From IMG/VR virus record IMGVR_UViG_3300025009_000080, positions 8,706-72,705 of that record: DNA of 64,000 bases; one strand, written 5' to 3'. Under the pieces are notes generated by a model. That model saw nothing but the letters and a program-made list of their open reading frames with translations. It was not told the DNA's origin and made no database searches. A program made the position numbers and the translations under genes. Source of the DNA: a virus. Below, one piece after another: positions 1-64,000 of this stretch; the stretch's first letter is position 1, and the number at the start of each line of letters is the position of its first letter.

Positions 1-156
1 TGACATAGGACAGAAGCTAACAGGAATAACAACAAATATGCCAGCAGTTGACAGCAACGACCACCGGCTACTGGCAGAAGAAGTACTAATCCACAACGGA
101 TTAAACCCGGAGGATTACGACATGGAAAGTATTATTAAACCTGAAAATTGATTAAA

Positions 157-324
157 ATGAGAACATTCGGACAGGCATATGATTATGCGTTGAAAGCATA
201 CATAAACACAGGCACTATCCAATACATTATTTACAATCACGTAAGATGTAAATACAGGGTAAGTAAGCAATTAAGGTATTCAATAAACGAGGAGTTAGCT
301 AATTTTGTAAATTCAATAATATGA
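157..324 (+). CDS. small hypothetical protein (55 aa; not in ORF track)
   Basis: ATG157 to TGA324 is open, with an A-rich leader; the stop overlaps the next start (ATGA). Confidence 0.5.
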   Translation: MRTFGQAYDYALKAYINTGTIQYIIYNHVRCKYRVSKQLRYSINEELANFVNSII

Positions 325-506
325 AACAATTCTTAGTGGTTTGGCTTGAGCCAGAATACAAGCAAGAAATAAAAAAAGTAGCCGGCATGGCTAAATTTAG
401 CCTTAATGCAGGGTACACTGAAGACGACAGGGCAGAAATTAAGATACTGAATGTCGGGAAATTTCACCGGATTGATAGCCACCATCTAATACTCAGGCTG
501 AAATGA
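321..506 (+). CDS. small hypothetical early protein
   Basis: ORF track; ATGA coupling at both ends. Confidence 0.6.
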   Translation: MKQFLVVWLEPEYKQEIKKVAGMAKFSLNAGYTEDDRAEIKILNVGKFHRIDSHHLILRLK

Positions 507-670
507 AAACCTACATAGTTCAGTACTTCAACCAGAGGCATGAAGTAATAGACGAGGCAAGCCTTACAGCCGAAAGCCTAAGCCATGCTAAGAAACTGGC
601 AGCATACCACAAACGAAGGTGGTTAAATAATTCTAAGCTGATAAAAACCGTAGTTAAAATGGTACACTGA
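503..670 (+). CDS. small hypothetical protein (55 aa; not in ORF track)
   Basis: MKTYIVQYFN... is open to TGA670 and coupled to both neighbours. Confidence 0.55.
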   Translation: MKTYIVQYFNQRHEVIDEASLTAESLSHAKKLAAYHKRRWLNNSKLIKTVVKMVH

Positions 671-906
671 TGGATCATATAGCGACAATAAGGGACTACA
701 CCCGACTATATAAAATACGGTATGGGTTTGACCGGCACTTGCTGAGTGAACTATTAAACCGGAGAATTGACATTGCAACATCTATCCTGATGGATTTTGA
801 CCTTAAAAAGCATGACAAGAAACTGTATAAGCAGTTAGCCGAAATTGAACAGCAAATCATTAACTTAATATATTTAGAGCATGGAAACACCAACAAAATA
901 CCCTAA
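670..906 (+). CDS. hypothetical protein
   Basis: ORF track; TGATG coupling. Confidence 0.6.
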   Translation: MDHIATIRDYTRLYKIRYGFDRHLLSELLNRRIDIATSILMDFDLKKHDKKLYKQLAEIEQQIINLIYLEHGNTNKIP

Positions 907-1084
907 TTTTGTGTATAATAGTGCCGGGAGATGCTACTATCACTATAAAGAAATAGGATATGTAGGACAGTCTGAAACTGACAAGCGCAGGATTAAAGAA
1001 ATCCGCAAACGCTGGGCAAAACCTACCTTCCTGCTAAGATCATTCAAAGGAATTGTAATCGTTTATCATAAATATCCTGTATGA
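881..1084 (+). CDS. hypothetical protein
   Basis: ORF track; part of a tightly packed + strand array. Confidence 0.55.
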   Translation: METPTKYPNFVYNSAGRCYYHYKEIGYVGQSETDKRRIKEIRKRWAKPTFLLRSFKGIVIVYHKYPV

Positions 1085-1197
1085 GAAATCAAATGCACAG
1101 TAAGACAGCAGACATAATCGAGATCATTGCAATGATCCTGATAGTAGCCACCATAGTAATTTCAATATTTAAATAACATTAAAAACCTATAAATATC

Positions 1198-1419
1198 ATG
1201 GGACTCACTAAATCAGAAAGACACAATAGAATGTTAGACAAAACATTTGACCACTACAGACATCACCAAGCATCTTTGCCTCCATGCACCCTATACAGCA
1301 GGTTCTTAGAAATAGCAGAGGAAAAGCTGGGAATCAGTAAAGATGAAGCACGGAGACAATACGGTCTTTATACCGTTCAAGAATGGGAAACTCTATTAAA
1401 ATTAGGTTGGAATAAGTAA
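1198..1419 (+). CDS. hypothetical protein
   Basis: ORF track; A-rich leader. Confidence 0.65.
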   Translation: MGLTKSERHNRMLDKTFDHYRHHQASLPPCTLYSRFLEIAEEKLGISKDEARRQYGLYTVQEWETLLKLGWNK

Positions 1420-1431
1420 TTGCATACCGAC

Positions 1432-1653
1432 ATGAAAATAGAGATATTAGCCATAAAAGGCACGGCACAGATCCCACTAACAATCATTGAAGCTGAATCT
1501 ATTGATTTAGCACTCGACGAGGCGCAAACACAACTAACCATGAATTATTTTTGGGGAGTGTATTGTATAAAGGCAAAGGCAGATGTAAGAAAGCTATCCT
1601 TAATTGGTCGCCCGGTAGTTGATACAGTATTAACCAAGCATCAAATTAACTAA
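1432..1653 (+). CDS. hypothetical protein
   Basis: ORF track; ATG1432 preferred over TTG1420. Confidence 0.55.
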   Translation: MKIEILAIKGTAQIPLTIIEAESIDLALDEAQTQLTMNYFWGVYCIKAKADVRKLSLIGRPVVDTVLTKHQIN

Positions 1654-1654
1654 C

Positions 1655-1984
1655 ATGGGCTGCAAATCTACTTTATACGTCAATTCATGCGATGGAGCCA
1701 TAGCATTTATGGTAACGCCTGAATTTATTACAGCAATCAAGAAGGCCGTCAGAATATCTAAGTCTATTAACCGGGAAACAGACGGTTTTATTACAGGAGT
1801 AAAGATATTTCTGACAACGGTCATCCTATCATGCAAGGTAAAGCCAGGGCTGGCAAATGAAAACGTGCTGATCCGACACAAGACAGGAGACACGAAAGAA
1901 CAGTACATTGTTCACCCGGACGGTATTGTTTCTGAAATATGCGGAGACGGCTGGTTTAACTCCGATTTAATAACAGCGTTGTAG
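1655..1984 (+). CDS. hypothetical protein
   Basis: ORF track. Confidence 0.6.
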   Translation: MGCKSTLYVNSCDGAIAFMVTPEFITAIKKAVRISKSINRETDGFITGVKIFLTTVILSCKVKPGLANENVLIRHKTGDTKEQYIVHPDGIVSEICGDGWFNSDLITAL

Positions 1985-2003
1985 TTCGCTTGTTAATAAC
2001 TTT

Positions 2004-2047
2004 TTATTAACTTCACTTGACTTCACTTTATTAATGTATTACATTTG
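2004..2047 (+). promoter_or_regulatory. Bacteroidota-type promoter with upstream 9-mer box
   Basis: TTATTAACT(2004-2012)-4 nt-TTGAC(2017-2021)-18 nt-TACATTTG(2040-2047; TAnnTTTG consensus); an inverted copy TGTTAATAA lies at 1991-1999. Confidence 0.75.
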
Positions 2048-2051
2048 CGAC

Positions 2052-2387
2052 ATGGGAAAAGAATTGAAAACGGATATTTCGGAGACCCCTCCGACTGCTA
2101 ATTTAAAGCTGAATATAGTCAGTCTTAAATATGAGTACAAGAAAAGGTTTAAGGCGATTACAGTTGACCACATCTTAATTGGGAGAATCCGCAAGGGAGT
2201 ACTCCGGTATGAACGGGTATTGAAACCCTATTTGGGATATGGCGGATATAGAACTGAAAGACGAATTGCATTTGATGTAATCCCTCAGAGCAAAATTCAG
2301 GACTATGAAGATAATATGATTAACTACCTTGTTAAAGTTGACAGGGAGTGGTATTTGTGTCTTGTTGATTTGAAAACAATAAACTAA
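2052..2387 (+). CDS. hypothetical protein (probably leaderless)
   Basis: ATG2052 lies 4 nt after the -7 element; the ORF-track start at 2034 lies inside the promoter. Confidence 0.65.
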   Translation: MGKELKTDISETPPTANLKLNIVSLKYEYKKRFKAITVDHILIGRIRKGVLRYERVLKPYLGYGGYRTERRIAFDVIPQSKIQDYEDNMINYLVKVDREWYLCLVDLKTIN

Positions 2388-2399
2388 AAACTATAGATA

Positions 2400-3437
2400 A
2401 TGAAAGCAAAGATTAAAGAATTTTGTAAGAGAATCGGTATTACAGGGAGTCAATACGGCGGTATTGACACAGTAGGTGGTGGCTTGTATTTAAGCGGACT
2501 GACCTCGATACCAGAAGGGTTTAATCCAACAGTAGGTGGTGACTTAGATTTAAGAGGACTGACCTCGATACCAGAAGGGTTTAATCCAACAGTAGGTGGT
2601 GGCTTGTATTTAAGCGGACTGACCTCGATACCAGAAGGGTTTAATCCAACAGTAGGTGGTGGCTTGTATTTAAGAGGACTGACCTCGATACCAGAAGGGT
2701 TTAATCCAACAGTAGGTGGTGGCTTGTATTTAAGCGGACTGACCTCGATACCAGAAGGGTTTAATCCAACAGTAGGTGGTGGCTTAGATTTAAGCGGACT
2801 GACCTCGATACCAGAAGGGTTTAATCCAACAGTAGGTGGTGGCTTAGATTTAAGCGGACTGACCTCGATACCAGAAGGGTTTAATCCTACCGTGGGTGGC
2901 TCTTTAGATTTGAGTAGCCTCACCTCAATCCCAGAAGGTTTCAATCCTACCGTGGCTGGCGATTTATATTTGAGTAGCCTCACCTCAAAACATAAAAAAT
3001 TACCATCAGGGTTTTTATTTTCATGGCAAAACGGGAAATACGTAAAAGCTGATGGAATGTTCACAGAAGTTGTTTCGCACAAAAGCAACGTATATCGTGT
3101 GAAAAAGATAGCAAAAAAGGACACCTTCTACTTAATCACAGATGGTAAAAAGTTTGCGCATGGAGAAACATTAAAAGAAGCCAAAGACGACTTGATGTAT
3201 AAGATCAGTGACAAAAACAAGTCCGATTACAAACACTTAAAACTCTCCGACATACTTACTTTTGAAGAAGGAATTATGTGTTACAGAGTTATTACTGGTG
3301 CTTGCTCATTTGGTACTAAAGACTTTGTAAAAAACAGGCTCGAAAAGAAGAAGCCAAAATACAGCATATCCGAAATAATAACACTTACTCGCAATGAGTA
3401 TGGGGGAAGCACATTCGGTAATTTCTTTAACAAATGA
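2400..3437 (+). CDS. leucine-rich-repeat-like protein (20-aa repeats) with phage C-terminal domain
   Basis: About 9 repeats of TVGGxLxLxGLTSIPEGFNP; C-terminal ITGACSFGT motif. Confidence 0.85.
   Translation: MKAKIKEFCKRIGITGSQYGGIDTVGGGLYLSGLTSIPEGFNPTVGGDLDLRGLTSIPEGFNPTVGGGLYLSGLTSIPEGFNPTVGGGLYLRGLTSIPEGFNPTVGGGLYLSGLTSIPEGFNPTVGGGLDLSGLTSIPEGFNPTVGGGLDLSGLTSIPEGFNPTVGGSLDLSSLTSIPEGFNPTVAGDLYLSSLTSKHKKLPSGFLFSWQNGKYVKADGMFTEVVSHKSNVYRVKKIAKKDTFYLITDGKKFAHGETLKEAKDDLMYKISDKNKSDYKHLKLSDILTFEEGIMCYRVITGACSFGTKDFVKNRLEKKKPKYSISEIITLTRNEYGGSTFGNFFNK
2469..2987 (+). repeat. 60-bp tandem repeat: 7 near-identical units plus 1.65 synonymously diverged units
   Basis: Unit acagtaggtggtggcttgtatttaagcggactgacctcgataccagaagggtttaatcca is directly visible. 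Confidence 0.95.
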
Positions 3438-3904
3438 AATACCATATCCATATACTGTATAAAAAGGTAGCCGGTCAGGCTAAGTTATACCTAAATAACT
3501 ACGACAGCCTGATCCAACAGCTAACAGAACGATTCAAGGGAGAAAACGACAGCTTTGAAATGTATGGAGAACTCAAAATCCTCGATTTTAAAGCGAATTA
3601 CGCACAGTTTGGATACCTACACGCAGAAGTATTCCAAAAGATCGCACAAGGGTACAGGGACGCAGGCTGGCAGGGCTTTGATTGGGAGGACGCAAAGCGG
3701 GAAATGAAAAAACTCTTTTTCTCAAAGCAGATCACAAATGAGTTAACAGGAGAAATAATCCTATCACCCCGCAGCCTTGCAGATGCAGATAAAGACGAAA
3801 TGACAAGCTTTATTCAGTCCTGCATACAGCTTGGTTCAGAATATCTGAATGTTAAAATTGAATCACCGGAAGAATATAAAGAACGCAAAAACAAGAAACA
3901 ATGA
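3434..3904 (+). CDS. NinB-like recombination-associated protein
   Basis: Q..YLHA.V ... K..F ... S.AD....EM..FI..C.....E pattern typical of NinB/HNHc-associated proteins. Confidence 0.55.
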   Translation: MKYHIHILYKKVAGQAKLYLNNYDSLIQQLTERFKGENDSFEMYGELKILDFKANYAQFGYLHAEVFQKIAQGYRDAGWQGFDWEDAKREMKKLFFSKQITNELTGEIILSPRSLADADKDEMTSFIQSCIQLGSEYLNVKIESPEEYKERKNKKQ

Positions 3905-4473
3905 AAACAAGAAGACCAAAAGCCTCACGTCCCACATTCAAAACTCCGATCCATTTAGCATGCAGCGATGATCAATTGCGGGAAGCTCTTATGTATATCC
4001 ATTTTGCAGACGGATGGGCATACGGTACGGATGCACACATTATTGCGTGCTGCTACCTACACGAATTTGATTTAACCCACGAGGAGATTAAATTACTCAA
4101 TGGTAAGTCTATTCACAAAGATCAGTTTGCCCAATTTTATAGAAAGATGGTACGGGTAACACCGGAGGGGATTTACGTGCCTGAATACAAATGCACATAC
4201 GCACTGAGAGATTCGGCTGAATGGAATAAATCAGAAGGAGAATCAATTACACAATGGATGCTAAAAGCCGTAAATTCAAAAATCGACAAAGAACAGGTTG
4301 ATGAAATCTGTATCCATGCCGGTTTGCTGCAAAGATTATCAAAATGTATAGGCGAGAGCGGAGTAATCCTAAACTTCAAAACAAACAGGCACGCAATTAA
4401 ATGTACATCAATAACGAGTAAGAATTCTCATTATGGTTACATTATGCCGCTTTCTATAAGCAATAACTACTAA
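3901..4473 (+). CDS. DNA sliding clamp (beta)-like protein, truncated
   Basis: ACSDDQLREAL..I......GTDAH resembles the beta-clamp middle-domain motif; C-terminal IMPL. Confidence 0.55.
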   Translation: MKTRRPKASRPTFKTPIHLACSDDQLREALMYIHFADGWAYGTDAHIIACCYLHEFDLTHEEIKLLNGKSIHKDQFAQFYRKMVRVTPEGIYVPEYKCTYALRDSAEWNKSEGESITQWMLKAVNSKIDKEQVDEICIHAGLLQRLSKCIGESGVILNFKTNRHAIKCTSITSKNSHYGYIMPLSISNNY

Positions 4474-4479
4474 TACACT

Positions 4480-4710
4480 ATGAAAAAAATAATAATTACA
4501 TTAGTAACATCCTTTGGCTCAGGCAAACCCTACCAAAGCGATATAAGGGAAGTCTCTGATGAAGAACTTGCCACACTTGTCAAAATGATTGAACTTGCTA
4601 TATCTGACAAGACAGACTATTTTAAAATACCACATAATGGAGGAGACACTTACTTTCCATCCGAGGTGGTAAAAACATCTATAATAACGATTAAGCAAAT
4701 CAAACCATGA
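4480..4710 (+). CDS. hypothetical protein
   Basis: ORF track. Confidence 0.6.
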   Translation: MKKIIITLVTSFGSGKPYQSDIREVSDEELATLVKMIELAISDKTDYFKIPHNGGDTYFPSEVVKTSIITIKQIKP

Positions 4711-5282
4711 AATCATTCCTGACTAAATTCATCTTTGCGCTCCTTTGTTGCGCTCTCTTTGCCGGAGTTGTTTCCGGGCAAACCAGAGGTATTAACTACT
4801 CTGACACGGTTACGCCAAAACAAATAGAGTTTAATATTTCACCTTCTGTTTTGTATTCAATTACCAATGTAAGCAAACAATACCTGAGTGATAACAAATA
4901 CTCATTAGCCTGCTTCTTTGCAGACGGGCTACTCGACTGCACAACCGAAATGATACGGTATGATAAAAAGGCGTTTTTTCGTGTATTCCCTAACGCTAAC
5001 CCTGAATTTTGGGATATAAATTTATGTGGTGGTAATAAGTGGAAAGGCGGATTAAGGGAAAACGGTGAAGCGTTTCCGGGATCGTCAAGTTTTTTCGCCT
5101 GGACTCGTGATGGCTATCACTTAACACGAACAGGGAGTAGTATATTGATTTGCATAGGGCAAGCATCGAAAAACAGCGACGCAAACCAATCCTTTAAATA
5201 CAGGCTTGTCGACGCCATAATACATCAGAGCGTTAAGGCAATTGGCTACACAATTGCAGAAAGATTAATCTATAAACACTAA
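4707..5282 (+). CDS. exported/membrane protein
   Basis: Signal peptide MKSFLTKFIFALLCCALFAGVVSG|Q. Confidence 0.7.
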   Translation: MKSFLTKFIFALLCCALFAGVVSGQTRGINYSDTVTPKQIEFNISPSVLYSITNVSKQYLSDNKYSLACFFADGLLDCTTEMIRYDKKAFFRVFPNANPEFWDINLCGGNKWKGGLRENGEAFPGSSSFFAWTRDGYHLTRTGSSILICIGQASKNSDANQSFKYRLVDAIIHQSVKAIGYTIAERLIYKH

Positions 5283-5286
5283 TTTT

Positions 5287-6297
5287 ATGAACCAACTAAC
5301 ACCCGAACAAGTTAAGGCACTGTACTTTGATGCAGATGCAATTCAGCTACCTCCCTATCAACTGTATCAGTTGAATCACATGGGTAAGCGAATGTATTAC
5401 TCACATGAAATAACAGATAGTGGGTCAGTAATAAAGTTCTATGCCGGAGTAACCACTCTGCTTCATGCCGTAATGAAAGAAGCCGACCAGTTGGCTATTT
5501 GGAGAGAGAATATGGGCAGGGCAGCAGCAGAAGCCTATATGAATAATAAGGCACTGTATGGGAGTATGATGCACACTGTATTGACAAGATTTCTGATTGA
5601 CAAGGCATTTGACCTTGACCAGTTACCAATGCTTGTTGTGGAGTACTGCAATAAAAACGAAATCCCTATTGAAAAAGGATGGGCGTACGACATTCAGCAC
5701 GACCTTACAGCATTCAGTCGGTTTGTGAAAGAGTACGAAATTAAGCCTATCCTGATTGAAGCTCCAATGAAGTCAGATGCTTTTGGTATTGCCGGGACTT
5801 GCGACCTGCTTGCCGAAATTACCATTGAAGAGAAAGGGTATTGGGGAGAGGAGTACAAAACAGGCGACAAAAAAGGCGAACCAAAGGAAACAAAGAAGCC
5901 GATCCGGGTACTGGCACTCATTGATTACAAATCAAATCGCTCAGGGAGCTTCTATGAAAGCCATGAAATTCAGCTTGAGATGTATGAACATCTGGTAAAA
6001 GAAACGTTCCCGCAGTACAAAGACACACCCATCAGGTTGTATAACTGGTCTCCGAAAGATTGGGAAACAAACCCTGATTACAATTTCAGGGAGCAGACCG
6101 GAAAGCATTTGCCGGAAATCCTGCCTGCATACATCACTATATTCCGGGATAAACAGAAATCTGATCCGGCATTGCGTAATATCCTGTCATTCTCAGGTAT
6201 CCTTGACCTTGAAAAGGAATACTGCTGGGAAGAAGTAATCACTATAAAACAACTCAAAGATGTCATCGGGAAGAATCATTCGTCCGGAAAGCAGTAA
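5287..6297 (+). CDS. PD-(D/E)XK exonuclease (lambda-exo/YqaJ-like)
   Basis: GVTT, G..MH, E, AGTCD, IDYKS and Q..MY motifs. Confidence 0.8.
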   Translation: MNQLTPEQVKALYFDADAIQLPPYQLYQLNHMGKRMYYSHEITDSGSVIKFYAGVTTLLHAVMKEADQLAIWRENMGRAAAEAYMNNKALYGSMMHTVLTRFLIDKAFDLDQLPMLVVEYCNKNEIPIEKGWAYDIQHDLTAFSRFVKEYEIKPILIEAPMKSDAFGIAGTCDLLAEITIEEKGYWGEEYKTGDKKGEPKETKKPIRVLALIDYKSNRSGSFYESHEIQLEMYEHLVKETFPQYKDTPIRLYNWSPKDWETNPDYNFREQTGKHLPEILPAYITIFRDKQKSDPALRNILSFSGILDLEKEYCWEEVITIKQLKDVIGKNHSSGKQ

Positions 6298-7039
6298 GCC
6301 TGCTGCCGGATTGGGACGCATAGGAAAAATAAAGATAGGGCAGAAAGTACCCGGACAAACCGGGGAACGCCCTGTCAGCCTTGACTATTTTAGGGCAACA
6401 GGAGACTACGCTCAGAAGTTCAAAGAGGTGTATGGTGATAAGCCTACGAACATCAAAATAGTATTCATGTCAGACGAACCCACGCTATCCTGTTTGGAAG
6501 AATGGGACGGCAGGGACTCTCAAGGCAGACGTGCAGGGTATGGAGACGGCAGAACCACCCACCTTTGGAACGGCAAAGAGTATGTTATTGTCGATAAGGA
6601 CAAGGCGGAAGCCTATTCAAAAGAGAAGGGGATTAAATGGAATATCGTTCTTACCCTTAACTTTATCATTCCTGCAATTTCTGGTGTACTTGGACTATGG
6701 ACATTCAGCACAAAGGGAGATAAAAGCAGTATCCCTCAGATCCGGAATACCTTTGATACGATCCTTGAAAGGCTTGGAACGGTTGTTAATGTACCGTTTG
6801 ACCTTTGTGTAAGGAAGGTGAAATCACAGAATCCTGGCAGTACTTTATTGTTCCCTGTTGTAACACTGGTTCCTAATATTTCACAGGAAAGTATAGAGGT
6901 AGTAAAGAACTACCTGTCAGCAGGGAACAATATCCTACAATTGGGGATGCTTACTGATGAAAAAGTGAATACCATAAAGGCACTGCCTCCAAAGCCAGAT
7001 GAATTAACTGATTATGAAGAAGTCAAGGAGGAAAAGTGA
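6260..7039 (+). CDS. Gp3-like (recombination directionality factor-like) protein, probable exonuclease partner
   Basis: GKIKIGQK...P.SLDYF N-terminal motif; LNFIIP...GLW.FST; coupled to the exonuclease. Confidence 0.65.
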   Translation: MSSGRIIRPESSKPAAGLGRIGKIKIGQKVPGQTGERPVSLDYFRATGDYAQKFKEVYGDKPTNIKIVFMSDEPTLSCLEEWDGRDSQGRRAGYGDGRTTHLWNGKEYVIVDKDKAEAYSKEKGIKWNIVLTLNFIIPAISGVLGLWTFSTKGDKSSIPQIRNTFDTILERLGTVVNVPFDLCVRKVKSQNPGSTLLFPVVTLVPNISQESIEVVKNYLSAGNNILQLGMLTDEKVNTIKALPPKPDELTDYEEVKEEK

Positions 7040-7347
7040 AACATTTAATAGACTACGCACTCCTTCAGGAATGGGGATTTATATGGTGTACGATACAGAA
7101 TATTGATAATGAAGAAGTTTGCACCAGCTATTTTTTAAAAGAAATACAAGGCAGTAGTATTCATAATTACAATTCAATAATGCTAAGTGTAGTCCCGAAT
7201 GATTATTTTCAACATGAGTGGATACTATCAATTGCGGGAGATACAACCCAATACGGAGGATTGTTATTTCGTGGTTGTATTAGAAACGCTGCTTCTCTGG
7301 ATATTATTTTAGGATCATGCCTAATATTTAAACCACTAAAACACTAA
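7036..7347 (+). CDS. hypothetical protein
   Basis: ORF track; GTGA overlap. Confidence 0.55.
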   Translation: MKHLIDYALLQEWGFIWCTIQNIDNEEVCTSYFLKEIQGSSIHNYNSIMLSVVPNDYFQHEWILSIAGDTTQYGGLLFRGCIRNAASLDIILGSCLIFKPLKH

Positions 7348-7613
7348 TGACAAGGCGCAGAGAACATACTTACGAACCACCGACAGACCTTGTCGGTCAG
7401 TTACAGGAAATGAACTTTCTGATACAGGATTGTGCTGAATGGGCTGCTGTACTTGAAAACGAATACGTAAACGAGTACCGCAGATCATTCAAAATGAAAA
7501 TGGCTGAACTTGAAAGTAAAGCATTCGCCCTCAAGAGGCAGCTTGATAAGATAACACCGGATGAATTTAAAATAAGGAGTAATTACGACATTAAAAAATC
7601 CAACCAACCATGA
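7347..7613 (+). CDS. hypothetical protein
   Basis: ORF track; TAATG coupling. Confidence 0.6.
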   Translation: MTRRREHTYEPPTDLVGQLQEMNFLIQDCAEWAAVLENEYVNEYRRSFKMKMAELESKAFALKRQLDKITPDEFKIRSNYDIKKSNQP

Positions 7614-8068
7614 AAACAAAGAGTAGCTTTTTTACAGCTTTTGACAGACGAGTATTAGGGTTTGCTTTCGGGCTAATAATTGGTGTTCCAATGTTGATAT
7701 TCGTGCTTATCCCAAATTCAGTGAGAAAACACGAAAAAGAACACGCCATCCCTGCATTCGACACCGCACTCGATAGTAAAGTGTTCAATACTATCACGAA
7801 AGAGGATACTGTATTCCACGAAGTACTGTATTCGGGTACAGATAAAGGATTTTACCACAAAATACGCTACAAACCATTTGAGCTTTTTGTATCACATATC
7901 CCATGCGTACCTTATAAAACAACAGAAAATATCAGGATAATAATGACTACATACGAGGGAGAAGGTAAAATTATTGAAGCAGACAGACATGGAGTCAGTG
8001 ATACAACCATGAAAATACTAAAGAATATTGTTTTAAAGAAAGAACGAGAACTTAACCCTAATAACTAA
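7610..8068 (+). CDS. membrane-anchored protein
   Basis: N-terminal TM segment VLGFAFGLIIGVPMLIFVLI. Confidence 0.65.
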   Translation: MKTKSSFFTAFDRRVLGFAFGLIIGVPMLIFVLIPNSVRKHEKEHAIPAFDTALDSKVFNTITKEDTVFHEVLYSGTDKGFYHKIRYKPFELFVSHIPCVPYKTTENIRIIMTTYEGEGKIIEADRHGVSDTTMKILKNIVLKKERELNPNN

Positions 8069-8075
8069 CCAAAAA

Positions 8076-9437
8076 ATGAAATTAACAAATCTTAAATTAA
8101 AAAACTTTGTGTTTCAGGAAGTCGAAGTATCATTCGACCCCAATGTAACCTACATGATCGGAAAGAACGGATCGGGGAAATCAACAGTCGGACTTACTGC
8201 TTTATGGGCATTGTTTCAGGGCATTGCTGAAAAAAGCAAGAAAGCTCTTATCGGGGAACGTTTCCGGTTTATCGGAGATTACGGTAGCACCGCTACTATT
8301 GAACTTACTATGTACGACGAAAAACTGGATTGTGAAATCAAAGTGTTCCGAAAAATAACCAAGGACACCACGATTCTCACCTTTCAGGCTCCCGAAGGAA
8401 TGGAACTTGGTCAGAGTTGGTTGGATGAACTGTTCAACCTGTTTTTGATTAACCCAAAGGCATTTACCCGTATGTCAGCAAAAGAACAGGCACTTGCACT
8501 CGGTATTGATACCAGTGAATACGATACTGAGCTTAAATCCCTGAGAAGCGACCTGAGTACTAAAAGGAATACTTTAAAAACCATTACCGAAAGTATCGCT
8601 ATGACCTGCCCGAATGGTGTACCGGAAAACCTGCCAGTTGTTATTGACATTGAGTCTATCCGTAAAAAGAAAGCCGACGTTGAAGAGCAGAATCGTAAGG
8701 CATACGAAGCGCACCGCAAAGCAGAGGACGAAATCCGGGCAAACACCTTGCAACACAATTCTATTCAGGAAACCAATCGGGCGGCAAGAATTGCAATAGA
8801 AATCACCATTGCAAAACTAAAAACCGAATTAGCAGAAGCGGAGGATAAACTAAAAACTATCCCCGAACCCCTCACGCTTATTGATGTCCCTGAATACACC
8901 GAAATTCAGCCGGCTGACACCAGTGTTTACGACACAGAACTTGACACCGCTATCGCTAACAACGCAGAGGTGCAAAAGTACGCATCGGTATCAAACCTTT
9001 TGAGTCAAAAAGCCGAAGCTGAAAAGCAAATTGCTGATTTACTTACTAAGGGTAAAGATAAAGCCGCTAAACGCACTGAGTATATTCAGAAGCACAAACT
9101 ACCACTCCCTGAATTATCTATCAATGAGGACGGAGAATTACTATTCAGAGACCGCCCTATCTCTCCAATGCACTTCTCTTCAGGAGAAATCGTAAAGTTA
9201 ATCCCGGTCATTCAGGCTGCTTTGAATCCTGACTTAAAGTTTGTATTTTTACAGGACTTTAACGATTTGGATGACGAAAACCGTGAGGTTATTATTAACT
9301 ACCTTACAAAACAAGGCTTCCAGGTATTGATTGAAATGGTTGGCACGGAAAAAGTAACGGGAAAACACACAATTTTGCTTAAAGGTGGCAAAGTTGTTGA
9401 GGATTACTCAGAAGAAAACTCAGAATCAATCGTATAG
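8076..9437 (+). CDS. SbcC/Rad50-like ABC ATPase with coiled coil
   Basis: Walker A GKNGSGKST, central coiled coil, signature FSSGE, degenerate Walker B FVFLQD, D-loop LDD. Confidence 0.85.
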   Translation: MKLTNLKLKNFVFQEVEVSFDPNVTYMIGKNGSGKSTVGLTALWALFQGIAEKSKKALIGERFRFIGDYGSTATIELTMYDEKLDCEIKVFRKITKDTTILTFQAPEGMELGQSWLDELFNLFLINPKAFTRMSAKEQALALGIDTSEYDTELKSLRSDLSTKRNTLKTITESIAMTCPNGVPENLPVVIDIESIRKKKADVEEQNRKAYEAHRKAEDEIRANTLQHNSIQETNRAARIAIEITIAKLKTELAEAEDKLKTIPEPLTLIDVPEYTEIQPADTSVYDTELDTAIANNAEVQKYASVSNLLSQKAEAEKQIADLLTKGKDKAAKRTEYIQKHKLPLPELSINEDGELLFRDRPISPMHFSSGEIVKLIPVIQAALNPDLKFVFLQDFNDLDDENREVIINYLTKQGFQVLIEMVGTEKVTGKHTILLKGGKVVEDYSEENSESIV

Positions 9438-9438
9438 T

Positions 9439-9816
9439 ATGACAACGCTAAGGATTAAAAGGACAAAACGTGGCTACACTACCCCGGTGGTAAACGTAAC
9501 AAGCGGGAACCATAAGGGAAAACCGTGTAAGTACATCTACTTTTACAAAGTTGCTGTTGAGTTGGCACTTATTGAACCCGGTTATCAGGCTGCATTCAGT
9601 GTTGAAGCCGGTCAGTTAAGTGTAACACTCGCAGCCCCTGATACAGTACTTGAAAACAGTATCACGTTTCAGGTGAACTCAAAGTGGGGTAACAACGTCC
9701 TAATCCTTAAAAGTATTCAACTCGCAGGGCAGATCAATGATGGTCTGTACCTGCTTGGAGAAGGTAAAATGCAGCAAGAAAGTATTATTCACCCATTAAC
9801 ACCTATAACACAATGA
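9439..9816 (+). CDS. hypothetical protein
   Basis: ATG9439 lies just after the ATPase stop. Confidence 0.6.
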   Translation: MTTLRIKRTKRGYTTPVVNVTSGNHKGKPCKYIYFYKVAVELALIEPGYQAAFSVEAGQLSVTLAAPDTVLENSITFQVNSKWGNNVLILKSIQLAGQINDGLYLLGEGKMQQESIIHPLTPITQ

Positions 9817-10034
9817 ATGAATTAAGAGCAGCAGCAGCAGCACAACCAGAGCACCTATCAGTAGCAATGCAATTTGCAAATGAAATGATTGACAGGTTTG
9901 ACCCAGAAGTACAAAATGAGGTACTGGTTAAGATTAAAGAATTGTTTTTCCGGCAACGTGAAAAACAGATCACAGAATTAACTGAACGCATTGATCGCTT
10001 AAAATCTTGTCTTGATAATTTAAGCAATATCTAA
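9813..10034 (+). CDS. hypothetical coiled-coil protein
   Basis: ORF track; ATGA coupling. Confidence 0.6.
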   Translation: MNELRAAAAAQPEHLSVAMQFANEMIDRFDPEVQNEVLVKIKELFFRQREKQITELTERIDRLKSCLDNLSNI

Positions 10035-10056
10035 ACCCACTAACACCTATAAAACA

Positions 10057-10320
10057 ATGAAAATAGAAAAAGAAATAATCGACCAAATGGAATCGTGTGA
10101 CGCTTATTTTATGATTGGAGTGAGAGATAAAATCCACTTTACTTCTATTGGCAGCACACACACAGACGACACGAAGACAATGCATCACTTAGTACAAGGA
10201 ATGCTTGGAAGTGTAGATGACATTATTAAGAGCAAGAAACAGGGTAACGGAATGGTATTAATGGTATTTGCATATAAGGCAGCTAAGACTATATTAAAAG
10301 ATTTCCTCACTAACACTTAA
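10057..10320 (+). CDS. hypothetical protein
   Basis: ORF track. Confidence 0.6.
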   Translation: MKIEKEIIDQMESCDAYFMIGVRDKIHFTSIGSTHTDDTKTMHHLVQGMLGSVDDIIKSKKQGNGMVLMVFAYKAAKTILKDFLTNT

Positions 10321-10331
10321 AATAAAACGCA

Positions 10332-10712
10332 ATGAAACAAACCTATGAAATGATCGGGAATGTGAAAATGATTTCAGATCCCAAAACCTTTGGCGAAAAA
10401 ACAGAACTCGTTGAAGTAATCCTTGAAACAGGAGACGCAAAGTGGAAGGAATATCCCAAGTTCCAGTTCCGAAATATGTTTATGAAAAAGGTTGAAGGGA
10501 CATCGGTTGGAGACCGTGTTGTAATCAGCTTTGGAATCTCAGGGCGTATGTCAGAAGCCGGTGACAACTCTTACATCAACCTGAATGCCTTTGGAATGAC
10601 AAAAATTGAAGAGGCAGAACCAAAAGGCAAGGAAATGAGTCCGCCACCACCAGATGATGAGGGTTTTACCCAAAATCCGCCACCACCAGATGAAGAGGGA
10701 TTGCCGTTCTGA
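10332..10712 (+). CDS. single-stranded DNA-binding protein (DUF3127-like OB fold)
   Basis: E.ILET....EYPKFQF...GDRV.ISF.ISGR..Y.NLNA; Pro/acidic tail ending DEEGLPF. Confidence 0.75.
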   Translation: MKQTYEMIGNVKMISDPKTFGEKTELVEVILETGDAKWKEYPKFQFRNMFMKKVEGTSVGDRVVISFGISGRMSEAGDNSYINLNAFGMTKIEEAEPKGKEMSPPPPDDEGFTQNPPPPDEEGLPF

Positions 10713-10713
10713 T

Positions 10714-11124
10714 ATGATGCGCCCCGACACATTCCCGTACAAAGTCCCTACTGACCTGATCTGTATGCAGACAGGTAAAGAGCGAATACCAATTTTCACT
10801 ATTTGCAGCAGGGCATTTGGTACTACGACTGATAAGGCTATGTCAAAATCAAGAAGGACACCTGATATGCTTGCCCGGCACAGCGCAAGGTACTTTTACC
10901 ACTTGCTTATTAAGTGCTATATGGAGATGGAGCGCAAGGGAATCGGAGACCATGCTACAATAATGCACAGCACATCTGTAATTTACGACTTACTGAACAC
11001 AAAAAATGTTCACAAGGAAGTAATCAGGAGGCTTGAAATGGAATTTTTAGCAGAAGTACGCAGATTTGACCACCGGAGAAAAATCATAACCCACAGAATT
11101 AAGAAATGTCAATCCGCAAAATAG
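10714..11124 (+). CDS. DnaA C-terminal (domain IV) HTH-like protein
   Basis: SKSR....LARH..RY ... IGDHATIMHS resembles the DnaA signature R..ARQ.AMY...IG..DHTTV.HA. Confidence 0.65.
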   Translation: MMRPDTFPYKVPTDLICMQTGKERIPIFTICSRAFGTTTDKAMSKSRRTPDMLARHSARYFYHLLIKCYMEMERKGIGDHATIMHSTSVIYDLLNTKNVHKEVIRRLEMEFLAEVRRFDHRRKIITHRIKKCQSAK

Positions 11125-11636
11125 ATAAAATTCCAACTGATTTTCAGTTTCAGGAATTTGCCGATTTTCTCTCAACAGGAAAGTCCAAACCTGCAAACAA
11201 AAACAAGCCCGTGGCTATATACTTGTTAAGGCATAATAATTATGCTGCATATCGGGTAGATGAAATGGCAGCAGACCTGAAAACGATTCTCAGTTACAGG
11301 GTTTTATTTACAAAACTATTGGATTCATACACAAAATACGCACGGATAGGAGCCAAGATCGAGTACGTTAACGATATGTCAGCAGATGGACTGAAACGGG
11401 TTATCCAAGACACCGTTGTTGACGTACTCCTTGACTTCTTCTCAGATAAAGCATTCGCAAAGATTATTGCGGAGTATTTTGACAAATCAATGTATGCAAG
11501 CGTATCAAAAGCACTACTTGACCTCATGCCAAGTAACCGACAGAAATTCCAAGCTATGCGCAAACAAGCATATATAAACCGATCCAAACGCAAAAAAGAT
11601 GGCGATACTAAAACTAAGCAGGGAGCAACTAAGTAA
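11106..11636 (+). CDS. hypothetical protein
   Basis: ORF track. Confidence 0.6.
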   Translation: MSIRKIDKIPTDFQFQEFADFLSTGKSKPANKNKPVAIYLLRHNNYAAYRVDEMAADLKTILSYRVLFTKLLDSYTKYARIGAKIEYVNDMSADGLKRVIQDTVVDVLLDFFSDKAFAKIIAEYFDKSMYASVSKALLDLMPSNRQKFQAMRKQAYINRSKRKKDGDTKTKQGATK

Positions 11637-12054
11637 ACTTGGCGTTGATGCGCCAAAACCGGATAAAAAACAACCTCATGTAAGGGTAAGGGACCAGGCA
11701 TGGCGTGAAATCGGTGGTGTAAAGAAGTTTTATCGTAGCAAATGGGAGGCTAATTTCGCCCGTTACCTTCAGTTCTTACAGGAACACGGGAATATTGAAA
11801 AGTGGGAACACGAACCCTCTACGTTCTACTTTGAGAATATCAAAAGAGGCACTACGAACTATAAACCCGATTTCCTGATAACCCGAAAGGGAGTAGTGGA
11901 GGTAATTGAAGTTAAAGGCTATATGGATGCAAAATCCGCTACTAAAATCAAACGATTTAAGAAATACTACCCTGAGTATCCATTTACCCTTATTGATGCT
12001 GCATGGTTTGGGAAAAACGCTAACCTGAAACACATTATTAAAGGGTGGGAATAA
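11599..12054 (+). CDS. PD-(D/E)XK endonuclease (DUF1064 / T7 endonuclease I-like)
   Basis: RSKWE, YKPDF and EVKG motifs. Confidence 0.8.
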   Translation: MAILKLSREQLSKLGVDAPKPDKKQPHVRVRDQAWREIGGVKKFYRSKWEANFARYLQFLQEHGNIEKWEHEPSTFYFENIKRGTTNYKPDFLITRKGVVEVIEVKGYMDAKSATKIKRFKKYYPEYPFTLIDAAWFGKNANLKHIIKGWE

Positions 12055-12115
12055 CGTTGGTGCTATGAGCAGGTTTGTGTTGCGCCTGCGGCAAACTTGC
12101 TTATAGCACGTGTTA
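12052..12115. repeat. attC-like imperfect palindrome
   Basis: TAACG...18-bp stem GTGCTATGAGCAGGTTTG/CAAACTTGCTTATAGCAC...TGTTA. Confidence 0.6.
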
Positions 12116-12158
12116 CTGGCTGGCTCGGTTTATCAGTAGGAACTTTAAAAATAACAAA

Positions 12159-12692
12159 ATGAATAAGTACAAAGAAATTGAATTTGGGTTCGGAAATATC
12201 GAATCAGCAGTAAAAGAACTGAAAAGCCATAACGAATTAGTGTGTGGCTCATTTAATGGTCAAATGTTGTATTCTGACATTGACGATGTAGATTCAGCTT
12301 ATGTAAAGATTACAGGCAAAACAAAAGAAGAATGTGACGAAGCCGAAAGAATTAGACACGAAGAATACGAGGAACAACAAAGAAAGCACAAAGAAGCTAT
12401 TCCCAAACTTACAAAAGAATGGATTGAAAAAGGCAATACCATTTTAGACGAAAAGTATTGTGAATTATGGGCTAAATGTGTTCCTATTAGACTTGATGAT
12501 TTGTATCAAGGAATGGAATTAGGTAACTGCCTTGAAATAGTTGAACAGTTGAATAACGGCAAAACGGTTGAAGAAGTAAAACCGCTTATTGAAAATCAAG
12601 GTCATTCAGGAATGTCTTTTGGCTTGGTTTGTTCAATGATAAAATCTTTCTGTGATAGAGGTGAGGAATTTGTCAATTATGCACGGTCGTAG
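12159..12692 (+). CDS. hypothetical protein, cassette-like
   Basis: ATG12159 follows an A-rich leader; the gene is flanked by TAAC-initiated hairpins. Confidence 0.75.
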   Translation: MNKYKEIEFGFGNIESAVKELKSHNELVCGSFNGQMLYSDIDDVDSAYVKITGKTKEECDEAERIRHEEYEEQQRKHKEAIPKLTKEWIEKGNTILDEKYCELWAKCVPIRLDDLYQGMELGNCLEIVEQLNNGKTVEEVKPLIENQGHSGMSFGLVCSMIKSFCDRGEEFVNYARS

Positions 12693-12775
12693 CCTTGCAG
12701 GTAACGTGTCGATAGACGCAAGTTCAGTATGCGCTATTCGATTAAAACTTTAAATAAACAACATAACAAACTGAC

Positions 12776-13015
12776 ATGGACACATTTATCGAACTCTATC
12801 ACAAAGCACCAAGACAGCGCAAACCAACCCGTGTGGTAATGGCTGCAAAAGACATTGAAAACGCAATGACAATACTCAGAAAGACATTCCCTAAAGAGGT
12901 TTGGTATAGTATCTATGTAGTAAAGTGGCAGTACGTAGATAAGGATTACGCGGAAGCAGTTATTGAATCGCAGCGGAAGGATAAGGAGCTTTTAAACGGA
13001 GTGGATCATGGCTAA
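12776..13015 (+). CDS. hypothetical protein
   Basis: ORF track. Confidence 0.6.
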   Translation: MDTFIELYHKAPRQRKPTRVVMAAKDIENAMTILRKTFPKEVWYSIYVVKWQYVDKDYAEAVIESQRKDKELLNGVDHG

Positions 13016-13199
13016 CTATAAGGATAACCACGGTACTGAGTACGACCGAATGTTAAGCAAATTTGGGAAGAAACGATTAATCCAAATGTATAAAAACGCT
13101 GTTATGGAGCGTGAAGAACTCCGGAAACAGATAGCGGATATGACTATTGACTCTATTGATAGCGTGAAATTAAACCGATTAATAAAAAAAGATGAATAA
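13008..13199 (+). CDS. hypothetical protein
   Basis: ORF track. Confidence 0.55.
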   Translation: MANYKDNHGTEYDRMLSKFGKKRLIQMYKNAVMEREELRKQIADMTIDSIDSVKLNRLIKKDE

Positions 13200-13203
13200 T
13201 AAC

Positions 13204-13234
13204 TTGACAACGGTATTTCAATGTTGTAATATTG
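13204..13234 (+). promoter_or_regulatory. putative promoter
   Basis: Intergenic TTGAC-18 nt-TAATATTG (one mismatch to TAnnTTTG); no upstream box. Confidence 0.55.
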
Positions 13235-13266
13235 TACCGTTATACAACACTTAATTTTAAGACACC

Positions 13267-14151
13267 ATGGCAAAAGAATTTAAAACCAGTTACCAGTACA
13301 AAAACGAAAAGATCGAAAAGTTGGAAGCCGAAATAGTCCGGCTAACCTCCCTCTATGAAACCGAGTTTAAGACAAAAAAGGAACTTGAAAAAGACTGCAA
13401 ATTACTATCAGATCAGGCAAAAATACATAAAAGGTTACTTAATGACTTTTTGGGTGAAGTAAGTAAATTAACCTGTGTTGTTGAAGAACAACGTGTAACG
13501 ATTAACCGGCTTAATATTGAGATTACTAAGACAAAAGAAGTACATAGTAAACCATGGTTATTTAATGAAGACCTAAGTGCTTTCGCAAACGACCACAAGA
13601 TAAAAACTCCTGAATGGGACAATACCTTTAAAACGTATTTAAAGAACCTATACGGTAAGCCGCAGGAACTCGAAGATTATGCCAAACAAAAATTCTCTAA
13701 TATGGTTGCTAAAGCAAAGCAATACAAAGCCGAAATCAACCGAATGATAGCGGAACGGCAGCAAAAGGAAGAGACCTGTTACGGGTGCGCAAATTGGAAT
13801 ATCAACGACACCACAACGGACTGCGAAGGCTGCAAATACAACGCACTTTTACCCAATGACCTACCTTTGAAGTGGAAGCAAAAGGAAGACCAGGATAAGG
13901 TTTGTTATAATTGTGATGCTTGGGATGATATAGGTAAACCCGAACCCGAACTAATCCCGTTCGATAACAGCGAACTAAAAACCCTTGTCGGGAAAACTAT
14001 TGTCAATTCATCAAATCCTGACAGGGTTTGCATTATTACCGGGACGTGGGGAAATGGTTGTGTTGAATGTGGTAAGATGATTGTATCGAGCGAAACCCTT
14101 GTTAAGTACTGGCTATTGGACGGTAAACCCTGTGGAAAGGAGAAGGTATGA
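13267..14151 (+). CDS. coiled-coil protein with Cys-rich C-terminus
   Basis: ORF track; several CxxC motifs. Confidence 0.65.
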   Translation: MAKEFKTSYQYKNEKIEKLEAEIVRLTSLYETEFKTKKELEKDCKLLSDQAKIHKRLLNDFLGEVSKLTCVVEEQRVTINRLNIEITKTKEVHSKPWLFNEDLSAFANDHKIKTPEWDNTFKTYLKNLYGKPQELEDYAKQKFSNMVAKAKQYKAEINRMIAERQQKEETCYGCANWNINDTTTDCEGCKYNALLPNDLPLKWKQKEDQDKVCYNCDAWDDIGKPEPELIPFDNSELKTLVGKTIVNSSNPDRVCIITGTWGNGCVECGKMIVSSETLVKYWLLDGKPCGKEKV

Positions 14152-14960
14152 AAGCACTACTTATTATTATGTTAATGCCATTGTTCGCAATGGGACAGGT
14201 GCAACCTAAACCAAAAACCACCTATACTGTCAAGTATTGCGTTAGACATCTTGTACAAGATCCATGTCCTGATGCTGTAAAAAAAGACAAATTTGGCAGG
14301 AAGTCATCCAACTATGGTTGTTGTTTGGTGTTTCATTGTCATGCCGAACTATCATGTGATAGTGCTATTTTTACCAACAGGGTTGAGGCATTTGATTTTT
14401 GCAATGAGGCAGCGAATGACGAAACCGGGGATATTGCCAGTGTTGTAATTGATAGTATGTCAATACCGATTAAAACTAAAATAGGCATTGGCAGCAAGAT
14501 AAGCGATTCGGTAAACACAGTTGGGTCTCAGTTAATTATACGAGACTCAAAGAACTATATATTTGGATACCCGATCCCACCGGATCAAAAATTGACGTTA
14601 AATAAAATTTGTAGTCCCGAAATAGATACGATAACATCAGGACAAAAGACGGTTGTTACTCATTCCCAATACGATACAATCAGGAATATAACAATTGTTA
14701 CTAACTCAAATAAGAGCGGAGAAGGCACCCTTGATAATATCTTTTCTCAGTCCTTAGTGAGGCTTTATAGGCAGTACAAAGCAGAATGCTACAATGATAG
14801 CACACTCCAAACGGTATATAAAGACCACAATCAAATAACTATCCATCCGGGCGGAGGGTGTAGCTCTACATTAATGGCGCCTATCCCAGCCAAAAGATGG
14901 GTACACAAAACCCCAACCTTTGAGGGCTTTATGGAATGGATTGAGAAAAATAATCGTTAA
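14148..14960 (+). CDS. exported protein
   Basis: Signal peptide MKALLIIMLMPLFAMG|Q. Confidence 0.7.
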   Translation: MKALLIIMLMPLFAMGQVQPKPKTTYTVKYCVRHLVQDPCPDAVKKDKFGRKSSNYGCCLVFHCHAELSCDSAIFTNRVEAFDFCNEAANDETGDIASVVIDSMSIPIKTKIGIGSKISDSVNTVGSQLIIRDSKNYIFGYPIPPDQKLTLNKICSPEIDTITSGQKTVVTHSQYDTIRNITIVTNSNKSGEGTLDNIFSQSLVRLYRQYKAECYNDSTLQTVYKDHNQITIHPGGGCSSTLMAPIPAKRWVHKTPTFEGFMEWIEKNNR

Positions 14961-14979
14961 TACTTTAAAATAAAAACCC

Positions 14980-15204
14980 ATGGAATTTAAAGAAGAACAC
15001 CTTAAAGAAGGGAATATACTTATTGTGCAAGAATCAGAACCCCTTTACTCCCGTCCATTTAAAACAAGGATTATTGAAGTTACAAAAAACTCTATTTTGT
15101 ATAGTAACGAAGATATGCCGGGAAAACCCATCCTGAGACATACAATAGGAAAATTCTTGAATTGCTTCAGGTTGATAGAGTGGATTGAAGGGAAACCAAA
15201 ATGA
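14980..15204 (+). CDS. hypothetical protein
   Basis: ORF track. Confidence 0.6.
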   Translation: MEFKEEHLKEGNILIVQESEPLYSRPFKTRIIEVTKNSILYSNEDMPGKPILRHTIGKFLNCFRLIEWIEGKPK

Positions 15205-15701
15205 TACGCAGACGGAAACCCCTTAAACGCACTCCAATAAAGCGCAAGAAGCCTGTCGTTAAAAAAACGAAGTCAGACCTTACCCCCCTTCAGATTGATC
15301 GGCAAAGGCACGTTTTTGACATTCAGATTGCAGAAACAATCTGGAATAAGCGGTTTGAATTCGATAACGAAGGTAACAAAGTCAGAAGGTGTGCTGAATG
15401 TAAGCACGTAATTCACCCTCCCTGGCGCAAACATAATTTCTCCCATGTACTGGTTAAGAAAACGTATAAGAAGATCCGGTACATTGAATTAAATATTGAC
15501 CTGATATGCTGGGACTGCCACCAAAAGTGGGAGTTTGGTGACATGATTGGCATGAAAATCTACGACATTGACAAAATAAACCTTCTCAGGGCATTAGACA
15601 GAGCTATCCCGAAATTCTTTGAAGAAGATCAGTTATTCCTGTATAACAGAACCCTTAATGACGAATATAGCAGAGACGGGTGTTATAGTGTATTGAAATA
15701 A
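15201..15701 (+). CDS. HNH/NinG-like Zn-binding nuclease
   Basis: Basic N-terminus; CAEC...SH...N..LICWDCH. Confidence 0.65.
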   Translation: MIRRRKPLKRTPIKRKKPVVKKTKSDLTPLQIDRQRHVFDIQIAETIWNKRFEFDNEGNKVRRCAECKHVIHPPWRKHNFSHVLVKKTYKKIRYIELNIDLICWDCHQKWEFGDMIGMKIYDIDKINLLRALDRAIPKFFEEDQLFLYNRTLNDEYSRDGCYSVLK

Positions 15702-15880
15702 ACCTCTATTTCATCCTGAGATGTGATTCGTTTCATCTCCAAAAGGCAGGAAGTCGCTATATCTTTGATTTCCTGTCTTTTTGTTTCTACCTGATCGTCT
15801 TTTACGTCTTCCCAGACAGGTAGTTCTGCTATGCCACTACCCATATTAGTAGAGACAACTCTTGCACTCACTATTAACAT
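15683..15880 (-). CDS. small hypothetical protein (last gene of the late operon)
   Basis: ORF track; follows the fibre gene and overlaps the convergent gene by 19 nt. Confidence 0.5.
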   Translation of the reverse strand: MLIVSARVVSTNMGSGIAELPVWEDVKDDQVETKRQEIKDIATSCLLEMKRITSQDEIEVYFNTL

Positions 15881-15911
15881 AGTAAGAAAATTAAAGGGTG
15901 AATAAATAGAT

Positions 15912-18530
15912 TTACTGGTTGTAAATTATAGTCCCTGTCATTGTCAAAGTAGCTCCTAAAGCGTTACTAATCCTTACCGTTGCCCCGTTGTCCACAATGC
16001 AGAATTTAGCATCTGTATTCGTGTTAACCACGTTGGCAGAGTTTGTTATTAAAGTTACTACTGCTGCACTGGTGAAAATAGCCCAAACGTATTCCTGAGC
16101 GTCACCGATCATTAACTGGATCATACCTCCTGATGTTCCGGGAGTGATGTCAATGTAACTTCCTGCGTCGTAGTCCGTCCCTGCTTGGGTGTTGTCAACC
16201 AATGACCGCCCCAAAACCTGTAATTTGTTTGATGCTGTGTTGGTAGTTGTTCCTGTTGTAGAATTCGTTACCGTTTGTATAATTGCATCTGATTTACCCG
16301 TGCCTGTTGCCAGTCCTGATACCAACAATAAGTCACCACCATTTTTATCAGTAGCTGCAAGGGTTGCACCCGGAGCTTCGACTGTCATGTTTACCCCTGC
16401 CGTGTTGGCGGTGGTGTTGCGTTCTCCCCAAACTTTGAAGGCGGTCTGACCCGAAAAGGAAAGGAGGTTGGTGGGGGATAGTGTCCCAAACCCAACATAT
16501 CCAGTAGCTTTAATAATAGCAGAAGCCCCAGCCATTGTTGTAAAGTTTGTAATATTATTTCCAATTCCAACGTCTCCATTTATACCTATTACAATTGGTG
16601 CTAATGATCCATTTGCTATTAAAAATCGAAATGGCACATTACTATAACTCCCCAAATATGCACCACCAGCATCAACACCAAATGATCCTTTACTATTCGT
16701 TGCAGTAGCCTCAAATATTGTTCCTCCTTTAATGTGAAATTTATCAATAGGTGTTATACCAATCCCCACATTACCATTCGATAGAATGGTCATCCTTTCC
16801 GTCAAAACAGAAGGTGCTGCATCCGTGGCAGTCCAAAATGACATCTTTGTTGGTACACGGGTTGCTGCGATTGTGCCAGTGGAGGTAACTTTGATAGCCC
16901 CCATATCCAAATAGTTGGTTCCATCATACCCCTGTGCCCGGATTTCTCCTAAATCAGCCCCAGTAGTGATTACTGTCGGGGCTGCATTCGTTCCATAAGA
17001 CTTACTGAGGTTAATGATTGCCCCCTCTGTCCCATCATTGTGCTGGCTTGATGTTATGCCACGAGGTGAAGTGGTGAGAGTGGAAGAGGCGTGGAGACGA
17101 GTGGCGGGGAGAATAGTACCTAATCCTAAATTACCAGAATTATTTATTACACCAGAAACAACACCGCCTCCTCCAAATTCAAACACATTACCAGTTGAAT
17201 ATTGCACTGCTTGTAAAATTGTTGCAGATTCACTTCCTGAAAATAGTCCTCTATTTCCAGTAACTCTATAGCCAAAAATCGTACCTAATCTTACATCTAA
17301 TTGTACAATAGGGTTATTTGTCCCGATCCCCACATACCCACTTGGCAAAATCGTCATCCTTTCCGTTAAAACAGAAGGTGCTGCATCTGTGGCAGTCCAA
17401 AATGACATCTTTGTTGGTACACGGGTTGCAGCGATTGTTCCGGTGGAGGTAACTTTGATAGCCCCCATATCCAAATAGTTGGTTCCATCATACCCCTGTG
17501 CCCTGATCTCCCCTAAGTCCGCTCCTGTGGTGATGACAGTAGGGACTGCATTCGTTCCATAAGACTTACTGAGGTTAATGATTGCCCCCTCTGTCCCATC
17601 ATTGTGCTGGCTGCTCGTTATGCCACGAGGGGAGGTTGTGATCGTAGAGGCTGAATGGATGCGAGTGGCAGGAAGGGTGGTGCCGATGCCGACTAATCCG
17701 TCATCCCGTATTCTTAATTTTTCAGATAAAGCCCCGCCTGTATATGTGTAAAATTTCAAATCGGTATCCCCACTTCCAGCCCTATTTGTTCTTGTTGCTT
17801 CAATTTGAGCAAACACATTCTGTGTAGCAGAAATATCAAATTGTAACCTTACAGACCCTGCTGCTGTGCTATTTTGTAATCTAAGTAAGTCATTTGTCGC
17901 CCCTGATATAACACATTTTGGGGACATATATGTAGAATTTGCCATCCCAATCCCTACATTTCCATTCGGTAAAATAGTCATACGCTCCGTTAAAACAGAA
18001 GGTGCTGCATCTGTGGCAGTCCAGAATGACATCTTGGTTGGTACACGGGTTGCTGCGATTGTTCCGGTTGAGGCGATTTCAATTGCTCCCATTTCGAGGT
18101 AATTTGTGCCGTCGTAACCACTGGCAACCAAACGCCCTAACATATCGCCCGTTACTACCGTTGTGGGTGCTAATAGCGTTCCACGTGCTTTGCGCATATG
18201 GAATCTTGCTCCGTCTGTACCCGTGTTATATTGCGTTGACATTATGCCACGTGGTGAGCTTGTTAGTGATGAAGCAACCTGCATTTCGGTTAACGGAGAA
18301 GGAGTCCCTACACCCAACCACCCTTTTGAATTAACTACAATCACTGAATCCGATCCTGTTTTGTCGTTACGGATAACAAGCATCGTATCTGATGATCCAT
18401 TTCCATTAACCTCTACTTTAGCTGTAGCGGTTTTTATACCTACTCCAAGTTTTCCCGGAACATAGGATGTTTTCTGCGAAAATGCAAATGTGCTGATAAA
18501 CAGCGCAATAATTAATAATATCTTTTTCAT
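15912..18530 (-). CDS. tail-fibre-like beta-repeat protein with N-terminal signal peptide
   Basis: Repeated G.VGIGT..P...LH and ERMTI motifs; three copies of a roughly 115-aa module; signal peptide MKKILLIIALFISTFAFS|Q. Confidence 0.75.
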   Translation of the reverse strand: MKKILLIIALFISTFAFSQKTSYVPGKLGVGIKTATAKVEVNGNGSSDTMLVIRNDKTGSDSVIVVNSKGWLGVGTPSPLTEMQVASSLTSSPRGIMSTQYNTGTDGARFHMRKARGTLLAPTTVVTGDMLGRLVASGYDGTNYLEMGAIEIASTGTIAATRVPTKMSFWTATDAAPSVLTERMTILPNGNVGIGMANSTYMSPKCVISGATNDLLRLQNSTAAGSVRLQFDISATQNVFAQIEATRTNRAGSGDTDLKFYTYTGGALSEKLRIRDDGLVGIGTTLPATRIHSASTITTSPRGITSSQHNDGTEGAIINLSKSYGTNAVPTVITTGADLGEIRAQGYDGTNYLDMGAIKVTSTGTIAATRVPTKMSFWTATDAAPSVLTERMTILPSGYVGIGTNNPIVQLDVRLGTIFGYRVTGNRGLFSGSESATILQAVQYSTGNVFEFGGGGVVSGVINNSGNLGLGTILPATRLHASSTLTTSPRGITSSQHNDGTEGAIINLSKSYGTNAAPTVITTGADLGEIRAQGYDGTNYLDMGAIKVTSTGTIAATRVPTKMSFWTATDAAPSVLTERMTILSNGNVGIGITPIDKFHIKGGTIFEATATNSKGSFGVDAGGAYLGSYSNVPFRFLIANGSLAPIVIGINGDVGIGNNITNFTTMAGASAIIKATGYVGFGTLSPTNLLSFSGQTAFKVWGERNTTANTAGVNMTVEAPGATLAATDKNGGDLLLVSGLATGTGKSDAIIQTVTNSTTGTTTNTASNKLQVLGRSLVDNTQAGTDYDAGSYIDITPGTSGGMIQLMIGDAQEYVWAIFTSAAVVTLITNSANVVNTNTDAKFCIVDNGATVRISNALGATLTMTGTIIYNQ
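16765..18310 (-). repeat. three intragenic copies of a roughly 350-bp module (approx. 16765-17125, 17325-17690, 17955-18310)
   Basis: Shared TGTIAATRVPTKMSFWTATDAAPSVLTERMTIL; copies 2 and 3 are nearly identical in DNA. Confidence 0.85.
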
Positions 18531-18544
18531 TTTGTTTGTTGATT

Positions 18545-19255
18545 TTAGTATAAGTAATAAATCTTAACTGTCATTGCTTCTGCACCTGTAAGGTCAATAT
18601 GCCACAAAGAATCCGCTGAATCGTAGTACATCTGTACATTAGGTTGTGGGATTAGTTGAGTGCCTGATACCTCGAATATCTGATGTAAAAAGTCTCCTGT
18701 TACAGCAAGTGGCAATGTTATATCATTTACCGATGCTGTCAGGGCTACTTCCTGAACCACTACAGCAGGAACAGTTGTAGGTGTTACAAAAGCGTAAGCC
18801 CCATCTACGACACCCAATACCTGCCCCGGATCAGCCGTTGCAGGATCGGGCAGATCGTACGCTACACTACTTTTTTTTTTCCAGTTACTAAGGTCGGTAT
18901 GTGCAATAAGCAGGGCTGCTGCCGAAGTAACCTCCGGTGTAACTTCTACTTCACCTTCCATTACAGCCGGTGCTGGTTGCCATGTGCTTTGATTTGACAC
19001 CATCTGTACGTCAAACTGAATTTCCTCTACCGGATTATCCTGATGAATGATAATCATTATTTTATCCTGAAATGGATAACTTGCATCCGTTGTCTTATAG
19101 TCCTCTATAAGTAACGTCGACAGCGCACAGTCGCCATCAAGAATAGTTATAGGATGTGTACCCACACCCGACCCGTTATCTTTTTCGATAACAATGCCCT
19201 TTGCAGTAGCATCGGAAAGGTATGTGGCTGCTGATAAAACTAACATTTCGTCCAT
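18545..19255 (-). CDS. putative structural protein with internal A10 run
   Basis: ORF track; acidic, beta-rich composition; late operon context. Confidence 0.65.
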   Translation of the reverse strand: MDEMLVLSAATYLSDATAKGIVIEKDNGSGVGTHPITILDGDCALSTLLIEDYKTTDASYPFQDKIMIIIHQDNPVEEIQFDVQMVSNQSTWQPAPAVMEGEVEVTPEVTSAAALLIAHTDLSNWKKKSSVAYDLPDPATADPGQVLGVVDGAYAFVTPTTVPAVVVQEVALTASVNDITLPLAVTGDFLHQIFEVSGTQLIPQPNVQMYYDSADSLWHIDLTGAEAMTVKIYYLY

Positions 19256-19260
19256 TGTAT

Positions 19261-19725
19261 TTATGTTTTCTTGGTGAATACTGACTTAGCGTATTTTAAT
19301 GCGGTTCCTATTCCGCCCTTTAACTGCAAAATGAACCATAGGATAATAATAATTAACAGGATAATAAATCCCAATACAAATGCCCACATAAAACCGGGAA
19401 TATGGTTTTTAACTACCGTTTTGGGAGGATTATAGACGTTAAACCGCTTTAAAATGGTTCTTGTTACCGTTTTAACCTTGTCTTTGTATAGGATTTTGTA
19501 GATTGTGGTGTCGTGTTCGATAATCTCTGTGAACGGATTGTCTTCTATGATTGTAGTATCTCCCCACCAAAGGCTGTCGGTGTAGAATACAGCTACGCTA
19601 TCGGTAGTCCCTGCTTCCGTAACACAATACGGACATATCTTTGATTTAAGACGTTCCAACCTCTTAACGGGGTCACAGGATGTCAGGAGGAGTAATGATG
19701 CGAATATGATTAGGGTTTTCTTCAT
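19261..19725 (-). CDS. putative unimolecular spanin
   Basis: Lipobox LLLTS|C at the N-terminus plus a C-terminal TM helix; adjacent to the endolysin. Confidence 0.7.
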   Translation of the reverse strand: MKKTLIIFASLLLLTSCDPVKRLERLKSKICPYCVTEAGTTDSVAVFYTDSLWWGDTTIIEDNPFTEIIEHDTTIYKILYKDKVKTVTRTILKRFNVYNPPKTVVKNHIPGFMWAFVLGFIILLIIIILWFILQLKGGIGTALKYAKSVFTKKT

Positions 19726-19729
19726 AGTG

Positions 19730-20149
19730 CTATATTTTTGCTAATTGTACGTGCATACCGTCCCTGCGTTTAAAATTACCACCCCAATCGAACCCTGCAT
19801 CTGTAAAGCAAGCCACAAGTTCCGGTGACATTGTGGGAATTTGACCTAACTGATTCCATGAAGCGTTAAAATCAACCGCAATAGCCCATGAATGTAAACT
19901 CATGCTGCTTGCACCCCTTATTTTACGGATATTAAAACAGCCGTCAAAAGTTTTAACTTCATCAATCAAGCCACGGTCAATAATGTTTTTGAATGCCTGA
20001 CTAAGCGGGGCAATTAAATCTTTATTACAATACAGGCGATTAGGCAAAGCCCCTATTTCGAGTTCTGCCGGGACATCCCATAGGACAAGCCAAGGATTAT
20101 TATTAGTTGGCTGCCCGTATTTCTTTAAACACTGTGCTGATGTTACCAT
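19730..20149 (-). CDS. endolysin, M15-family peptidase
   Basis: FN.R.IRG...SLHSWAIAVDFN...GFDWGG.F...DGMHVQ; start at MVTSAQ. Confidence 0.9.
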   Translation of the reverse strand: MVTSAQCLKKYGQPTNNNPWLVLWDVPAELEIGALPNRLYCNKDLIAPLSQAFKNIIDRGLIDEVKTFDGCFNIRKIRGASSMSLHSWAIAVDFNASWNQLGQIPTMSPELVACFTDAGFDWGGNFKRRDGMHVQLAKI

Positions 20150-20274
20150 AATTTTTGCTTTATTTTGCTCCCTGAGTGTAAACGAATACACGGTAGTTTA
20201 GAAAGCTACTGCTGCACTTTTCCTTACAGGTTAGTCAGCACCAGGGAAGTCTTTACATACTATGGCTCGTCAGC

Positions 20275-20688
20275 CTACTTAGAATAGTTTCGTTTGAAGG
20301 TTCCTCCTCCAACCTTTCTGTTTTCGATCCATGCACCGTATATCAGGTTAATTATCTTCACTACCCATCCAATAAAGTCGTAGTTGGCAGCAGAAGGCAG
20401 AAACCTTAAAATATATCTCAAAATTGTAATCCCAATAACAGACCCAAGAAATAAATAAATTTTTTCAAGCCACGTAGACGCACTGGATTCTGGCTCAGGT
20501 GCTATTGTCGACTCCGGCTCAGGGGTCATTACGGGCGTTTCGGTATCCGTAACAGTAGCAGTATTGGGATCTACTACAATTTCGGTTTTTGCCTTTTCAG
20601 GAGGTGCTTTACCACCCACAGAGACACCTGCAAACATAATTGCTCCTATAATGGTAAACATCAGGAGCATTTTAATCATTGTTTTCAT
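20275..20688 (-). CDS. membrane protein, holin/antiholin candidate
   Basis: N-terminal hydrophobic segment plus two C-terminal hydrophobic segments and a basic tail; next to the endolysin. Confidence 0.55.
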   Translation of the reverse strand: MKTMIKMLLMFTIIGAIMFAGVSVGGKAPPEKAKTEIVVDPNTATVTDTETPVMTPEPESTIAPEPESSASTWLEKIYLFLGSVIGITILRYILRFLPSAANYDFIGWVVKIINLIYGAWIENRKVGGGTFKRNYSK

Positions 20689-20724
20689 AGTTGTTTTTAT
20701 TTGGTTAATACTCGCCTTTCGGCA

Positions 20725-21057
20725 TTACTGGCATAATTTACTTGGCTTCACTACATCTGTAGCCCCACCTCTCATATTCATATCCTGTAATTCGAGTTCA
20801 AAGAGTTTATGCTGCACTGCATCCTGATCTATCTTATTGCCTCCGAATAACACAAGGTTCATGTAATATAATCTCGTGTTAATCTTTGCTATTTCTACAT
20901 CATTCTTGGTTATTTTTGCAATAATTTCCTCTCTGTCTTTGTTTTGATAGGTTATTGCAGCAAATACAATGCTTATTACAGCGACAAAGAATGCAATAAA
21001 TTGCTTCATTGGCATCTTAACCGGAGTAGTCTCTGTAATGATTGGTTTTTTTTCCAT
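20725..21057 (-). CDS. single-TM protein, holin candidate
   Basis: TM FIAFFVAVISIVFAAITY followed by a coiled coil. Confidence 0.5.
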   Translation of the reverse strand: MEKKPIITETTPVKMPMKQFIAFFVAVISIVFAAITYQNKDREEIIAKITKNDVEIAKINTRLYYMNLVLFGGNKIDQDAVQHKLFELELQDMNMRGGATDVVKPSKLCQ

Positions 21058-21072
21058 AGAATTATTAGTTTT

Positions 21073-22161
21073 TTAAGGTGATACATCGCCATTACAGCGT
21101 CCAAAGATAGTATAATTTCCACTCATTGTCAACTCTTTGTATTCAAATATATAGTCGGGAGATGGGAATGTTAATAACTGGCCGACAAATCGTTTCGCTA
21201 CATAGAGCGCATCTACTGAATTTATAAGCATATCATTGGTTACGTCGGCTGCCTCCTTTCGCAATCCTGTTAATAATTGCATCCCTGTAAAGTGTTTTAG
21301 GATAAGCATAGCATCTACAGCGTTTGAGTTACCCCATGTAGCATCTGTTATTGCATCAGGGTACAGCGTTTGCTTTGTAGTAGTATATGTTTCCCCTGAA
21401 AATACAGTGTCATTGCCGTATAAGATATAGCCGGAAATCGTGTCCTGAGTACCATCGTATATCAGGTATCCGGTCACGGTAATGCTGTCTGGTACGATAT
21501 TATACACACAGGTTTGCGTTTTCCCGTAAATCTGTCCGCAAAAATACATTGAATCTATGTGCCACCATTCTATGTTATGAAACCAACCCCAACCCCAATT
21601 GCAATGCCACCTGTCAGTAGTCCAATCATAATCATCAATAAGAACAAACCGGGAACACCCCCCTGAATACGGGTATGTCTCTATAATAAATGGTTGTTCA
21701 AGTGCTATATTGTCCCTTAATTCCGGCAATACGTGATTAACCGAATCTGTTTCACATTGGTATCCATAAAAATCCCGCAATACATTCCGTACCGTATCTA
21801 CGTTTACAAGTCCACAGTTCCACGCCAAAGGATAAGGACTGTAACTCGACTGGCAGGCAATGTCCATCTCTAATACCGTTGAACTAAACAGGAGCGTATC
21901 ATCAAAGTAAATGGTAAGCCCTTCTGAGCAAAGATTCCCGACATTAGACTGATAGCAATTCGATTGAAACGGATATTCAGGGTGGTTGTAGTAGTTAATA
22001 ACTTGCGCCATTGCTATTGCGTGGCTGTTAATCAAACACGTTTCGTTGTTGTAATGGGGATATGTGCAATTAAATGGAGAATCAACAGACCAGTTTGTCT
22101 GAATAATTTGCGCCTGAGTGTCAAGCGTTATTAGCAAGCATATAGCAAGTACTGTTCGCAT
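21073..22161 (-). CDS. peptidase C10 (streptopain)-like protein, catalytic residues lost, with dockerin-like C-terminus
   Basis: W....PFN..P...AIAMAQVINYY.HP and HCNWGWG; ADVTNDMLINSVDAL dockerin/EF-hand repeat; signal peptide. Confidence 0.75.
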   Translation of the reverse strand: MRTVLAICLLITLDTQAQIIQTNWSVDSPFNCTYPHYNNETCLINSHAIAMAQVINYYNHPEYPFQSNCYQSNVGNLCSEGLTIYFDDTLLFSSTVLEMDIACQSSYSPYPLAWNCGLVNVDTVRNVLRDFYGYQCETDSVNHVLPELRDNIALEQPFIIETYPYSGGCSRFVLIDDYDWTTDRWHCNWGWGWFHNIEWWHIDSMYFCGQIYGKTQTCVYNIVPDSITVTGYLIYDGTQDTISGYILYGNDTVFSGETYTTTKQTLYPDAITDATWGNSNAVDAMLILKHFTGMQLLTGLRKEAADVTNDMLINSVDALYVAKRFVGQLLTFPSPDYIFEYKELTMSGNYTIFGRCNGDVSP

Positions 22162-22163
22162 AC

Positions 22164-25100
22164 TTAGTAGTGGATTGTCTGAGCGTATGCCGAAAGTCTG
22201 TAAAATAAAGCACCGTCTGTCCCCGATTTCTGCCTCGCACGTATTAAATATACGTCTCCGGTTGTTGCATTAATATCATAAGCGGTTACGTGTATTGGGT
22301 TATATTGCCCACCATTCTGAATTGATAATTGAGATGTGGGGACTTCCGCAGCGTCAGTAACGTTGTATACTTGCACCTCTAATGTTTGTAAGGCATCAAA
22401 TACCGAAACTGACATATCAATATCAAATTTCACATGACCCGTTAATCCTGTATATGTTAGTTTAGCAGTATCATTGTCAACCGTAAATCCCTGAGCGTCC
22501 AGACTTGTTAACGCAAGCGCAAGCGGATAATAAGTATCTATAACTGAAAATGTAAGATTATACCCCGTGTTATTTGAATAGTAAGCAAAACAATGTGCCG
22601 GATACCGCCGTGCCTTTACTTCACCTGTTGCTTCGTTCCATGTCAGGTCGTATTTGCAGGTGTCGGCTTTGGTGATTCCTTGTACTTTTAGCTTTCCCTG
22701 TAAATCAGCAGACCATCCACTTGATGACGTAGAGAATAATCCTGTCCCCGTTGTTGCTGTTGAGTAAAATCCATATCCTGATGTGGCAGAACCAATTACA
22801 CCATTTCCTGTTGTTGCATACCCGGCTAATCCTACTCCTCCACTCGCATTGCTTTCGCCTTGTATCGCTACACCTCCACCGTTTTCTGTAACCCTGAGAA
22901 GTCCTAAAACACCCGTCTGATTTTCAGTACCGTTTATTAAAACTTCGCCGTTTGAGTACATATACAAAGTACTGTCGTTTCCGGTTTTCGAGTTTGAAAT
23001 CTTAAAAAGCGTGTCGGATGTGGCGTTACCGTTAAGGCTAATTCTCGCCCCTGATCGGGTTGTACCTAAACTTATTTTGGTCGCTGAACGTGGGTAGGCT
23101 ACGTCTCCCACCTGTCGCCAGATTGTATTTGCAGCGGAGGTGTCCGATATACTTGTGGTATCCCTCCACTTTGCCGTTGCTGCATCGTAGTACAGTACGT
23201 CGTCATCTGTTACGCCTGTTACGTTTACGTCTGTTAAGCCTGCTAAAGTGGTTGATCCAAGTGTAGGGGTAGCGTAACCAATGGTCTTGGTTGAAGGGTC
23301 TTGTGTAAGGTATCGGATAGATGATAAAGTTTGTAATTCTGGTAACTGCAATGTGTTTTCAACTATTCGTATTACGGTATCTGTTTGCGCAGGGTCTAAT
23401 GGGTATCCATTAATTGACGAATACATAATATCCATTCGTGCATCATCTCCGTTTGTCTGTATGGAATAGAATCTCGCCCCCCTATCTCCCATATATATAC
23501 CGTTCTCCCCAAGCTCGGATAGTTGTTTTTCCATTATTATATGATTGGAAAATCCTGTATTGGGGTAATCTTCGTGACTGAATGGAGCTTGGCTCATTCT
23601 TAAAACATTGGTATCTTTTATCATATTCAGCCCACCTTTTTCGTCAATAACCATAGCGAGCGTCGTATCACTGCCAACATAAATGCCTCCTGTTGCTGTG
23701 CCAAACGAGGGGATTGGAAGCGTTCCTGTAATATTATTGTCATTATAGGTAGTCGTAGTATTATCATTTATGGTTGTAATAAGCAAAAAATCAGGGTAAT
23801 TCCCTACCTCCACACGGTAAATATTTCTCCCAATAACAACTCCTTGCTCTCCGGTGGGTATAAATTCTACGGTAATCTGTTCATTGGCCACCACGTCAGA
23901 TAAATTTGAATTGTCTGATAACTCAGATTCGCCCTGTGCTGTCAAAAAGGATACTCTGTAATAAAATTCCCCTGAAAGATTACCGGGTGTTGCATTAAGA
24001 CTTGCTGTCGGAGCTTCTGGTTTAGGTAAGTGATGTATCCATAAGTTACCATACCTGCTCTCTACTTCTCTTACCGAAACAGTATCGGTAAATGAATAAT
24101 TCCCATACCCCGTATCCCCTGTAGTCTTTAAATACCCACTGTCCTGAGACAAAAAGCCTGAAATGTCGTATTGCGTTGCTACCTGAGAACTATCTGCTTT
24201 CAATGTCCCTGTTGATGTTATTGTCCCTCCGGTTAATCCCCATGAAGTCGCTACGGATGTTACAGTGCCGCTTGTGGGAGAAGAAGCCGCCCACGAAAGC
24301 GTACCGTCTGTCTGACTTGTTAACTGATACCCTGAGCTTGCAGGGTAAGCAGGGGGCATTGTGTATATCTGAAAGCCAGTATGTGCGGGATCTACGTATA
24401 ATTCAACATACCCTGTCTCTCCTGCGGTTGTCATTCCGAGTTTACTACCTACTGCATATATCCCTGATTTTGATTTTATCCATCCTGAATTAGTGTAGTT
24501 ACCCCACATATAATCCGTTGTGGTTTTGAGATAGCCCGTATCTTTAGCAACAACCCAATCCGTACCGTTAAATTTCATTATATCACCATTAACCTGACTG
24601 GTTAAAGCAATGTCTGTCCCGTCTACTGCGTTATCGGATATGGCAAGTGCGCCAGTATTTGACATTGTTGCATCCCCTGAAACCAATCTTTCTGTCGCTG
24701 CATTTGACGAATTACCTACCATGATGTATCCGTCCGACTGCTGAATATACTCTGATGTTACCTTACCAAATGCAGGTGTCCCTGAACCAGAAATAGGGCT
24801 TCTAAATACTAATCGCTCTGCCTGTGATGTCCACGATAGTGCAAAAGTACCCGAACCCGTTATCGGTGATCCGATAGTTGTAATTTCTGACGGTGTTGTC
24901 ATAGCAATACTTGTTACCGTTCCGGGTGTAAAATAACTCATTACACCTCCTGTGGTCACACTAAAACTCTGACCGCTTACAGACGGGTATGTACCCGGCA
25001 ATGTCAGCGTCACATCTGAACTCATAGCAGGAACTCCAATCTGAACATAGTTGGTTTGCGCTCCGGGTTGCTCTGTTAACCTGAAATACCCTTTAGATTC

Positions 25101-26576
25101 AACACCGATCCCACTTGCTCCGGTAGCCCATCCTTTAACAGCCGGGTATGTGGTTGCGGCTGTTTGTGCGTCAATAGCCATTCCCGATGCTGATGTAGCC
25201 TGCAATGCGTTACCGGATGCCCCACCAGAAGGATAAGTACTTTCAATCCACACAGTAGGCATAGCCTGTGCCGTTGTGCTATACATAGCATAATTATTCC
25301 CTATCTGCTGAACGTAAATTCCATACCCTGATGATGAATTAGAAATAGCCTGCTTGCCTGTTAATTGAACAGTAGTGCCGTCAAATGTCAGATTAGCCTC
25401 TCCATTCAATGCTGTAGCAGAGCTAAAAGTAGCAAGCCTGTTATCAACTCCATTGGCGGCTGTTAACCCTGCACCCGTTGAATCATTCCCCCAATATGGT
25501 AATGTCCCGTTTGATTTCAATACCTTGTTTGATGTGCCTACTCCTAATCGTACCCAATCCGTCCCATTAAAATACATCACGTCTCCATTTACTTCGCCCG
25601 TAAGTGAAATATCTGTACCACGTACTGCATTGGGCTGGATTGTCGTAACACCTGTGGCGGATATAGTCACGTCCCCACTCATTACCCTTGACTGCCCTAC
25701 ACTCGATCCGTTACCTATAATGATATTGCCGTTAATTATGCCAATATCCTCTGGTTGCCCCTTTCGGAATAACGGTGTCCCCGCACTCCCATTCGGTGAT
25801 GCAAACACAAGGTTTGCTGACTTACTCGCCCATACAGCCGTTAGCGTCCCCGATGTTGTTACCGGAGACCCTGAAATAGTGAAATCAGAAGGTAGGCTTA
25901 ATGCCACACTTATTACCGTTCCCGTTGCTGACTGCCAAGATGTATCCTGCCACATCCCGGCAGACTGGTTCCAATATAAAATGCTTCGGTTAGTCTTTCC
26001 GGTTGTCAGGACGTTTTCGAGGTCGTCAAGTGGGTGATTATGTCCGGGTCTTGCCCAACTGGTGTCAATATTTATAGTATCATTTCTACGCCAACCGTCC
26101 TGCATAACCAAGTTTGATCCGTAATTTGCGAATATGCTGTCAGCCAAATCCCCGGTAATCGTATCACCGCCTATGTAAATCGTATCAGCATGAATCACAA
26201 TAGAATATATGGTATCAGAGGTGATAACGTAACTATGGATCGTGTCCGTTCGGACTACAATAGAATAAATGGTGTCAACGTTAATTTGTATAGAATAAAT
26301 AGTATCAACCTGTAATAAGACAGTTGTATCATAGATTGTTACCGTAGTATCAACTATTCCCATCATTCCTTTAAGGGTTGCTACCGATACGGTGTCAACT
26401 TTACCCCCTGATTTTGTTATCAGAATTGCAGTATCAACTGCCGGGAATTTGGTAAAGTAAATGTCCTTATTCCCGGTAAGGTTTCCCTTCACCTGAAGAC
26501 TTCCGTTAACCACTTGCTGACCGTACCCCACTAATGCCAGTATGAGTATTGCAAATAATAATGCTATTTTTTTCAT
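22164..26576 (-). CDS. large tail-fibre-like protein with N-terminal signal peptide
   Basis: GTVTSVA, SGDVTIS and DVNVTG..DDDVLYYD fibre-type repeats; signal peptide MKKIALLFAILILALVGYG|Q. Confidence 0.75.
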   Translation of the reverse strand: MKKIALLFAILILALVGYGQQVVNGSLQVKGNLTGNKDIYFTKFPAVDTAILITKSGGKVDTVSVATLKGMMGIVDTTVTIYDTTVLLQVDTIYSIQINVDTIYSIVVRTDTIHSYVITSDTIYSIVIHADTIYIGGDTITGDLADSIFANYGSNLVMQDGWRRNDTINIDTSWARPGHNHPLDDLENVLTTGKTNRSILYWNQSAGMWQDTSWQSATGTVISVALSLPSDFTISGSPVTTSGTLTAVWASKSANLVFASPNGSAGTPLFRKGQPEDIGIINGNIIIGNGSSVGQSRVMSGDVTISATGVTTIQPNAVRGTDISLTGEVNGDVMYFNGTDWVRLGVGTSNKVLKSNGTLPYWGNDSTGAGLTAANGVDNRLATFSSATALNGEANLTFDGTTVQLTGKQAISNSSSGYGIYVQQIGNNYAMYSTTAQAMPTVWIESTYPSGGASGNALQATSASGMAIDAQTAATTYPAVKGWATGASGIGVESKGYFRLTEQPGAQTNYVQIGVPAMSSDVTLTLPGTYPSVSGQSFSVTTGGVMSYFTPGTVTSIAMTTPSEITTIGSPITGSGTFALSWTSQAERLVFRSPISGSGTPAFGKVTSEYIQQSDGYIMVGNSSNAATERLVSGDATMSNTGALAISDNAVDGTDIALTSQVNGDIMKFNGTDWVVAKDTGYLKTTTDYMWGNYTNSGWIKSKSGIYAVGSKLGMTTAGETGYVELYVDPAHTGFQIYTMPPAYPASSGYQLTSQTDGTLSWAASSPTSGTVTSVATSWGLTGGTITSTGTLKADSSQVATQYDISGFLSQDSGYLKTTGDTGYGNYSFTDTVSVREVESRYGNLWIHHLPKPEAPTASLNATPGNLSGEFYYRVSFLTAQGESELSDNSNLSDVVANEQITVEFIPTGEQGVVIGRNIYRVEVGNYPDFLLITTINDNTTTTYNDNNITGTLPIPSFGTATGGIYVGSDTTLAMVIDEKGGLNMIKDTNVLRMSQAPFSHEDYPNTGFSNHIIMEKQLSELGENGIYMGDRGARFYSIQTNGDDARMDIMYSSINGYPLDPAQTDTVIRIVENTLQLPELQTLSSIRYLTQDPSTKTIGYATPTLGSTTLAGLTDVNVTGVTDDDVLYYDAATAKWRDTTSISDTSAANTIWRQVGDVAYPRSATKISLGTTRSGARISLNGNATSDTLFKISNSKTGNDSTLYMYSNGEVLINGTENQTGVLGLLRVTENGGGVAIQGESNASGGVGLAGYATTGNGVIGSATSGYGFYSTATTGTGLFSTSSSGWSADLQGKLKVQGITKADTCKYDLTWNEATGEVKARRYPAHCFAYYSNNTGYNLTFSVIDTYYPLALALTSLDAQGFTVDNDTAKLTYTGLTGHVKFDIDMSVSVFDALQTLEVQVYNVTDAAEVPTSQLSIQNGGQYNPIHVTAYDINATTGDVYLIRARQKSGTDGALFYRLSAYAQTIHY

Positions 26577-26581
26577 CTTGA

Positions 26582-27268
26582 CTAAATTAAAGAAATGGTG
26601 TATCCGTCCGATGTTCCTTCTTCTACGGTTACGATTATGCTTCCATTGACATCAAGTGGATTGACAACTATATCAATCAACTCAACTTTGCCATCTACGT
26701 TAAATGCCTGCCACATATACGGCCTGCGACCCAATGTATGATTAACAATTTTGGGTTCGCCTGATACCAGTACTCCGGTTTCGCACGTTGTTGGTTCAAA
26801 CGTAGAAGATCCTCCACTGCCAGCACCACCGTAAAAGTGAAATCCTGATGTGTTCCAGTATATTTCGTCTCCGGTTACATACGAATCCCCTGAGTAATCA
26901 AAGTTGCCAGTAATTGACCACCACCATCCGGGCTGCTTAGACTGTGAATTTACTAATGCCATTTGTGCTGCATTGGCAATTTCGCCACGGTAACTCTGCT
27001 CTGGTATTGGGATATACTGATTTGTTATTGTGCTCTGGTATTGCGCCACAACTTTTGTATCCATGGTTGAATTAAGAAATTGAGTAGCGCAATTTTGAGT
27101 AGCAAGTACCGCCTCCGTATCCTCTAATAACTCAATCATGTTGTATTTTAGAATGACTTCATCCCAACAATACTTTGATTTAATCCCAAGCACGTCCTGT
27201 CGTGCAAGGGATACCGTCTTGTGAATAGTTTCAACAAGCGTTTGGTTTTTAATATTATTGGAGTCCAT
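26582..27268 (-). CDS. putative structural protein
   Basis: ORF track; VNHTLGRRP C-terminal module; TAATG coupling. Confidence 0.65.
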   Translation of the reverse strand: MDSNNIKNQTLVETIHKTVSLARQDVLGIKSKYCWDEVILKYNMIELLEDTEAVLATQNCATQFLNSTMDTKVVAQYQSTITNQYIPIPEQSYRGEIANAAQMALVNSQSKQPGWWWSITGNFDYSGDSYVTGDEIYWNTSGFHFYGGAGSGGSSTFEPTTCETGVLVSGEPKIVNHTLGRRPYMWQAFNVDGKVELIDIVVNPLDVNGSIIVTVEEGTSDGYTISLI

Positions 27269-30200
27269 TATTTACATTTTTGATTTGTGGAGCAATCACA
27301 AAGCGACTTAGCAAGGTTGTATAATTCAACCATTTTGTCATACCATTGCAGCGTTTGAGCCTCCGATAACGACCGGATAACAACTTTTAGCTTTAAATAT
27401 GCCTGAAAACACTTGTTGTTGCAGATCATATTGTCGCAAAGGTTTTTGATATTGCAGAATACCGTCCGTTCGAGGTCTCTCTGGCAACTTGTTAAATCAC
27501 AGAACTGAACGTAGTACTGAATATTGGTGTAAGTTGAAGGTAATTCTTCAATGAGTTCCCAATTACTTTCCCAATTTACCCCTGTACCAGGTTCAATGCC
27601 AAGGTTATTATTCACAAGGCTTTTGTAAAACACCACTGAGCTTCCGGATGCCATTACAACACAATCATCTTGCAGGTACGCCCCGGCAATATTATAAGCA
27701 GGTGCGCTTTCAAGTGTTACTGTGTATATCCCACCGCTTGTAACGGTAATTGGATACGCCAGCACGTTTGAAGAAGCGGGTTCAATTAGTTCATCATACA
27801 CCTGATGTGTACTCATTACATAGTCCTGTCCGTTCGGTTTGTGAACTGTGATCTTTCGATATAGTGTGAAATCTGCAAGGTCATGGTTTGCGTCGGCTCC
27901 ATAATTGCTTTCATCATAAACATTTGCTGTCTGGCAATCAACTGCCGTTGCAACCCTGCAAGTGGTTTCGTATCCTCCTGCTGTACCTGTTAACTCAACA
28001 CTCAGATATATCGTAGCTACCTGTGGGCTGCAAGTAAAGGCAGGATTTGCGAAAGTTGATGTAAGGGTAAGCGTACTGTTAACAGGAGATTGTGAAATAT
28101 CACCCGGAATTATGTAGGTTAATTTTACAGGAATCTGCTGATCTGCAAACACCTCTGTATCTACTGTCGCAATAAGATATGCAGGGTTTTCTGAAATATG
28201 TGTTTCGTCCCACGTAATCCCGGCCAATACGGGTTGAGTCTGGAATGTTACAACATCTTCACCTGTAGGCAATGCAAATGTAAGTTCAAATTCACTTACC
28301 TCTGATGGCTCCCTGTCAATATCTACATAGGCAATAAGTTCACCTGAATCAGACGGACGTAAATCGTAAGCAGAAAGCAGGTCTGATAGCCATGATACAG
28401 GGCAAACCGGGGTACTTGCTAAAGTCAGAGTGTATGTCAATGTCAGTGATCCGCTACATATAATAACGTTTTCATCATTGCGTAACACCCAATTTATTAC
28501 AGCGTTAACTACTGAAGGATCGGGTAACGCCGTACCTGTAACACTAACCGTAACCGGCACACTGAGTAATTGGAACTCATTCACAAAAGTCCGGTATATG
28601 GTTTCATTCCCGAATGGGCTTTCTCCAAAACTTACATTGTCAGCACCACTCCCTTTTGTGAGTTCAAGTGTACCGTAATTTGATCCTGTATTAAGTTGAA
28701 TGGTATCCGCAAATTGGGTTGCTGTGTTAAGGGGAACCTCTACAAAATATTGATTTTGAGTAGGTACTATCTGGCAGGTTTCCACGTTGGCATGACTTGT
28801 CAACAAGAATGGAACTTGCAGATCATCTCCACAGTCCATTTGAATTGTAACAATCCCTGATATTGCGGTAACTACTGTTAATGGAGAATACGTAAATTGG
28901 ATCTGATGTGTGCGCCCTACTGCGATAGTCTGTGCTATCGGGAAATACACCTGTAATCCTGCATTAGCAAGATTTGAAGGTATTGTAACACCCGTCAATA
29001 TAATACTTGAAGTCCCTCCATTCCCTATGGTTACTATTTGGTTTGTTGAAGTGCCTACGTTTTTTTCAAGATCAATAACCGTATCCGGAGTTACTGATGT
29101 AACGTCATTTCGGACAACCCATTGCATTGTGATCTGGCATACGTTTTCGACTATCGGAAGTGAAGCCCATGGTTCCCTGTAAACAGTAACGCTCATGGTT
29201 TCAAATAGTGTGTGTGCGCTCATTGCGTCGTCGTGGAATACCCCAAAGGATACAAGGTCTCCGATTGTGAGCGAAAGCGTCTCAGAGATAGTCCCTCCAT
29301 AGTTATAGAGACTGTCAAGGAATGTCGTGTTAGCTACTCCGTTTACGAAAATAGCATACTGCCTTACTGTCGAAGTAATGTCATCCGGGATTTGAAGGCT
29401 GAGCAAAAATGTATAATCGCCGGTTGCCGGAACCTCGATTACGCTTGTGCTTAGTGTTTCGGTTACACTATGTGCAGCCCAAACAAAATCTACATTCTGA
29501 GTACTTACTAATGCAGCATCTCCTTGGATTACCGCATCCAATGTCAGCGCAAAGAAGTCATTTGTGTCACTTACCGGCACAAGTGCCGCTGTTTCTACAA
29601 TCACTGACCCGTTACCATATGTAGCTACTGCAATATCGGCAGCGTTTTCGCAGAGTTTCCGGTTAATATCAAGTATAAATTGGTGTAATCCCGCTGTCGT
29701 ACTGCAAGTTACTGTCAATGTAATTGTTTTGCTCTCTGCTGGCATTAAAACATAATCAGCATCGGTAGCTACTGCCGGGAATGCGATCACTACTCCGCTG
29801 CTGTCATCATCACTTAGGAAGGGATACCAACCGTGAATCATGTCACCAAGCCGTACCATTCCGGTATCTCCGTCAGGACAACTGTGTGCTGCATTATTGG
29901 TAATCTGTACCTGAATTTCTGCGGTTGCTGTTTCGCATCCACATAAGGTATCGAGCGTCTGTGTTCCCGGACAACTACCTGCAACACTTACTGCTTCTCC
30001 GTTTATCCATGTAAAATCCAGTACCGCAACTGAAAGATCAGATGTGACGGCCGCAACTTCTTCGATTTCCTGTAACGCATCAAATCTCCAATACGAATAA
30101 TACTGAACAACTCCGGGTGTGTACCCCAACTGCAATGCCCTTGTACTTAGGTCTGCAATATTTGCGCTATCACACTGAATAAGGATTTCCAAATCCTCTG

Positions 30201-30804
30201 TATCCAAAATTGCAAGCTCAGTAACGCCTGAAATAAATTCAGTCCATACCCCTGCAAGGTTGTAATAAACAGTGAATGCCCCTATTGTGTCAGGCAGAAC
30301 CACAATTTCATTTACCGTTGTTGTTGCGCCTGAGTTGTTTACAATACGGTTAATATGGTTTGCTTTTACCCCTACATTTAGTTTGGAGTCAAATTTAATA
30401 AACGGAACTGCCAGAATTACATCATCTGAATTACCCTGAAGGGTAAGCGTTACTTCATCATTAGCCGCATCTACGGTATAGGTGTTTGGCAGTAATGTAA
30501 ACAATCCTGTCCAGTCCCCAATCTGAGAAGATCGCACTGGCTCCACTGTAAGCACAATCGGATTTAATGTAGTGAGTTCGTCAAAGTCAAAAGCCCTCGT
30601 ACAATCCCATATACCAAGGCTAATTTCTGTATAAGTGAATCCGGCAATAGTAAAGTCCCTATCGGGAACCATCCCGGCAGCCCTGATTTTAAGCGTATAT
30701 ATTGAAGGTGGTGAAGTCAGAACTCCATCGGTTGAAACAATGAGGTTTGCTGAGTTCATACTCAGGTTGCTCATGGTTAAAATTGTGCTGCTTAGTGATA
30801 ACAT
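27268..30804 (-). CDS. large structural protein with Ig-like (ASH/choice-of-anchor D-like) domains
   Basis: VTIGNGGTSSIILTGVTI...QFTYSP...SGIVTI pattern; Cys-rich C-terminus. Confidence 0.7.
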   Translation of the reverse strand: MLSLSSTILTMSNLSMNSANLIVSTDGVLTSPPSIYTLKIRAAGMVPDRDFTIAGFTYTEISLGIWDCTRAFDFDELTTLNPIVLTVEPVRSSQIGDWTGLFTLLPNTYTVDAANDEVTLTLQGNSDDVILAVPFIKFDSKLNVGVKANHINRIVNNSGATTTVNEIVVLPDTIGAFTVYYNLAGVWTEFISGVTELAILDTEDLEILIQCDSANIADLSTRALQLGYTPGVVQYYSYWRFDALQEIEEVAAVTSDLSVAVLDFTWINGEAVSVAGSCPGTQTLDTLCGCETATAEIQVQITNNAAHSCPDGDTGMVRLGDMIHGWYPFLSDDDSSGVVIAFPAVATDADYVLMPAESKTITLTVTCSTTAGLHQFILDINRKLCENAADIAVATYGNGSVIVETAALVPVSDTNDFFALTLDAVIQGDAALVSTQNVDFVWAAHSVTETLSTSVIEVPATGDYTFLLSLQIPDDITSTVRQYAIFVNGVANTTFLDSLYNYGGTISETLSLTIGDLVSFGVFHDDAMSAHTLFETMSVTVYREPWASLPIVENVCQITMQWVVRNDVTSVTPDTVIDLEKNVGTSTNQIVTIGNGGTSSIILTGVTIPSNLANAGLQVYFPIAQTIAVGRTHQIQFTYSPLTVVTAISGIVTIQMDCGDDLQVPFLLTSHANVETCQIVPTQNQYFVEVPLNTATQFADTIQLNTGSNYGTLELTKGSGADNVSFGESPFGNETIYRTFVNEFQLLSVPVTVSVTGTALPDPSVVNAVINWVLRNDENVIICSGSLTLTYTLTLASTPVCPVSWLSDLLSAYDLRPSDSGELIAYVDIDREPSEVSEFELTFALPTGEDVVTFQTQPVLAGITWDETHISENPAYLIATVDTEVFADQQIPVKLTYIIPGDISQSPVNSTLTLTSTFANPAFTCSPQVATIYLSVELTGTAGGYETTCRVATAVDCQTANVYDESNYGADANHDLADFTLYRKITVHKPNGQDYVMSTHQVYDELIEPASSNVLAYPITVTSGGIYTVTLESAPAYNIAGAYLQDDCVVMASGSSVVFYKSLVNNNLGIEPGTGVNWESNWELIEELPSTYTNIQYYVQFCDLTSCQRDLERTVFCNIKNLCDNMICNNKCFQAYLKLKVVIRSLSEAQTLQWYDKMVELYNLAKSLCDCSTNQKCK

Positions 30805-30823
30805 GGCTGTTGTATTTAATGGT

Positions 30824-30831
30824 CAAATTTA
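30824..30831 (-). promoter_or_regulatory. putative -7 promoter element
   Basis: TAAATTTG in a 36-nt intergenic gap; no clear -33 element. Confidence 0.45.
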
Positions 30832-30840
30832 CAAAATATT

Positions 30841-33800
30841 TTATTCATTTTCGGACTCATTGATAATAGATTGAATATCCCTATTGAACCCGGCTTTTAC
30901 TCCTGTTCTTTCTTTGAATAACTCCCATTTGGCTTGCTCATTGGCTAAATTCACAATGTTTTCCTTCACATTATTGAGTGCCTTTGTCCTGTATTCTGCT
31001 GCTATTTTCTTTTGAGTATCTAATTTAATATCCATTCCCTCTGCTGCCAGATTTGAAATAGGAGTGATCGTGTTTTTATCCATCTCCATTAACATCTGAA
31101 CCATGGACTTGATTTTCTGTCCTCTTAGCTTGCAGAATTTGTAGTATTCATCATCGGTCATTGGCTCGTAGGTCTTTGTCTTATCATTGATGAGCATTAA
31201 CCCTTCTGATTCACGCTTTGGTTTGGCGATAAATAGATTGTTCTCATTTAGGAATTTTGCTTCCGGGCTGATCTTTTCTTTGCCAAACATAAAGTTTGGG
31301 TCGGCATAAACGGGATCTCCAAGCACATTAACCATATCGCTCAGGCTGTTTCTGGCTATCGGAATATCCATAATCATTTTAGCGAAAAAGTCATCTGCCT
31401 CTTTTCTTGGCATATCAAATACCTTTTGGGTGTACTGCGATGTTTGTGTTACGATATTCGGCAAAACGAAACTCTTTCCTGTACCTGCCATTTTTTGCAT
31501 ATAGCGTTCAAACTGTCCTTTTGTTGGCGATGTTAGCGCATTCATAAGGTTTGCTACGTTGCTTACAAATGACATATCCCCGAACGTCTTTATGTTTTGC
31601 TCATTGGCAAGCATTATTTTCCGCAGGGTTGTTTCTTTGTTAAAGTCAGGATCGTACTTTTCACCGTCCCTCAATATTCCAATAGGTGCAAGTAAAAGTA
31701 ATAAGGGAGTGTACTGGTACGACCACCAAATACCTCCTGCTTTTATACTGTACGGCTTCCATCCTTCGGCTTCAAGTTGTTTGTTTTTCTGCCAGTCCCT
31801 TGTCCCATTGGCGGTAATTTGAATTGCGCTTTCGCCTTTTTCATCTTCCTGTGTCATTAAGTACAGAGCCGTTGAAGCTGCAAGTCCAACACCTGCACGG
31901 ATAAATGCTTTTGATCTTTCCTCTGGTGTGTATTTTACATATTTGCCGCCAAACCTTGTGTTTTCAAGCGACTCCCACCCAACACCACCTTTTATTCCAC
32001 GATACAGTGCTACAGGTGGAAAGAAGTCTGCTGATCGAGTCATTACATTGGTTACAATTCGAGTAAACGGAACAATAAATTTGCCCGGTCTTACCGATAT
32101 TGTTTTACCTGTAAATGGAATTGGAACCCGTAATCTCATTGCATTTGCAAGGTATGACACCGCATCCGACAAAAGTCCAGCATTTCCTTCTGTATTGTGG
32201 TTATAGGTTAGCTTGGCTGCAAAGTCATTGGTATCGTCAATAATTGACTTATCCCTTCCCATTTCAAGTAACTCATAAGCCCTTATCTTTGCTCCGGTTG
32301 TACGCATCCATTTTTCTGCACGGGTACGCTGCTTTGAAGTCATGTTTGATGGTAATTCCTTAATGGAGACTTCGGCTTCCTCCAATGCAATTTTTTCAGC
32401 TTCCTTATATGCCTCCGGTGTACGGTTAAGTATCCTGTCGACTTCTTGCCAAACTGCTTTGTTATTAAAGAATGTACCGTCTTTGGAGTTGAAAAACTTA
32501 ATTCCATTCTGAGCTGCGATCCTTTTTGCCAGCGAGAATGCTCTTAGGTCTTTTCCGGCTTCATAGTTCATGGCATCCGCCCCAAACATAATGCGTGGCA
32601 CGTACTTGGCTGCATTTGCCGGATTATATTTGCCGTCAAATTCCCATTGCTCAAGAACATTTCCTACCTCTACTGACTTACCTCTTATCGGGGCATATCC
32701 GGTTTTCATTACGTCCCTAAATTTCATTGCGCCACGTCCGTATCCTGTTGACATAGAGTAAATCAAAAAAGGAATAGCTGACGGGTTTTGTATCGCTTCT
32801 TCTGTCAGTGCAAGCAAGTGGTTTGACATATTGCCAAAAACGTTCTTTTGTTGGGTGCTGATACCGGATAGCATATTAGCATACCAAAATCCTGTTCCAA
32901 CGTCACCCCAATCAATACCTGGTAGTTTGGCTTGGTAGTTTAGTAAATCAGTAATAGCCCTGTTCTTGGGTTCTCCCTGTGGGGCATCATGCACTCTTTG
33001 AGCAAGTCGTTTGATTTCAATAGCCTGCTCTGGTGTGATTTCCGGCAATCCCATTTTCTCTGCATACATACGGGTAAATTCAGCATCATCAAATGCTCCC
33101 ATATTGGAGAGTTCGATCATGGCTTCATGGGTTGCCTTTATTTTCTTTGGAGATTCAAATATGCGTTCCTTGGTGGTTAAGGATTTGCGCAATGCGTTTT
33201 GCTTGGCTCTTAATGTAAGTCGTTCAAACGCACTTGCAACGGACTGAGTAAGTAACCGGGCATCTTCACCGGAAACACCTGCTTCTTCAATGAGTTTTTC
33301 GGTAAGCGACCTGCGGGTAGCGTCAACCTCTGAATAGTGTTTACGGATAATGTCGTTAATGGTTTCGTCCATGGATTTCATGGCTTCCTTGACGGCTTTA
33401 CCTACCTGACGTTCTGAGTACGGTTTGCCTATAATTTCATCATAATACCCTTGTAACTGATCTTTCATGTCAGCCTTTACATCGTCGCTAATCTCCATAT
33501 TGTCAATACGGGATTCCACTTCTGCCTTAGATGCTTCCCAAACTTCCTTGTATTGTTCTTTGTTGGCAATAGCCTCTCCGATAGTTTCAATAGTCGGTTT
33601 GGTTTCTGCCCCCTTTTGTGGTTCAAGTTTTTCATCAACTTTCCCGAAAAGAGTGTTTATCATATCCCTTACCGGGTCGTATGCTTTTGGCTTTGAAGAT
33701 AATCTGCGGACAATCCTTTGTGCAAGGGTGTTGGCTGCATCTTCGGTTTCTTTATCGGCTTGTTTTTTGAGTCCGTCCGTTTCAATTTGTCCCCAATCTT

Positions 33801-36800
33801 TGCCTTCAATCTTGTCGGGAATATGTTTTTCAAAGTCCTTTGGGTCAATATCGACACCAAATTCTTTTTTGAATTGCTTTGCAAGTAGAACTGCTATTTC
33901 TGCTGTACGGAATGCGCCTTCTCTCACATAGGATGCGGTCAAATTCCCTACTAATTCAATAGCTTTTGGGCTAAACCCACCTGCTGTTGCAAGGAATAGA
34001 TCAGACTTTTTAAATCCTTTGAGTAAGTCCTTCCGGTACGCCCGTTCTTTTTCGACTAAGGTTTTGAATGTTTTTGGCTCTGCTGGTTTCTGTGGTGTTT
34101 TACCTACCACTTTCCCTACCTTTGAGCTTACATCTTTGTCTTTCAGAACTCCGTCAATAGCTTCTGCGTTGGCATCATCAAGTCCTTTCTTTTTGGTCTT
34201 AATACTGCCTTCGTTGTCTTTCACTTTCTTATTGCGCTGCTCTTTTGCCGCTAATTGCGCTTTGAATAACTCACGTTCAGGGATAGTAAATTCGCCCATG
34301 GCACGGAGTTCCTGTGCTATCTCTGTTCCCTTTTGGGTATAGGTCTGAATAGCCCTGTCTGCAAGTTCTGAGTAGTATCGGGTAGCCTCTGATTTCTTTC
34401 CGTAACTTTCAATAAACAGCCTATTGGCTTCATTTATGGATTCGCTTCTGAGTAAGGTTCTTGTTATTGGATGAATAGATGGATCTCGTGGATTGTCCTC
34501 CATCATCTTTATTGTGCTTTCAAGTCCCCTTGCCTGAATGATAGCCGTGGCCTCCGCCTTACTGACTTCGATTTCCCTTGGAACATAGAATCGTGCTTTA
34601 TCGTTGTTCATTAGGATTTCTTTCAGTTCGGGTCTAATGTCAGGATTATCAAGCACACTTCTTGCACCGCCACGCTCTTTCATTCCATCTGGTATGCCTG
34701 TATCTGATACTGGTTCCTTTGGTTTTGCCGGAGGTAGGGTTTCTTTAACGGGTTCGATAACTTTTTTTGGCTGTTCAGGCATGAACATATCGGTTACACC
34801 CTTGATCTTTTTGGTGATTTCGGATTCGTCTGCATCCGGGTGTTTAGCCTTGATGTAGTCAATTGCTTCTTTTATACCAACTTCTATTGCCTTACCTGCT
34901 TTTACACCTGCTATTACAATGTCAATAGCGGTGTTCCATGCTGCTACCGGGATACCAAGTGTTGCATCAAATAGTTTGTCTTTGGTATCAACCTTTAGGT
35001 TTTCTAACGCTGAAATGGCTTTCTCTGACCAATCAATTTCGGTTTGTTGTTTTACCTTGTCAATCTTTGACTGCAATGAGCTTTCATTGGTATCAATCTG
35101 CTTCTGAATGGCTCCAATTTCGTTATCGAATGACTGCAATGCCTTCTTTTTGGTTTCTTTGTTGTACTCAAAGTCAGACTGAAGGTCTTTATTTCCTCCG
35201 GTGTCTTTTGTGTCTCCAAAAATTCCACTACGATTGTCGAGTTCGGCTTCCTTTTGTGACCTGCGCTTCTTTGCAGATGCGAGTGCAGCTTTTAACTCTG
35301 CTTTAGTGGCTTCGTAGTCTCTTTGGATTTTGTCGATTGAGGCTTGTTGCTTAGCCGTGAGGCTTGGTGCTTCATCTGTCGCTGCGCTTCCCATTTCAGG
35401 TACTTCATTGCGCTCTCCTGTTTCGGTTTCATAAAATGATTTTTGTAGTGCGTTGTATTCTTCTTCTGTTAATACTTTGTGTAATTCGTCGTAGTAATCA
35501 TCCAGTAACTCTTTGGATATTCCGTACTTATTGATTTCGTCTGCAAGAACATCTGGCATTTTATCACCCTGCTTCTGGTCATTGGGCTTTAATCTTTTGC
35601 CGTCAATCTCTTTACTGAATAATCTTTTATTGATTCTACCGTTGGTAAGACTTATTCCTGTCAGGTCGATAAAACGATTGTTTAAATCCTTCATCAACGG
35701 CGACATCTTAGTGTCATACTGCTGCAAATACTCGTAGTCTTTTATAAAATTAACTACGTCTTCAGTAGTAACTAATTCACCACCTTCAACACCTTCCATA
35801 TCCAGACTGGCTCGCTGTGCTACTTGTTCAATTCCTTCACCGCCTTTACGGATATATGTGAACCGGATCCCCCTTGTCAGTTTATTTTTGTCTCCCTCTT
35901 TAATCCACGATTCCTTGCTTATGTGTCCAATGTGCTTACGGATGGCATCCTCTTTGGCACTATGATTAGCTGGAATGGCAGATGCTCGTTCATACCCTAT
36001 AGCAACTTCACGTGGGTTGTCCGACCCTGATGCAACTTCTTTCATTGCATCGAGTTCATTCATTCCACTACTCAGCAATCCTTTATTTTCTACGGTTTCT
36101 CCCTTGTCAAGGTCAATACTATCAATGTACTCATTGATTACGGTACGGTATTCGCTGTTTTCTTTGTTTTTCCCATCTTTCCCTTTTACTCTTGAAGGGA
36201 TTTCTTTCCCGTGCTTACCTCTTACAGTTAAGGAACTGCCTTTTTTCTCGATCTCGTATTTCCCGTTCGATGAAGTAAAAACAATATTCGGTTTTTCGTG
36301 AATGGTTACTTTGTTCTTATCAAAGACTATAAGCATCCCTTCCTGTGAATCTACCTCCCTGTGATAGATACTGTCATACCCCTGCTCTTTCAGTCCTTTT
36401 GTTACTTGTTTTGCTACATAGGGTTCTAAATCGGGATAGTTTTCATAGGCTTGGTCGAATGAAGCAAATGATCTCGCTTCCTCTTTGTTAATGTTTGGAT
36501 TGTCTTTAATAAAAGACTCAATAGCCAGTGGCAGTGCTTCATTCTGTAAGTCAATAAGGCTTTTACCTTCACCGGATTTTGCATCAATAACATACGGGTT
36601 CTCCACTGATACGCTCGCCTGTTGAACGTCTGATTGCTTATCTGACTTAGAATAACGATTCCCCTTTTCTGTGGATAGATAAGTGCCTTCGGCTTCCCCT
36701 GCACCCATTACCAGTCCTGAAACGTGACTGAGTGGCTTAGAATTGATTTCTTTTACTACTTCGGCTTTGGATAATTCGGTTTCGGTCGGCTGCCCTGTTT

Positions 36801-38925
36801 CGGTGCTTTGGGTTGTGGTTTCGGCTGCTGTTTGAATGGGTTCTGTGGCTTTGGGGTTTGTTGTTTCATTGGTTTTGGATTTTATTTCTACTGACTCTAT
36901 ATTTACGGGTGTGACTGTTTCCGTTTTGGAAATAGTCGGTTCTGGTGCAGCTTCTATCCCTTGTTCTGACTTTGGTGCTACTGGTGTTTCAGGAGTTTCT
37001 GTCTTTGGAGTTATCTCTGCTTTTGGGGTTTCTTTCTGCTCTAATTTCAGTTTCTCTAATGCAGAGATTATTTTCTTTTCATCCTCTGTCAATTCTCTCT
37101 CAGATTCGACTTTTAATTCTTGCTCTGTGATTGTTTTGATTTCAGGTTTGATCTCTGTATTGTATATTTCAGCGGCTTCTGGTGGTACGTCCTGAACCAT
37201 TTCGGATACCTCTGTGTATTCTTCTTCTGTTAACGGTTTGCGTTCGGCTATCTTTGTGTATAGCTTGTCTACTTTCTGCGCAATGTCCTTGACTGCCTTT
37301 GCGTTACCTACGTTTTGGGATACCGCTTTTGCACCATGAAGTATTAGCATAAAGCCAACCATGTCTCCAACAACAAGGGATTCTTTCCCTAATTCTGAAT
37401 TTGGTGCATCCATTCCCATTGCAGTTCTCGCTGCTGTTACCGGAGCAAGAATTGTTTCTGAAATTTCGGGAGCAACCATATTAGCTAATCCAGCCTGAGC
37501 ATTGAATAATGCCAATTCGGGAATCATTAACTGAGAAATCATTTTCCTTTTACCAAGGCTGCCCGGCATAGCATACGTACCTGCCGCCATGCCAAGTCCC
37601 CACATACCCCCAATGAACATGACTGCCCTTGTTCCGGCAGAAAGCTCCTCTACTTCTCTTTTTGTTATTCCAGGTGCTATCTCGTTAAAGACTTCTCTTT
37701 CTCCTTCTACTGATTGTTGTATTTTGTTTATTGCCTCGCTTGCACCCTGAAACCCACTCATTAAAAGGGAGAATCCGTTGTACGGACTTGACATCAGATA
37801 GTCAGGCATGGTTTTGAGAGTAGCTGATATTTCCTGATCCTGTCTCTCTTTTGTCTTAGCCTTGCTTTGTGATAAGGCAGATTTGTAATTGAATAAGTCA
37901 ATGTCGTATTTCGATCCCTTAACTCCATTCCCTGCCGGGACTTTATCCAAATCAAGGTTCTTCCCAACTACTGCTTTAATCCTGTATGCCTCCGCTAAGT
38001 CTTTCAGTCCAGATTCATTGTCAGAAACACCGCCAATTGACTTAATATATTTGTCAGCATTGGCGTATGCAGATATTGAATTCCCTGATTCGAGCTCAAT
38101 TCCGGCTTTGTCTAAATACAAACTTGGGTTTACTGATTGTTCTTTGTCTGATAACTGTATTGCTGTATCAATACTTTTAAGCGCATTTGGATAGTCCTGT
38201 CTTGATTTAAGGTTAAATGCCTTTAGTCTGTGTAAATATGGATCATTAGGGTTTATTGACTGAGCTTGCTCTATTAGCTTATCAGAAACGTCCATGTCAC
38301 CGCCTACACTCGCTTCATAAGCTATACCCCTAACTCTGTCGTAAAAATCTTTGTCTACAATATCCTGCGATTCCTGCATCGTTGGCAGCTTCCAGTCCAT
38401 TGATGGCTTCATGCTTCTATTAACAGGAAGTATCCCAATGGCTTCTTCTGGTGTTAAAGTAGAGTTGTAATCAAATTCGGCAATTGGTTGTGCTAAATTC
38501 CTTGCTTTTATCGCTACTGAATCGGCATATTCTTTCTTTAATTGATCCATTAACCCGGACTCAACCCATTGGTTTCTTTGCTGAACAGGTTGTTGTGCTG
38601 CCGGGATTGGGGTATCAATAACAGGTTGTGCTGACTGGACTGTATCAAGTTCTGGTAGTTGTACTTCTACAACTCCCTTTGATGGGTCTTGTGTTGTTGG
38701 TTGTGTCTTTACTGCGGTTGGTTGGTTGGCATCAAATCCATAAGACTGATACCATTTATCAAATGGTGCTGCTATTGTTTTTGCCGAAATAGCATTATGA
38801 ATTTCACGAGCCTTATTTACGTCTCCAATATCTGAACGGAATGTATTATAGTCAGTGGAAACAATGCCACGACCTTTTAAGTTCTCGTAGTTGAGCTTCA
38901 GTAACTTTTCGTTAATTTCCGGCAT
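30841..38925 (-). CDS. giant internal virion / polyvalent ejection protein (2694 aa)
   Basis: Position after the nozzle and smaller ejection genes; TPR-like segment, ART-PolyVal-like segment, C-terminal GWKPYSIK.GG.W.SY motif. Confidence 0.75.
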   Translation of the reverse strand: MPEINEKLLKLNYENLKGRGIVSTDYNTFRSDIGDVNKAREIHNAISAKTIAAPFDKWYQSYGFDANQPTAVKTQPTTQDPSKGVVEVQLPELDTVQSAQPVIDTPIPAAQQPVQQRNQWVESGLMDQLKKEYADSVAIKARNLAQPIAEFDYNSTLTPEEAIGILPVNRSMKPSMDWKLPTMQESQDIVDKDFYDRVRGIAYEASVGGDMDVSDKLIEQAQSINPNDPYLHRLKAFNLKSRQDYPNALKSIDTAIQLSDKEQSVNPSLYLDKAGIELESGNSISAYANADKYIKSIGGVSDNESGLKDLAEAYRIKAVVGKNLDLDKVPAGNGVKGSKYDIDLFNYKSALSQSKAKTKERQDQEISATLKTMPDYLMSSPYNGFSLLMSGFQGASEAINKIQQSVEGEREVFNEIAPGITKREVEELSAGTRAVMFIGGMWGLGMAAGTYAMPGSLGKRKMISQLMIPELALFNAQAGLANMVAPEISETILAPVTAARTAMGMDAPNSELGKESLVVGDMVGFMLILHGAKAVSQNVGNAKAVKDIAQKVDKLYTKIAERKPLTEEEYTEVSEMVQDVPPEAAEIYNTEIKPEIKTITEQELKVESERELTEDEKKIISALEKLKLEQKETPKAEITPKTETPETPVAPKSEQGIEAAPEPTISKTETVTPVNIESVEIKSKTNETTNPKATEPIQTAAETTTQSTETGQPTETELSKAEVVKEINSKPLSHVSGLVMGAGEAEGTYLSTEKGNRYSKSDKQSDVQQASVSVENPYVIDAKSGEGKSLIDLQNEALPLAIESFIKDNPNINKEEARSFASFDQAYENYPDLEPYVAKQVTKGLKEQGYDSIYHREVDSQEGMLIVFDKNKVTIHEKPNIVFTSSNGKYEIEKKGSSLTVRGKHGKEIPSRVKGKDGKNKENSEYRTVINEYIDSIDLDKGETVENKGLLSSGMNELDAMKEVASGSDNPREVAIGYERASAIPANHSAKEDAIRKHIGHISKESWIKEGDKNKLTRGIRFTYIRKGGEGIEQVAQRASLDMEGVEGGELVTTEDVVNFIKDYEYLQQYDTKMSPLMKDLNNRFIDLTGISLTNGRINKRLFSKEIDGKRLKPNDQKQGDKMPDVLADEINKYGISKELLDDYYDELHKVLTEEEYNALQKSFYETETGERNEVPEMGSAATDEAPSLTAKQQASIDKIQRDYEATKAELKAALASAKKRRSQKEAELDNRSGIFGDTKDTGGNKDLQSDFEYNKETKKKALQSFDNEIGAIQKQIDTNESSLQSKIDKVKQQTEIDWSEKAISALENLKVDTKDKLFDATLGIPVAAWNTAIDIVIAGVKAGKAIEVGIKEAIDYIKAKHPDADESEITKKIKGVTDMFMPEQPKKVIEPVKETLPPAKPKEPVSDTGIPDGMKERGGARSVLDNPDIRPELKEILMNNDKARFYVPREIEVSKAEATAIIQARGLESTIKMMEDNPRDPSIHPITRTLLRSESINEANRLFIESYGKKSEATRYYSELADRAIQTYTQKGTEIAQELRAMGEFTIPERELFKAQLAAKEQRNKKVKDNEGSIKTKKKGLDDANAEAIDGVLKDKDVSSKVGKVVGKTPQKPAEPKTFKTLVEKERAYRKDLLKGFKKSDLFLATAGGFSPKAIELVGNLTASYVREGAFRTAEIAVLLAKQFKKEFGVDIDPKDFEKHIPDKIEGKDWGQIETDGLKKQADKETEDAANTLAQRIVRRLSSKPKAYDPVRDMINTLFGKVDEKLEPQKGAETKPTIETIGEAIANKEQYKEVWEASKAEVESRIDNMEISDDVKADMKDQLQGYYDEIIGKPYSERQVGKAVKEAMKSMDETINDIIRKHYSEVDATRRSLTEKLIEEAGVSGEDARLLTQSVASAFERLTLRAKQNALRKSLTTKERIFESPKKIKATHEAMIELSNMGAFDDAEFTRMYAEKMGLPEITPEQAIEIKRLAQRVHDAPQGEPKNRAITDLLNYQAKLPGIDWGDVGTGFWYANMLSGISTQQKNVFGNMSNHLLALTEEAIQNPSAIPFLIYSMSTGYGRGAMKFRDVMKTGYAPIRGKSVEVGNVLEQWEFDGKYNPANAAKYVPRIMFGADAMNYEAGKDLRAFSLAKRIAAQNGIKFFNSKDGTFFNNKAVWQEVDRILNRTPEAYKEAEKIALEEAEVSIKELPSNMTSKQRTRAEKWMRTTGAKIRAYELLEMGRDKSIIDDTNDFAAKLTYNHNTEGNAGLLSDAVSYLANAMRLRVPIPFTGKTISVRPGKFIVPFTRIVTNVMTRSADFFPPVALYRGIKGGVGWESLENTRFGGKYVKYTPEERSKAFIRAGVGLAASTALYLMTQEDEKGESAIQITANGTRDWQKNKQLEAEGWKPYSIKAGGIWWSYQYTPLLLLLAPIGILRDGEKYDPDFNKETTLRKIMLANEQNIKTFGDMSFVSNVANLMNALTSPTKGQFERYMQKMAGTGKSFVLPNIVTQTSQYTQKVFDMPRKEADDFFAKMIMDIPIARNSLSDMVNVLGDPVYADPNFMFGKEKISPEAKFLNENNLFIAKPKRESEGLMLINDKTKTYEPMTDDEYYKFCKLRGQKIKSMVQMLMEMDKNTITPISNLAAEGMDIKLDTQKKIAAEYRTKALNNVKENIVNLANEQAKWELFKERTGVKAGFNRDIQSIINESENE

Positions 38926-38936
38926 CGCTTGTATGA

Positions 38937-40802
38937 TTAATTTAAGTTACCACCCGTAAGTTCTCTCGATTTCTTTGCATTAGCTTTAAAAAGGTCTTCT
39001 ATTGACATTTTTCCACCCGCTATATTCAGCGGAGTGCGAATGGTAAATGTAGCAGACGGGTCGGTATTTGGCACTGGAGCTCCCGACATGGTGTATTTTT
39101 TGCCAGTTTTCTTTTTCAAAACATAGGTTGTTTGAACTCCATGATCTGCCATACCAAGGTAGGTATCAGCCATACCATTTGCCTGCCAATCCATTACGTC
39201 TCCGTATGTTATATCAAGGTCTGTGTTATTCCTTAATAGCATCCCTTTTATTTTAGTAGGTGTTGCTACAAGTGGGTCTGTCCAACTTAAGTCCCCAGAC
39301 TTAACGCTTTTTTCTAACCGCAATGCTGCTCCGGGATCTTGTGATTTAAGAAGATTGTATGTCTCTTGGACTGTAAATGTTTGCTCATTATCTCCAAATG
39401 ATATTTGCTTTCCGGGAAACATCTGCCATGTTATGGGTGTCTTTGGAGTAACAACTTCTTTCAGGTCAACCTGCATAAATTGTTCACCGTTATCATCTGT
39501 GTAATTAGCAAACTCGGTAGCCATTGCTTTTTGAGTGTCATTCAGGCTATTACCGGAACTAAAAGATTTCTCAATAGATTTCTTTACTGATCCAAAATTG
39601 CCTTTATCTCCCATGAATCCCATGTAGTTGTTTACGTATGACGACGGTTCCTTTCCTCCTATGTTTATGTTCATTGGTTTTGAGAGTGTACCTGTTGAGA
39701 CATTTTCTTTTGCAGCAAACATTAATGCAAGGTCTCCTTTTACCTTATCCTGCTGCTGAGTAGATGTCAATTCTGGGTGCAAATCCTGAATAGTTGATTT
39801 GTTTTCCTTGTAAATAAGGTCTGCCATGTTCCAGATGTTTTGTGCCGGAACGCTTTCTCTTGAATTGATCCATTGCACAATATCCCCACCCTGTCCGCTA
39901 ATACGACCTATTTCTTTTATCGCTTCTGCCTTGACTTCTGGTGATTGAAGTAGTTGGTCTGCTGCTTTGTTTAACACGTCGGTATACGGAACACGGGATG
40001 CCAATGTTTTAAGAGTACCCCAATTCTCAGTAAGGTATGTGGGATCAGAAAGTCCACGGGACGCTTTTGCTCTGTCAATGGCTGAGGCTTTTTCGTCCCG
40101 TGCTATTTCGTTTAAGTTAGTGGCTACCTGCTTACCTTGGTTAGCCAATTCTGTATATTTTGCATTAAACTCCTGAACCCTGTTCCATTCCTTAGTACCG
40201 TATGTTTTCATTTTCTCGACACCATTCGGGGTATTGGATATTTCTTGCTGAATAGCATTTAGATCAGATAGCCAGTTTTCTTCCATGGCTCTTTTGTATG
40301 CCCATGATGTCTCCGGAGCCTGAAACATTACCGGCTGATCCTGTATCATTTTCTGCCGCTGCCTTATCATGCTTGCTTCCATTAAACTTCTTTTGCGTTC
40401 ATCTGCAAGAGCAAATGGGTATTTTTGAGCATATGGGGAGCTAATAATTGGCATCTGTCCTTCTGTATATCCGGCTATTGCAGGAAGCGGCTCCGTAGAA
40501 TAATAATCAGCGGGTAAAGTAGCCATGGGTACATTGGCTCTCATTTGCAATATTCTCTCGTTTTCCTGTTGAGCAAGGTTTCTCATGTAATTAGCTATAT
40601 CCAAATTGCCCGGAACCGCACCAATGTACTGAGATACGTTTGGAAATGTGGCAGTAACACCTTCTCCGCCAGTGATAATGCCCAATGGTTTTGTTTTAGC
40701 AACCGGATTGTCCGCTATCGGCTCTGGTGTTGTCTGCTGAGATTGCTGTTCAGTGTCGTCATTTGATCCAAAACCAAACAGTCGCTTTAAATAACCTGCC
40801 AT
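38937..40802 (-). CDS. putative ejection/internal virion protein
   Basis: Helical, Q/A/K-rich composition; gene position. Confidence 0.6.
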   Translation of the reverse strand: MAGYLKRLFGFGSNDDTEQQSQQTTPEPIADNPVAKTKPLGIITGGEGVTATFPNVSQYIGAVPGNLDIANYMRNLAQQENERILQMRANVPMATLPADYYSTEPLPAIAGYTEGQMPIISSPYAQKYPFALADERKRSLMEASMIRQRQKMIQDQPVMFQAPETSWAYKRAMEENWLSDLNAIQQEISNTPNGVEKMKTYGTKEWNRVQEFNAKYTELANQGKQVATNLNEIARDEKASAIDRAKASRGLSDPTYLTENWGTLKTLASRVPYTDVLNKAADQLLQSPEVKAEAIKEIGRISGQGGDIVQWINSRESVPAQNIWNMADLIYKENKSTIQDLHPELTSTQQQDKVKGDLALMFAAKENVSTGTLSKPMNINIGGKEPSSYVNNYMGFMGDKGNFGSVKKSIEKSFSSGNSLNDTQKAMATEFANYTDDNGEQFMQVDLKEVVTPKTPITWQMFPGKQISFGDNEQTFTVQETYNLLKSQDPGAALRLEKSVKSGDLSWTDPLVATPTKIKGMLLRNNTDLDITYGDVMDWQANGMADTYLGMADHGVQTTYVLKKKTGKKYTMSGAPVPNTDPSATFTIRTPLNIAGGKMSIEDLFKANAKKSRELTGGNLN

Positions 40803-40813
40803 TTCTTTAGTAT

Positions 40814-41482
40814 TTACAGTGATCCGTATTTCATTTTGTAGACATCCGCTACGTTAAATGCAGGGGTTGGATATGGATTTTGATATTCGGCACTTGCAGT
40901 CGTGCTTATTGGCTGTTCGGTATTCCCAAATGCACCGGGCGTAAACTTTGCGTTTTGTGTAATCTGCTCCAATGATAATCTTGGGGGTTGTGTAGTGCCA
41001 CCGCCTCCTGCGTTTTGCTGTATAGCAAGTAACATATTCTGAATACCGGATGCCATATTTTGCTGTGCAGGAACGGCCTTATTTGCCCATCGGTTTGTAT
41101 CGGACTGGAACTGAATATCACTCATTTTGTTGCCCATTGCACCTGCCATTTGGGTATATTGCATAGCGTTCTGTGCCACACCTGCGAGTAATTCATTGAT
41201 GTAATCAGCACCCCTGCGTTGAGCAAATGCAAATGCCATTGGGTTCCCGGTTTGCAATACCGAGTTCCCGCTACTGGCAATAAGGTTACGTGCCTTATTT
41301 AATGTATTATTGTAGGCGCTGCCAACCTCCGAATTTCTCGCCCTTCGCTGGTAATCTGCCATTAATTTTGCATATATCGGAGATACCTGCGGAACCATTC
41401 CGTCTGCCTTTTTCTTCTCCATGTAACCTTGCAACATCTGTGCAAGACCCATTACGATTGGAACTACTGCTGCTGCTGCCAT
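40814..41482 (-). CDS. putative ejection (pilot) protein
   Basis: Gly/Ala-rich hydrophobic N-terminus; Gln-rich; directly after the nozzle gene. Confidence 0.6.
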   Translation of the reverse strand: MAAAAVVPIVMGLAQMLQGYMEKKKADGMVPQVSPIYAKLMADYQRRARNSEVGSAYNNTLNKARNLIASSGNSVLQTGNPMAFAFAQRRGADYINELLAGVAQNAMQYTQMAGAMGNKMSDIQFQSDTNRWANKAVPAQQNMASGIQNMLLAIQQNAGGGGTTQPPRLSLEQITQNAKFTPGAFGNTEQPISTTASAEYQNPYPTPAFNVADVYKMKYGSL

Positions 41483-44400
41483 TATTTTATCTCCTTATAT
41501 TGAATTGATGTTTGTTTTATCTCAAATCCCGCACCTTCATAAATGATCTTGAAAACCAACTGCCTGCCTTGTAATCTTTTGCAGTCAGGATCGACTTCAA
41601 TATCTCGCCTTGGAATGTATTGTTCAAAGTTAGTATAATCTTTAAGGTATTGCAAACTTTTTTCAATACTAAGTTCACATTGTTTTATACCTCCATGTGC
41701 TTCATAGAACTCAACCCTTGTTGGTTTCAGGTTAGACGCTATCTTAGTACGGATAAATTCCTTTGCCACGATACCCGGAATTGCCTTTGCAGGATACCCC
41801 TGCTGTGGACTACTGACCTGCTCTACTTCGTTGATAATAGTTTCCCTGCCAATGGTGGGTTCACCAAGCAATATTTCATCTGTATATACCCTCCACTTAG
41901 TTTTTGAGCTACGATTCCCTACGCCAAAAGTCCTATTATCGGGCATGGATATGTAGCGGTCGAAATTGTAGTCATATCGGTCATTCCAATGCTCTGACAG
42001 AATGGGGTATGCCAGTACGTGACTGTCGAGCTGTAGCCAGTATTCTTTGTGTAGCGGATCATATCCGCCTGTAATATGTGTTCCATTGGTTATGTTTTTT
42101 AAGTACGTACCAAATAAGCGATTATGAAATTTATTCCTACCAATGTCAGAAAGTGAAGTCCCTTGTAAAATATAAGCACTGTCCAATGATGCGAACATGA
42201 GCATATTGTTTCCCTCAGTGCAACTTCTCCACATATCTTTTGGCAGTCCGACTTCATTGTTTATCAGGATTTCGCCTCCAATAAACTGCCCTTGAGTGCC
42301 AATCATTGTAGCTAATTCCGTGCCTTCTGCCTGAGCCAGAATATTCTTGCCAATAAGCAAAACAGTAATACCATGATCCGTGAGTACTATAAGGTTATTC
42401 CCCCGTTCTGAGAGATTGTCATACAAGTATTTGATTTCTCCGGTATTGTCTTTTAGGTCATAATAGTTACCCGGCAGGAACGTTCTTAAGTTCGGTGCGC
42501 CCTGAACATTCATTACTCTTTCAAGGCTGTATGCAACACGGGTTGGATACCTTGTCCTGTCTCTGTATCCCACCGTTGGCTTTGATGAGCTTACCTGGGC
42601 ATTAAGCGAATGGTAGTAATCCTGATTATTTTTCCCACGGAAACGAAATCCCCCATACGTCCATCTGAACTCTTCTCCGGGATAATCGTCTTGATACCCT
42701 ATAGGTATAGCCCCGCCAAATCCTTCAAAATTATTCCCTACACCCCATAGTTGTGGTCTCATTATGAAATGGGTAGCAGGAAAGAATTTAAACATTGATG
42801 CCGAACCTGGCTCTCCTTGAGTAGATGGAATTTCATATTGGAAATTAAGATTAACCTTACTTTCTACAATAAATGGGACTACTAACTGTCGGATAGCCTG
42901 AATTTCAAGCTCTGAATCATAATGTGGGTTTTCGTCACCATTAAATGCCTTCCCTACGATCCCGATGTTGTTCATCTGAAATTTGTGGTATGGAAGACCA
43001 ACACCAAATTCCATTGTTCCTCCTTCATTTACAGCGTTTTTTGCCCTAAATATAGGAGAGTAAATAGCTTCTCCAACGTAGTGTTCTCCGCCAAAAACCC
43101 TTACAGGCATATCGGGATCGTAATACACCCATATTTCATCTCCCTCTGCCGGAGTAAATACTCCACCAAACCCATTGTCATATCCAAACTCAATAGTAAA
43201 TGTGCGGTTATTAGTATTTGTATGAGTATAAAGCCCGTAAATCGTATGCGGTGTCCCCGGAATCAAATAACTCCCATTGGCTGCGATAGCGTTTTGTGCT
43301 GATTGGGTTTCTAACTGAGTTTTATTGGTTACATTCCACCACTTCTGAGTATTAAGCTGCGTTTTAACATAAACAAATGCGTCTCTGTTAAAAAAAACAG
43401 AGTTTCCGTAACCAATCCCATTTAACGCAGGAATACAATCCTCCCACCTTTCATCAATAAGCGGGTAGCTATTGGTTGTCTTGTAGTACCTTCCAATACA
43501 ACTTCTCAATTTTACATAGCATCCGGTGTCGTAGAAATTCTTTACATTGGGCTGCGGAACAAGTGCTTCGTTATTGACTACATTGATGAGATATAGTGGT
43601 TCGTGAAACTCCATTACATCTGATTGTAAGTATTCGGAGTGATCTGTACTTGCGGTTTGATATACGTCCGATGCGAGATTCAGTTTAAAATATTCGCTAA
43701 TATCACTTACTATATTATCGCCCGAATACTGACTGAATGAATCAATATTGAAATATTTCTTTGCAGCCGTATTAGCCCATGAAGGAATAGTGGCATTTCT
43801 CCACTTTCCAAACGCAGTACACCCCCCATTACCGTGAGAACTTCCGTCTACATTAGTGAGTGCATTTTCTTTTATGATTCTTGGGTACACGCAAATATCA
43901 ACCCACTTCCTATCCGTAGAAGCGTTCCCGTCTGAGTGTCGGGCTTTACCCATATAAACCTCTGATGTGTACCCGTATGGAGCAACTACTTGGGCTTTTA
44001 GTAATCCAAAATCAATGTCATCTGGGTTAACGATACCGTTCAGGCTATCTGTTTCCGGGGAATAAAACAGCAAATTATCCAAAGATTTGTTACGTGGGGA
44101 GTCAATATCGTAAAACCCCATGCCCTGAAACTTAACCCTCCCTGCTGCTGATGTCCTTACAATAGTAAATGATGTTGCCCATGAAGGTATTTTTGTAGGG
44201 TCAATTCCTTTTATAGCTATACCTAATGAGAAGTATTCCGGTGCAAATATTTTGGGATTGTACGTAAACGGAGTTACACCATCAACCCACACCCTATTAT
44301 TGATCTGATGCCGATGCCCCGTTGTTATTGTATCCTCCTGTCCCTTTGGTGTTAACACGAAATAGCCAGTCTTATGGATTGTTCTATTCTCTAACCCTCC

Positions 44401-45933
44401 GGTTTTTTGAATTGCATTAGCAAGGCTGAACTTTTCATAAACAGATGTATTTGGGGTGTTGCTTTCATTGCACCCCACTGGAACATTATCATATGAATAC
44501 AGTTCACTTTCTGCCGACATGGTATCCCTTCGGTCAGGGTTTAGGAAATCTGATGCACCGGGCAAATCTAAAGCAAATGTGCGCTGAAGGCTACTATCCA
44601 TAAATATAATTGCATATCCGTATCGCTCCCCACTCATGGTATTACGATGGTATGCGCAGTTATATGGATCTGAATGTCCCTCTGTTCCCATGTTTTTCAA
44701 TACAGACAGGACTTGGGCGTCACTGGTAAATACATCATCAATAATGCTCGATGCGTACTTTACATTACCTAATTCAAGCCTCGCTGAAAAATATCGGATT
44801 GACTTTGCGGCATCTATATTTCTCTGTGGTGTAACCTGATCCTCTTGTGTGATTTGTGATGCCTCTGCCCCAAAATCAACAAGCGTTTTAATACTGAATT
44901 CATCTGGTATAAGAGGAATGTTTCCTACAATAACCTCAGTGGGGGTAAATCCAATCGGCATTACATCCTCATAACTTACCCTTGTAAGTTGTGCGTAATC
45001 ATAATTAAGTCTGTTTTCTATCCTTAGTTTAAGGACAATCCCAAAAGGAGATTGCGTACCCTCAACCTTTCCGTATATTTTATTATTCGGGTAGTGTTGA
45101 GAGTTGGTATAATTGGGTTCGTAATTATACACGACAGGGATAAGCGGGGTCGGGATGCAGAAGGCGGATAAATTCCCTTCGGTATCAACATACCTTATCC
45201 TATATGAGTGCTGCCCTACGGTTAGTCCCGGATCGCCTACAGTTGGTAAATAAATAATGGAATCAGGATAGGATGTATTTTCCGTTAATTCGGTAAATAC
45301 CGGGTGATGCCCGTAGTTTTTTAACTGAATACCATATTCTGTTACATCAAATTCATTGAAGTACTTTTGGGTGCATTCGCCTATATTGGTTCCGACATTA
45401 ACCCCTGAGTTCAACAGCAGGTCGTAAACGTCCATGTAAACAGGCGGATTTTCGTTATCCGTCCAAAATATTTCTGCACCGTCCTGATTATCGCTTGCAT
45501 CTAACTGTATCTCGCTGGCATAATTAAATGGTAACTGAGAGCTTGCACAGACTATTTTACCGTTTACTCTTAAAAACGGGTCGCAATTCCCGCCCTCATC
45601 TGCCCACCATTCTACTGCAATAGGATCTCCTGATACTAATACATAGGTAGCTGCTACTGCAACCCATTTCCCTCTGCTGAAATCCTGATTGTTTGATGCG
45701 TAATAACCACCATTGGCTACGCACGAGTTATCAATGGACGGGAATACATTTACTTCACCACCAATGGTTTTGAGAATCCCAAACGATCCATCTGCGTTAT
45801 TTGGACGCATATTCCTCGCTGCAAGGTATTCTCCCTTGTCAGTGTTGCCTTTGCCTAAGAGTTCGTTGTCAAGTGCTGAATTTACTCCCAAGCTATAAGA
45901 CTGATCGTCCCATGGGTGGTGTTCTGTAAGCAT
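41482..45933 (-). CDS. tail nozzle/stabilization protein (P22 gp10 / crAss muzzle-like)
   Basis: G.NS.LD..L...EY..ARN.R N-terminus; SGERYGYAIIF; RVAYS...GEIKYL beta-propeller pattern; RLQG at the C-terminus. Confidence 0.7.
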   Translation of the reverse strand: MLTEHHPWDDQSYSLGVNSALDNELLGKGNTDKGEYLAARNMRPNNADGSFGILKTIGGEVNVFPSIDNSCVANGGYYASNNQDFSRGKWVAVAATYVLVSGDPIAVEWWADEGGNCDPFLRVNGKIVCASSQLPFNYASEIQLDASDNQDGAEIFWTDNENPPVYMDVYDLLLNSGVNVGTNIGECTQKYFNEFDVTEYGIQLKNYGHHPVFTELTENTSYPDSIIYLPTVGDPGLTVGQHSYRIRYVDTEGNLSAFCIPTPLIPVVYNYEPNYTNSQHYPNNKIYGKVEGTQSPFGIVLKLRIENRLNYDYAQLTRVSYEDVMPIGFTPTEVIVGNIPLIPDEFSIKTLVDFGAEASQITQEDQVTPQRNIDAAKSIRYFSARLELGNVKYASSIIDDVFTSDAQVLSVLKNMGTEGHSDPYNCAYHRNTMSGERYGYAIIFMDSSLQRTFALDLPGASDFLNPDRRDTMSAESELYSYDNVPVGCNESNTPNTSVYEKFSLANAIQKTGGLENRTIHKTGYFVLTPKGQEDTITTGHRHQINNRVWVDGVTPFTYNPKIFAPEYFSLGIAIKGIDPTKIPSWATSFTIVRTSAAGRVKFQGMGFYDIDSPRNKSLDNLLFYSPETDSLNGIVNPDDIDFGLLKAQVVAPYGYTSEVYMGKARHSDGNASTDRKWVDICVYPRIIKENALTNVDGSSHGNGGCTAFGKWRNATIPSWANTAAKKYFNIDSFSQYSGDNIVSDISEYFKLNLASDVYQTASTDHSEYLQSDVMEFHEPLYLINVVNNEALVPQPNVKNFYDTGCYVKLRSCIGRYYKTTNSYPLIDERWEDCIPALNGIGYGNSVFFNRDAFVYVKTQLNTQKWWNVTNKTQLETQSAQNAIAANGSYLIPGTPHTIYGLYTHTNTNNRTFTIEFGYDNGFGGVFTPAEGDEIWVYYDPDMPVRVFGGEHYVGEAIYSPIFRAKNAVNEGGTMEFGVGLPYHKFQMNNIGIVGKAFNGDENPHYDSELEIQAIRQLVVPFIVESKVNLNFQYEIPSTQGEPGSASMFKFFPATHFIMRPQLWGVGNNFEGFGGAIPIGYQDDYPGEEFRWTYGGFRFRGKNNQDYYHSLNAQVSSSKPTVGYRDRTRYPTRVAYSLERVMNVQGAPNLRTFLPGNYYDLKDNTGEIKYLYDNLSERGNNLIVLTDHGITVLLIGKNILAQAEGTELATMIGTQGQFIGGEILINNEVGLPKDMWRSCTEGNNMLMFASLDSAYILQGTSLSDIGRNKFHNRLFGTYLKNITNGTHITGGYDPLHKEYWLQLDSHVLAYPILSEHWNDRYDYNFDRYISMPDNRTFGVGNRSSKTKWRVYTDEILLGEPTIGRETIINEVEQVSSPQQGYPAKAIPGIVAKEFIRTKIASNLKPTRVEFYEAHGGIKQCELSIEKSLQYLKDYTNFEQYIPRRDIEVDPDCKRLQGRQLVFKIIYEGAGFEIKQTSIQYKEIK

Positions 45934-45936
45934 TGC

Positions 45937-46659
45937 TTATGCAGGTTGAGGGTAAACTGTAATATGAATCGGTGTTGCTGCCAAAATCCCGTCCACAAGC
46001 GTGACTCCGGCATCTGAATATGTGTTTACGACAATAGCGTCATCACTTGAAAGCGATACCGCTACCATTCCTGCTGAATCGGCAGCAGGGATAATAACTT
46101 TCTGATGAATGAACGTGTATCCTGCCGGGAATGAGTTTGATTTTGTTCCGCTGTAAACACCAATGGCTGTCCTTGCCCATGTAATCGCTCCAATGCCGTT
46201 TACTATACTTGTTATTGACGGTGCAGATTCATCTACATTAATAACCGATGTTGATTCCGTCCATGCCGTCGGTGTGGTTCCGGTCGCTACGAATGCAGTT
46301 CCCTCTGAAACATAACCTACGTTGGCAAAGTCGTCTCCAACTTCGAGCGTGTGAATGACATATGTAGTCCCCTCAACAAGTAATCCACTTGTCGTGGCTA
46401 CATTTGCTTGCGTGAGTTCAATCATCAACTCTGCCGGGAGTGCTGCAATACTAACCTGTGCTGCCGCCAAGTCAATCCCAAGCTGATCCACTGTTGCTGA
46501 CAATGCAGTAAAGTCAATATCGTCTGCACCGAGATTGTCAATGATTTCGCTTAGATTGTCAACAATGGCGTTATAGTCTTTACCTACAACTCCCCAACTT
46601 TCTGGGTGTGTAAGGTTCTTTTCCTGTTCGTTTTTTCGGAGTAATTTTGTTACTGACAT
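45937..46659 (-). CDS. putative structural protein
   Basis: ORF track; late operon context. Confidence 0.6.
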   Translation of the reverse strand: MSVTKLLRKNEQEKNLTHPESWGVVGKDYNAIVDNLSEIIDNLGADDIDFTALSATVDQLGIDLAAAQVSIAALPAELMIELTQANVATTSGLLVEGTTYVIHTLEVGDDFANVGYVSEGTAFVATGTTPTAWTESTSVINVDESAPSITSIVNGIGAITWARTAIGVYSGTKSNSFPAGYTFIHQKVIIPAADSAGMVAVSLSSDDAIVVNTYSDAGVTLVDGILAATPIHITVYPQPA

Positions 46660-46681
46660 GGCTTAAAATATTAAAGTGTTA

Positions 46682-47431
46682 TTACCAATTACCTCTTTGT
46701 TGATACTCATTGTAGCAATCTCTTGCCCACGTTCCCATCTTTTTAACGTAACGTTCTGCCTTTCTCCATGAACCCGGATTTGAGGGCCTGCCATCACCGT
46801 AAAGGTCAAGTCTTGCTATGTTTAATAGCGGCATAACAGATCGGTCTCGTGAGGCAAATATAGTCAATATTCTTTCACGAACCCAATCAATTATTGCCTG
46901 TCTTAATGGTCTTGGAATTAGCGGAACTTCTGTTATGTCTGCACCCATTCCACTATAAACAATGCGGACATAGGAATAGGAATTACAGCTTGATCCAAAC
47001 ATTATCACTCCATTCTCAATATTGGCATAATAAAGATTGTAGTTGTCGGCATGAGACGGTATAAATGGATCTTCTTCTCCGCTTTCTTTGCGCCTTGCGG
47101 TGTAATCTGCCCCCCCTTGAGAGTTATTATAGTTACGCTTATACCAAACTTTGCGGCTATTTGCTGGTGTGCCACAAACTCCATTGTAAAGATAGAGTTC
47201 CTTCACATTGAAACAGTTTGTTGGCAGGCTTAAAATAAGAGAGTCGGTCGGAAATTCAAGATCGGTTGTAAGTGTCTGAAAATAGGTATCAATAGCAAGC
47301 TCTTCAACTGCTTCTGAAATCTGACGTATGTAAAACCCTTTGGAAAGCCCGTGATCTAATCCCGGATCTCCAACCATTTGAGTTACGTCACTCAGTATAT
47401 CTACTATCGGGATAAAATCATTATTGTTCAT
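46682..47431 (-). CDS. tail ring/adaptor protein
   Basis: Helix-beta-helix layout with LP.NC and PLIP motifs typical of head-tail adaptors. Confidence 0.6.
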   Translation of the reverse strand: MNNNDFIPIVDILSDVTQMVGDPGLDHGLSKGFYIRQISEAVEELAIDTYFQTLTTDLEFPTDSLILSLPTNCFNVKELYLYNGVCGTPANSRKVWYKRNYNNSQGGADYTARRKESGEEDPFIPSHADNYNLYYANIENGVIMFGSSCNSYSYVRIVYSGMGADITEVPLIPRPLRQAIIDWVRERILTIFASRDRSVMPLLNIARLDLYGDGRPSNPGSWRKAERYVKKMGTWARDCYNEYQQRGNW

Positions 47432-48107
47432 TGGTTATTTGTTTGGGTGGAGCAACTTGAATGGTATCGTTCCCATCATTTACCTTGTCTGCCGGAACCG
47501 ACATGACAAACCTTCCCAAATTGATAATTTCATATTTCATTTGACTGACAAGGTGTTCTGGTAATGGACATTCTGCATCCATATCATTTACCTTTCGTGG
47601 GTCAATAGCCAAATATAAACCCATTTCGACTTCAGGGACATCTACTGCCTCCAAGCCTAATGTGAAAATCTGATCTGCTACAACATATCCGTATGGGTTG
47701 GTTGGTGTTGGGGTTTCATGGCTTGCTTGTAACAGGTGAGCGTGTGCCGGTGTAATCATGCTGAATTTAACCTGCGTGAATCCCGGTATCAGCTCGTCCT
47801 GTACGTTATAGGTAATATATGCAATGCTGCGGTCGTAATCCATGTCAAGCAATACACCAGGTAACTGGATATACTTGCGCTTGTGGGAAAAAGAACTTGT
47901 CAATAGCTTTGTTTCAGGGAATACGGTAAGGAATCTGCCCGGCATCTGTCCGGTGCGCCCTTGTTCGTTATCAAGATGCTGCTTTAAGAACTTATTGGCA
48001 ACCATTGACACCCACCACAATACCGAATATTCGACAATGCTGCTGTCATCATAGGTCTGTTTTAAGTCCTTGAGCAAGTCATATACTATTTCCCTGTACT
48101 TTGCCAT
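47421..48107 (-). CDS. tail ring/adaptor protein
   Basis: YIQLP and CPLPEHL motifs; gene position. Confidence 0.6.
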   Translation of the reverse strand: MAKYREIVYDLLKDLKQTYDDSSIVEYSVLWWVSMVANKFLKQHLDNEQGRTGQMPGRFLTVFPETKLLTSSFSHKRKYIQLPGVLLDMDYDRSIAYITYNVQDELIPGFTQVKFSMITPAHAHLLQASHETPTPTNPYGYVVADQIFTLGLEAVDVPEVEMGLYLAIDPRKVNDMDAECPLPEHLVSQMKYEIINLGRFVMSVPADKVNDGNDTIQVAPPKQITNEQ

Positions 48108-48982
48108 TATTGTAACTGTTGAAGCACCTCTTGGATGCTGACATTAAATATGGTGGTGTTGTCGCCCTGCTTAATAGCAATGTAATTCAATGACTTCTGA
48201 ACAATCAGATTCATCATGCTTGCCGGAAATGGTACATCATAGGTTGCCGTATCTGCATTTTTTGGTATGGTTTCCGGGTGGCGGATAAAAGATACAGCCA
48301 CAAGCGTTTTTGGCGACGATGGTGTAATTTGAATTTCTTTCGGATTGACGTACTGCCCTTCCGCTAATTTATTGATTCTCTCCCCTGAGTAATCCATTGA
48401 TGGGGTATACCCGTAGGTAATAACGGCCTCATTGTGTTTGTAGCCGGGAACAAAGGGATTGTTTTCAGCTTCCGTAATTTGTTCGTGAGTAATCTTTGTA
48501 GCTGCGAACCTTGCACGGGTTAATACCAATTCCGGCCTGAATGTACTCATGTGAGGTTTTAACTGCCCGCCATTAACAAAACTCGTCCCGACAATAGGGT
48601 GGTTCTCGTAGTTTTTGTTCAGGTAAGGCATGATCTCTGCACGGTACTTTCCTGGCAATTCTGTTTTTGCTCCCAATGAAACATAGACAGTCGGTTTCGG
48701 GAATACCCCCGTAACTGTCCAAATATCAAATCCTTCATTATCACTATCAAATGCTATGCGTGAAAACTGATTTGTCTGCCAGACCTTAGTCATGTGCAAA
48801 TCAGATAGTCTTTCTTCGACGAATTTGTCTACACCGATTCGTGGTGCTATAATGCCTACAAGCCACTCTATTGCAGAATTGATTGCAGGAATCATATCAA
48901 GATCGTCTTTGTATCGGTCAGAGCCTTCGGCATCAAGACCAATTTCCCGCATACGCTGTATGATATTTGATAGTAGGATCAT
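48107..48982 (-). CDS. tail ring/adaptor protein
   Basis: INSAIE, FIRHP and PFP...LIV.KSL adaptor-like pattern. Confidence 0.6.
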   Translation of the reverse strand: MILLSNIIQRMREIGLDAEGSDRYKDDLDMIPAINSAIEWLVGIIAPRIGVDKFVEERLSDLHMTKVWQTNQFSRIAFDSDNEGFDIWTVTGVFPKPTVYVSLGAKTELPGKYRAEIMPYLNKNYENHPIVGTSFVNGGQLKPHMSTFRPELVLTRARFAATKITHEQITEAENNPFVPGYKHNEAVITYGYTPSMDYSGERINKLAEGQYVNPKEIQITPSSPKTLVAVSFIRHPETIPKNADTATYDVPFPASMMNLIVQKSLNYIAIKQGDNTTIFNVSIQEVLQQLQ

Positions 48983-49848
48983 TACTTTGCGTTCATAGCT
49001 TGTTCAACAACTTTGTCTGTAAGCTCAATACCGGCTGATGCTGTACCGACAAACTTACGTTTGTCAGCTTCGAGTTTTTGGTATGCCATTTTGTAAATAA
49101 GCTGGCGTTTCATGTCGTCAACGTTTGTCGAAACAGGGATTCCCATGTTTTGCGCCCGCTGTACCAACTGGTGTTGATCCATTTTTACGACTTCCGGTGT
49201 AATGAGATTGACATAATCTGTCAGGAATACATCAACATCTTTTGCATCGTTAAGCGTTTCAAAAACGGTTTGATTGTATTGCGGAAAATTCCGCATGAAT
49301 TCGATTTCCTTTTTGCTATGGAGTTCAACCATGCAAATCTGAACAGTTCTTGTCTCCCGTGTTCCCATTTGGCTCTTAGTCCATGATGCTGCATGGTTGA
49401 GTTTAATGGGTTCGTATGGAGGCAGTACTTCTTTTCCGTTGCGTTTGTATCCGAAAATAATTCGGAAATGAGAGTGTGCAAAGAACTTGGCTCCAATTGG
49501 GTCGTAGTCATCTTCCTCCGCAACAACCGCTGTCGCTGCCGGTACTTTTGCAGACATTTCTTTAATGATGTCAGCCTTCATTGTGGCTAACAAGCTGTCC
49601 AGTTCGGATTTTGTCAGCTCAAATTTTGGCTCTGACTTAACTGGCTTTGCGATAACGGGTTCTTCTTTTGGTTCATCATCAGGGTCGTCAAACTCCGCAG
49701 TGTCTTCCGGTTCAGGTATGATTTGCTTGTCCGGATTGCGTTTGTTGTATTCTGCAATAGCCAATGCCTCGACTTCTGCCGGTGTAAGATTCGGGTCTGA
49801 TTCCCTGATTTCTTTTTTGATCTTGTTTAAAACGATATTTCCTGCCAT
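48982..49848 (-). CDS. hypothetical protein downstream of major capsid gene
   Basis: ORF track. Confidence 0.65.
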   Translation of the reverse strand: MAGNIVLNKIKKEIRESDPNLTPAEVEALAIAEYNKRNPDKQIIPEPEDTAEFDDPDDEPKEEPVIAKPVKSEPKFELTKSELDSLLATMKADIIKEMSAKVPAATAVVAEEDDYDPIGAKFFAHSHFRIIFGYKRNGKEVLPPYEPIKLNHAASWTKSQMGTRETRTVQICMVELHSKKEIEFMRNFPQYNQTVFETLNDAKDVDVFLTDYVNLITPEVVKMDQHQLVQRAQNMGIPVSTNVDDMKRQLIYKMAYQKLEADKRKFVGTASAGIELTDKVVEQAMNAK

Positions 49849-49861
49849 ATTTTATGTTTTT

Positions 49862-49896
49862 AAAACAAGGACTGGCTGTTACACCAGCCCTCGTTT
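49862..49896 (-). terminator. intrinsic terminator after major capsid gene
   Basis: AAACGAGGGCUGG-loop-CCAGUCCUUGUUUU. Confidence 0.7.
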
Positions 49897-49910
49897 CGGG
49901 TTAGTTAATC

Positions 49911-51140
49911 CTAATAACCGGCAACATCAATGATTGCACCACCAAGCGGGTTGATATACTTCTGTGAGAAGGACATCGAGAGGTGGTCAATATCGAAGTT
50001 GTTCAGGCTACCATTTGAACGATTGAGTGTTGACTTGAACTCTTCAGGGAATAAGTAAACCGGAATGATTGACTTCTGGTCAAGCAATAAGATTTTACCC
50101 TGAAAATGAGTTGGGAAGGATGCTGTGTCTTTGAAACGAGACATTGGCACGAGTACGATATTGCTATCACCAAGGCGAACCTGTGTCAGCATTAAGTCGG
50201 CAACCTTGCTATCCGGGGTGTAGCGGGTAAGCAGGTCTTTGTAGTACTTACTAACTACAAGGTGTAACTCAGGAGTCATGTAAGCAAAACGGGTTCCCCC
50301 ATATGCCATATGGTTTGTGCTGATTGCGGCTGATTCAAGTGCGGTACCGACGGTAGATGTTGTGGCTGACACAACAGGGCATCCGGCAGCAATCATGGTT
50401 GGGTAAATACCACCTGCGAGTTTGGCTTTTTCACCACCAGTAAGGGTGGCTTCACCTCTGGTTCCATTCCAGTAAATATTGGAACGGTCAATGCGGCACT
50501 GATTGAAAAATTCCTCACGGTTCATTGAGAGAAAGTTTTTGAATGTACCGGCACGTTCGTATTTAAGTTTTTCAACCTTTCCGAACTTCATGGCTTTTAC
50601 ATACAACTGTACGTAATTGTAGCGTTCGGTGGTTGACATACGGAAGAAGTTTCTGATGTCGCTTGCGGCATCGGCTTCTGTTGGTGCGAGCATTTGTAAA
50701 AGATCGGTAGCCACAACCTGTGGAACGGTTGCTCCTGAAATTCCTCTTACATTAAATTCCACGTCTTCGGTAATGGAGTAAACAATACCTTTGGTGTTGT
50801 CAGGATAGCATACTACATAGTCCAATCCGACCATGCTTGTATCGGTACATTTTACTACCTGCGTAGCTCCGGTAACACAAGTGTCGGTGACAACTGCTGC
50901 CGAGCGTCCGTAGGTTTTTTCTGCGAAAAAGAATTCGTCACTGGACACCAATTCAGGTGTCACCATGTCGAGAATAGCCATGTCGTAGAACTGCTGACGG
51001 GTTCCGTCATAGATCATGTCATGGACAACACGTGAAACAAGGTTTGTCGTGTCGTGGGTGAAAGTACTTGCGTAAGTTGAACTTAGGTCGTTCAGGTTTA
51101 CGTTAGTATAATTCGTGTCTGTTGTTCCGTAAAGTGGCAT
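49911..51140 (-). CDS. major capsid protein (HK97 fold; SU10/DUF5309-like)
   Basis: 409 aa; follows portal and scaffold; ERYNYVQLY and IYWNG motifs; followed by a terminator. Confidence 0.75.
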   Translation of the reverse strand: MPLYGTTDTNYTNVNLNDLSSTYASTFTHDTTNLVSRVVHDMIYDGTRQQFYDMAILDMVTPELVSSDEFFFAEKTYGRSAAVVTDTCVTGATQVVKCTDTSMVGLDYVVCYPDNTKGIVYSITEDVEFNVRGISGATVPQVVATDLLQMLAPTEADAASDIRNFFRMSTTERYNYVQLYVKAMKFGKVEKLKYERAGTFKNFLSMNREEFFNQCRIDRSNIYWNGTRGEATLTGGEKAKLAGGIYPTMIAAGCPVVSATTSTVGTALESAAISTNHMAYGGTRFAYMTPELHLVVSKYYKDLLTRYTPDSKVADLMLTQVRLGDSNIVLVPMSRFKDTASFPTHFQGKILLLDQKSIIPVYLFPEEFKSTLNRSNGSLNNFDIDHLSMSFSQKYINPLGGAIIDVAGY

Positions 51141-51151
51141 TTTGTAAAGTT

Positions 51152-52333
51152 TTAGTGTTTATCAATACTTTTGAAAGGGTCGTGATTCATTCCTCCAAGT
51201 GCTGATCTTGCTTCCTTTACAAACTGTTCCTGCTGCTCCTGTGATGCTCCGGTGCGTCCTTTGGATGCTTCTGGCGTCTTTTTTACATCGACAGCCACTT
51301 GCATACTTTTGTTCTGCTCCTCAATCAAGGCTTTGAGTGTTTCAATCTGAGAGTATCCGTGCTTTGCCATCGCTATTGCAAGAGCCGCCTCCTTTTTGTA
51401 CTGACCTTTTGAGTCTTTGAATAAGCCAAGTATTTTTGAATCATCACCTGATAAAAGGAGTTGTTCGGTTTCCCGGATAACGTTTTCCTTTAATGAGGGA
51501 AATGACTTTCTGAGGTGTTCAACGGAACCAGTAGCACTTTCCTTCAAGGCCACAAGGGTCTTTTGGGCTTGTTCGTCATAACTGGCACGCTGATCCTCTA
51601 ACTTCTGCTTATCTGCCGTAAAGAATTTGTTTTTGGCAACCTCGTATGCCTTTTGTAATACCTTGTCTTCAAAGGTATCGCTTCGGGCATCATACGCCTC
51701 TAAATCTTCGCTTTCAAATTCGCTGGGATAATAGTAGTTTATTAATTGTTTTGGGTTCTGTTTTTCAACCGGCTGTGAAAAGTCGGGTTGTGAGGCAAAC
51801 TTATTGAGCATACTCCGGTCGTACTGACCTTTGGAATAAGCAATAAGCCCTTCACTTAATTCAAGCGGGAGTGCGGACAAAAAGGTAGTGAGTTCCGTTA
51901 ACTTCTGTTCGGTTTCTCCTGCCTTCTGGGATTCAGTGCGCCACTTGTCAATACTTTGCATCGCCTTAGCGTAGCCTTTAATGTCTTTTGCTCCAAATTT
52001 CTTTTCAAACTCCTTTAAGAAATCTTCATTCGTGGTAAATTTATACCCTTTGGGTTTTTCACCTTCAAAGAATTCGCCTTTTAGTGGGCTTTCCCCTTCT
52101 TCCCCTTCTTCTGCTTGGGTGACTTCTGGCTCAACTTCTGCTTCGGTGGTTTGGGTTTCTGTTTCATTGGTCGGTACTTTTGGTGGTTTTGCGTTTTTTG
52201 CCAAATCTCCTGCAATCTTCATAAACTCTTTGGCTTCCGGTAGTCCAGATCCAATTGTTTCCAAAAGACTTATTGCAGTTGCGGTGGAGTCCGCTTCCTG
52301 TTCTTGTCGCCTAATATCGTCATTCTCTGCCAT
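51152..52333 (-). CDS. putative scaffolding protein
   Basis: Acidic, helical protein between portal and capsid genes. Confidence 0.65.
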   Translation of the reverse strand: MAENDDIRRQEQEADSTATAISLLETIGSGLPEAKEFMKIAGDLAKNAKPPKVPTNETETQTTEAEVEPEVTQAEEGEEGESPLKGEFFEGEKPKGYKFTTNEDFLKEFEKKFGAKDIKGYAKAMQSIDKWRTESQKAGETEQKLTELTTFLSALPLELSEGLIAYSKGQYDRSMLNKFASQPDFSQPVEKQNPKQLINYYYPSEFESEDLEAYDARSDTFEDKVLQKAYEVAKNKFFTADKQKLEDQRASYDEQAQKTLVALKESATGSVEHLRKSFPSLKENVIRETEQLLLSGDDSKILGLFKDSKGQYKKEAALAIAMAKHGYSQIETLKALIEEQNKSMQVAVDVKKTPEASKGRTGASQEQQEQFVKEARSALGGMNHDPFKSIDKH

Positions 52334-52342
52334 AATAATTTT

Positions 52343-54484
52343 TTATTGGTTAGTAGGTCTTGGTTTCGCCATCTCTTGAGCTACCCGTCCCTGATTCTGC
52401 ATATCGGCTACATCCAGTTTGTTTTGAAATCCCTGCTGCTGCATACCCTGTCCCGCCATATCGCCCGCTGCTGCTGCTGCCATTTCAATTTCAGATTGTT
52501 CTTTCTGAACCTGAATCTTTTCACCGACATATTCCCTCATTAAGCGGGTTATGTCATCGAGATTACCATTGCCGAATACCTGACTAAACCTTGCTTCATC
52601 AAGCAAACCTAACTGGTACAATTGAAGTGCCAGCATATTTGCTTGATTTTTGGTATCAGATTCAGGAGGTGTACGCTGTACAAATATCCTGAAATACTCA
52701 TTAATGTAATCCTTTGATAAAATAAGCGGAGGTGCTAATTTGTCACCAACGCTGTAATATATAATTGTACCGGAATTGATTGCTATACATTTACCACGGT
52801 GTGCCATGGATTGATGTACCTGTAACAACCACTTTCCTATTCCATAATAAAATCCTTCCTGCATTACAGAACCTTGTCGCATCATTTGATTTGCAACTCC
52901 TGCCAGTTCTCTTTTACCTCCAATATTGCCTAAAACGGCATCATTAAAACCTAAATTATTGCGGGCTGCTGACGCAATTTCCATTGCCGCTGATGCTAAG
53001 GTATTGATAGTCGGTGTTGAATTAGGATTTACTGTTCTAAATGCGTTCTGAATATTCCCCCCTGTGTTTTTCAAGCCTACCGGCTTACCAAGATTGACAT
53101 TCCTTAGGAGTTCTTCTTCGCCACCATCTCCAAGATTGTCTTCTTCATAAACCATTACCGGCATTCTCATATTGTTTATTGCGCTTTCGTGCATTGAACG
53201 GATACGGTTAACTAACCTTTGTGGATTGATAGCATCGTCAATGGGTGCTGAAATCATTCCATCATGGTATGAATAGGCAAACGTTTTATAGGTAAACGGA
53301 TTGTCGTCAGGGAGAATATAGGACTGGTCGCTATAAGGAACCACTCCCCATTCATACACAATGTCGTCTTTTGAATTAGCTAAGTATTCCTTGGGGGTAA
53401 AATGACAAAACCGAGTTACACCAACATCTTTTACTAATGTACGGTCTGAACTCAGCTTACTGCTTCTTTCTTTTTTTGCAGGGATTATCAAATCTTTCTT
53501 TGAATACCGTCCCTCTTTGTAGATGCGTACAAAGGTTTCAATGCCTCCTTCTTTTACCCATCCCCAAATTTGGCGTTCCTGATCCTTCCACTCAACCCTA
53601 ACTTCCGGTACACGCCCCTCTACGTTGCCAACAAACTGCTGTGCGTATGAGAAATCCGTAAAGCGAGCCTGACTTACCGTCTTTTCAATAGCGTCTTTCT
53701 GTGTGGATTTTATGTTTTCATATCTCTCATAAAGGCTTACCGGGGTGCTTAATGTCCAGTTTCCCATGAAGTCGCCATCGTACAGGTGTGACATAGTACA
53801 ATCCAAATCCCAAAAGAATGTTTCAGGAATTACCGACTTGTGAACCTGGTTCCCGTGGTGTTCGTACTCACGACTTACTACAAGTCCGGTAATGGCAAAG
53901 TTCTTAGCCTGAGCAACTTTAAGGTCTTCAATATTGTTGATCTGATCGTAATAATCCATCAAATAGTTAATTCCCATTGCGAGCTTGTCCGCATATCGCT
54001 GAGAAAACATATCTTGTGTCTCACCTAATGTATCCCCAACAAGGAAATTGTCTTTAATAAGTTTCTGCATTTGCCCACCCATTAGCTTACCCATTTCGGC
54101 TAAGGTCAGCATCTTGTTCATTTCCTCTTCCCTGCGATTTACGGCAAATGGGCTGTGAGCCTGAACTTTATAGGTGTAATCAGTAAGAATGGCATTGTTG
54201 ACAAGCATATCCACCATAGGACGTACAATATTCTCTACCCACTTGATACGATTACGGACTTCTCCGCTCTCGTCTTTAAGGAATGGAGCAAGGTCTTCTT
54301 TGAAAATCCACTGGTCTCCCTCGTAGAATTTCCAATTAACCATACACTTGCGTAAAAAATACTGGTATTTCTGTCGGTTGAGGCTGCCGGTAAAGTACCT
54401 TGCACAGTTGAGGTGGTAGGTCAGGTTTTTCTGATCCGTAACCCGGTTGGGTCTCATTTGATTGTTTAGTACAAGGCTAATCAT
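52343..54484 (-). CDS. portal protein
   Basis: FYEGDQW, NIVRPMVD, INPQRL.N..RS, GFNDAVLG motifs and Q-rich C-terminus (P22-like portal pattern). Confidence 0.85.
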   Translation of the reverse strand: MISLVLNNQMRPNRVTDQKNLTYHLNCARYFTGSLNRQKYQYFLRKCMVNWKFYEGDQWIFKEDLAPFLKDESGEVRNRIKWVENIVRPMVDMLVNNAILTDYTYKVQAHSPFAVNRREEEMNKMLTLAEMGKLMGGQMQKLIKDNFLVGDTLGETQDMFSQRYADKLAMGINYLMDYYDQINNIEDLKVAQAKNFAITGLVVSREYEHHGNQVHKSVIPETFFWDLDCTMSHLYDGDFMGNWTLSTPVSLYERYENIKSTQKDAIEKTVSQARFTDFSYAQQFVGNVEGRVPEVRVEWKDQERQIWGWVKEGGIETFVRIYKEGRYSKKDLIIPAKKERSSKLSSDRTLVKDVGVTRFCHFTPKEYLANSKDDIVYEWGVVPYSDQSYILPDDNPFTYKTFAYSYHDGMISAPIDDAINPQRLVNRIRSMHESAINNMRMPVMVYEEDNLGDGGEEELLRNVNLGKPVGLKNTGGNIQNAFRTVNPNSTPTINTLASAAMEIASAARNNLGFNDAVLGNIGGKRELAGVANQMMRQGSVMQEGFYYGIGKWLLQVHQSMAHRGKCIAINSGTIIYYSVGDKLAPPLILSKDYINEYFRIFVQRTPPESDTKNQANMLALQLYQLGLLDEARFSQVFGNGNLDDITRLMREYVGEKIQVQKEQSEIEMAAAAAGDMAGQGMQQQGFQNKLDVADMQNQGRVAQEMAKPRPTNQ

Positions 54485-55046
54485 CGTCTTCTATTTCATC
54501 GTTTGCTGACAAGTTATTCATAATGTTATCCATGTCGTTTGCGCCCTTTTTCTGACCGACTTTGCGTTGTTCTTTTACTCCAAATCCTTCTTCTTTTTGT
54601 TTGATAAGCTGTGGTAATTCTGCTCGTATCTTTACAGATATGTCTACAAACTTTCCCTGCTTTTCGGTGTCCTGAAGATCATCGGTTCCAAACGAATCAA
54701 TAATTATTTCAAACCCTTCAAAGATGCTATCAATCATGGATTTTGCCCTTACCCGGTCAGAGGAAGCAAAGCGCATCATTCGTGCGCCTGCTGCCTCGAT
54801 AGCTTCGGGAAATTTGTTATCCATGTAATTTTTGGTCTCGTTAGTGTTGAGTCTTAATTTACTCTTCTCAAGACAAGAACTTAGTTTTTCGGATATTGGT
54901 CGTAAGTTAAAGAACGGTGACTGTTTGTGGAAGTAGTACCATACGAATCGCATTTGGGTGTCAAGTAGTGGCTCAAACTCTTTTATACTTGAGAGTTCAG
55001 GGTACTCGACTTTCATGTCGATGTCGGTTGGTTCAAATACCGCCAC
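54477..55046 (-). CDS. hypothetical protein (terminase small subunit candidate)
   Basis: 189 aa helical protein directly upstream of the portal; function inferred only from position. Confidence 0.55.
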   Translation of the reverse strand: MAVFEPTDIDMKVEYPELSSIKEFEPLLDTQMRFVWYYFHKQSPFFNLRPISEKLSSCLEKSKLRLNTNETKNYMDNKFPEAIEAAGARMMRFASSDRVRAKSMIDSIFEGFEIIIDSFGTDDLQDTEKQGKFVDISVKIRAELPQLIKQKEEGFGVKEQRKVGQKKGANDMDNIMNNLSANDEIEDDD

Positions 55047-56326
55047 TATTTTGCGAGGTAATCTTCTTCCGGGTTAAGCAGTCTTACAAATCCTGCTGTT
55101 TCTGCACTTGTAATACCAGATGCGTCAAATCCAAATTCAAAGGTATCTACTGCACCAACTACCGTTACCGTAAAAATCTTTCCATTGAAATCAGTCGGGT
55201 TTACAACACAGCCATTCATGGTAATTTCGTCGCCTACTTTTAATCCATGAGGGCGAACCGTAGTACAAACTCCGGGATCTGCCTTGGTGATCCCACTTAT
55301 TGTTGCAACCGGGAGTCGTTTCCCTGCGAGAATTGCATCAAGGATTAATCCTACCGCAACTTCGTCTGTATCAGCGAAAATCTGACTGTGGACTTCCTTG
55401 TGAGGAAAGAATCCATGGTCTGACCGTACCGGCATTTCGTGTTCGATTTTATAGGTTGTATAAGTACCGCCTGTAATATCGTAGGCGGGTTCAAAGGTAT
55501 TTACGATTGCTTTTGTGCCTTCCGGCTTTACGTATTCGGTGGTCGTTCCTTGGGCGACTTCGCTTGCCGTACCGCCCGAATCGTAAGTAGCACCAGTAAA
55601 GACGTGCACAACTTTAAAGGTGTTCGTTGCTTTTTCACTGATGACATATCCCTTATTGGGGTCAAAGTCACCTGCCGTTGGAGGGACTGTCCATGTTACA
55701 TCGGTAATTTTTACGATGTCTCCATTCAGTTTACCGTGTCCATTGCTTGTAATGGTACATTTAGTTCCGCCACTGTCGGCAATTCCTGTTATTGTCAATG
55801 GGGCTGCGTCGGCTGCCACCCATGGCATTTCAATTGTAAAATCTTCATTGTTCAGTCCAAGTGTGCCAAACGCACTTGTAATAACCAAAGTGGTTGTGCT
55901 TTGGGTTACAGTGAATGGATAACCAGCCTGATTCAATACTGAGTAAAACTGGTTTGCAACAACCTGTTCGATTGTAGTAGCCGGAGAAACAACTGCTGCT
56001 CCTGCATAAACAGTGAACGTTTGGTTGTATGGTTTACCATCAATTTTCCACGGGGATCTGATTGTCATTTCAAGTTTGTCACCGGCAACAAGTCCATGGA
56101 TAGGAGAATCAAAATTGATCTCAATTACCTTTTGCGCTCCGGCTGCATAGGCAGTCTTTGAAAAAGAAGTAATTCTTGGCCATGCTATTGGCTCAGCAAA
56201 TCCTTTATTGGTAACGTTATTGGCTACATCGCCGGGAACATACAGATAACCCTGTGATACATACGCGATGTCTGAGACATCACCGAGATTGGTGTTAATC
56301 ACGGCCGTTTGTTTCAAAGCACTCAT
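55046..56326 (-). CDS. structural protein with two FCCH-like beta domains
   Basis: ISGITKADPGVCT...HGLKVGD.I......NG.IFTV and an earlier similar copy. Confidence 0.7.
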   Translation of the reverse strand: MSALKQTAVINTNLGDVSDIAYVSQGYLYVPGDVANNVTNKGFAEPIAWPRITSFSKTAYAAGAQKVIEINFDSPIHGLVAGDKLEMTIRSPWKIDGKPYNQTFTVYAGAAVVSPATTIEQVVANQFYSVLNQAGYPFTVTQSTTTLVITSAFGTLGLNNEDFTIEMPWVAADAAPLTITGIADSGGTKCTITSNGHGKLNGDIVKITDVTWTVPPTAGDFDPNKGYVISEKATNTFKVVHVFTGATYDSGGTASEVAQGTTTEYVKPEGTKAIVNTFEPAYDITGGTYTTYKIEHEMPVRSDHGFFPHKEVHSQIFADTDEVAVGLILDAILAGKRLPVATISGITKADPGVCTTVRPHGLKVGDEITMNGCVVNPTDFNGKIFTVTVVGAVDTFEFGFDASGITSAETAGFVRLLNPEEDYLAK

Positions 56327-56360
56327 AGTTTTAAATATTAATTGTTAATAAAATAAACCA

Positions 56361-56406
56361 CAAATATAGCACATAGATAGCTCAAAATGCAAATTTATGT
56401 TAAAAA
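56361..56406 (-). promoter_or_regulatory. late-operon promoter with upstream box
   Basis: TTTTTAACA-4 nt-TTTG-21 nt-TATATTTG on the - strand; the box is half of the perfect palindrome 56396-56418. Confidence 0.7.
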
Positions 56407-56407
56407 G

Positions 56408-56450
56408 TTTTTAACATAGATGATTTTGCCCGTGTTTTACACTATCTTTG
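56408..56450 (+). promoter_or_regulatory. divergent promoter for candidate sRNA
   Basis: TTTTTAACA box (56408-56416) and TATCTTTG (56443-56450); weak -33 element. Confidence 0.5.
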
Positions 56451-56454
56451 CTCT

Positions 56455-56520
56455 CGATTCTTCTTCCAACTCTTGTTTTTCATCGCTTCACCCTCCGCTT
56501 GTCGGGGGGTGTTGTTGTTT
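56455..56520 (+). ncRNA. candidate small RNA (about 65 nt)
   Basis: -7 element upstream; 9-bp hairpin CACCCUCCG/CGGGGGGUG followed by UUGUUGUUU. Confidence 0.45.
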
Positions 56521-57958
56521 AGAACGGGGCTTCATCATCAAATAGCCTGTTTGGTTTCATTGGCTCTGTAATATCCCTGACTGGTTCCTGTCGGTAGTCG
56601 GTTCCTTGGTTATAGTCCGTTATGAGTGTAACGGTTTCGTTGTATGCAAACTTTACCGTTCCAACACTACCAGACCTGTGTTTGTCTACAATGAGTTCAC
56701 CATACCCATTTGTGGGTGTTCCGTCTTCTGTTTCTGTGATATTATAGTATTCGGGGCGGTATGTAAGTAAAACCATGTCAGCATCTTGCTCAAGTGACCC
56801 GGATTCTCGAAGCATAGACATTGTTGGTCTTTTGTCTTTTGTGGATTCCGCTGTACGGTTTAACTGAGATAATAATATTACCGGGATATCCAACTCTTTT
56901 GCAATAATTTTTGACATTCGTGACGATTCACTCACCTCCTGCTCTCTATTGCGATTCCTGTTTTCGGACTTCATTGTAGTTAGTTGCAGATAATCAATCA
57001 TCACAAGGTCGCACCTCCCTTTCATTTTCATAATTCTGGAATTTGACCGGATATATCGCATTGAAACAAGGGGGTTTGGGTCAATATAAATAGGCAAGTC
57101 TTCAAGCATAGTAACGGCATTATTATATTCAGAATAATCGTAATCGCTCATATTTCCTGTCTTTAATGCAAGAGCATCTACTCCGCTTACGCAAAGGATA
57201 AGTCTGTTTATGAGCGAAACGGGGGTCATTTCAAGACTGTAAATACAAACAGAAAACCCTGCCTTTGCCGCCGCAAGAGCATCGTTTAACATTAAGGCTG
57301 TTTTGCCCATTCCGGGTCTGCCTGCTACTATAATGAGATCCCCTTTTTGCCAACCTCCTGTCATTTTGTTTAACCTATACAAACAAGAAGGTATTCCACT
57401 TGGTTTTCCTTCTTTGTATGCCTTAGCCTTTGCGTCGGTTTCTTTTATGCTTTCTTTTATACAGTCTGATATGGTTCTAAAATTGTCATTGGAGGAAATG
57501 TTCTCTATTTTCTCAAAGCCAGATTGAGCGAAACTCAGTACATCGAAAGCATCCGTCGAGTCGTCAAATGCCATTTGTTGTAGCTCCATGGAAAAGTTTA
57601 TCAGGTTTCTTTTAATGTACTCCTGATAAATGATAGCAACCATCTCTTCGAGAATTTCACCAGAGGCGACCCGCCTTGTGAGTTCAGTAACATAAAACGC
57701 CCCACCTGTCAATTCGAGAAACCCGGTTGATTTCAACTGTTTGGTAACTGAAATGATATTACAGTTTTTGCCGGAGTCGTGAACTTCCTTTATGGCATTA
57801 TAAATTACTTGGTTCTGATTCCTGTAAAATATATCAGGATTGAGTTGGTTACTTACCCTGTAATAGCTTGCGTGTTCGAGAAGTAATATCCCAAGGACTA
57901 TCTCTTCTACGTCTACTGCCTGTGGTGGGATCTTTCCCAATGAGTTAATGTTTTCCAT
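56519..57958 (-). CDS. dnaB: replicative DNA helicase DnaB
   Basis: PPQAVDVE N-terminus; AGRPGMGKT, YSLEM, IDYLQL, LSQLNR and LRESGSLEQDAD motifs. Confidence 0.97.
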   Translation of the reverse strand: MENINSLGKIPPQAVDVEEIVLGILLLEHASYYRVSNQLNPDIFYRNQNQVIYNAIKEVHDSGKNCNIISVTKQLKSTGFLELTGGAFYVTELTRRVASGEILEEMVAIIYQEYIKRNLINFSMELQQMAFDDSTDAFDVLSFAQSGFEKIENISSNDNFRTISDCIKESIKETDAKAKAYKEGKPSGIPSCLYRLNKMTGGWQKGDLIIVAGRPGMGKTALMLNDALAAAKAGFSVCIYSLEMTPVSLINRLILCVSGVDALALKTGNMSDYDYSEYNNAVTMLEDLPIYIDPNPLVSMRYIRSNSRIMKMKGRCDLVMIDYLQLTTMKSENRNRNREQEVSESSRMSKIIAKELDIPVILLSQLNRTAESTKDKRPTMSMLRESGSLEQDADMVLLTYRPEYYNITETEDGTPTNGYGELIVDKHRSGSVGTVKFAYNETVTLITDYNQGTDYRQEPVRDITEPMKPNRLFDDEAPF

Positions 57959-58719
57959 TATTCTTGATATGCTCTATTTGGTGCGCCTAATTTAATTGGG
58001 GTTTCTGGTTTAATTATATCCTTATCAATGTCTTTTTTTGACCAGTTGTTTAGGGTAAGATATGCGCTTATATTGTTCTTGTGCAAATCTGCCCTATTTT
58101 GCATCGCCAGCACTTTTTCCATAATAAGTTCTTTTGAATATTTTAACATAAGTTTATTAAACTGTTCTTGTGTGATTGGCTCTTCCATTTTTGCAACTCT
58201 TGGAGCATCTTTTAGAATCCATGCCTCAAACTTCAAAAACGCTTCACTTTTCTCTTCCGGGAAAATTTCAAGTTTTTTTTCTTTTTTCTTTTTTTCTTTT
58301 TTAATACTCTTATTATTAACTTTATTTAAATCAATACTCTCTATTACTTTATTATTTTCATTTTCAGTATGGTTTTCATATGGTTTCGCATATGGTAAAC
58401 CATATGGTTCTTTTAATTTTTTTGGTCTACCACCATTCTTTCCGTTAGCAGCACGGCTTTCGTTGTATTTTCTTCTTTTTAGTGCTTCAAATTCAAGTCG
58501 CTCATTATACCAAAGCCCATTTTCGTCAATAGAAAACTTGCGTTTTAGTGAAACCGAAACAGAACCTACAATAAAGCATATGGTTTCCTCACTTAATCTG
58601 CCTTCTTGGTGCATCTGGGCAAGTATCGTAATATACTTGCCTCGGTCTTCAAAACTAAGCGTTTGTACCCCAACTATAAAGTCTTGGCTATAAAATAAAA
58701 ATGCGGGATCTTTACTCAT
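57958..58719 (-). CDS. phage replication initiator (DUF1376/YdaU-like N-terminus)
   Basis: MSKDPAFLFYSQDF...RGKYI..L...H; NGKNGGRP linker; coupled to dnaB; true start at ATG58719. Confidence 0.8.
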   Translation of the reverse strand: MSKDPAFLFYSQDFIVGVQTLSFEDRGKYITILAQMHQEGRLSEETICFIVGSVSVSLKRKFSIDENGLWYNERLEFEALKRRKYNESRAANGKNGGRPKKLKEPYGLPYAKPYENHTENENNKVIESIDLNKVNNKSIKKEKKKKEKKLEIFPEEKSEAFLKFEAWILKDAPRVAKMEEPITQEQFNKLMLKYSKELIMEKVLAMQNRADLHKNNISAYLTLNNWSKKDIDKDIIKPETPIKLGAPNRAYQE

Positions 58720-59152
58720 TGGTATAACCCTCCTTTGATATTCCAGCAAAATTAGCAGCAGCATAGGTAATGAGTCCCTTATCATCTTTATTATTAAGAA
58801 AATTTAAGATAATACTGTCTAATTTATCGTAATTTTTAAAATACAAGTTATAACCAATCTGCTCTAAGAGTGCAATTAGGTGTAATTGAGGGATATATTG
58901 AGAAATATTATCAATCCATACCTTGCATAACAATTTTGATTGTTCATGCTCCCACTTATGGCAGTCTTCACACAAGGTAATCAATTGAACACCTTCTACA
59001 TCCCATGGGGCTTCGTAATTGTTTTTAATATGGTGAACGTGTAGTGTCTCAGTGTCTCTATCACAATACCTACATTTAAACCCATCACGATTTAGGATTT
59101 CAAGGCGTTTCTTTTGCCACCTTGGGTCTTTGAATTTTTCAGAGTAATTCAT
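58712..59152 (-). CDS. HNH endonuclease
   Basis: DPRWQKKR.EIL.RD.F.C..C, LHVHH and LITLCEDCH motifs. Confidence 0.85.
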   Translation of the reverse strand: MNYSEKFKDPRWQKKRLEILNRDGFKCRYCDRDTETLHVHHIKNNYEAPWDVEGVQLITLCEDCHKWEHEQSKLLCKVWIDNISQYIPQLHLIALLEQIGYNLYFKNYDKLDSIILNFLNNKDDKGLITYAAANFAGISKEGYTNE

Positions 59153-59169
59153 AGCCTTAAAAACACCCC

Positions 59170-59228
59170 AAAAAAGAGAAGCCCGTTCGGTAATTCCAAC
59201 ATGAAAGGAGGGAATACGGACTTACTCT
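59170..59228 (-). terminator. conditional terminator in leader of replication operon
   Basis: AGAG-U-AAGUCCGU...ACGGGCUU-CUCU followed by a U-tract. Confidence 0.65.
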
Positions 59229-59269
59229 AAATTGAGGCTTTTAATAAAATAAATGTCTTTGTTAATCAT
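59222..59269 (-). CDS. putative leader peptide MINKDIYFIKSLNLE
   Basis: ATG59269 to TAA59222; the stop lies inside the 5' arm of the terminator. Confidence 0.45.
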   Translation of the reverse strand: MINKDIYFIKSLNLE

Positions 59270-59289
59270 GTTGTCTGAATTACCGGATA

Positions 59290-59334
59290 CAAAGATACAA
59301 CAATAGAAACGCAAAAGTCAAGGGTTGTTGAAAA
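59290..59334 (-). promoter_or_regulatory. replication-operon promoter with upstream box
   Basis: TTTTCAACA-4 nt-TTGAC-19 nt-TATCTTTG. Confidence 0.75.
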
Positions 59335-59336
59335 CT

Positions 59337-59368
59337 AAAAAAGCCTACCAAATTAATGATAGGCTTTT
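59337..59368 (-). terminator. intrinsic terminator of tmRNA gene (potentially bidirectional)
   Basis: AAAAGCCUAUCA-UUAAUU-UGGUAGGCUUUUUU. Confidence 0.8.
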
Positions 59369-59635
59369 CTGTCTTTCTCTTTTCAGAGTTGCTCTATGCT
59401 ACTGCCTTGAGTCTCAATGAGCGATTGAATTGATTGTCACTTGTTGTTTTGTAAATCTCTTTTTTGCATTAGTCGCTGTCAAAAGCCGGTCGCCCCCTTA
59501 AGTACCGCCAGGTAGGTTTACCACGTCTCTACGAGCACTGCGATCTTTATACTACCTGCAAGCACTGGGCTTGAGTGGAGGCGGAGGGAATCGAACCCTC
59601 GTCCAACGGTGTATCTCAAAATGTCAATGATTCAC
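59337..59635 (-). ncRNA. ssrA: circularly permuted two-piece tmRNA (acceptor piece 59635-59576, intervening segment 59575-59498, coding piece from 59497)
   Basis: Acceptor stem GGGGGCG/CGCCUCC-A with G3.U70; T-arm GAGGG-UUCGAUU-CCCUC; 5' end GGGGGCGACCGGCUUUUGAC; inter-piece pairing; tag ORF 59438-59394 DNQFNRSLRLKAVA*. Confidence 0.88.
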
Positions 59636-59639
59636 AGGG

Positions 59640-59683
59640 CAAAGGTAATATAAAAACATACCATTGTCAAGAGCTGTTAATAA
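59640..59683 (-). promoter_or_regulatory. tmRNA promoter with upstream box
   Basis: TTATTAACA-4 nt-TTGAC-18 nt-TACCTTTG. Confidence 0.8.
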
Positions 59684-59684
59684 C

Positions 59685-61907
59685 TTAAAATCTATCAGAT
59701 TTGATACGCGATCCGTGGTCAAGTTCAAGTTCATTGCGATCATTAAGGCGATACCTTAGCTTGCGTTTCGAGGCATCAACTGCCTTTGTTTCGTGAATGT
59801 TTTCGGGTGGTCGGTTCGCATAGATTTCAGCGCAAATATGACTGTACGTTACGCCGTCAATAACATCATCCCTATACATATTTGGGTTCTCTGTGGCGTA
59901 GCTCACATAGCCGATCGGGCTTACTTTCTGCACGTAGGTTTTCATCTGTAACCAGAATTGAGGGATCTCAATTATAGCACCACCCTCCACAAGCTCACGG
60001 GTCTTATTTAATATGTAGTTGGCATTATGTGACTTCTTACTGATACCCTCTCCATGGGTCGAGACCTGCATATGTTTTGGTAGCCGGTCATTGCGTACAA
60101 TATTCGTGAATCTATGAAGTTTCTTCCAGTCAATGTACGTTTGTCCGATATTGGATTCAATGAGTTCCGGGATTTTAGGGTCATACCATATTCCCAATAA
60201 GGTAGCCTGCGCAAAGCAATACTGATGATCCCTTGTGCGGTGCTTCATAATGGCCACAATCTCATTTGCAAGGCTGTCCTTTATACCAGATGCCATATCA
60301 GAGTTACCAGTAGTTGATGAAATCGGGTCAGTACCTTGGAAATATCTGTTACGCCACCCCTCCTGTGGAGGTTTTCTCACGATAACAGTGGCTATTTCGC
60401 TGTCATGTCTAACTGGTCTGAATGAAGCACCGATTACCCTGTAAGGGAAATACAAATCCGGCGTTTCTATGGTTTGGTCATAGATTGGTTCCATGTAGCC
60501 ATACATGGGTTGTTGATCCTCTGGTAAGCGGTAAATATCGTTTACGTGTTCAACGATTTCGCCAATAGGAATAAGGGTTTCATTGGACTTCAAAAACATA
60601 TCCTCAATAGAGGCAGGATAGTGTTGATGGAATTGAATCTTTGGATCTGTGCGATCACCAGGGAGTCTCTGCTTGCGATAGTAAAACCGCTTTTCCTCTT
60701 CGTATTTTTCTTTTGTTATACCCGGTTTTGAGAAGCAATCAATAAATATAGGTACAAGTCCATGCCGGAAATCCCGTTCTTTCCACGCCTCTACTGCCGC
60801 CATGTACTCACGCTCGAAATTCCCCTTCCCCTTATCCATGTCTCCTGAAGTACCAAAGCAAGTTACCTGCCGCTTCATTTCCCATTCCTTTGTTTCCGGG
60901 TTAAGCCAGAACAAAGCAGGGCGACCTTCATTAAGCATAGAAGTAAGAATAGCAATATTTCCACATTCGTCAATCAATACCTCATTGGGCTGCCCTCCGT
61001 TAATAGCTGTTTTTGTTGGAGCAACTACCTCCACTGAACTATTCCCTCCGGTTATTGTCCCTTTTTCGAGTATCTTTTTGTAGCTGAATTTTCGGGAGGT
61101 ATCGTTGTGAACTGTTGGTTTGAACCACTCTGGCTGCTTTGTGTAAGCATACTTCAGCTTGGAGTCAAAAATTTCCTCTGCCTTGTCCTTGGATTCTGCT
61201 ATGAATTTGATAAAGAAGTTTTTCTTTAGCCTTGCCCGCATTTCGGTTCTGGCAAGCATAATTGTAGAAAACCCTGTCTGTCGGAGCTTACCCATAATAG
61301 TACTGAACCCACAGTCCAATACCCAAAGCACAATAGCCTGATTCTCCCAAGCTATGTACTTTAATTCCCCTGATTCATCTTCGCCTTCCTTCATCCAAAG
61401 GTAGCGATTCAGTCCATACAGCGAATTGGTTACACACCTGTTGCGTTCCCTGATAATAAACCTACGCTCATCATCAGGTGTTTGGCAGTCGTGGAACCTT
61501 CGTTTATCTGCAAGCCAACGCTTTGCCTGCAATTTGTAGATAGCGTATTGTCGGTTGTAAACACAATGCGACATTCCCTTTAGCTGACTATCTACCCATT
61601 CAATAAATTGTTCGTTTGGAAGTAAAGGATTACCGTCATGCGCAAGCCAGTCAGCCTTTGTAATCTTCCTGTCTTTAAACTCTTTCTCGACTGCCTCTAT
61701 ACTAATATGGAAACTCCCGGTTTGCTCGGTAGTCTCCGCATTATCGTTATAGACTGGTTGGTGTATAAATCCGGCTTCAATAAGGATATTCCTACCCCTT
61801 TGATCTAACTCGATACCAGTTTGGTGTAGGTTTAGATAGTAGCTTATTAAAGAGGAATACTCAGGTGTTTCCTTATACAGATCACCCGATTTTGATGGTC
61901 TTGCCAT
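59685..61907 (-). CDS. terL: terminase large subunit
   Basis: KLRQTGFST Walker A, VLIDE Walker B, RNase H-like GTDP ... DDVIDG. Confidence 0.9.
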   Translation of the reverse strand: MARPSKSGDLYKETPEYSSLISYYLNLHQTGIELDQRGRNILIEAGFIHQPVYNDNAETTEQTGSFHISIEAVEKEFKDRKITKADWLAHDGNPLLPNEQFIEWVDSQLKGMSHCVYNRQYAIYKLQAKRWLADKRRFHDCQTPDDERRFIIRERNRCVTNSLYGLNRYLWMKEGEDESGELKYIAWENQAIVLWVLDCGFSTIMGKLRQTGFSTIMLARTEMRARLKKNFFIKFIAESKDKAEEIFDSKLKYAYTKQPEWFKPTVHNDTSRKFSYKKILEKGTITGGNSSVEVVAPTKTAINGGQPNEVLIDECGNIAILTSMLNEGRPALFWLNPETKEWEMKRQVTCFGTSGDMDKGKGNFEREYMAAVEAWKERDFRHGLVPIFIDCFSKPGITKEKYEEEKRFYYRKQRLPGDRTDPKIQFHQHYPASIEDMFLKSNETLIPIGEIVEHVNDIYRLPEDQQPMYGYMEPIYDQTIETPDLYFPYRVIGASFRPVRHDSEIATVIVRKPPQEGWRNRYFQGTDPISSTTGNSDMASGIKDSLANEIVAIMKHRTRDHQYCFAQATLLGIWYDPKIPELIESNIGQTYIDWKKLHRFTNIVRNDRLPKHMQVSTHGEGISKKSHNANYILNKTRELVEGGAIIEIPQFWLQMKTYVQKVSPIGYVSYATENPNMYRDDVIDGVTYSHICAEIYANRPPENIHETKAVDASKRKLRYRLNDRNELELDHGSRIKSDRF

Positions 61908-61911
61908 AAGG

Positions 61912-61945
61912 CAAAGATAGTGAATTATTCAGGATATTGTTTCAA
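61912..61945 (-). promoter_or_regulatory. putative terminase promoter (leaderless)
   Basis: TTGAA-21 nt-TATCTTTG-4 nt-ATG. Confidence 0.55.
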
Positions 61946-62143
61946 GTAAGGGGCTATATCGTTCTCGATTTGTTTCTCAGCCAACATACGGGCTAATTCA
62001 TTAAGTTTGAAATCCGGGGGTAGCCCCGTCCATTTAGAAATTATTTTAGTTCCATTACAGGTTGAGCAAACAACAGAACTTATTGTTGACAGCGGGGTGG
62101 GAGCTGACCCCGTCCCGCCACACACTGGACATTTTTGCCACAT
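61925..62143 (-). CDS. small DnaJ-type zinc-finger protein
   Basis: CPVCGGTG...CSTCNGT. Confidence 0.65.
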   Translation of the reverse strand: MWQKCPVCGGTGSAPTPLSTISSVVCSTCNGTKIISKWTGLPPDFKLNELARMLAEKQIENDIAPYLKQYPE

Positions 62144-62169
62144 AGTTTTAATAATTTAAGTGTTAATAA

Positions 62170-62343
62170 TTATTCATCAGTGTAATCCTTCCTTTCTTTA
62201 TGCCAGTTCTCAAATTCAGACCGACTCACAGTTCCACGCCCTAAGCATAGGTCGCAATCATCGGAGTCCTCACCCCCACATTGGGGGCAAGTTTCTCCGT
62301 CATTCTCCATGAGTTGCTGAGTTAAATATGCGTCCTCTGACAT
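62170..62343 (-). CDS. small zinc-finger protein (57 aa; not in ORF track)
   Basis: MSEDAY...CPQCGG....CDLCLGRG; TGATG coupling. Confidence 0.6.
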   Translation of the reverse strand: MSEDAYLTQQLMENDGETCPQCGGEDSDDCDLCLGRGTVSRSEFENWHKERKDYTDE

Positions 62344-62627
62344 CACTCAGGAAGGACTAAGTAGGTGGTTGTCAAGTGCGGTGCAACAAGCAATGCCCTG
62401 AAAGCATCGGTACGCTTCCACACCCCATTCCCTGCACTGGCTCCGGGTGTAAACGTGCCATCAGAAATGGTTCGCACCCCTACAATTATTACTTCTTCCG
62501 GTTCGGGGAGGTCGACACTTACCCATTTTTTTGTTTTTGTGCCAAAGCGATCTTCAGCTACGGTTACATCTGTTCTTTTTAAGACAGATGTGATTGTAAT
62601 TTTTTGTCCAAGTTTGTACTTTTTCAT
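62343..62627 (-). CDS. hypothetical protein
   Basis: ORF track. Confidence 0.6.
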   Translation of the reverse strand: MKKYKLGQKITITSVLKRTDVTVAEDRFGTKTKKWVSVDLPEPEEVIIVGVRTISDGTFTPGASAGNGVWKRTDAFRALLVAPHLTTTYLVLPE

Positions 62628-62671
62628 TGGTTTAGTTTTATTGGTTATTAATTATCCACGACCACTTGGGT

Positions 62672-63139
62672 TCATGGTTGGTAGGGTTTAGGTTCATTGT
62701 AAGGCATCCACGCTGTTAATAATACGGTAAAACCATCTCCAAACTTTTCAACCTGTTCTTTAATCCATTTGCCAGTAATGTAATTTACCTCTATCCCTCC
62801 TCCCGGTTTTTTTATCGTAAACCAGATATTCCCATCTGGTAATCCTGACAAGTCACCGCCTATAATCGGTATCCACTGGTCATTTGGGTTTACAATATGA
62901 TTGCAAGCATCTCTTACCATTTCCTGATCAGGGTGACGTAACAGAAAGTTACGCACATCTGCAAAATTGGCTTCATACGCAGCTATCCTTTCGGACAATT
63001 CAGTGGATTGCAGGTCAGCGTATTCCTGCATGGCTGCCAATATTGCATTACCCATTGCGATAGGTAGTAAGCTATCGTTTGCACAATGTTTTACCATTAT
63101 TTCTATTGCTTTTTTATCCGGTGTTGGTTTTGGTGTCAT
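62672..63139 (-). CDS. hypothetical protein with DUF551-like C-terminus
   Basis: QWIPI....LP ... AWMP..P motif. Confidence 0.6.
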   Translation of the reverse strand: MTPKPTPDKKAIEIMVKHCANDSLLPIAMGNAILAAMQEYADLQSTELSERIAAYEANFADVRNFLLRHPDQEMVRDACNHIVNPNDQWIPIIGGDLSGLPDGNIWFTIKKPGGGIEVNYITGKWIKEQVEKFGDGFTVLLTAWMPYNEPKPYQP

Positions 63140-63284
63140 GGTGTTGGTTGTTAATTAACGAATAATGGATATATTATTAATGCGATCACTGAACATACAA
63201 GTATTGTTAAAAATATTGCATTGAACATCATAATACATTCTTCTAATCCAAATAATGGTGGTATTTTTTTCATGGTGTTGGTTG

Positions 63285-63545
63285 TTAGTGTTCAAAAACG
63301 GCACTTGAATGACCTTCGATATGCCCTGCCAGATTCCCTTCTCTATAGGCACTTTCCTGTATTCCCCTTATTTCATCTTCGGTATAAAAACGACCTTCTT
63401 TTCGCCACAGCTCAGCGATTTCATCAAAAACAAGAGTCATTCGTTTAGGGCTTGTCGTTTTGATCATAAATGTTAAATAAGATTCCCAATCAGTCATACC
63501 ATATTTAACTGCAATCTCATTTCTAATTTGTTCAAGTGTTTTCAT
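63285..63545 (-). CDS. hypothetical protein
   Basis: ORF track. Confidence 0.55.
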   Translation of the reverse strand: MKTLEQIRNEIAVKYGMTDWESYLTFMIKTTSPKRMTLVFDEIAELWRKEGRFYTEDEIRGIQESAYREGNLAGHIEGHSSAVFEH

Positions 63546-63571
63546 GGCGTTTGTTTTACCCTTTCGGGTGG

Positions 63572-64000
63572 TTACTTTGTTTGAATGATTGCTAAAATCG
63601 CTTTTGCTATCTCATATGTACGTAGTCGAGCCTTACTTTCTTTAGAGTCATGATCAGTAAATTCGTTAGGATTGTTCCAAAAATCGGCTTCCCATTCGTC
63701 AAGAAATCGGAAGTAACAACCTAATTGCACCCACGGTTTGCCCGTATTCAAGTCAATTCCACAAGATGCTTTATATTTGTAGTATTGATTTAGCTCTATG
63801 ATACAGTCAATAAAAATTGAGTAGCCAAGTTTGCAGCCGTCGCCAAGTGTGCAGTAGTAGCCAAGTGTGCAGCCGTTGCCAAGTTTGCAGCCGTAGCCAA
63901 GTGTGCAGCCGTTGCCAAGTGTGCAGTCGTTGCCAAGTTTGCAGCCGTAGCCAAGTGTGCAGCCGTTGCCAAGTGTGCAGTCGTTGCCAAGTGTGCAGCC
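63572..64000 (-). CDS. hexapeptide-repeat (left-handed beta-helix) protein, 5'-truncated by the window end
   Basis: Open frame GCTLGNDCTLGNGCTLGYGCKLG...PWVQLGCYFR...IIQTK*; missed by the ORF track. Confidence 0.8.
   Translation of the reverse strand, partial: GCTLGNDCTLGNGCTLGYGCKLGNDCTLGNGCTLGYGCKLGNGCTLGYYCTLGDGCKLGYSIFIDCIIELNQYYKYKASCGIDLNTGKPWVQLGCYFRFLDEWEADFWNNPNEFTDHDSKESKARLRTYEIAKAILAIIQTK
63823..64000 (-). repeat. 18-bp tandem repeat (about 10 units visible)
   Basis: Unit (a/t/g)acg(g/a)ctgca(c/a)acttggc. Confidence 0.95.

What the first reader, a model, noticed from the sequence alone, without database searches (positions are those of the whole stretch)
59337..59683. Phage-encoded circularly permuted two-piece tmRNA
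Seen on the - strand, in order: promoter; acceptor piece (GUGAAUC...CGUUG-GAC-GAGGG UUCGAUU CCCUC-CGCCUCC-A, CCA not encoded); 78-nt spacer; coding piece (GGGGGCG ACCGGCUUUUGA CAGCG...); tag GAC AAU CAA UUC AAU CGC UCA UUG AGA CUC AAG GCA GUA GCA UAG = DNQFNRSLRLKAVA*; GNRA hairpin; terminator. The acceptor stem has G3.U70 and discriminator A (Ala identity). The pieces pair via CAGCG/CGUUG, CAAAA/UUUUG and GAUUUAC/GUGAAUC. Established: two-piece tmRNAs are known from Alphaproteobacteria, some Betaproteobacteria and Cyanobacteria, and some mitochondria. To my knowledge Bacteroidota ssrA is one-piece and phage tmRNAs are usually unpermuted. Inference: an independent permutation in a phage, using host SmpB, RNase P and CCA enzyme to rescue ribosomes stalled by defence nucleases or to redirect proteolysis.
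Basis: partly seen in the sequence, partly recalled or inferred. Interest (0 to 1): 0.92.

Follow-up and report, generated by a model that had tools for sequence, protein, structure and literature searches.

The report
Phage two-piece tmRNA, Bacteroidota-type family
This uncultured phage really does carry a circularly permuted (two-piece) ribosome-rescue RNA gene, and it belongs to a conserved family found in related phages and in gut crAss-like phages, so it is genuine but less unique than first thought.

Summary
At 59337-59647 (minus strand) lie a promoter box, a 60-nt acceptor piece, a 78-nt spacer, a coding piece with tag DNQFNRSLRLKAVA*, a GNRA hairpin and a terminator. ARAGORN calls it tmRNA*. 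Rfam tmRNA_permuted scores 44.8 bits, just under its cut-off of 47.

It is not a one-off. I found 13 further distinct permuted tmRNA genes: 11 in phages of the same terminase clade and 2 in RefSeq crAss-like phages cr125_1 and cr114_1. On the 14-sequence alignment 96.2% of cells pair, 15 of 22 pairs change on both sides, and 0 of 500 shuffles match this. G3.U70 is kept in 13 of 14.

The host is probably Bacteroidota. Genes lack Shine-Dalgarno sites, and a TAnnTTTG box sits at a fixed distance in 9 of 12 copies. No permuted tmRNA was found in 151 sampled Bacteroidota genomes.

Phage two-piece tmRNAs are already published (PMC9004378), and crAss-like copies are annotated in RefSeq. What looks new is this Bacteroidota-phage lineage and the pseudoknot-less form in the window. 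An independent permutation event is unproven, and function is inferred.

The parts
59640..59647 (-). Bacteroidota-type -7 promoter box TACCTTTG. A TTGACA-like element lies at 59665-59670.
   Evidence: The motif is located. The same box type lies 43-50 nt before the T-stem in 9 of 12 family copies. The consensus TTTG/TANNTTTG with G at -5 comes from passages of PMC6847099. It predicts a transcription start at G59635 (inference).
59576..59635 (-). Acceptor piece (60 nt). It holds the P2 3' strands (59635-59629, 59620-59617, 59608-59604), the T-arm (59600-59584), the acceptor 3' strand (59583-59577) and discriminator A (59576). CCA is not encoded.
   Evidence: Covariation of all four helices is shown.
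59498..59575 (-). Intervening sequence (78 nt), predicted to be removed. It forms its own hairpin.
   Evidence: The spacer is 18-229 nt long in the relatives where it was measured, and holds a tRNA-Met in L323 and a tRNA-His in cr114_1.
59451..59497 (-). Coding-piece 5' part. It holds the acceptor 5' strand GGGGGCG (59497-59491, G3 pairs U70), the D-loop analogue (59490-59479) and the P2 5' strands (59478-59474, 59466-59463, 59457-59451).
   Evidence: alignment. The first 24 nt are 20-21/24 identical to genuine tmRNA 5' ends. Family model R1 scores 45.4 bits, E=7.5e-11.
59394..59450 (-). 12-nt linker (59450-59439), with no room for pseudoknot PK1. Then the tag reading frame GAC...GCA (59438-59397) and the UAG stop (59396-59394). 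Tag: DNQFNRSLRLKAVA.
   Evidence: ARAGORN. Tags ending ...AVA with different Ala codons occur in L321 and L324. The exact resume codon is ARAGORN's choice and is not proven.
59377..59388 (-). 4-bp hairpin with a GAAA tetraloop after the stop codon.
   Evidence: It is not conserved in sequence in the relatives (by eye).
59337..59367 (-). Intrinsic terminator-like hairpin followed by a U-run; the likely 3' end of the coding piece.
   Evidence: MFE fold. The simple terminator scan did not list it. Relatives also end in a hairpin plus U-run.
59685..61907 (-). Terminase large subunit gene immediately upstream. Context only, but it was used to find the related phages.
   Evidence: PHROGs. A family of 124 proteins.
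58712..59152 (-). Free-standing HNH endonuclease gene immediately downstream, with its own TAnnTTTG box (59290-59297). Context only.

Best explanation
This is a genuine, selectively maintained two-piece (circularly permuted) tmRNA gene carried by a complete 72.7-kb uncultured phage that most likely infects a member of the Bacteroidota.

Proposed mechanism:
1. A host-type promoter (-7 box TACCTTTG) drives one precursor transcript that starts at about G59635.
2. Host RNase P cuts 5' of G59497. Host 3'-processing enzymes trim after A59576, and the host CCA-adding enzyme completes the acceptor end. The 78-nt spacer is discarded.
3. The 60-nt acceptor piece and the ~160-nt coding piece stay together through the 7-bp acceptor stem and a three-segment P2 helix.
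4. Host AlaRS charges the RNA, reading G3.U70 and A73. Host SmpB and EF-Tu deliver it to stalled ribosomes.
5. Translation resumes on the tag frame and adds (A)DNQFNRSLRLKAVA. This frees ribosomes during infection and marks the truncated proteins.

Shown here: the gene anatomy, its conservation and its base-pair covariation across 14 distinct copies; the host-type promoter and translation signals; the absence of phage SmpB and integrase.

Inferred: processing, charging, tagging and any benefit to the phage.
For: Detection:
- ARAGORN calls tmRNA*.
- RF04321 scores 44.8 bits, E=1.5e-7, with all consensus pairs canonical.
- Family model R1 scores 45.4 bits, E=7.5e-11.

Homologues:
- RF04321 matched 8 of the 80 related IMG/VR records searched at 40.2-55.3 bits, 4 of them over the cut-off.
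- R1 matched 6 of 80 metagenomic loci.
- RefSeq crAss-like phages cr125_1 and cr114_1 match.

Covariation:
- On 14 distinct sequences, 96.2% of cells pair, against 76.9+-1.5% in shuffles and 47-57% when partners are slid. 15 of 22 pairs change on both sides (50 cells), and 0 of 500 shuffles reach this. G3.U70 is kept in 13 of 14 and G1-C72/G2-C71 in 14 of 14.
- On the structure-blind MAFFT alignment, 96.7% pair against 42-58% when slid. Three pairs show double changes, and 3 of 500 shuffles reach this.

Identity and expression signals:
- Discriminator A is present and CCA is not encoded in the 11 copies that could be read cleanly.
- A TAnnTTTG box lies 43-50 nt before the T-stem in 9 of 12 copies.
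- Tags end in AVA, LAA, AAA, IAA or EAA.

Host:
- An SD core precedes 4 of 79 ORFs, against a 6.6% background, with A peaks at -13, -12, -6/-5 and -3. This matches passages of PMC6847099.
- The whole terminase clade behaves likewise (3/76 and 53/916), against 180/932 in cross-phylum bacterial loci.

Other:
- The phage has no SmpB and no integrase.
Against: - No expression, processing or tagging data exist for any family member.
- The window's score is below Rfam's curated cut-off (44.8 against 47; nothing is reported at gathering threshold).
- ARAGORN tmRNA* calls can be spurious: it made 4 extra false calls in 133 bacterial loci.
- Energy gives only weak support for the window's own P2. Whole-molecule binding is no better than with a shuffled 5' extension (178 of 300 shuffles are as good). 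The isolated P2 beats shuffles only modestly (31-87 of 1000 reach it).
- The window and L321 lack the ~45-65-nt PK1-like region that the other copies have. As I recall, PK1 matters for tagging in E. coli.
- The resume codon is only ARAGORN's guess.
- The gene is sporadic. Among the 8 relatives that are at least 90% complete, only one (G407) has a strong match.
- The model-fitted alignments lean towards the structure.
- The host phylum is inferred; no host is known.
Confidence: 0.8

Rival explanations
1. The RNA is made and folds as a tRNA-like domain, but it does not tag proteins. It acts as a decoy that soaks up host SmpB or AlaRS and inhibits host trans-translation, or it rescues ribosomes without a functional tag. 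This would apply especially to the pseudoknot-less window and L321 forms.
For: Only 12 nt (window) and 14 nt (L321) separate P2 from the proposed resume codon, against about 45-65 nt in the other copies. Passages of PMC4131195 and PMC11915505 describe mycobacteriophage DS6A's domain-only tmRNA, and say that a similar molecule inhibits tmRNA in E. coli.
Against: An open tag frame with an in-frame stop and an alanine-rich C-terminus is kept in every copy read. The ...AVA ending is shared by the window, L321 and L324 with different Ala codons, which points to constraint at the peptide level. A pure decoy would not need a tag frame or its own terminator-bounded coding piece.
Confidence: 0.13
2. 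The window's copy is a decaying relic of the family gene that has lost PK1 and is no longer functional.
For: It has a reduced architecture and a sub-threshold Rfam score. The gene is sporadic within the phage clade.
Against: - All 12 acceptor and T-stem pairs and all 14 aligned P2 pairs are canonical.
- The promoter box sits at the family's conserved distance, and the terminator is intact.
- The equally reduced L321 copy, from a phage whose terminase is 39% identical, differs in sequence but keeps the pairing, the promoter box and a similar tag.
Confidence: 0.05
3. It is not a tmRNA gene at all. It is a chance juxtaposition, an ARAGORN false positive, or a tRNA/tmRNA 3' fragment kept as a phage attachment site.
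For: ARAGORN produced 4 spurious tmRNA* calls in 133 bacterial loci. The 29-nt 3' tRNA-like end is shared across many phyla.
Against: - The 5' half matches real tmRNA 5' ends at 20-21 of 24 positions.
- Both halves are scored jointly by two covariance models.
- Thirteen homologues show compensatory changes.
- The phage has no integrase.
Confidence: 0.02

Closest known systems
Permuted tmRNA genes of crAss-like phages cr125_1 (NC_055900) and cr114_1 (NC_055897), Crassvirales, Suoliviridae. RefSeq annotates them as 'transfer-messenger RNA, SsrA'.
   Same: They have the same gene order (acceptor piece, spacer, coding piece). They match the family model R1 at 52.6 and 60.2 bits and RF04321 at 46.3 and 50.9 bits. 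ARAGORN calls tmRNA* in both, CCA-less, with a tag ending ...IAA. Crassvirales are associated with Bacteroidales hosts (abstract listing of PMC6235969).
   Different: They belong to an unrelated phage group: the window's terminase finds no crAss-like hit. They have longer spacers (one holds a tRNA-His) and about 100 nt between the 5' end and the tag, so they retain a PK1-like region that the window lacks. They come from the gut rather than groundwater.
Two-piece tmRNA of phage Melnitz and related marine myophages (PMC9004378)
   Same: It is a phage-encoded, permuted ssrA that ARAGORN detects as tmRNA* and that is expressed from its own promoter. The proposed use is ribosome rescue or recycling during infection (passages read).
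   Different: The authors report that the Melnitz gene groups with alphaproteobacterial ssrA and carries a glutamine riboswitch. Its hosts are OM43/SAR11-type Proteobacteria. The window's gene shows no riboswitch, has Bacteroidota-type signals, and fits none of the alpha, beta or cyano Rfam models beyond the tRNA-like domain.
Bacterial two-piece tmRNAs of Alphaproteobacteria, some Betaproteobacteria and Cyanobacteria (Rfam RF01849-RF01851, merged as RF04321)
   Same: The permuted gene order, the tRNA-like domain and the P2 helix geometry are the same. The window aligns to RF04321 positions 1-133 with canonical pairs.
   Different: - The window is below the RF04321 cut-off (44.8 against 47).
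- The best lineage model (beta) matches only the tRNA-like domain (44.1 against a cut-off of 84).
- No pseudoknot is present.
- CCA is not encoded.
- The gene sits in a phage whose likely host phylum has one-piece ssrA.
One-piece tmRNA of Cellulophaga phages Calle_1-3, phi38:1 and phi40:1 (Pervagoviridae)
   Same: They are phages of a Bacteroidota host with a similar genome size (~73 kb). The acceptor stem is identical, the 3' end is identical over 32 nt, CCA is not encoded, and the 5' domain carries UUUUGACAG.
   Different: The gene is standard and unpermuted: 360 nt, RF00023 at 86.6-87.6 bits, with a 22-residue tag. The shared 3' end is pan-bacterial, so it does not show a specific relationship.
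Mycobacteriophage DS6A tRNA-like-domain-only tmRNA
   Same: It is a phage-borne, strongly reduced tmRNA derivative (passages of PMC4131195 and PMC11915505).
   Different: DS6A lacks a tag frame altogether, whereas the window keeps a conserved tag frame and stop.

Membership tests
tmRNA (ssrA) in general | 7-bp acceptor stem with G3.U70 and discriminator A73 (alanine identity) | tested here: met
   The window has GGGGGCG/CGCCUCC plus A. Across the family, G3.U70 is kept in 13 of 14 copies, and pairs 5-68, 6-67 and 7-66 covary.
tmRNA (ssrA) in general | T-arm with a T-loop consensus, and a 5' D-loop analogue (GGnUUnGAC) flanking the acceptor stem | tested here: met
   The Rfam alignment has high posterior probability over both. 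The 5' 24 nt are 20-21/24 identical to genuine tmRNAs.
tmRNA (ssrA) in general | Internal tag reading frame with an in-frame stop and an alanine-rich, hydrophobic C-terminus | tested here: met
   The tag is DNQFNRSLRLKAVA*. Relatives end in AVA, LAA, AAA, IAA or EAA. The resume codon itself is not verified.
tmRNA (ssrA) in general | Pseudoknot PK1 between helix P2 and the resume codon | tested here: not met
   Only 12 nt separate the distal P2 strand from the proposed resume codon. Other family members have about 45-65 nt there, with a covarying hairpin (read by eye). That PK1 is typical of tmRNAs is recalled, not tested.
tmRNA (ssrA) in general | Alanylation, SmpB binding and trans-translation activity | not testable with these tools
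   The phage has no SmpB gene and the host is unknown. No RNA data are available.
Rfam RF04321 tmRNA_permuted | Score at or above the curated gathering cut-off (47 bits) | tested here: not met
   The window scores 44.8 bits, E=1.5e-7, and is absent at gathering threshold. Of 9 distinct family copies scored with RF04321, 3 pass: L323 at 55.3, L324 at 52.1 and cr114_1 at 50.9.
Rfam RF04321 tmRNA_permuted | Permuted gene order: 3' tRNA-like half, intervening sequence, then the 5' tRNA-like half and tag | tested here: met
   The same order is seen in all 13 homologues.
Alpha-, beta- or cyanobacterial two-piece tmRNA (RF01849, RF01850, RF01851) | Lineage-specific structure beyond the tRNA-like domain, reaching the family's cut-off | tested here: not met
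   The best model is beta_tmRNA at 44.1 bits against a cut-off of 84. It covers model positions 78-165 of 331 only. The alpha and cyano models scored lower and were dropped by clan competition. Relatives score 29-32 bits.
Phage permuted tmRNA family defined here (model R1) | Significant match to a model built from four other members, with compensatory pairing in the acceptor, T and P2 helices | tested here: met
   The window was not in the seed and scores 45.4 bits, E=7.5e-11, full length. Covariation is shown.
Phage attachment-site fragment of a tRNA/tmRNA gene | A 3' gene fragment next to an integrase, with no matching 5' half | tested here: not met
   The genome has no PF00589 integrase, and a complete 5' tRNA-like half is present.

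The most novel reading that the evidence does not exclude
These genes represent a fourth, independently permuted lineage of two-piece tmRNA. It circulates only among phages of Bacteroidota: this ~70-kb uncultured clade and crAss-like Suoliviridae. Their hosts keep one-piece ssrA. The window and L321 would then show that a tmRNA without any pseudoknot can still be maintained by selection, and perhaps still tag proteins. The spacer would also serve as a landing site for tRNA genes that are co-processed with the tmRNA.
Probability: 0.3. Interest if true: 0.65.

Novelty: new variant of a known kind. Interest (0 to 1): 0.5.

Why it matters
Two-piece tmRNAs have been treated as a feature of three bacterial clades, plus organelles and the phages of those clades. 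Here a conserved permuted family sits in phages with Bacteroidota-type expression signals, including abundant gut crAss-like phages. No sampled Bacteroidota genome had a permuted gene.

Three things follow.
1. It is a possible additional origin of gene permutation in an essential RNA.
2. The window and L321 are natural minimal two-piece tmRNAs without pseudoknots, which makes the question of what PK1 is needed for directly testable.
3. Routine tools under-detect these genes. ARAGORN found 7 of the 14 distinct copies, and Rfam's cut-off passed 3 of the 9 scored. Phage tmRNA surveys therefore probably undercount them.

The general idea that phages carry two-piece tmRNAs is already published, so this extends known biology rather than founding a new class.

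Tried and rejected
1. IMG/VR pattern scans for homologues.
- Two correctly specified scans found nothing: the exact 3' end, spacer and 5' start, and the 5' domain variant.
- Four scans used a generic pattern with one N too many. Searches show it cannot match even the window. They are void as negative evidence.
- Their 17 hits were tRNA clusters, one standard tmRNA or tRNA-like fragments.

2. ARAGORN on terminase-linked loci.
- It made no tmRNA call in the 80 viral loci or in the first 40 metagenomic loci.
- I first read this as absence. That was wrong: covariance models later found copies in 7 of those viral loci and in L243.

3. Rfam E-value search of the 8 closest metagenomic loci returned nothing.

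4. The single-protein terminase search of IMG/VR found no relative.

5. Cultured phages.
- megablast of 10 kb gave no match.
- Terminase tblastn gave only weak Ralstonia phage hits.
- Portal tblastn gave none.
- The 5'-domain blastn gave only noise.

6. Gene order next to the terminase is not conserved, so insertion boundaries could not be mapped.

7. The 32-nt identity with Cellulophaga phages is rejected as a host or ancestry signal, because the 29-mer occurs in at least 120 loci across many phyla.

8. The raw TAnnTTTG count (83 against 68+-8) and the composite promoter pattern (6 against 3.4) were not significant window-wide.

9. Energy tests of inter-piece binding were weak.

10. MAFFT alignments A2 and A3, and the acceptor strand of A4, were mis-registered because spacer lengths differ. 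They were not used for acceptor-stem counts.

11. Similarity beyond the tRNA-like domain to 131 one-piece tmRNAs was uninformative.

12. Sequencing runs.
- No RNA holder is listed. There are four DNA runs from one groundwater study, which may be the source of this DNA.
- The laid contigs were identical to the window, so no variants were available.

13. Literature.
- Searches.
- Passages read in PMC9004378, PMC11915505, PMC4131195, PMC8776804, PMC7162821, PMC6847099, PMC13503771 and PMC12291355.
- I found no description of a permuted tmRNA lineage in Bacteroidota or crAss-like phages.
- Supplementary tables that could hold such entries were closed: Table S1 of PMC9004378 and Table S2 of PMC11915505.

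14. Weak RF04321 matches (13-22 bits) in G409, G446, G478 and G480 were not followed up.

15. The five metagenomic copies (L243, L253, L254, L258, L262) were not scored with RF04321.

Full report
**What is in the window**

The window is bases 8706-72705 of a 72,705-bp IMG/VR virus record that CheckV rates as 100% complete. Around the finding, all on the minus strand, lie a terminase large subunit gene (59685-61907), an HNH endonuclease gene (58712-59152), primosomal and DnaB-like genes, and a portal gene. No ORF of 50 aa or more lies in 59153-59684.

Read on the minus strand, the locus contains, in order:
- a TACCTTTG box (59647-59640);
- a 60-nt acceptor piece (59635-59576) ending in a T-arm, the acceptor 3' strand and discriminator A, followed by CUC rather than CCA;
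- a 78-nt spacer;
- a coding piece starting at G59497, with the acceptor 5' strand (G3 opposite U70) and a tmRNA-type D-loop analogue;
- a tag frame, DNQFNRSLRLKAVA, then a stop;
- a GAAA-capped hairpin;
- a terminator hairpin with a U-run ending near 59337.

**Is it more than chance?**

- ARAGORN calls a permuted tmRNA with the same tag, and it is the only tRNA-like gene in the whole genome.
- Rfam reports nothing at gathering thresholds. In E-value mode the generic permuted model RF04321 scores 44.8 bits against a cut-off of 47 (E=1.5e-7), and all consensus pairs are canonical. The betaproteobacterial model matches only the tRNA-like domain, at 44.1 bits against a cut-off of 84.
- The precursor folds better than all 100 shuffles, z=-3.78.
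- The corrected generic permuted pattern matches once, against none in 100 shuffles.

Some caution was warranted.
- ARAGORN produced 4 spurious extra tmRNA* calls in 133 bacterial loci.
- Sub-threshold RF04321 matches of up to 40.7 bits occur in Bacteroidota genomes, where they sit on the 5' ends of ordinary one-piece genes.
- Energy tests of the window's own inter-piece helix are weak. For whole-molecule binding, 178 of 300 shuffles are as good. For the isolated P2, 31-87 of 1000 shuffles reach the observed value.

A single sequence was therefore suggestive rather than conclusive.

**Homologues**

My first searches failed, partly through my own error. Two well-specified IMG/VR scans found nothing. 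Four scans used a generic pattern with one N too many and are void (shown).

The terminase has a large uncultured family: 124 proteins, many on contigs of 65-80 kb. I fetched 80 viral and 80 metagenomic loci around its relatives. ARAGORN found no tmRNA in the 120 loci first scanned, and I provisionally took the gene to be absent from relatives. That was wrong.

- Searching the whole IMG/VR records behind the 80 viral loci with RF04321 gave matches of 40.2-55.3 bits in 8 records, 4 of them over the cut-off. The 14 metagenomic handles also given were not held and were not searched.
- A covariance model (R1) built from four of these copies recovered the window, which was not in the seed, at 45.4 bits (E=7.5e-11). 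It also found 6 more copies in the 80 metagenomic loci, one of them truncated.
- Blastn with family members then hit RefSeq crAss-like phages.
- cr125_1 and cr114_1 carry an annotated 'transfer-messenger RNA, SsrA'. ARAGORN calls both tmRNA*, with tag GNFYVTDYTRIAA*. R1 scores them 52.6 and 60.2 bits, and RF04321 scores them 46.3 and 50.9.
- Fourteen deposited phage records hold similar sequence, and 5 of them have a tmRNA annotated there. I verified the permuted form only in those two.

**Comparative evidence**

Dissecting the copies shows:
- acceptor stems that differ in sequence but pair throughout. Pair 5-68 is G-C, A-U, U-A or C-G. Pair 6-67 is C-G, U-A, G-C or A-U. Pair 7-66 is G-C, A-U or U-A;
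- G1-C72, G2-C71 and G3.U70 kept;
- discriminator A, and no encoded CCA, in the 11 copies that could be read cleanly;
- spacers of 18-229 nt.

On the model-based alignment of 14 distinct sequences:
- 96.2% of cells pair, against 76.9+-1.5% in shuffles and 47-57% when partners are slid;
- 15 of 22 pairs change on both sides (50 cells);
- no shuffle in 500 reaches any of the five measures;
- all four helices show double changes, including both helices that join the two pieces (the 12-sequence version is).

Such alignments lean towards the model. So I also scored the P2 and T helices on a purely sequence-based MAFFT alignment of four copies. There 96.7% pair, against 42-58% when slid. Three pairs show double changes, and 3 of 500 shuffles reach this. 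Rfam's curated consensus, which is independent of these sequences, gives canonical P2 pairs in the window, L321, L320 and L326.

Tags end in AVA, LAA, AAA, IAA or EAA. The AVA ending in the window, L321 and L324 uses different alanine codons, which suggests constraint at the peptide level.

I conclude that the gene is real and under selection.

**Host**

The 32-nt identity to Cellulophaga phage tmRNAs is not diagnostic, because that 3' end is pan-bacterial. The better evidence is this.
- Only 4 of 79 ORFs have a Shine-Dalgarno core, against a 6.6% background. The upstream regions are G-poor, with A peaks at -13, -12, -6/-5 and -3.
- The terminase clade behaves the same way (3/76 and 53/916). 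Bacteroidota control loci give 2/65, and cross-phylum bacterial loci give 180/932.
- A perfect TAnnTTTG box lies 43-50 nt before the T-stem in 9 of 12 copies.
- Passages of PMC6847099 state that Bacteroidetes lack SD sequences and use a -33/-7 promoter, TTTG/TANNTTTG, with G at -5. They also state that these organisms favour A at -3, -6, -12 and -13.
- With G at -5, the window's transcript would start at G59635, the first base of the distal P2 helix.

The crAss-like members add an independent link to Bacteroidales (abstract listing). The host is nevertheless inferred.

In the Bacteroidota genomes sampled:
- no permuted tmRNA reached the cut-off (0 of 151);
- the six best sub-threshold matches all overlapped one-piece genes;
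- 15 of 401 genomes carry the window's 5'-domain variant.

**Mechanism**

The phage has no SmpB and no integrase. The most likely mechanism is the standard two-piece pathway run entirely on host factors:
1. one precursor transcript is made from the box promoter;
2. RNase P cuts at G59497;
3. the 3' end is trimmed and CCA is added after A59576;
4. the two pieces associate through the acceptor stem and P2;
5. AlaRS charges the RNA via G3.U70 and A73;
6. SmpB-dependent entry into stalled ribosomes follows, and nascent chains are tagged.

All steps after transcription are inferred from family knowledge.

The window and L321 differ from the other members. They have only 12-14 nt between P2 and the proposed resume codon, where the others have about 45-65 nt containing a covarying hairpin in the position of PK1 (by eye). 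This makes a non-tagging decoy role a real rival for these two. Against that, they keep similar tag frames.

**Comparison with what is known**

- Phage two-piece tmRNAs are in print. PMC9004378 describes Melnitz and reports that ARAGORN called 53 of 133 unique phage tmRNA structures as two-piece, mostly in aquatic phages (passages).
- PMC11915505 built RF04321 from the three bacterial clades and lists 79 phage sequences (passages).
- The crAss-like copies are annotated in RefSeq, though without mention of permutation.
- I found no paper describing a permuted lineage in Bacteroidota or crAss-like phages. The relevant supplements were closed, however.
- Beyond the tRNA-like domain, the family shows no informative similarity to the 131 one-piece tmRNAs I held. 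I had no alpha or cyanobacterial sequences to compare. Whether the permutation arose independently remains open.

**Verdict**

The claim of uniqueness is not supported, and the claim of an independent permutation is unproven.

I rate it a new variant of a known kind: a Bacteroidota-phage lineage with a pseudoknot-less form. Interest is moderate. The practical point is that ARAGORN found only 7 of the 14 distinct copies, and Rfam's cut-off passed only 3 of the 9 scored.

Noticed in passing
L323:1614-1689 (minus strand) and L333:1544-1616: tRNA genes are nested inside the tmRNA spacer: a tRNA-Met in L323 (spacer 229 nt) and a tRNA-His in crAss-like phage cr114_1. The spacer seems to act as a landing site where a tRNA would be co-transcribed and co-processed with the two tmRNA pieces.
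   Followed up: partly
L004-L083, L204-L283 and bacterial loci L084-L203: ARAGORN is unreliable for this family in both directions. It called 7 of the 14 distinct permuted copies. It also made 4 spurious extra tmRNA* calls next to genuine one-piece genes in 133 bacterial loci.
   Followed up: yes
window 58712-59152 and 59290-59321 (minus strand): A free-standing HNH endonuclease gene with its own TTGAC...TATCTTTG promoter lies directly downstream of the tmRNA. In most relatives the tmRNA lies upstream of the terminase instead. The window's tmRNA-HNH arrangement may therefore reflect a relocation or a homing event.
   Followed up: no
Relatives of the window's terminase (proteins P0024, P0038, P0073, P0081, P0090, P0100, P0101, P0102, P0117): Nine terminase homologues are 978-1177 aa long and carry the precomputed Pfam families PF14528 and/or PF14890, which the shorter homologues lack. 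As I recall, these are intein/homing-endonuclease families, so the terminase may be split by an intein in part of this phage clade.
   Followed up: no
L321:1860-2004: Downstream of the L321 tmRNA there is a second T-arm-like element, and a tRNA-like gene that ARAGORN reports with an undetermined anticodon (tRNA-???). Rfam scores it as a tRNA at 41.8 bits.
   Followed up: no
L332:2252-2443 and L333:2391-2582: In both crAss-like phages a gene annotated 'ribosomal protein-like protein' lies about 350-500 nt downstream of the permuted tmRNA on the same strand. This hints at a small translation-related module.
   Followed up: no
L258:214-505 (minus strand): This family copy seems to have a one-base irregularity in the T-stem/acceptor junction, and it accounts for most of the unpaired cells in the acceptor helix. 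It may be a sequencing error or a degenerating copy.
   Followed up: no
window ~15000-17000: AT skew and GC skew change sign near 16 kb. This is consistent with a switch of coding strand between two divergent gene blocks of the phage genome.
   Followed up: no
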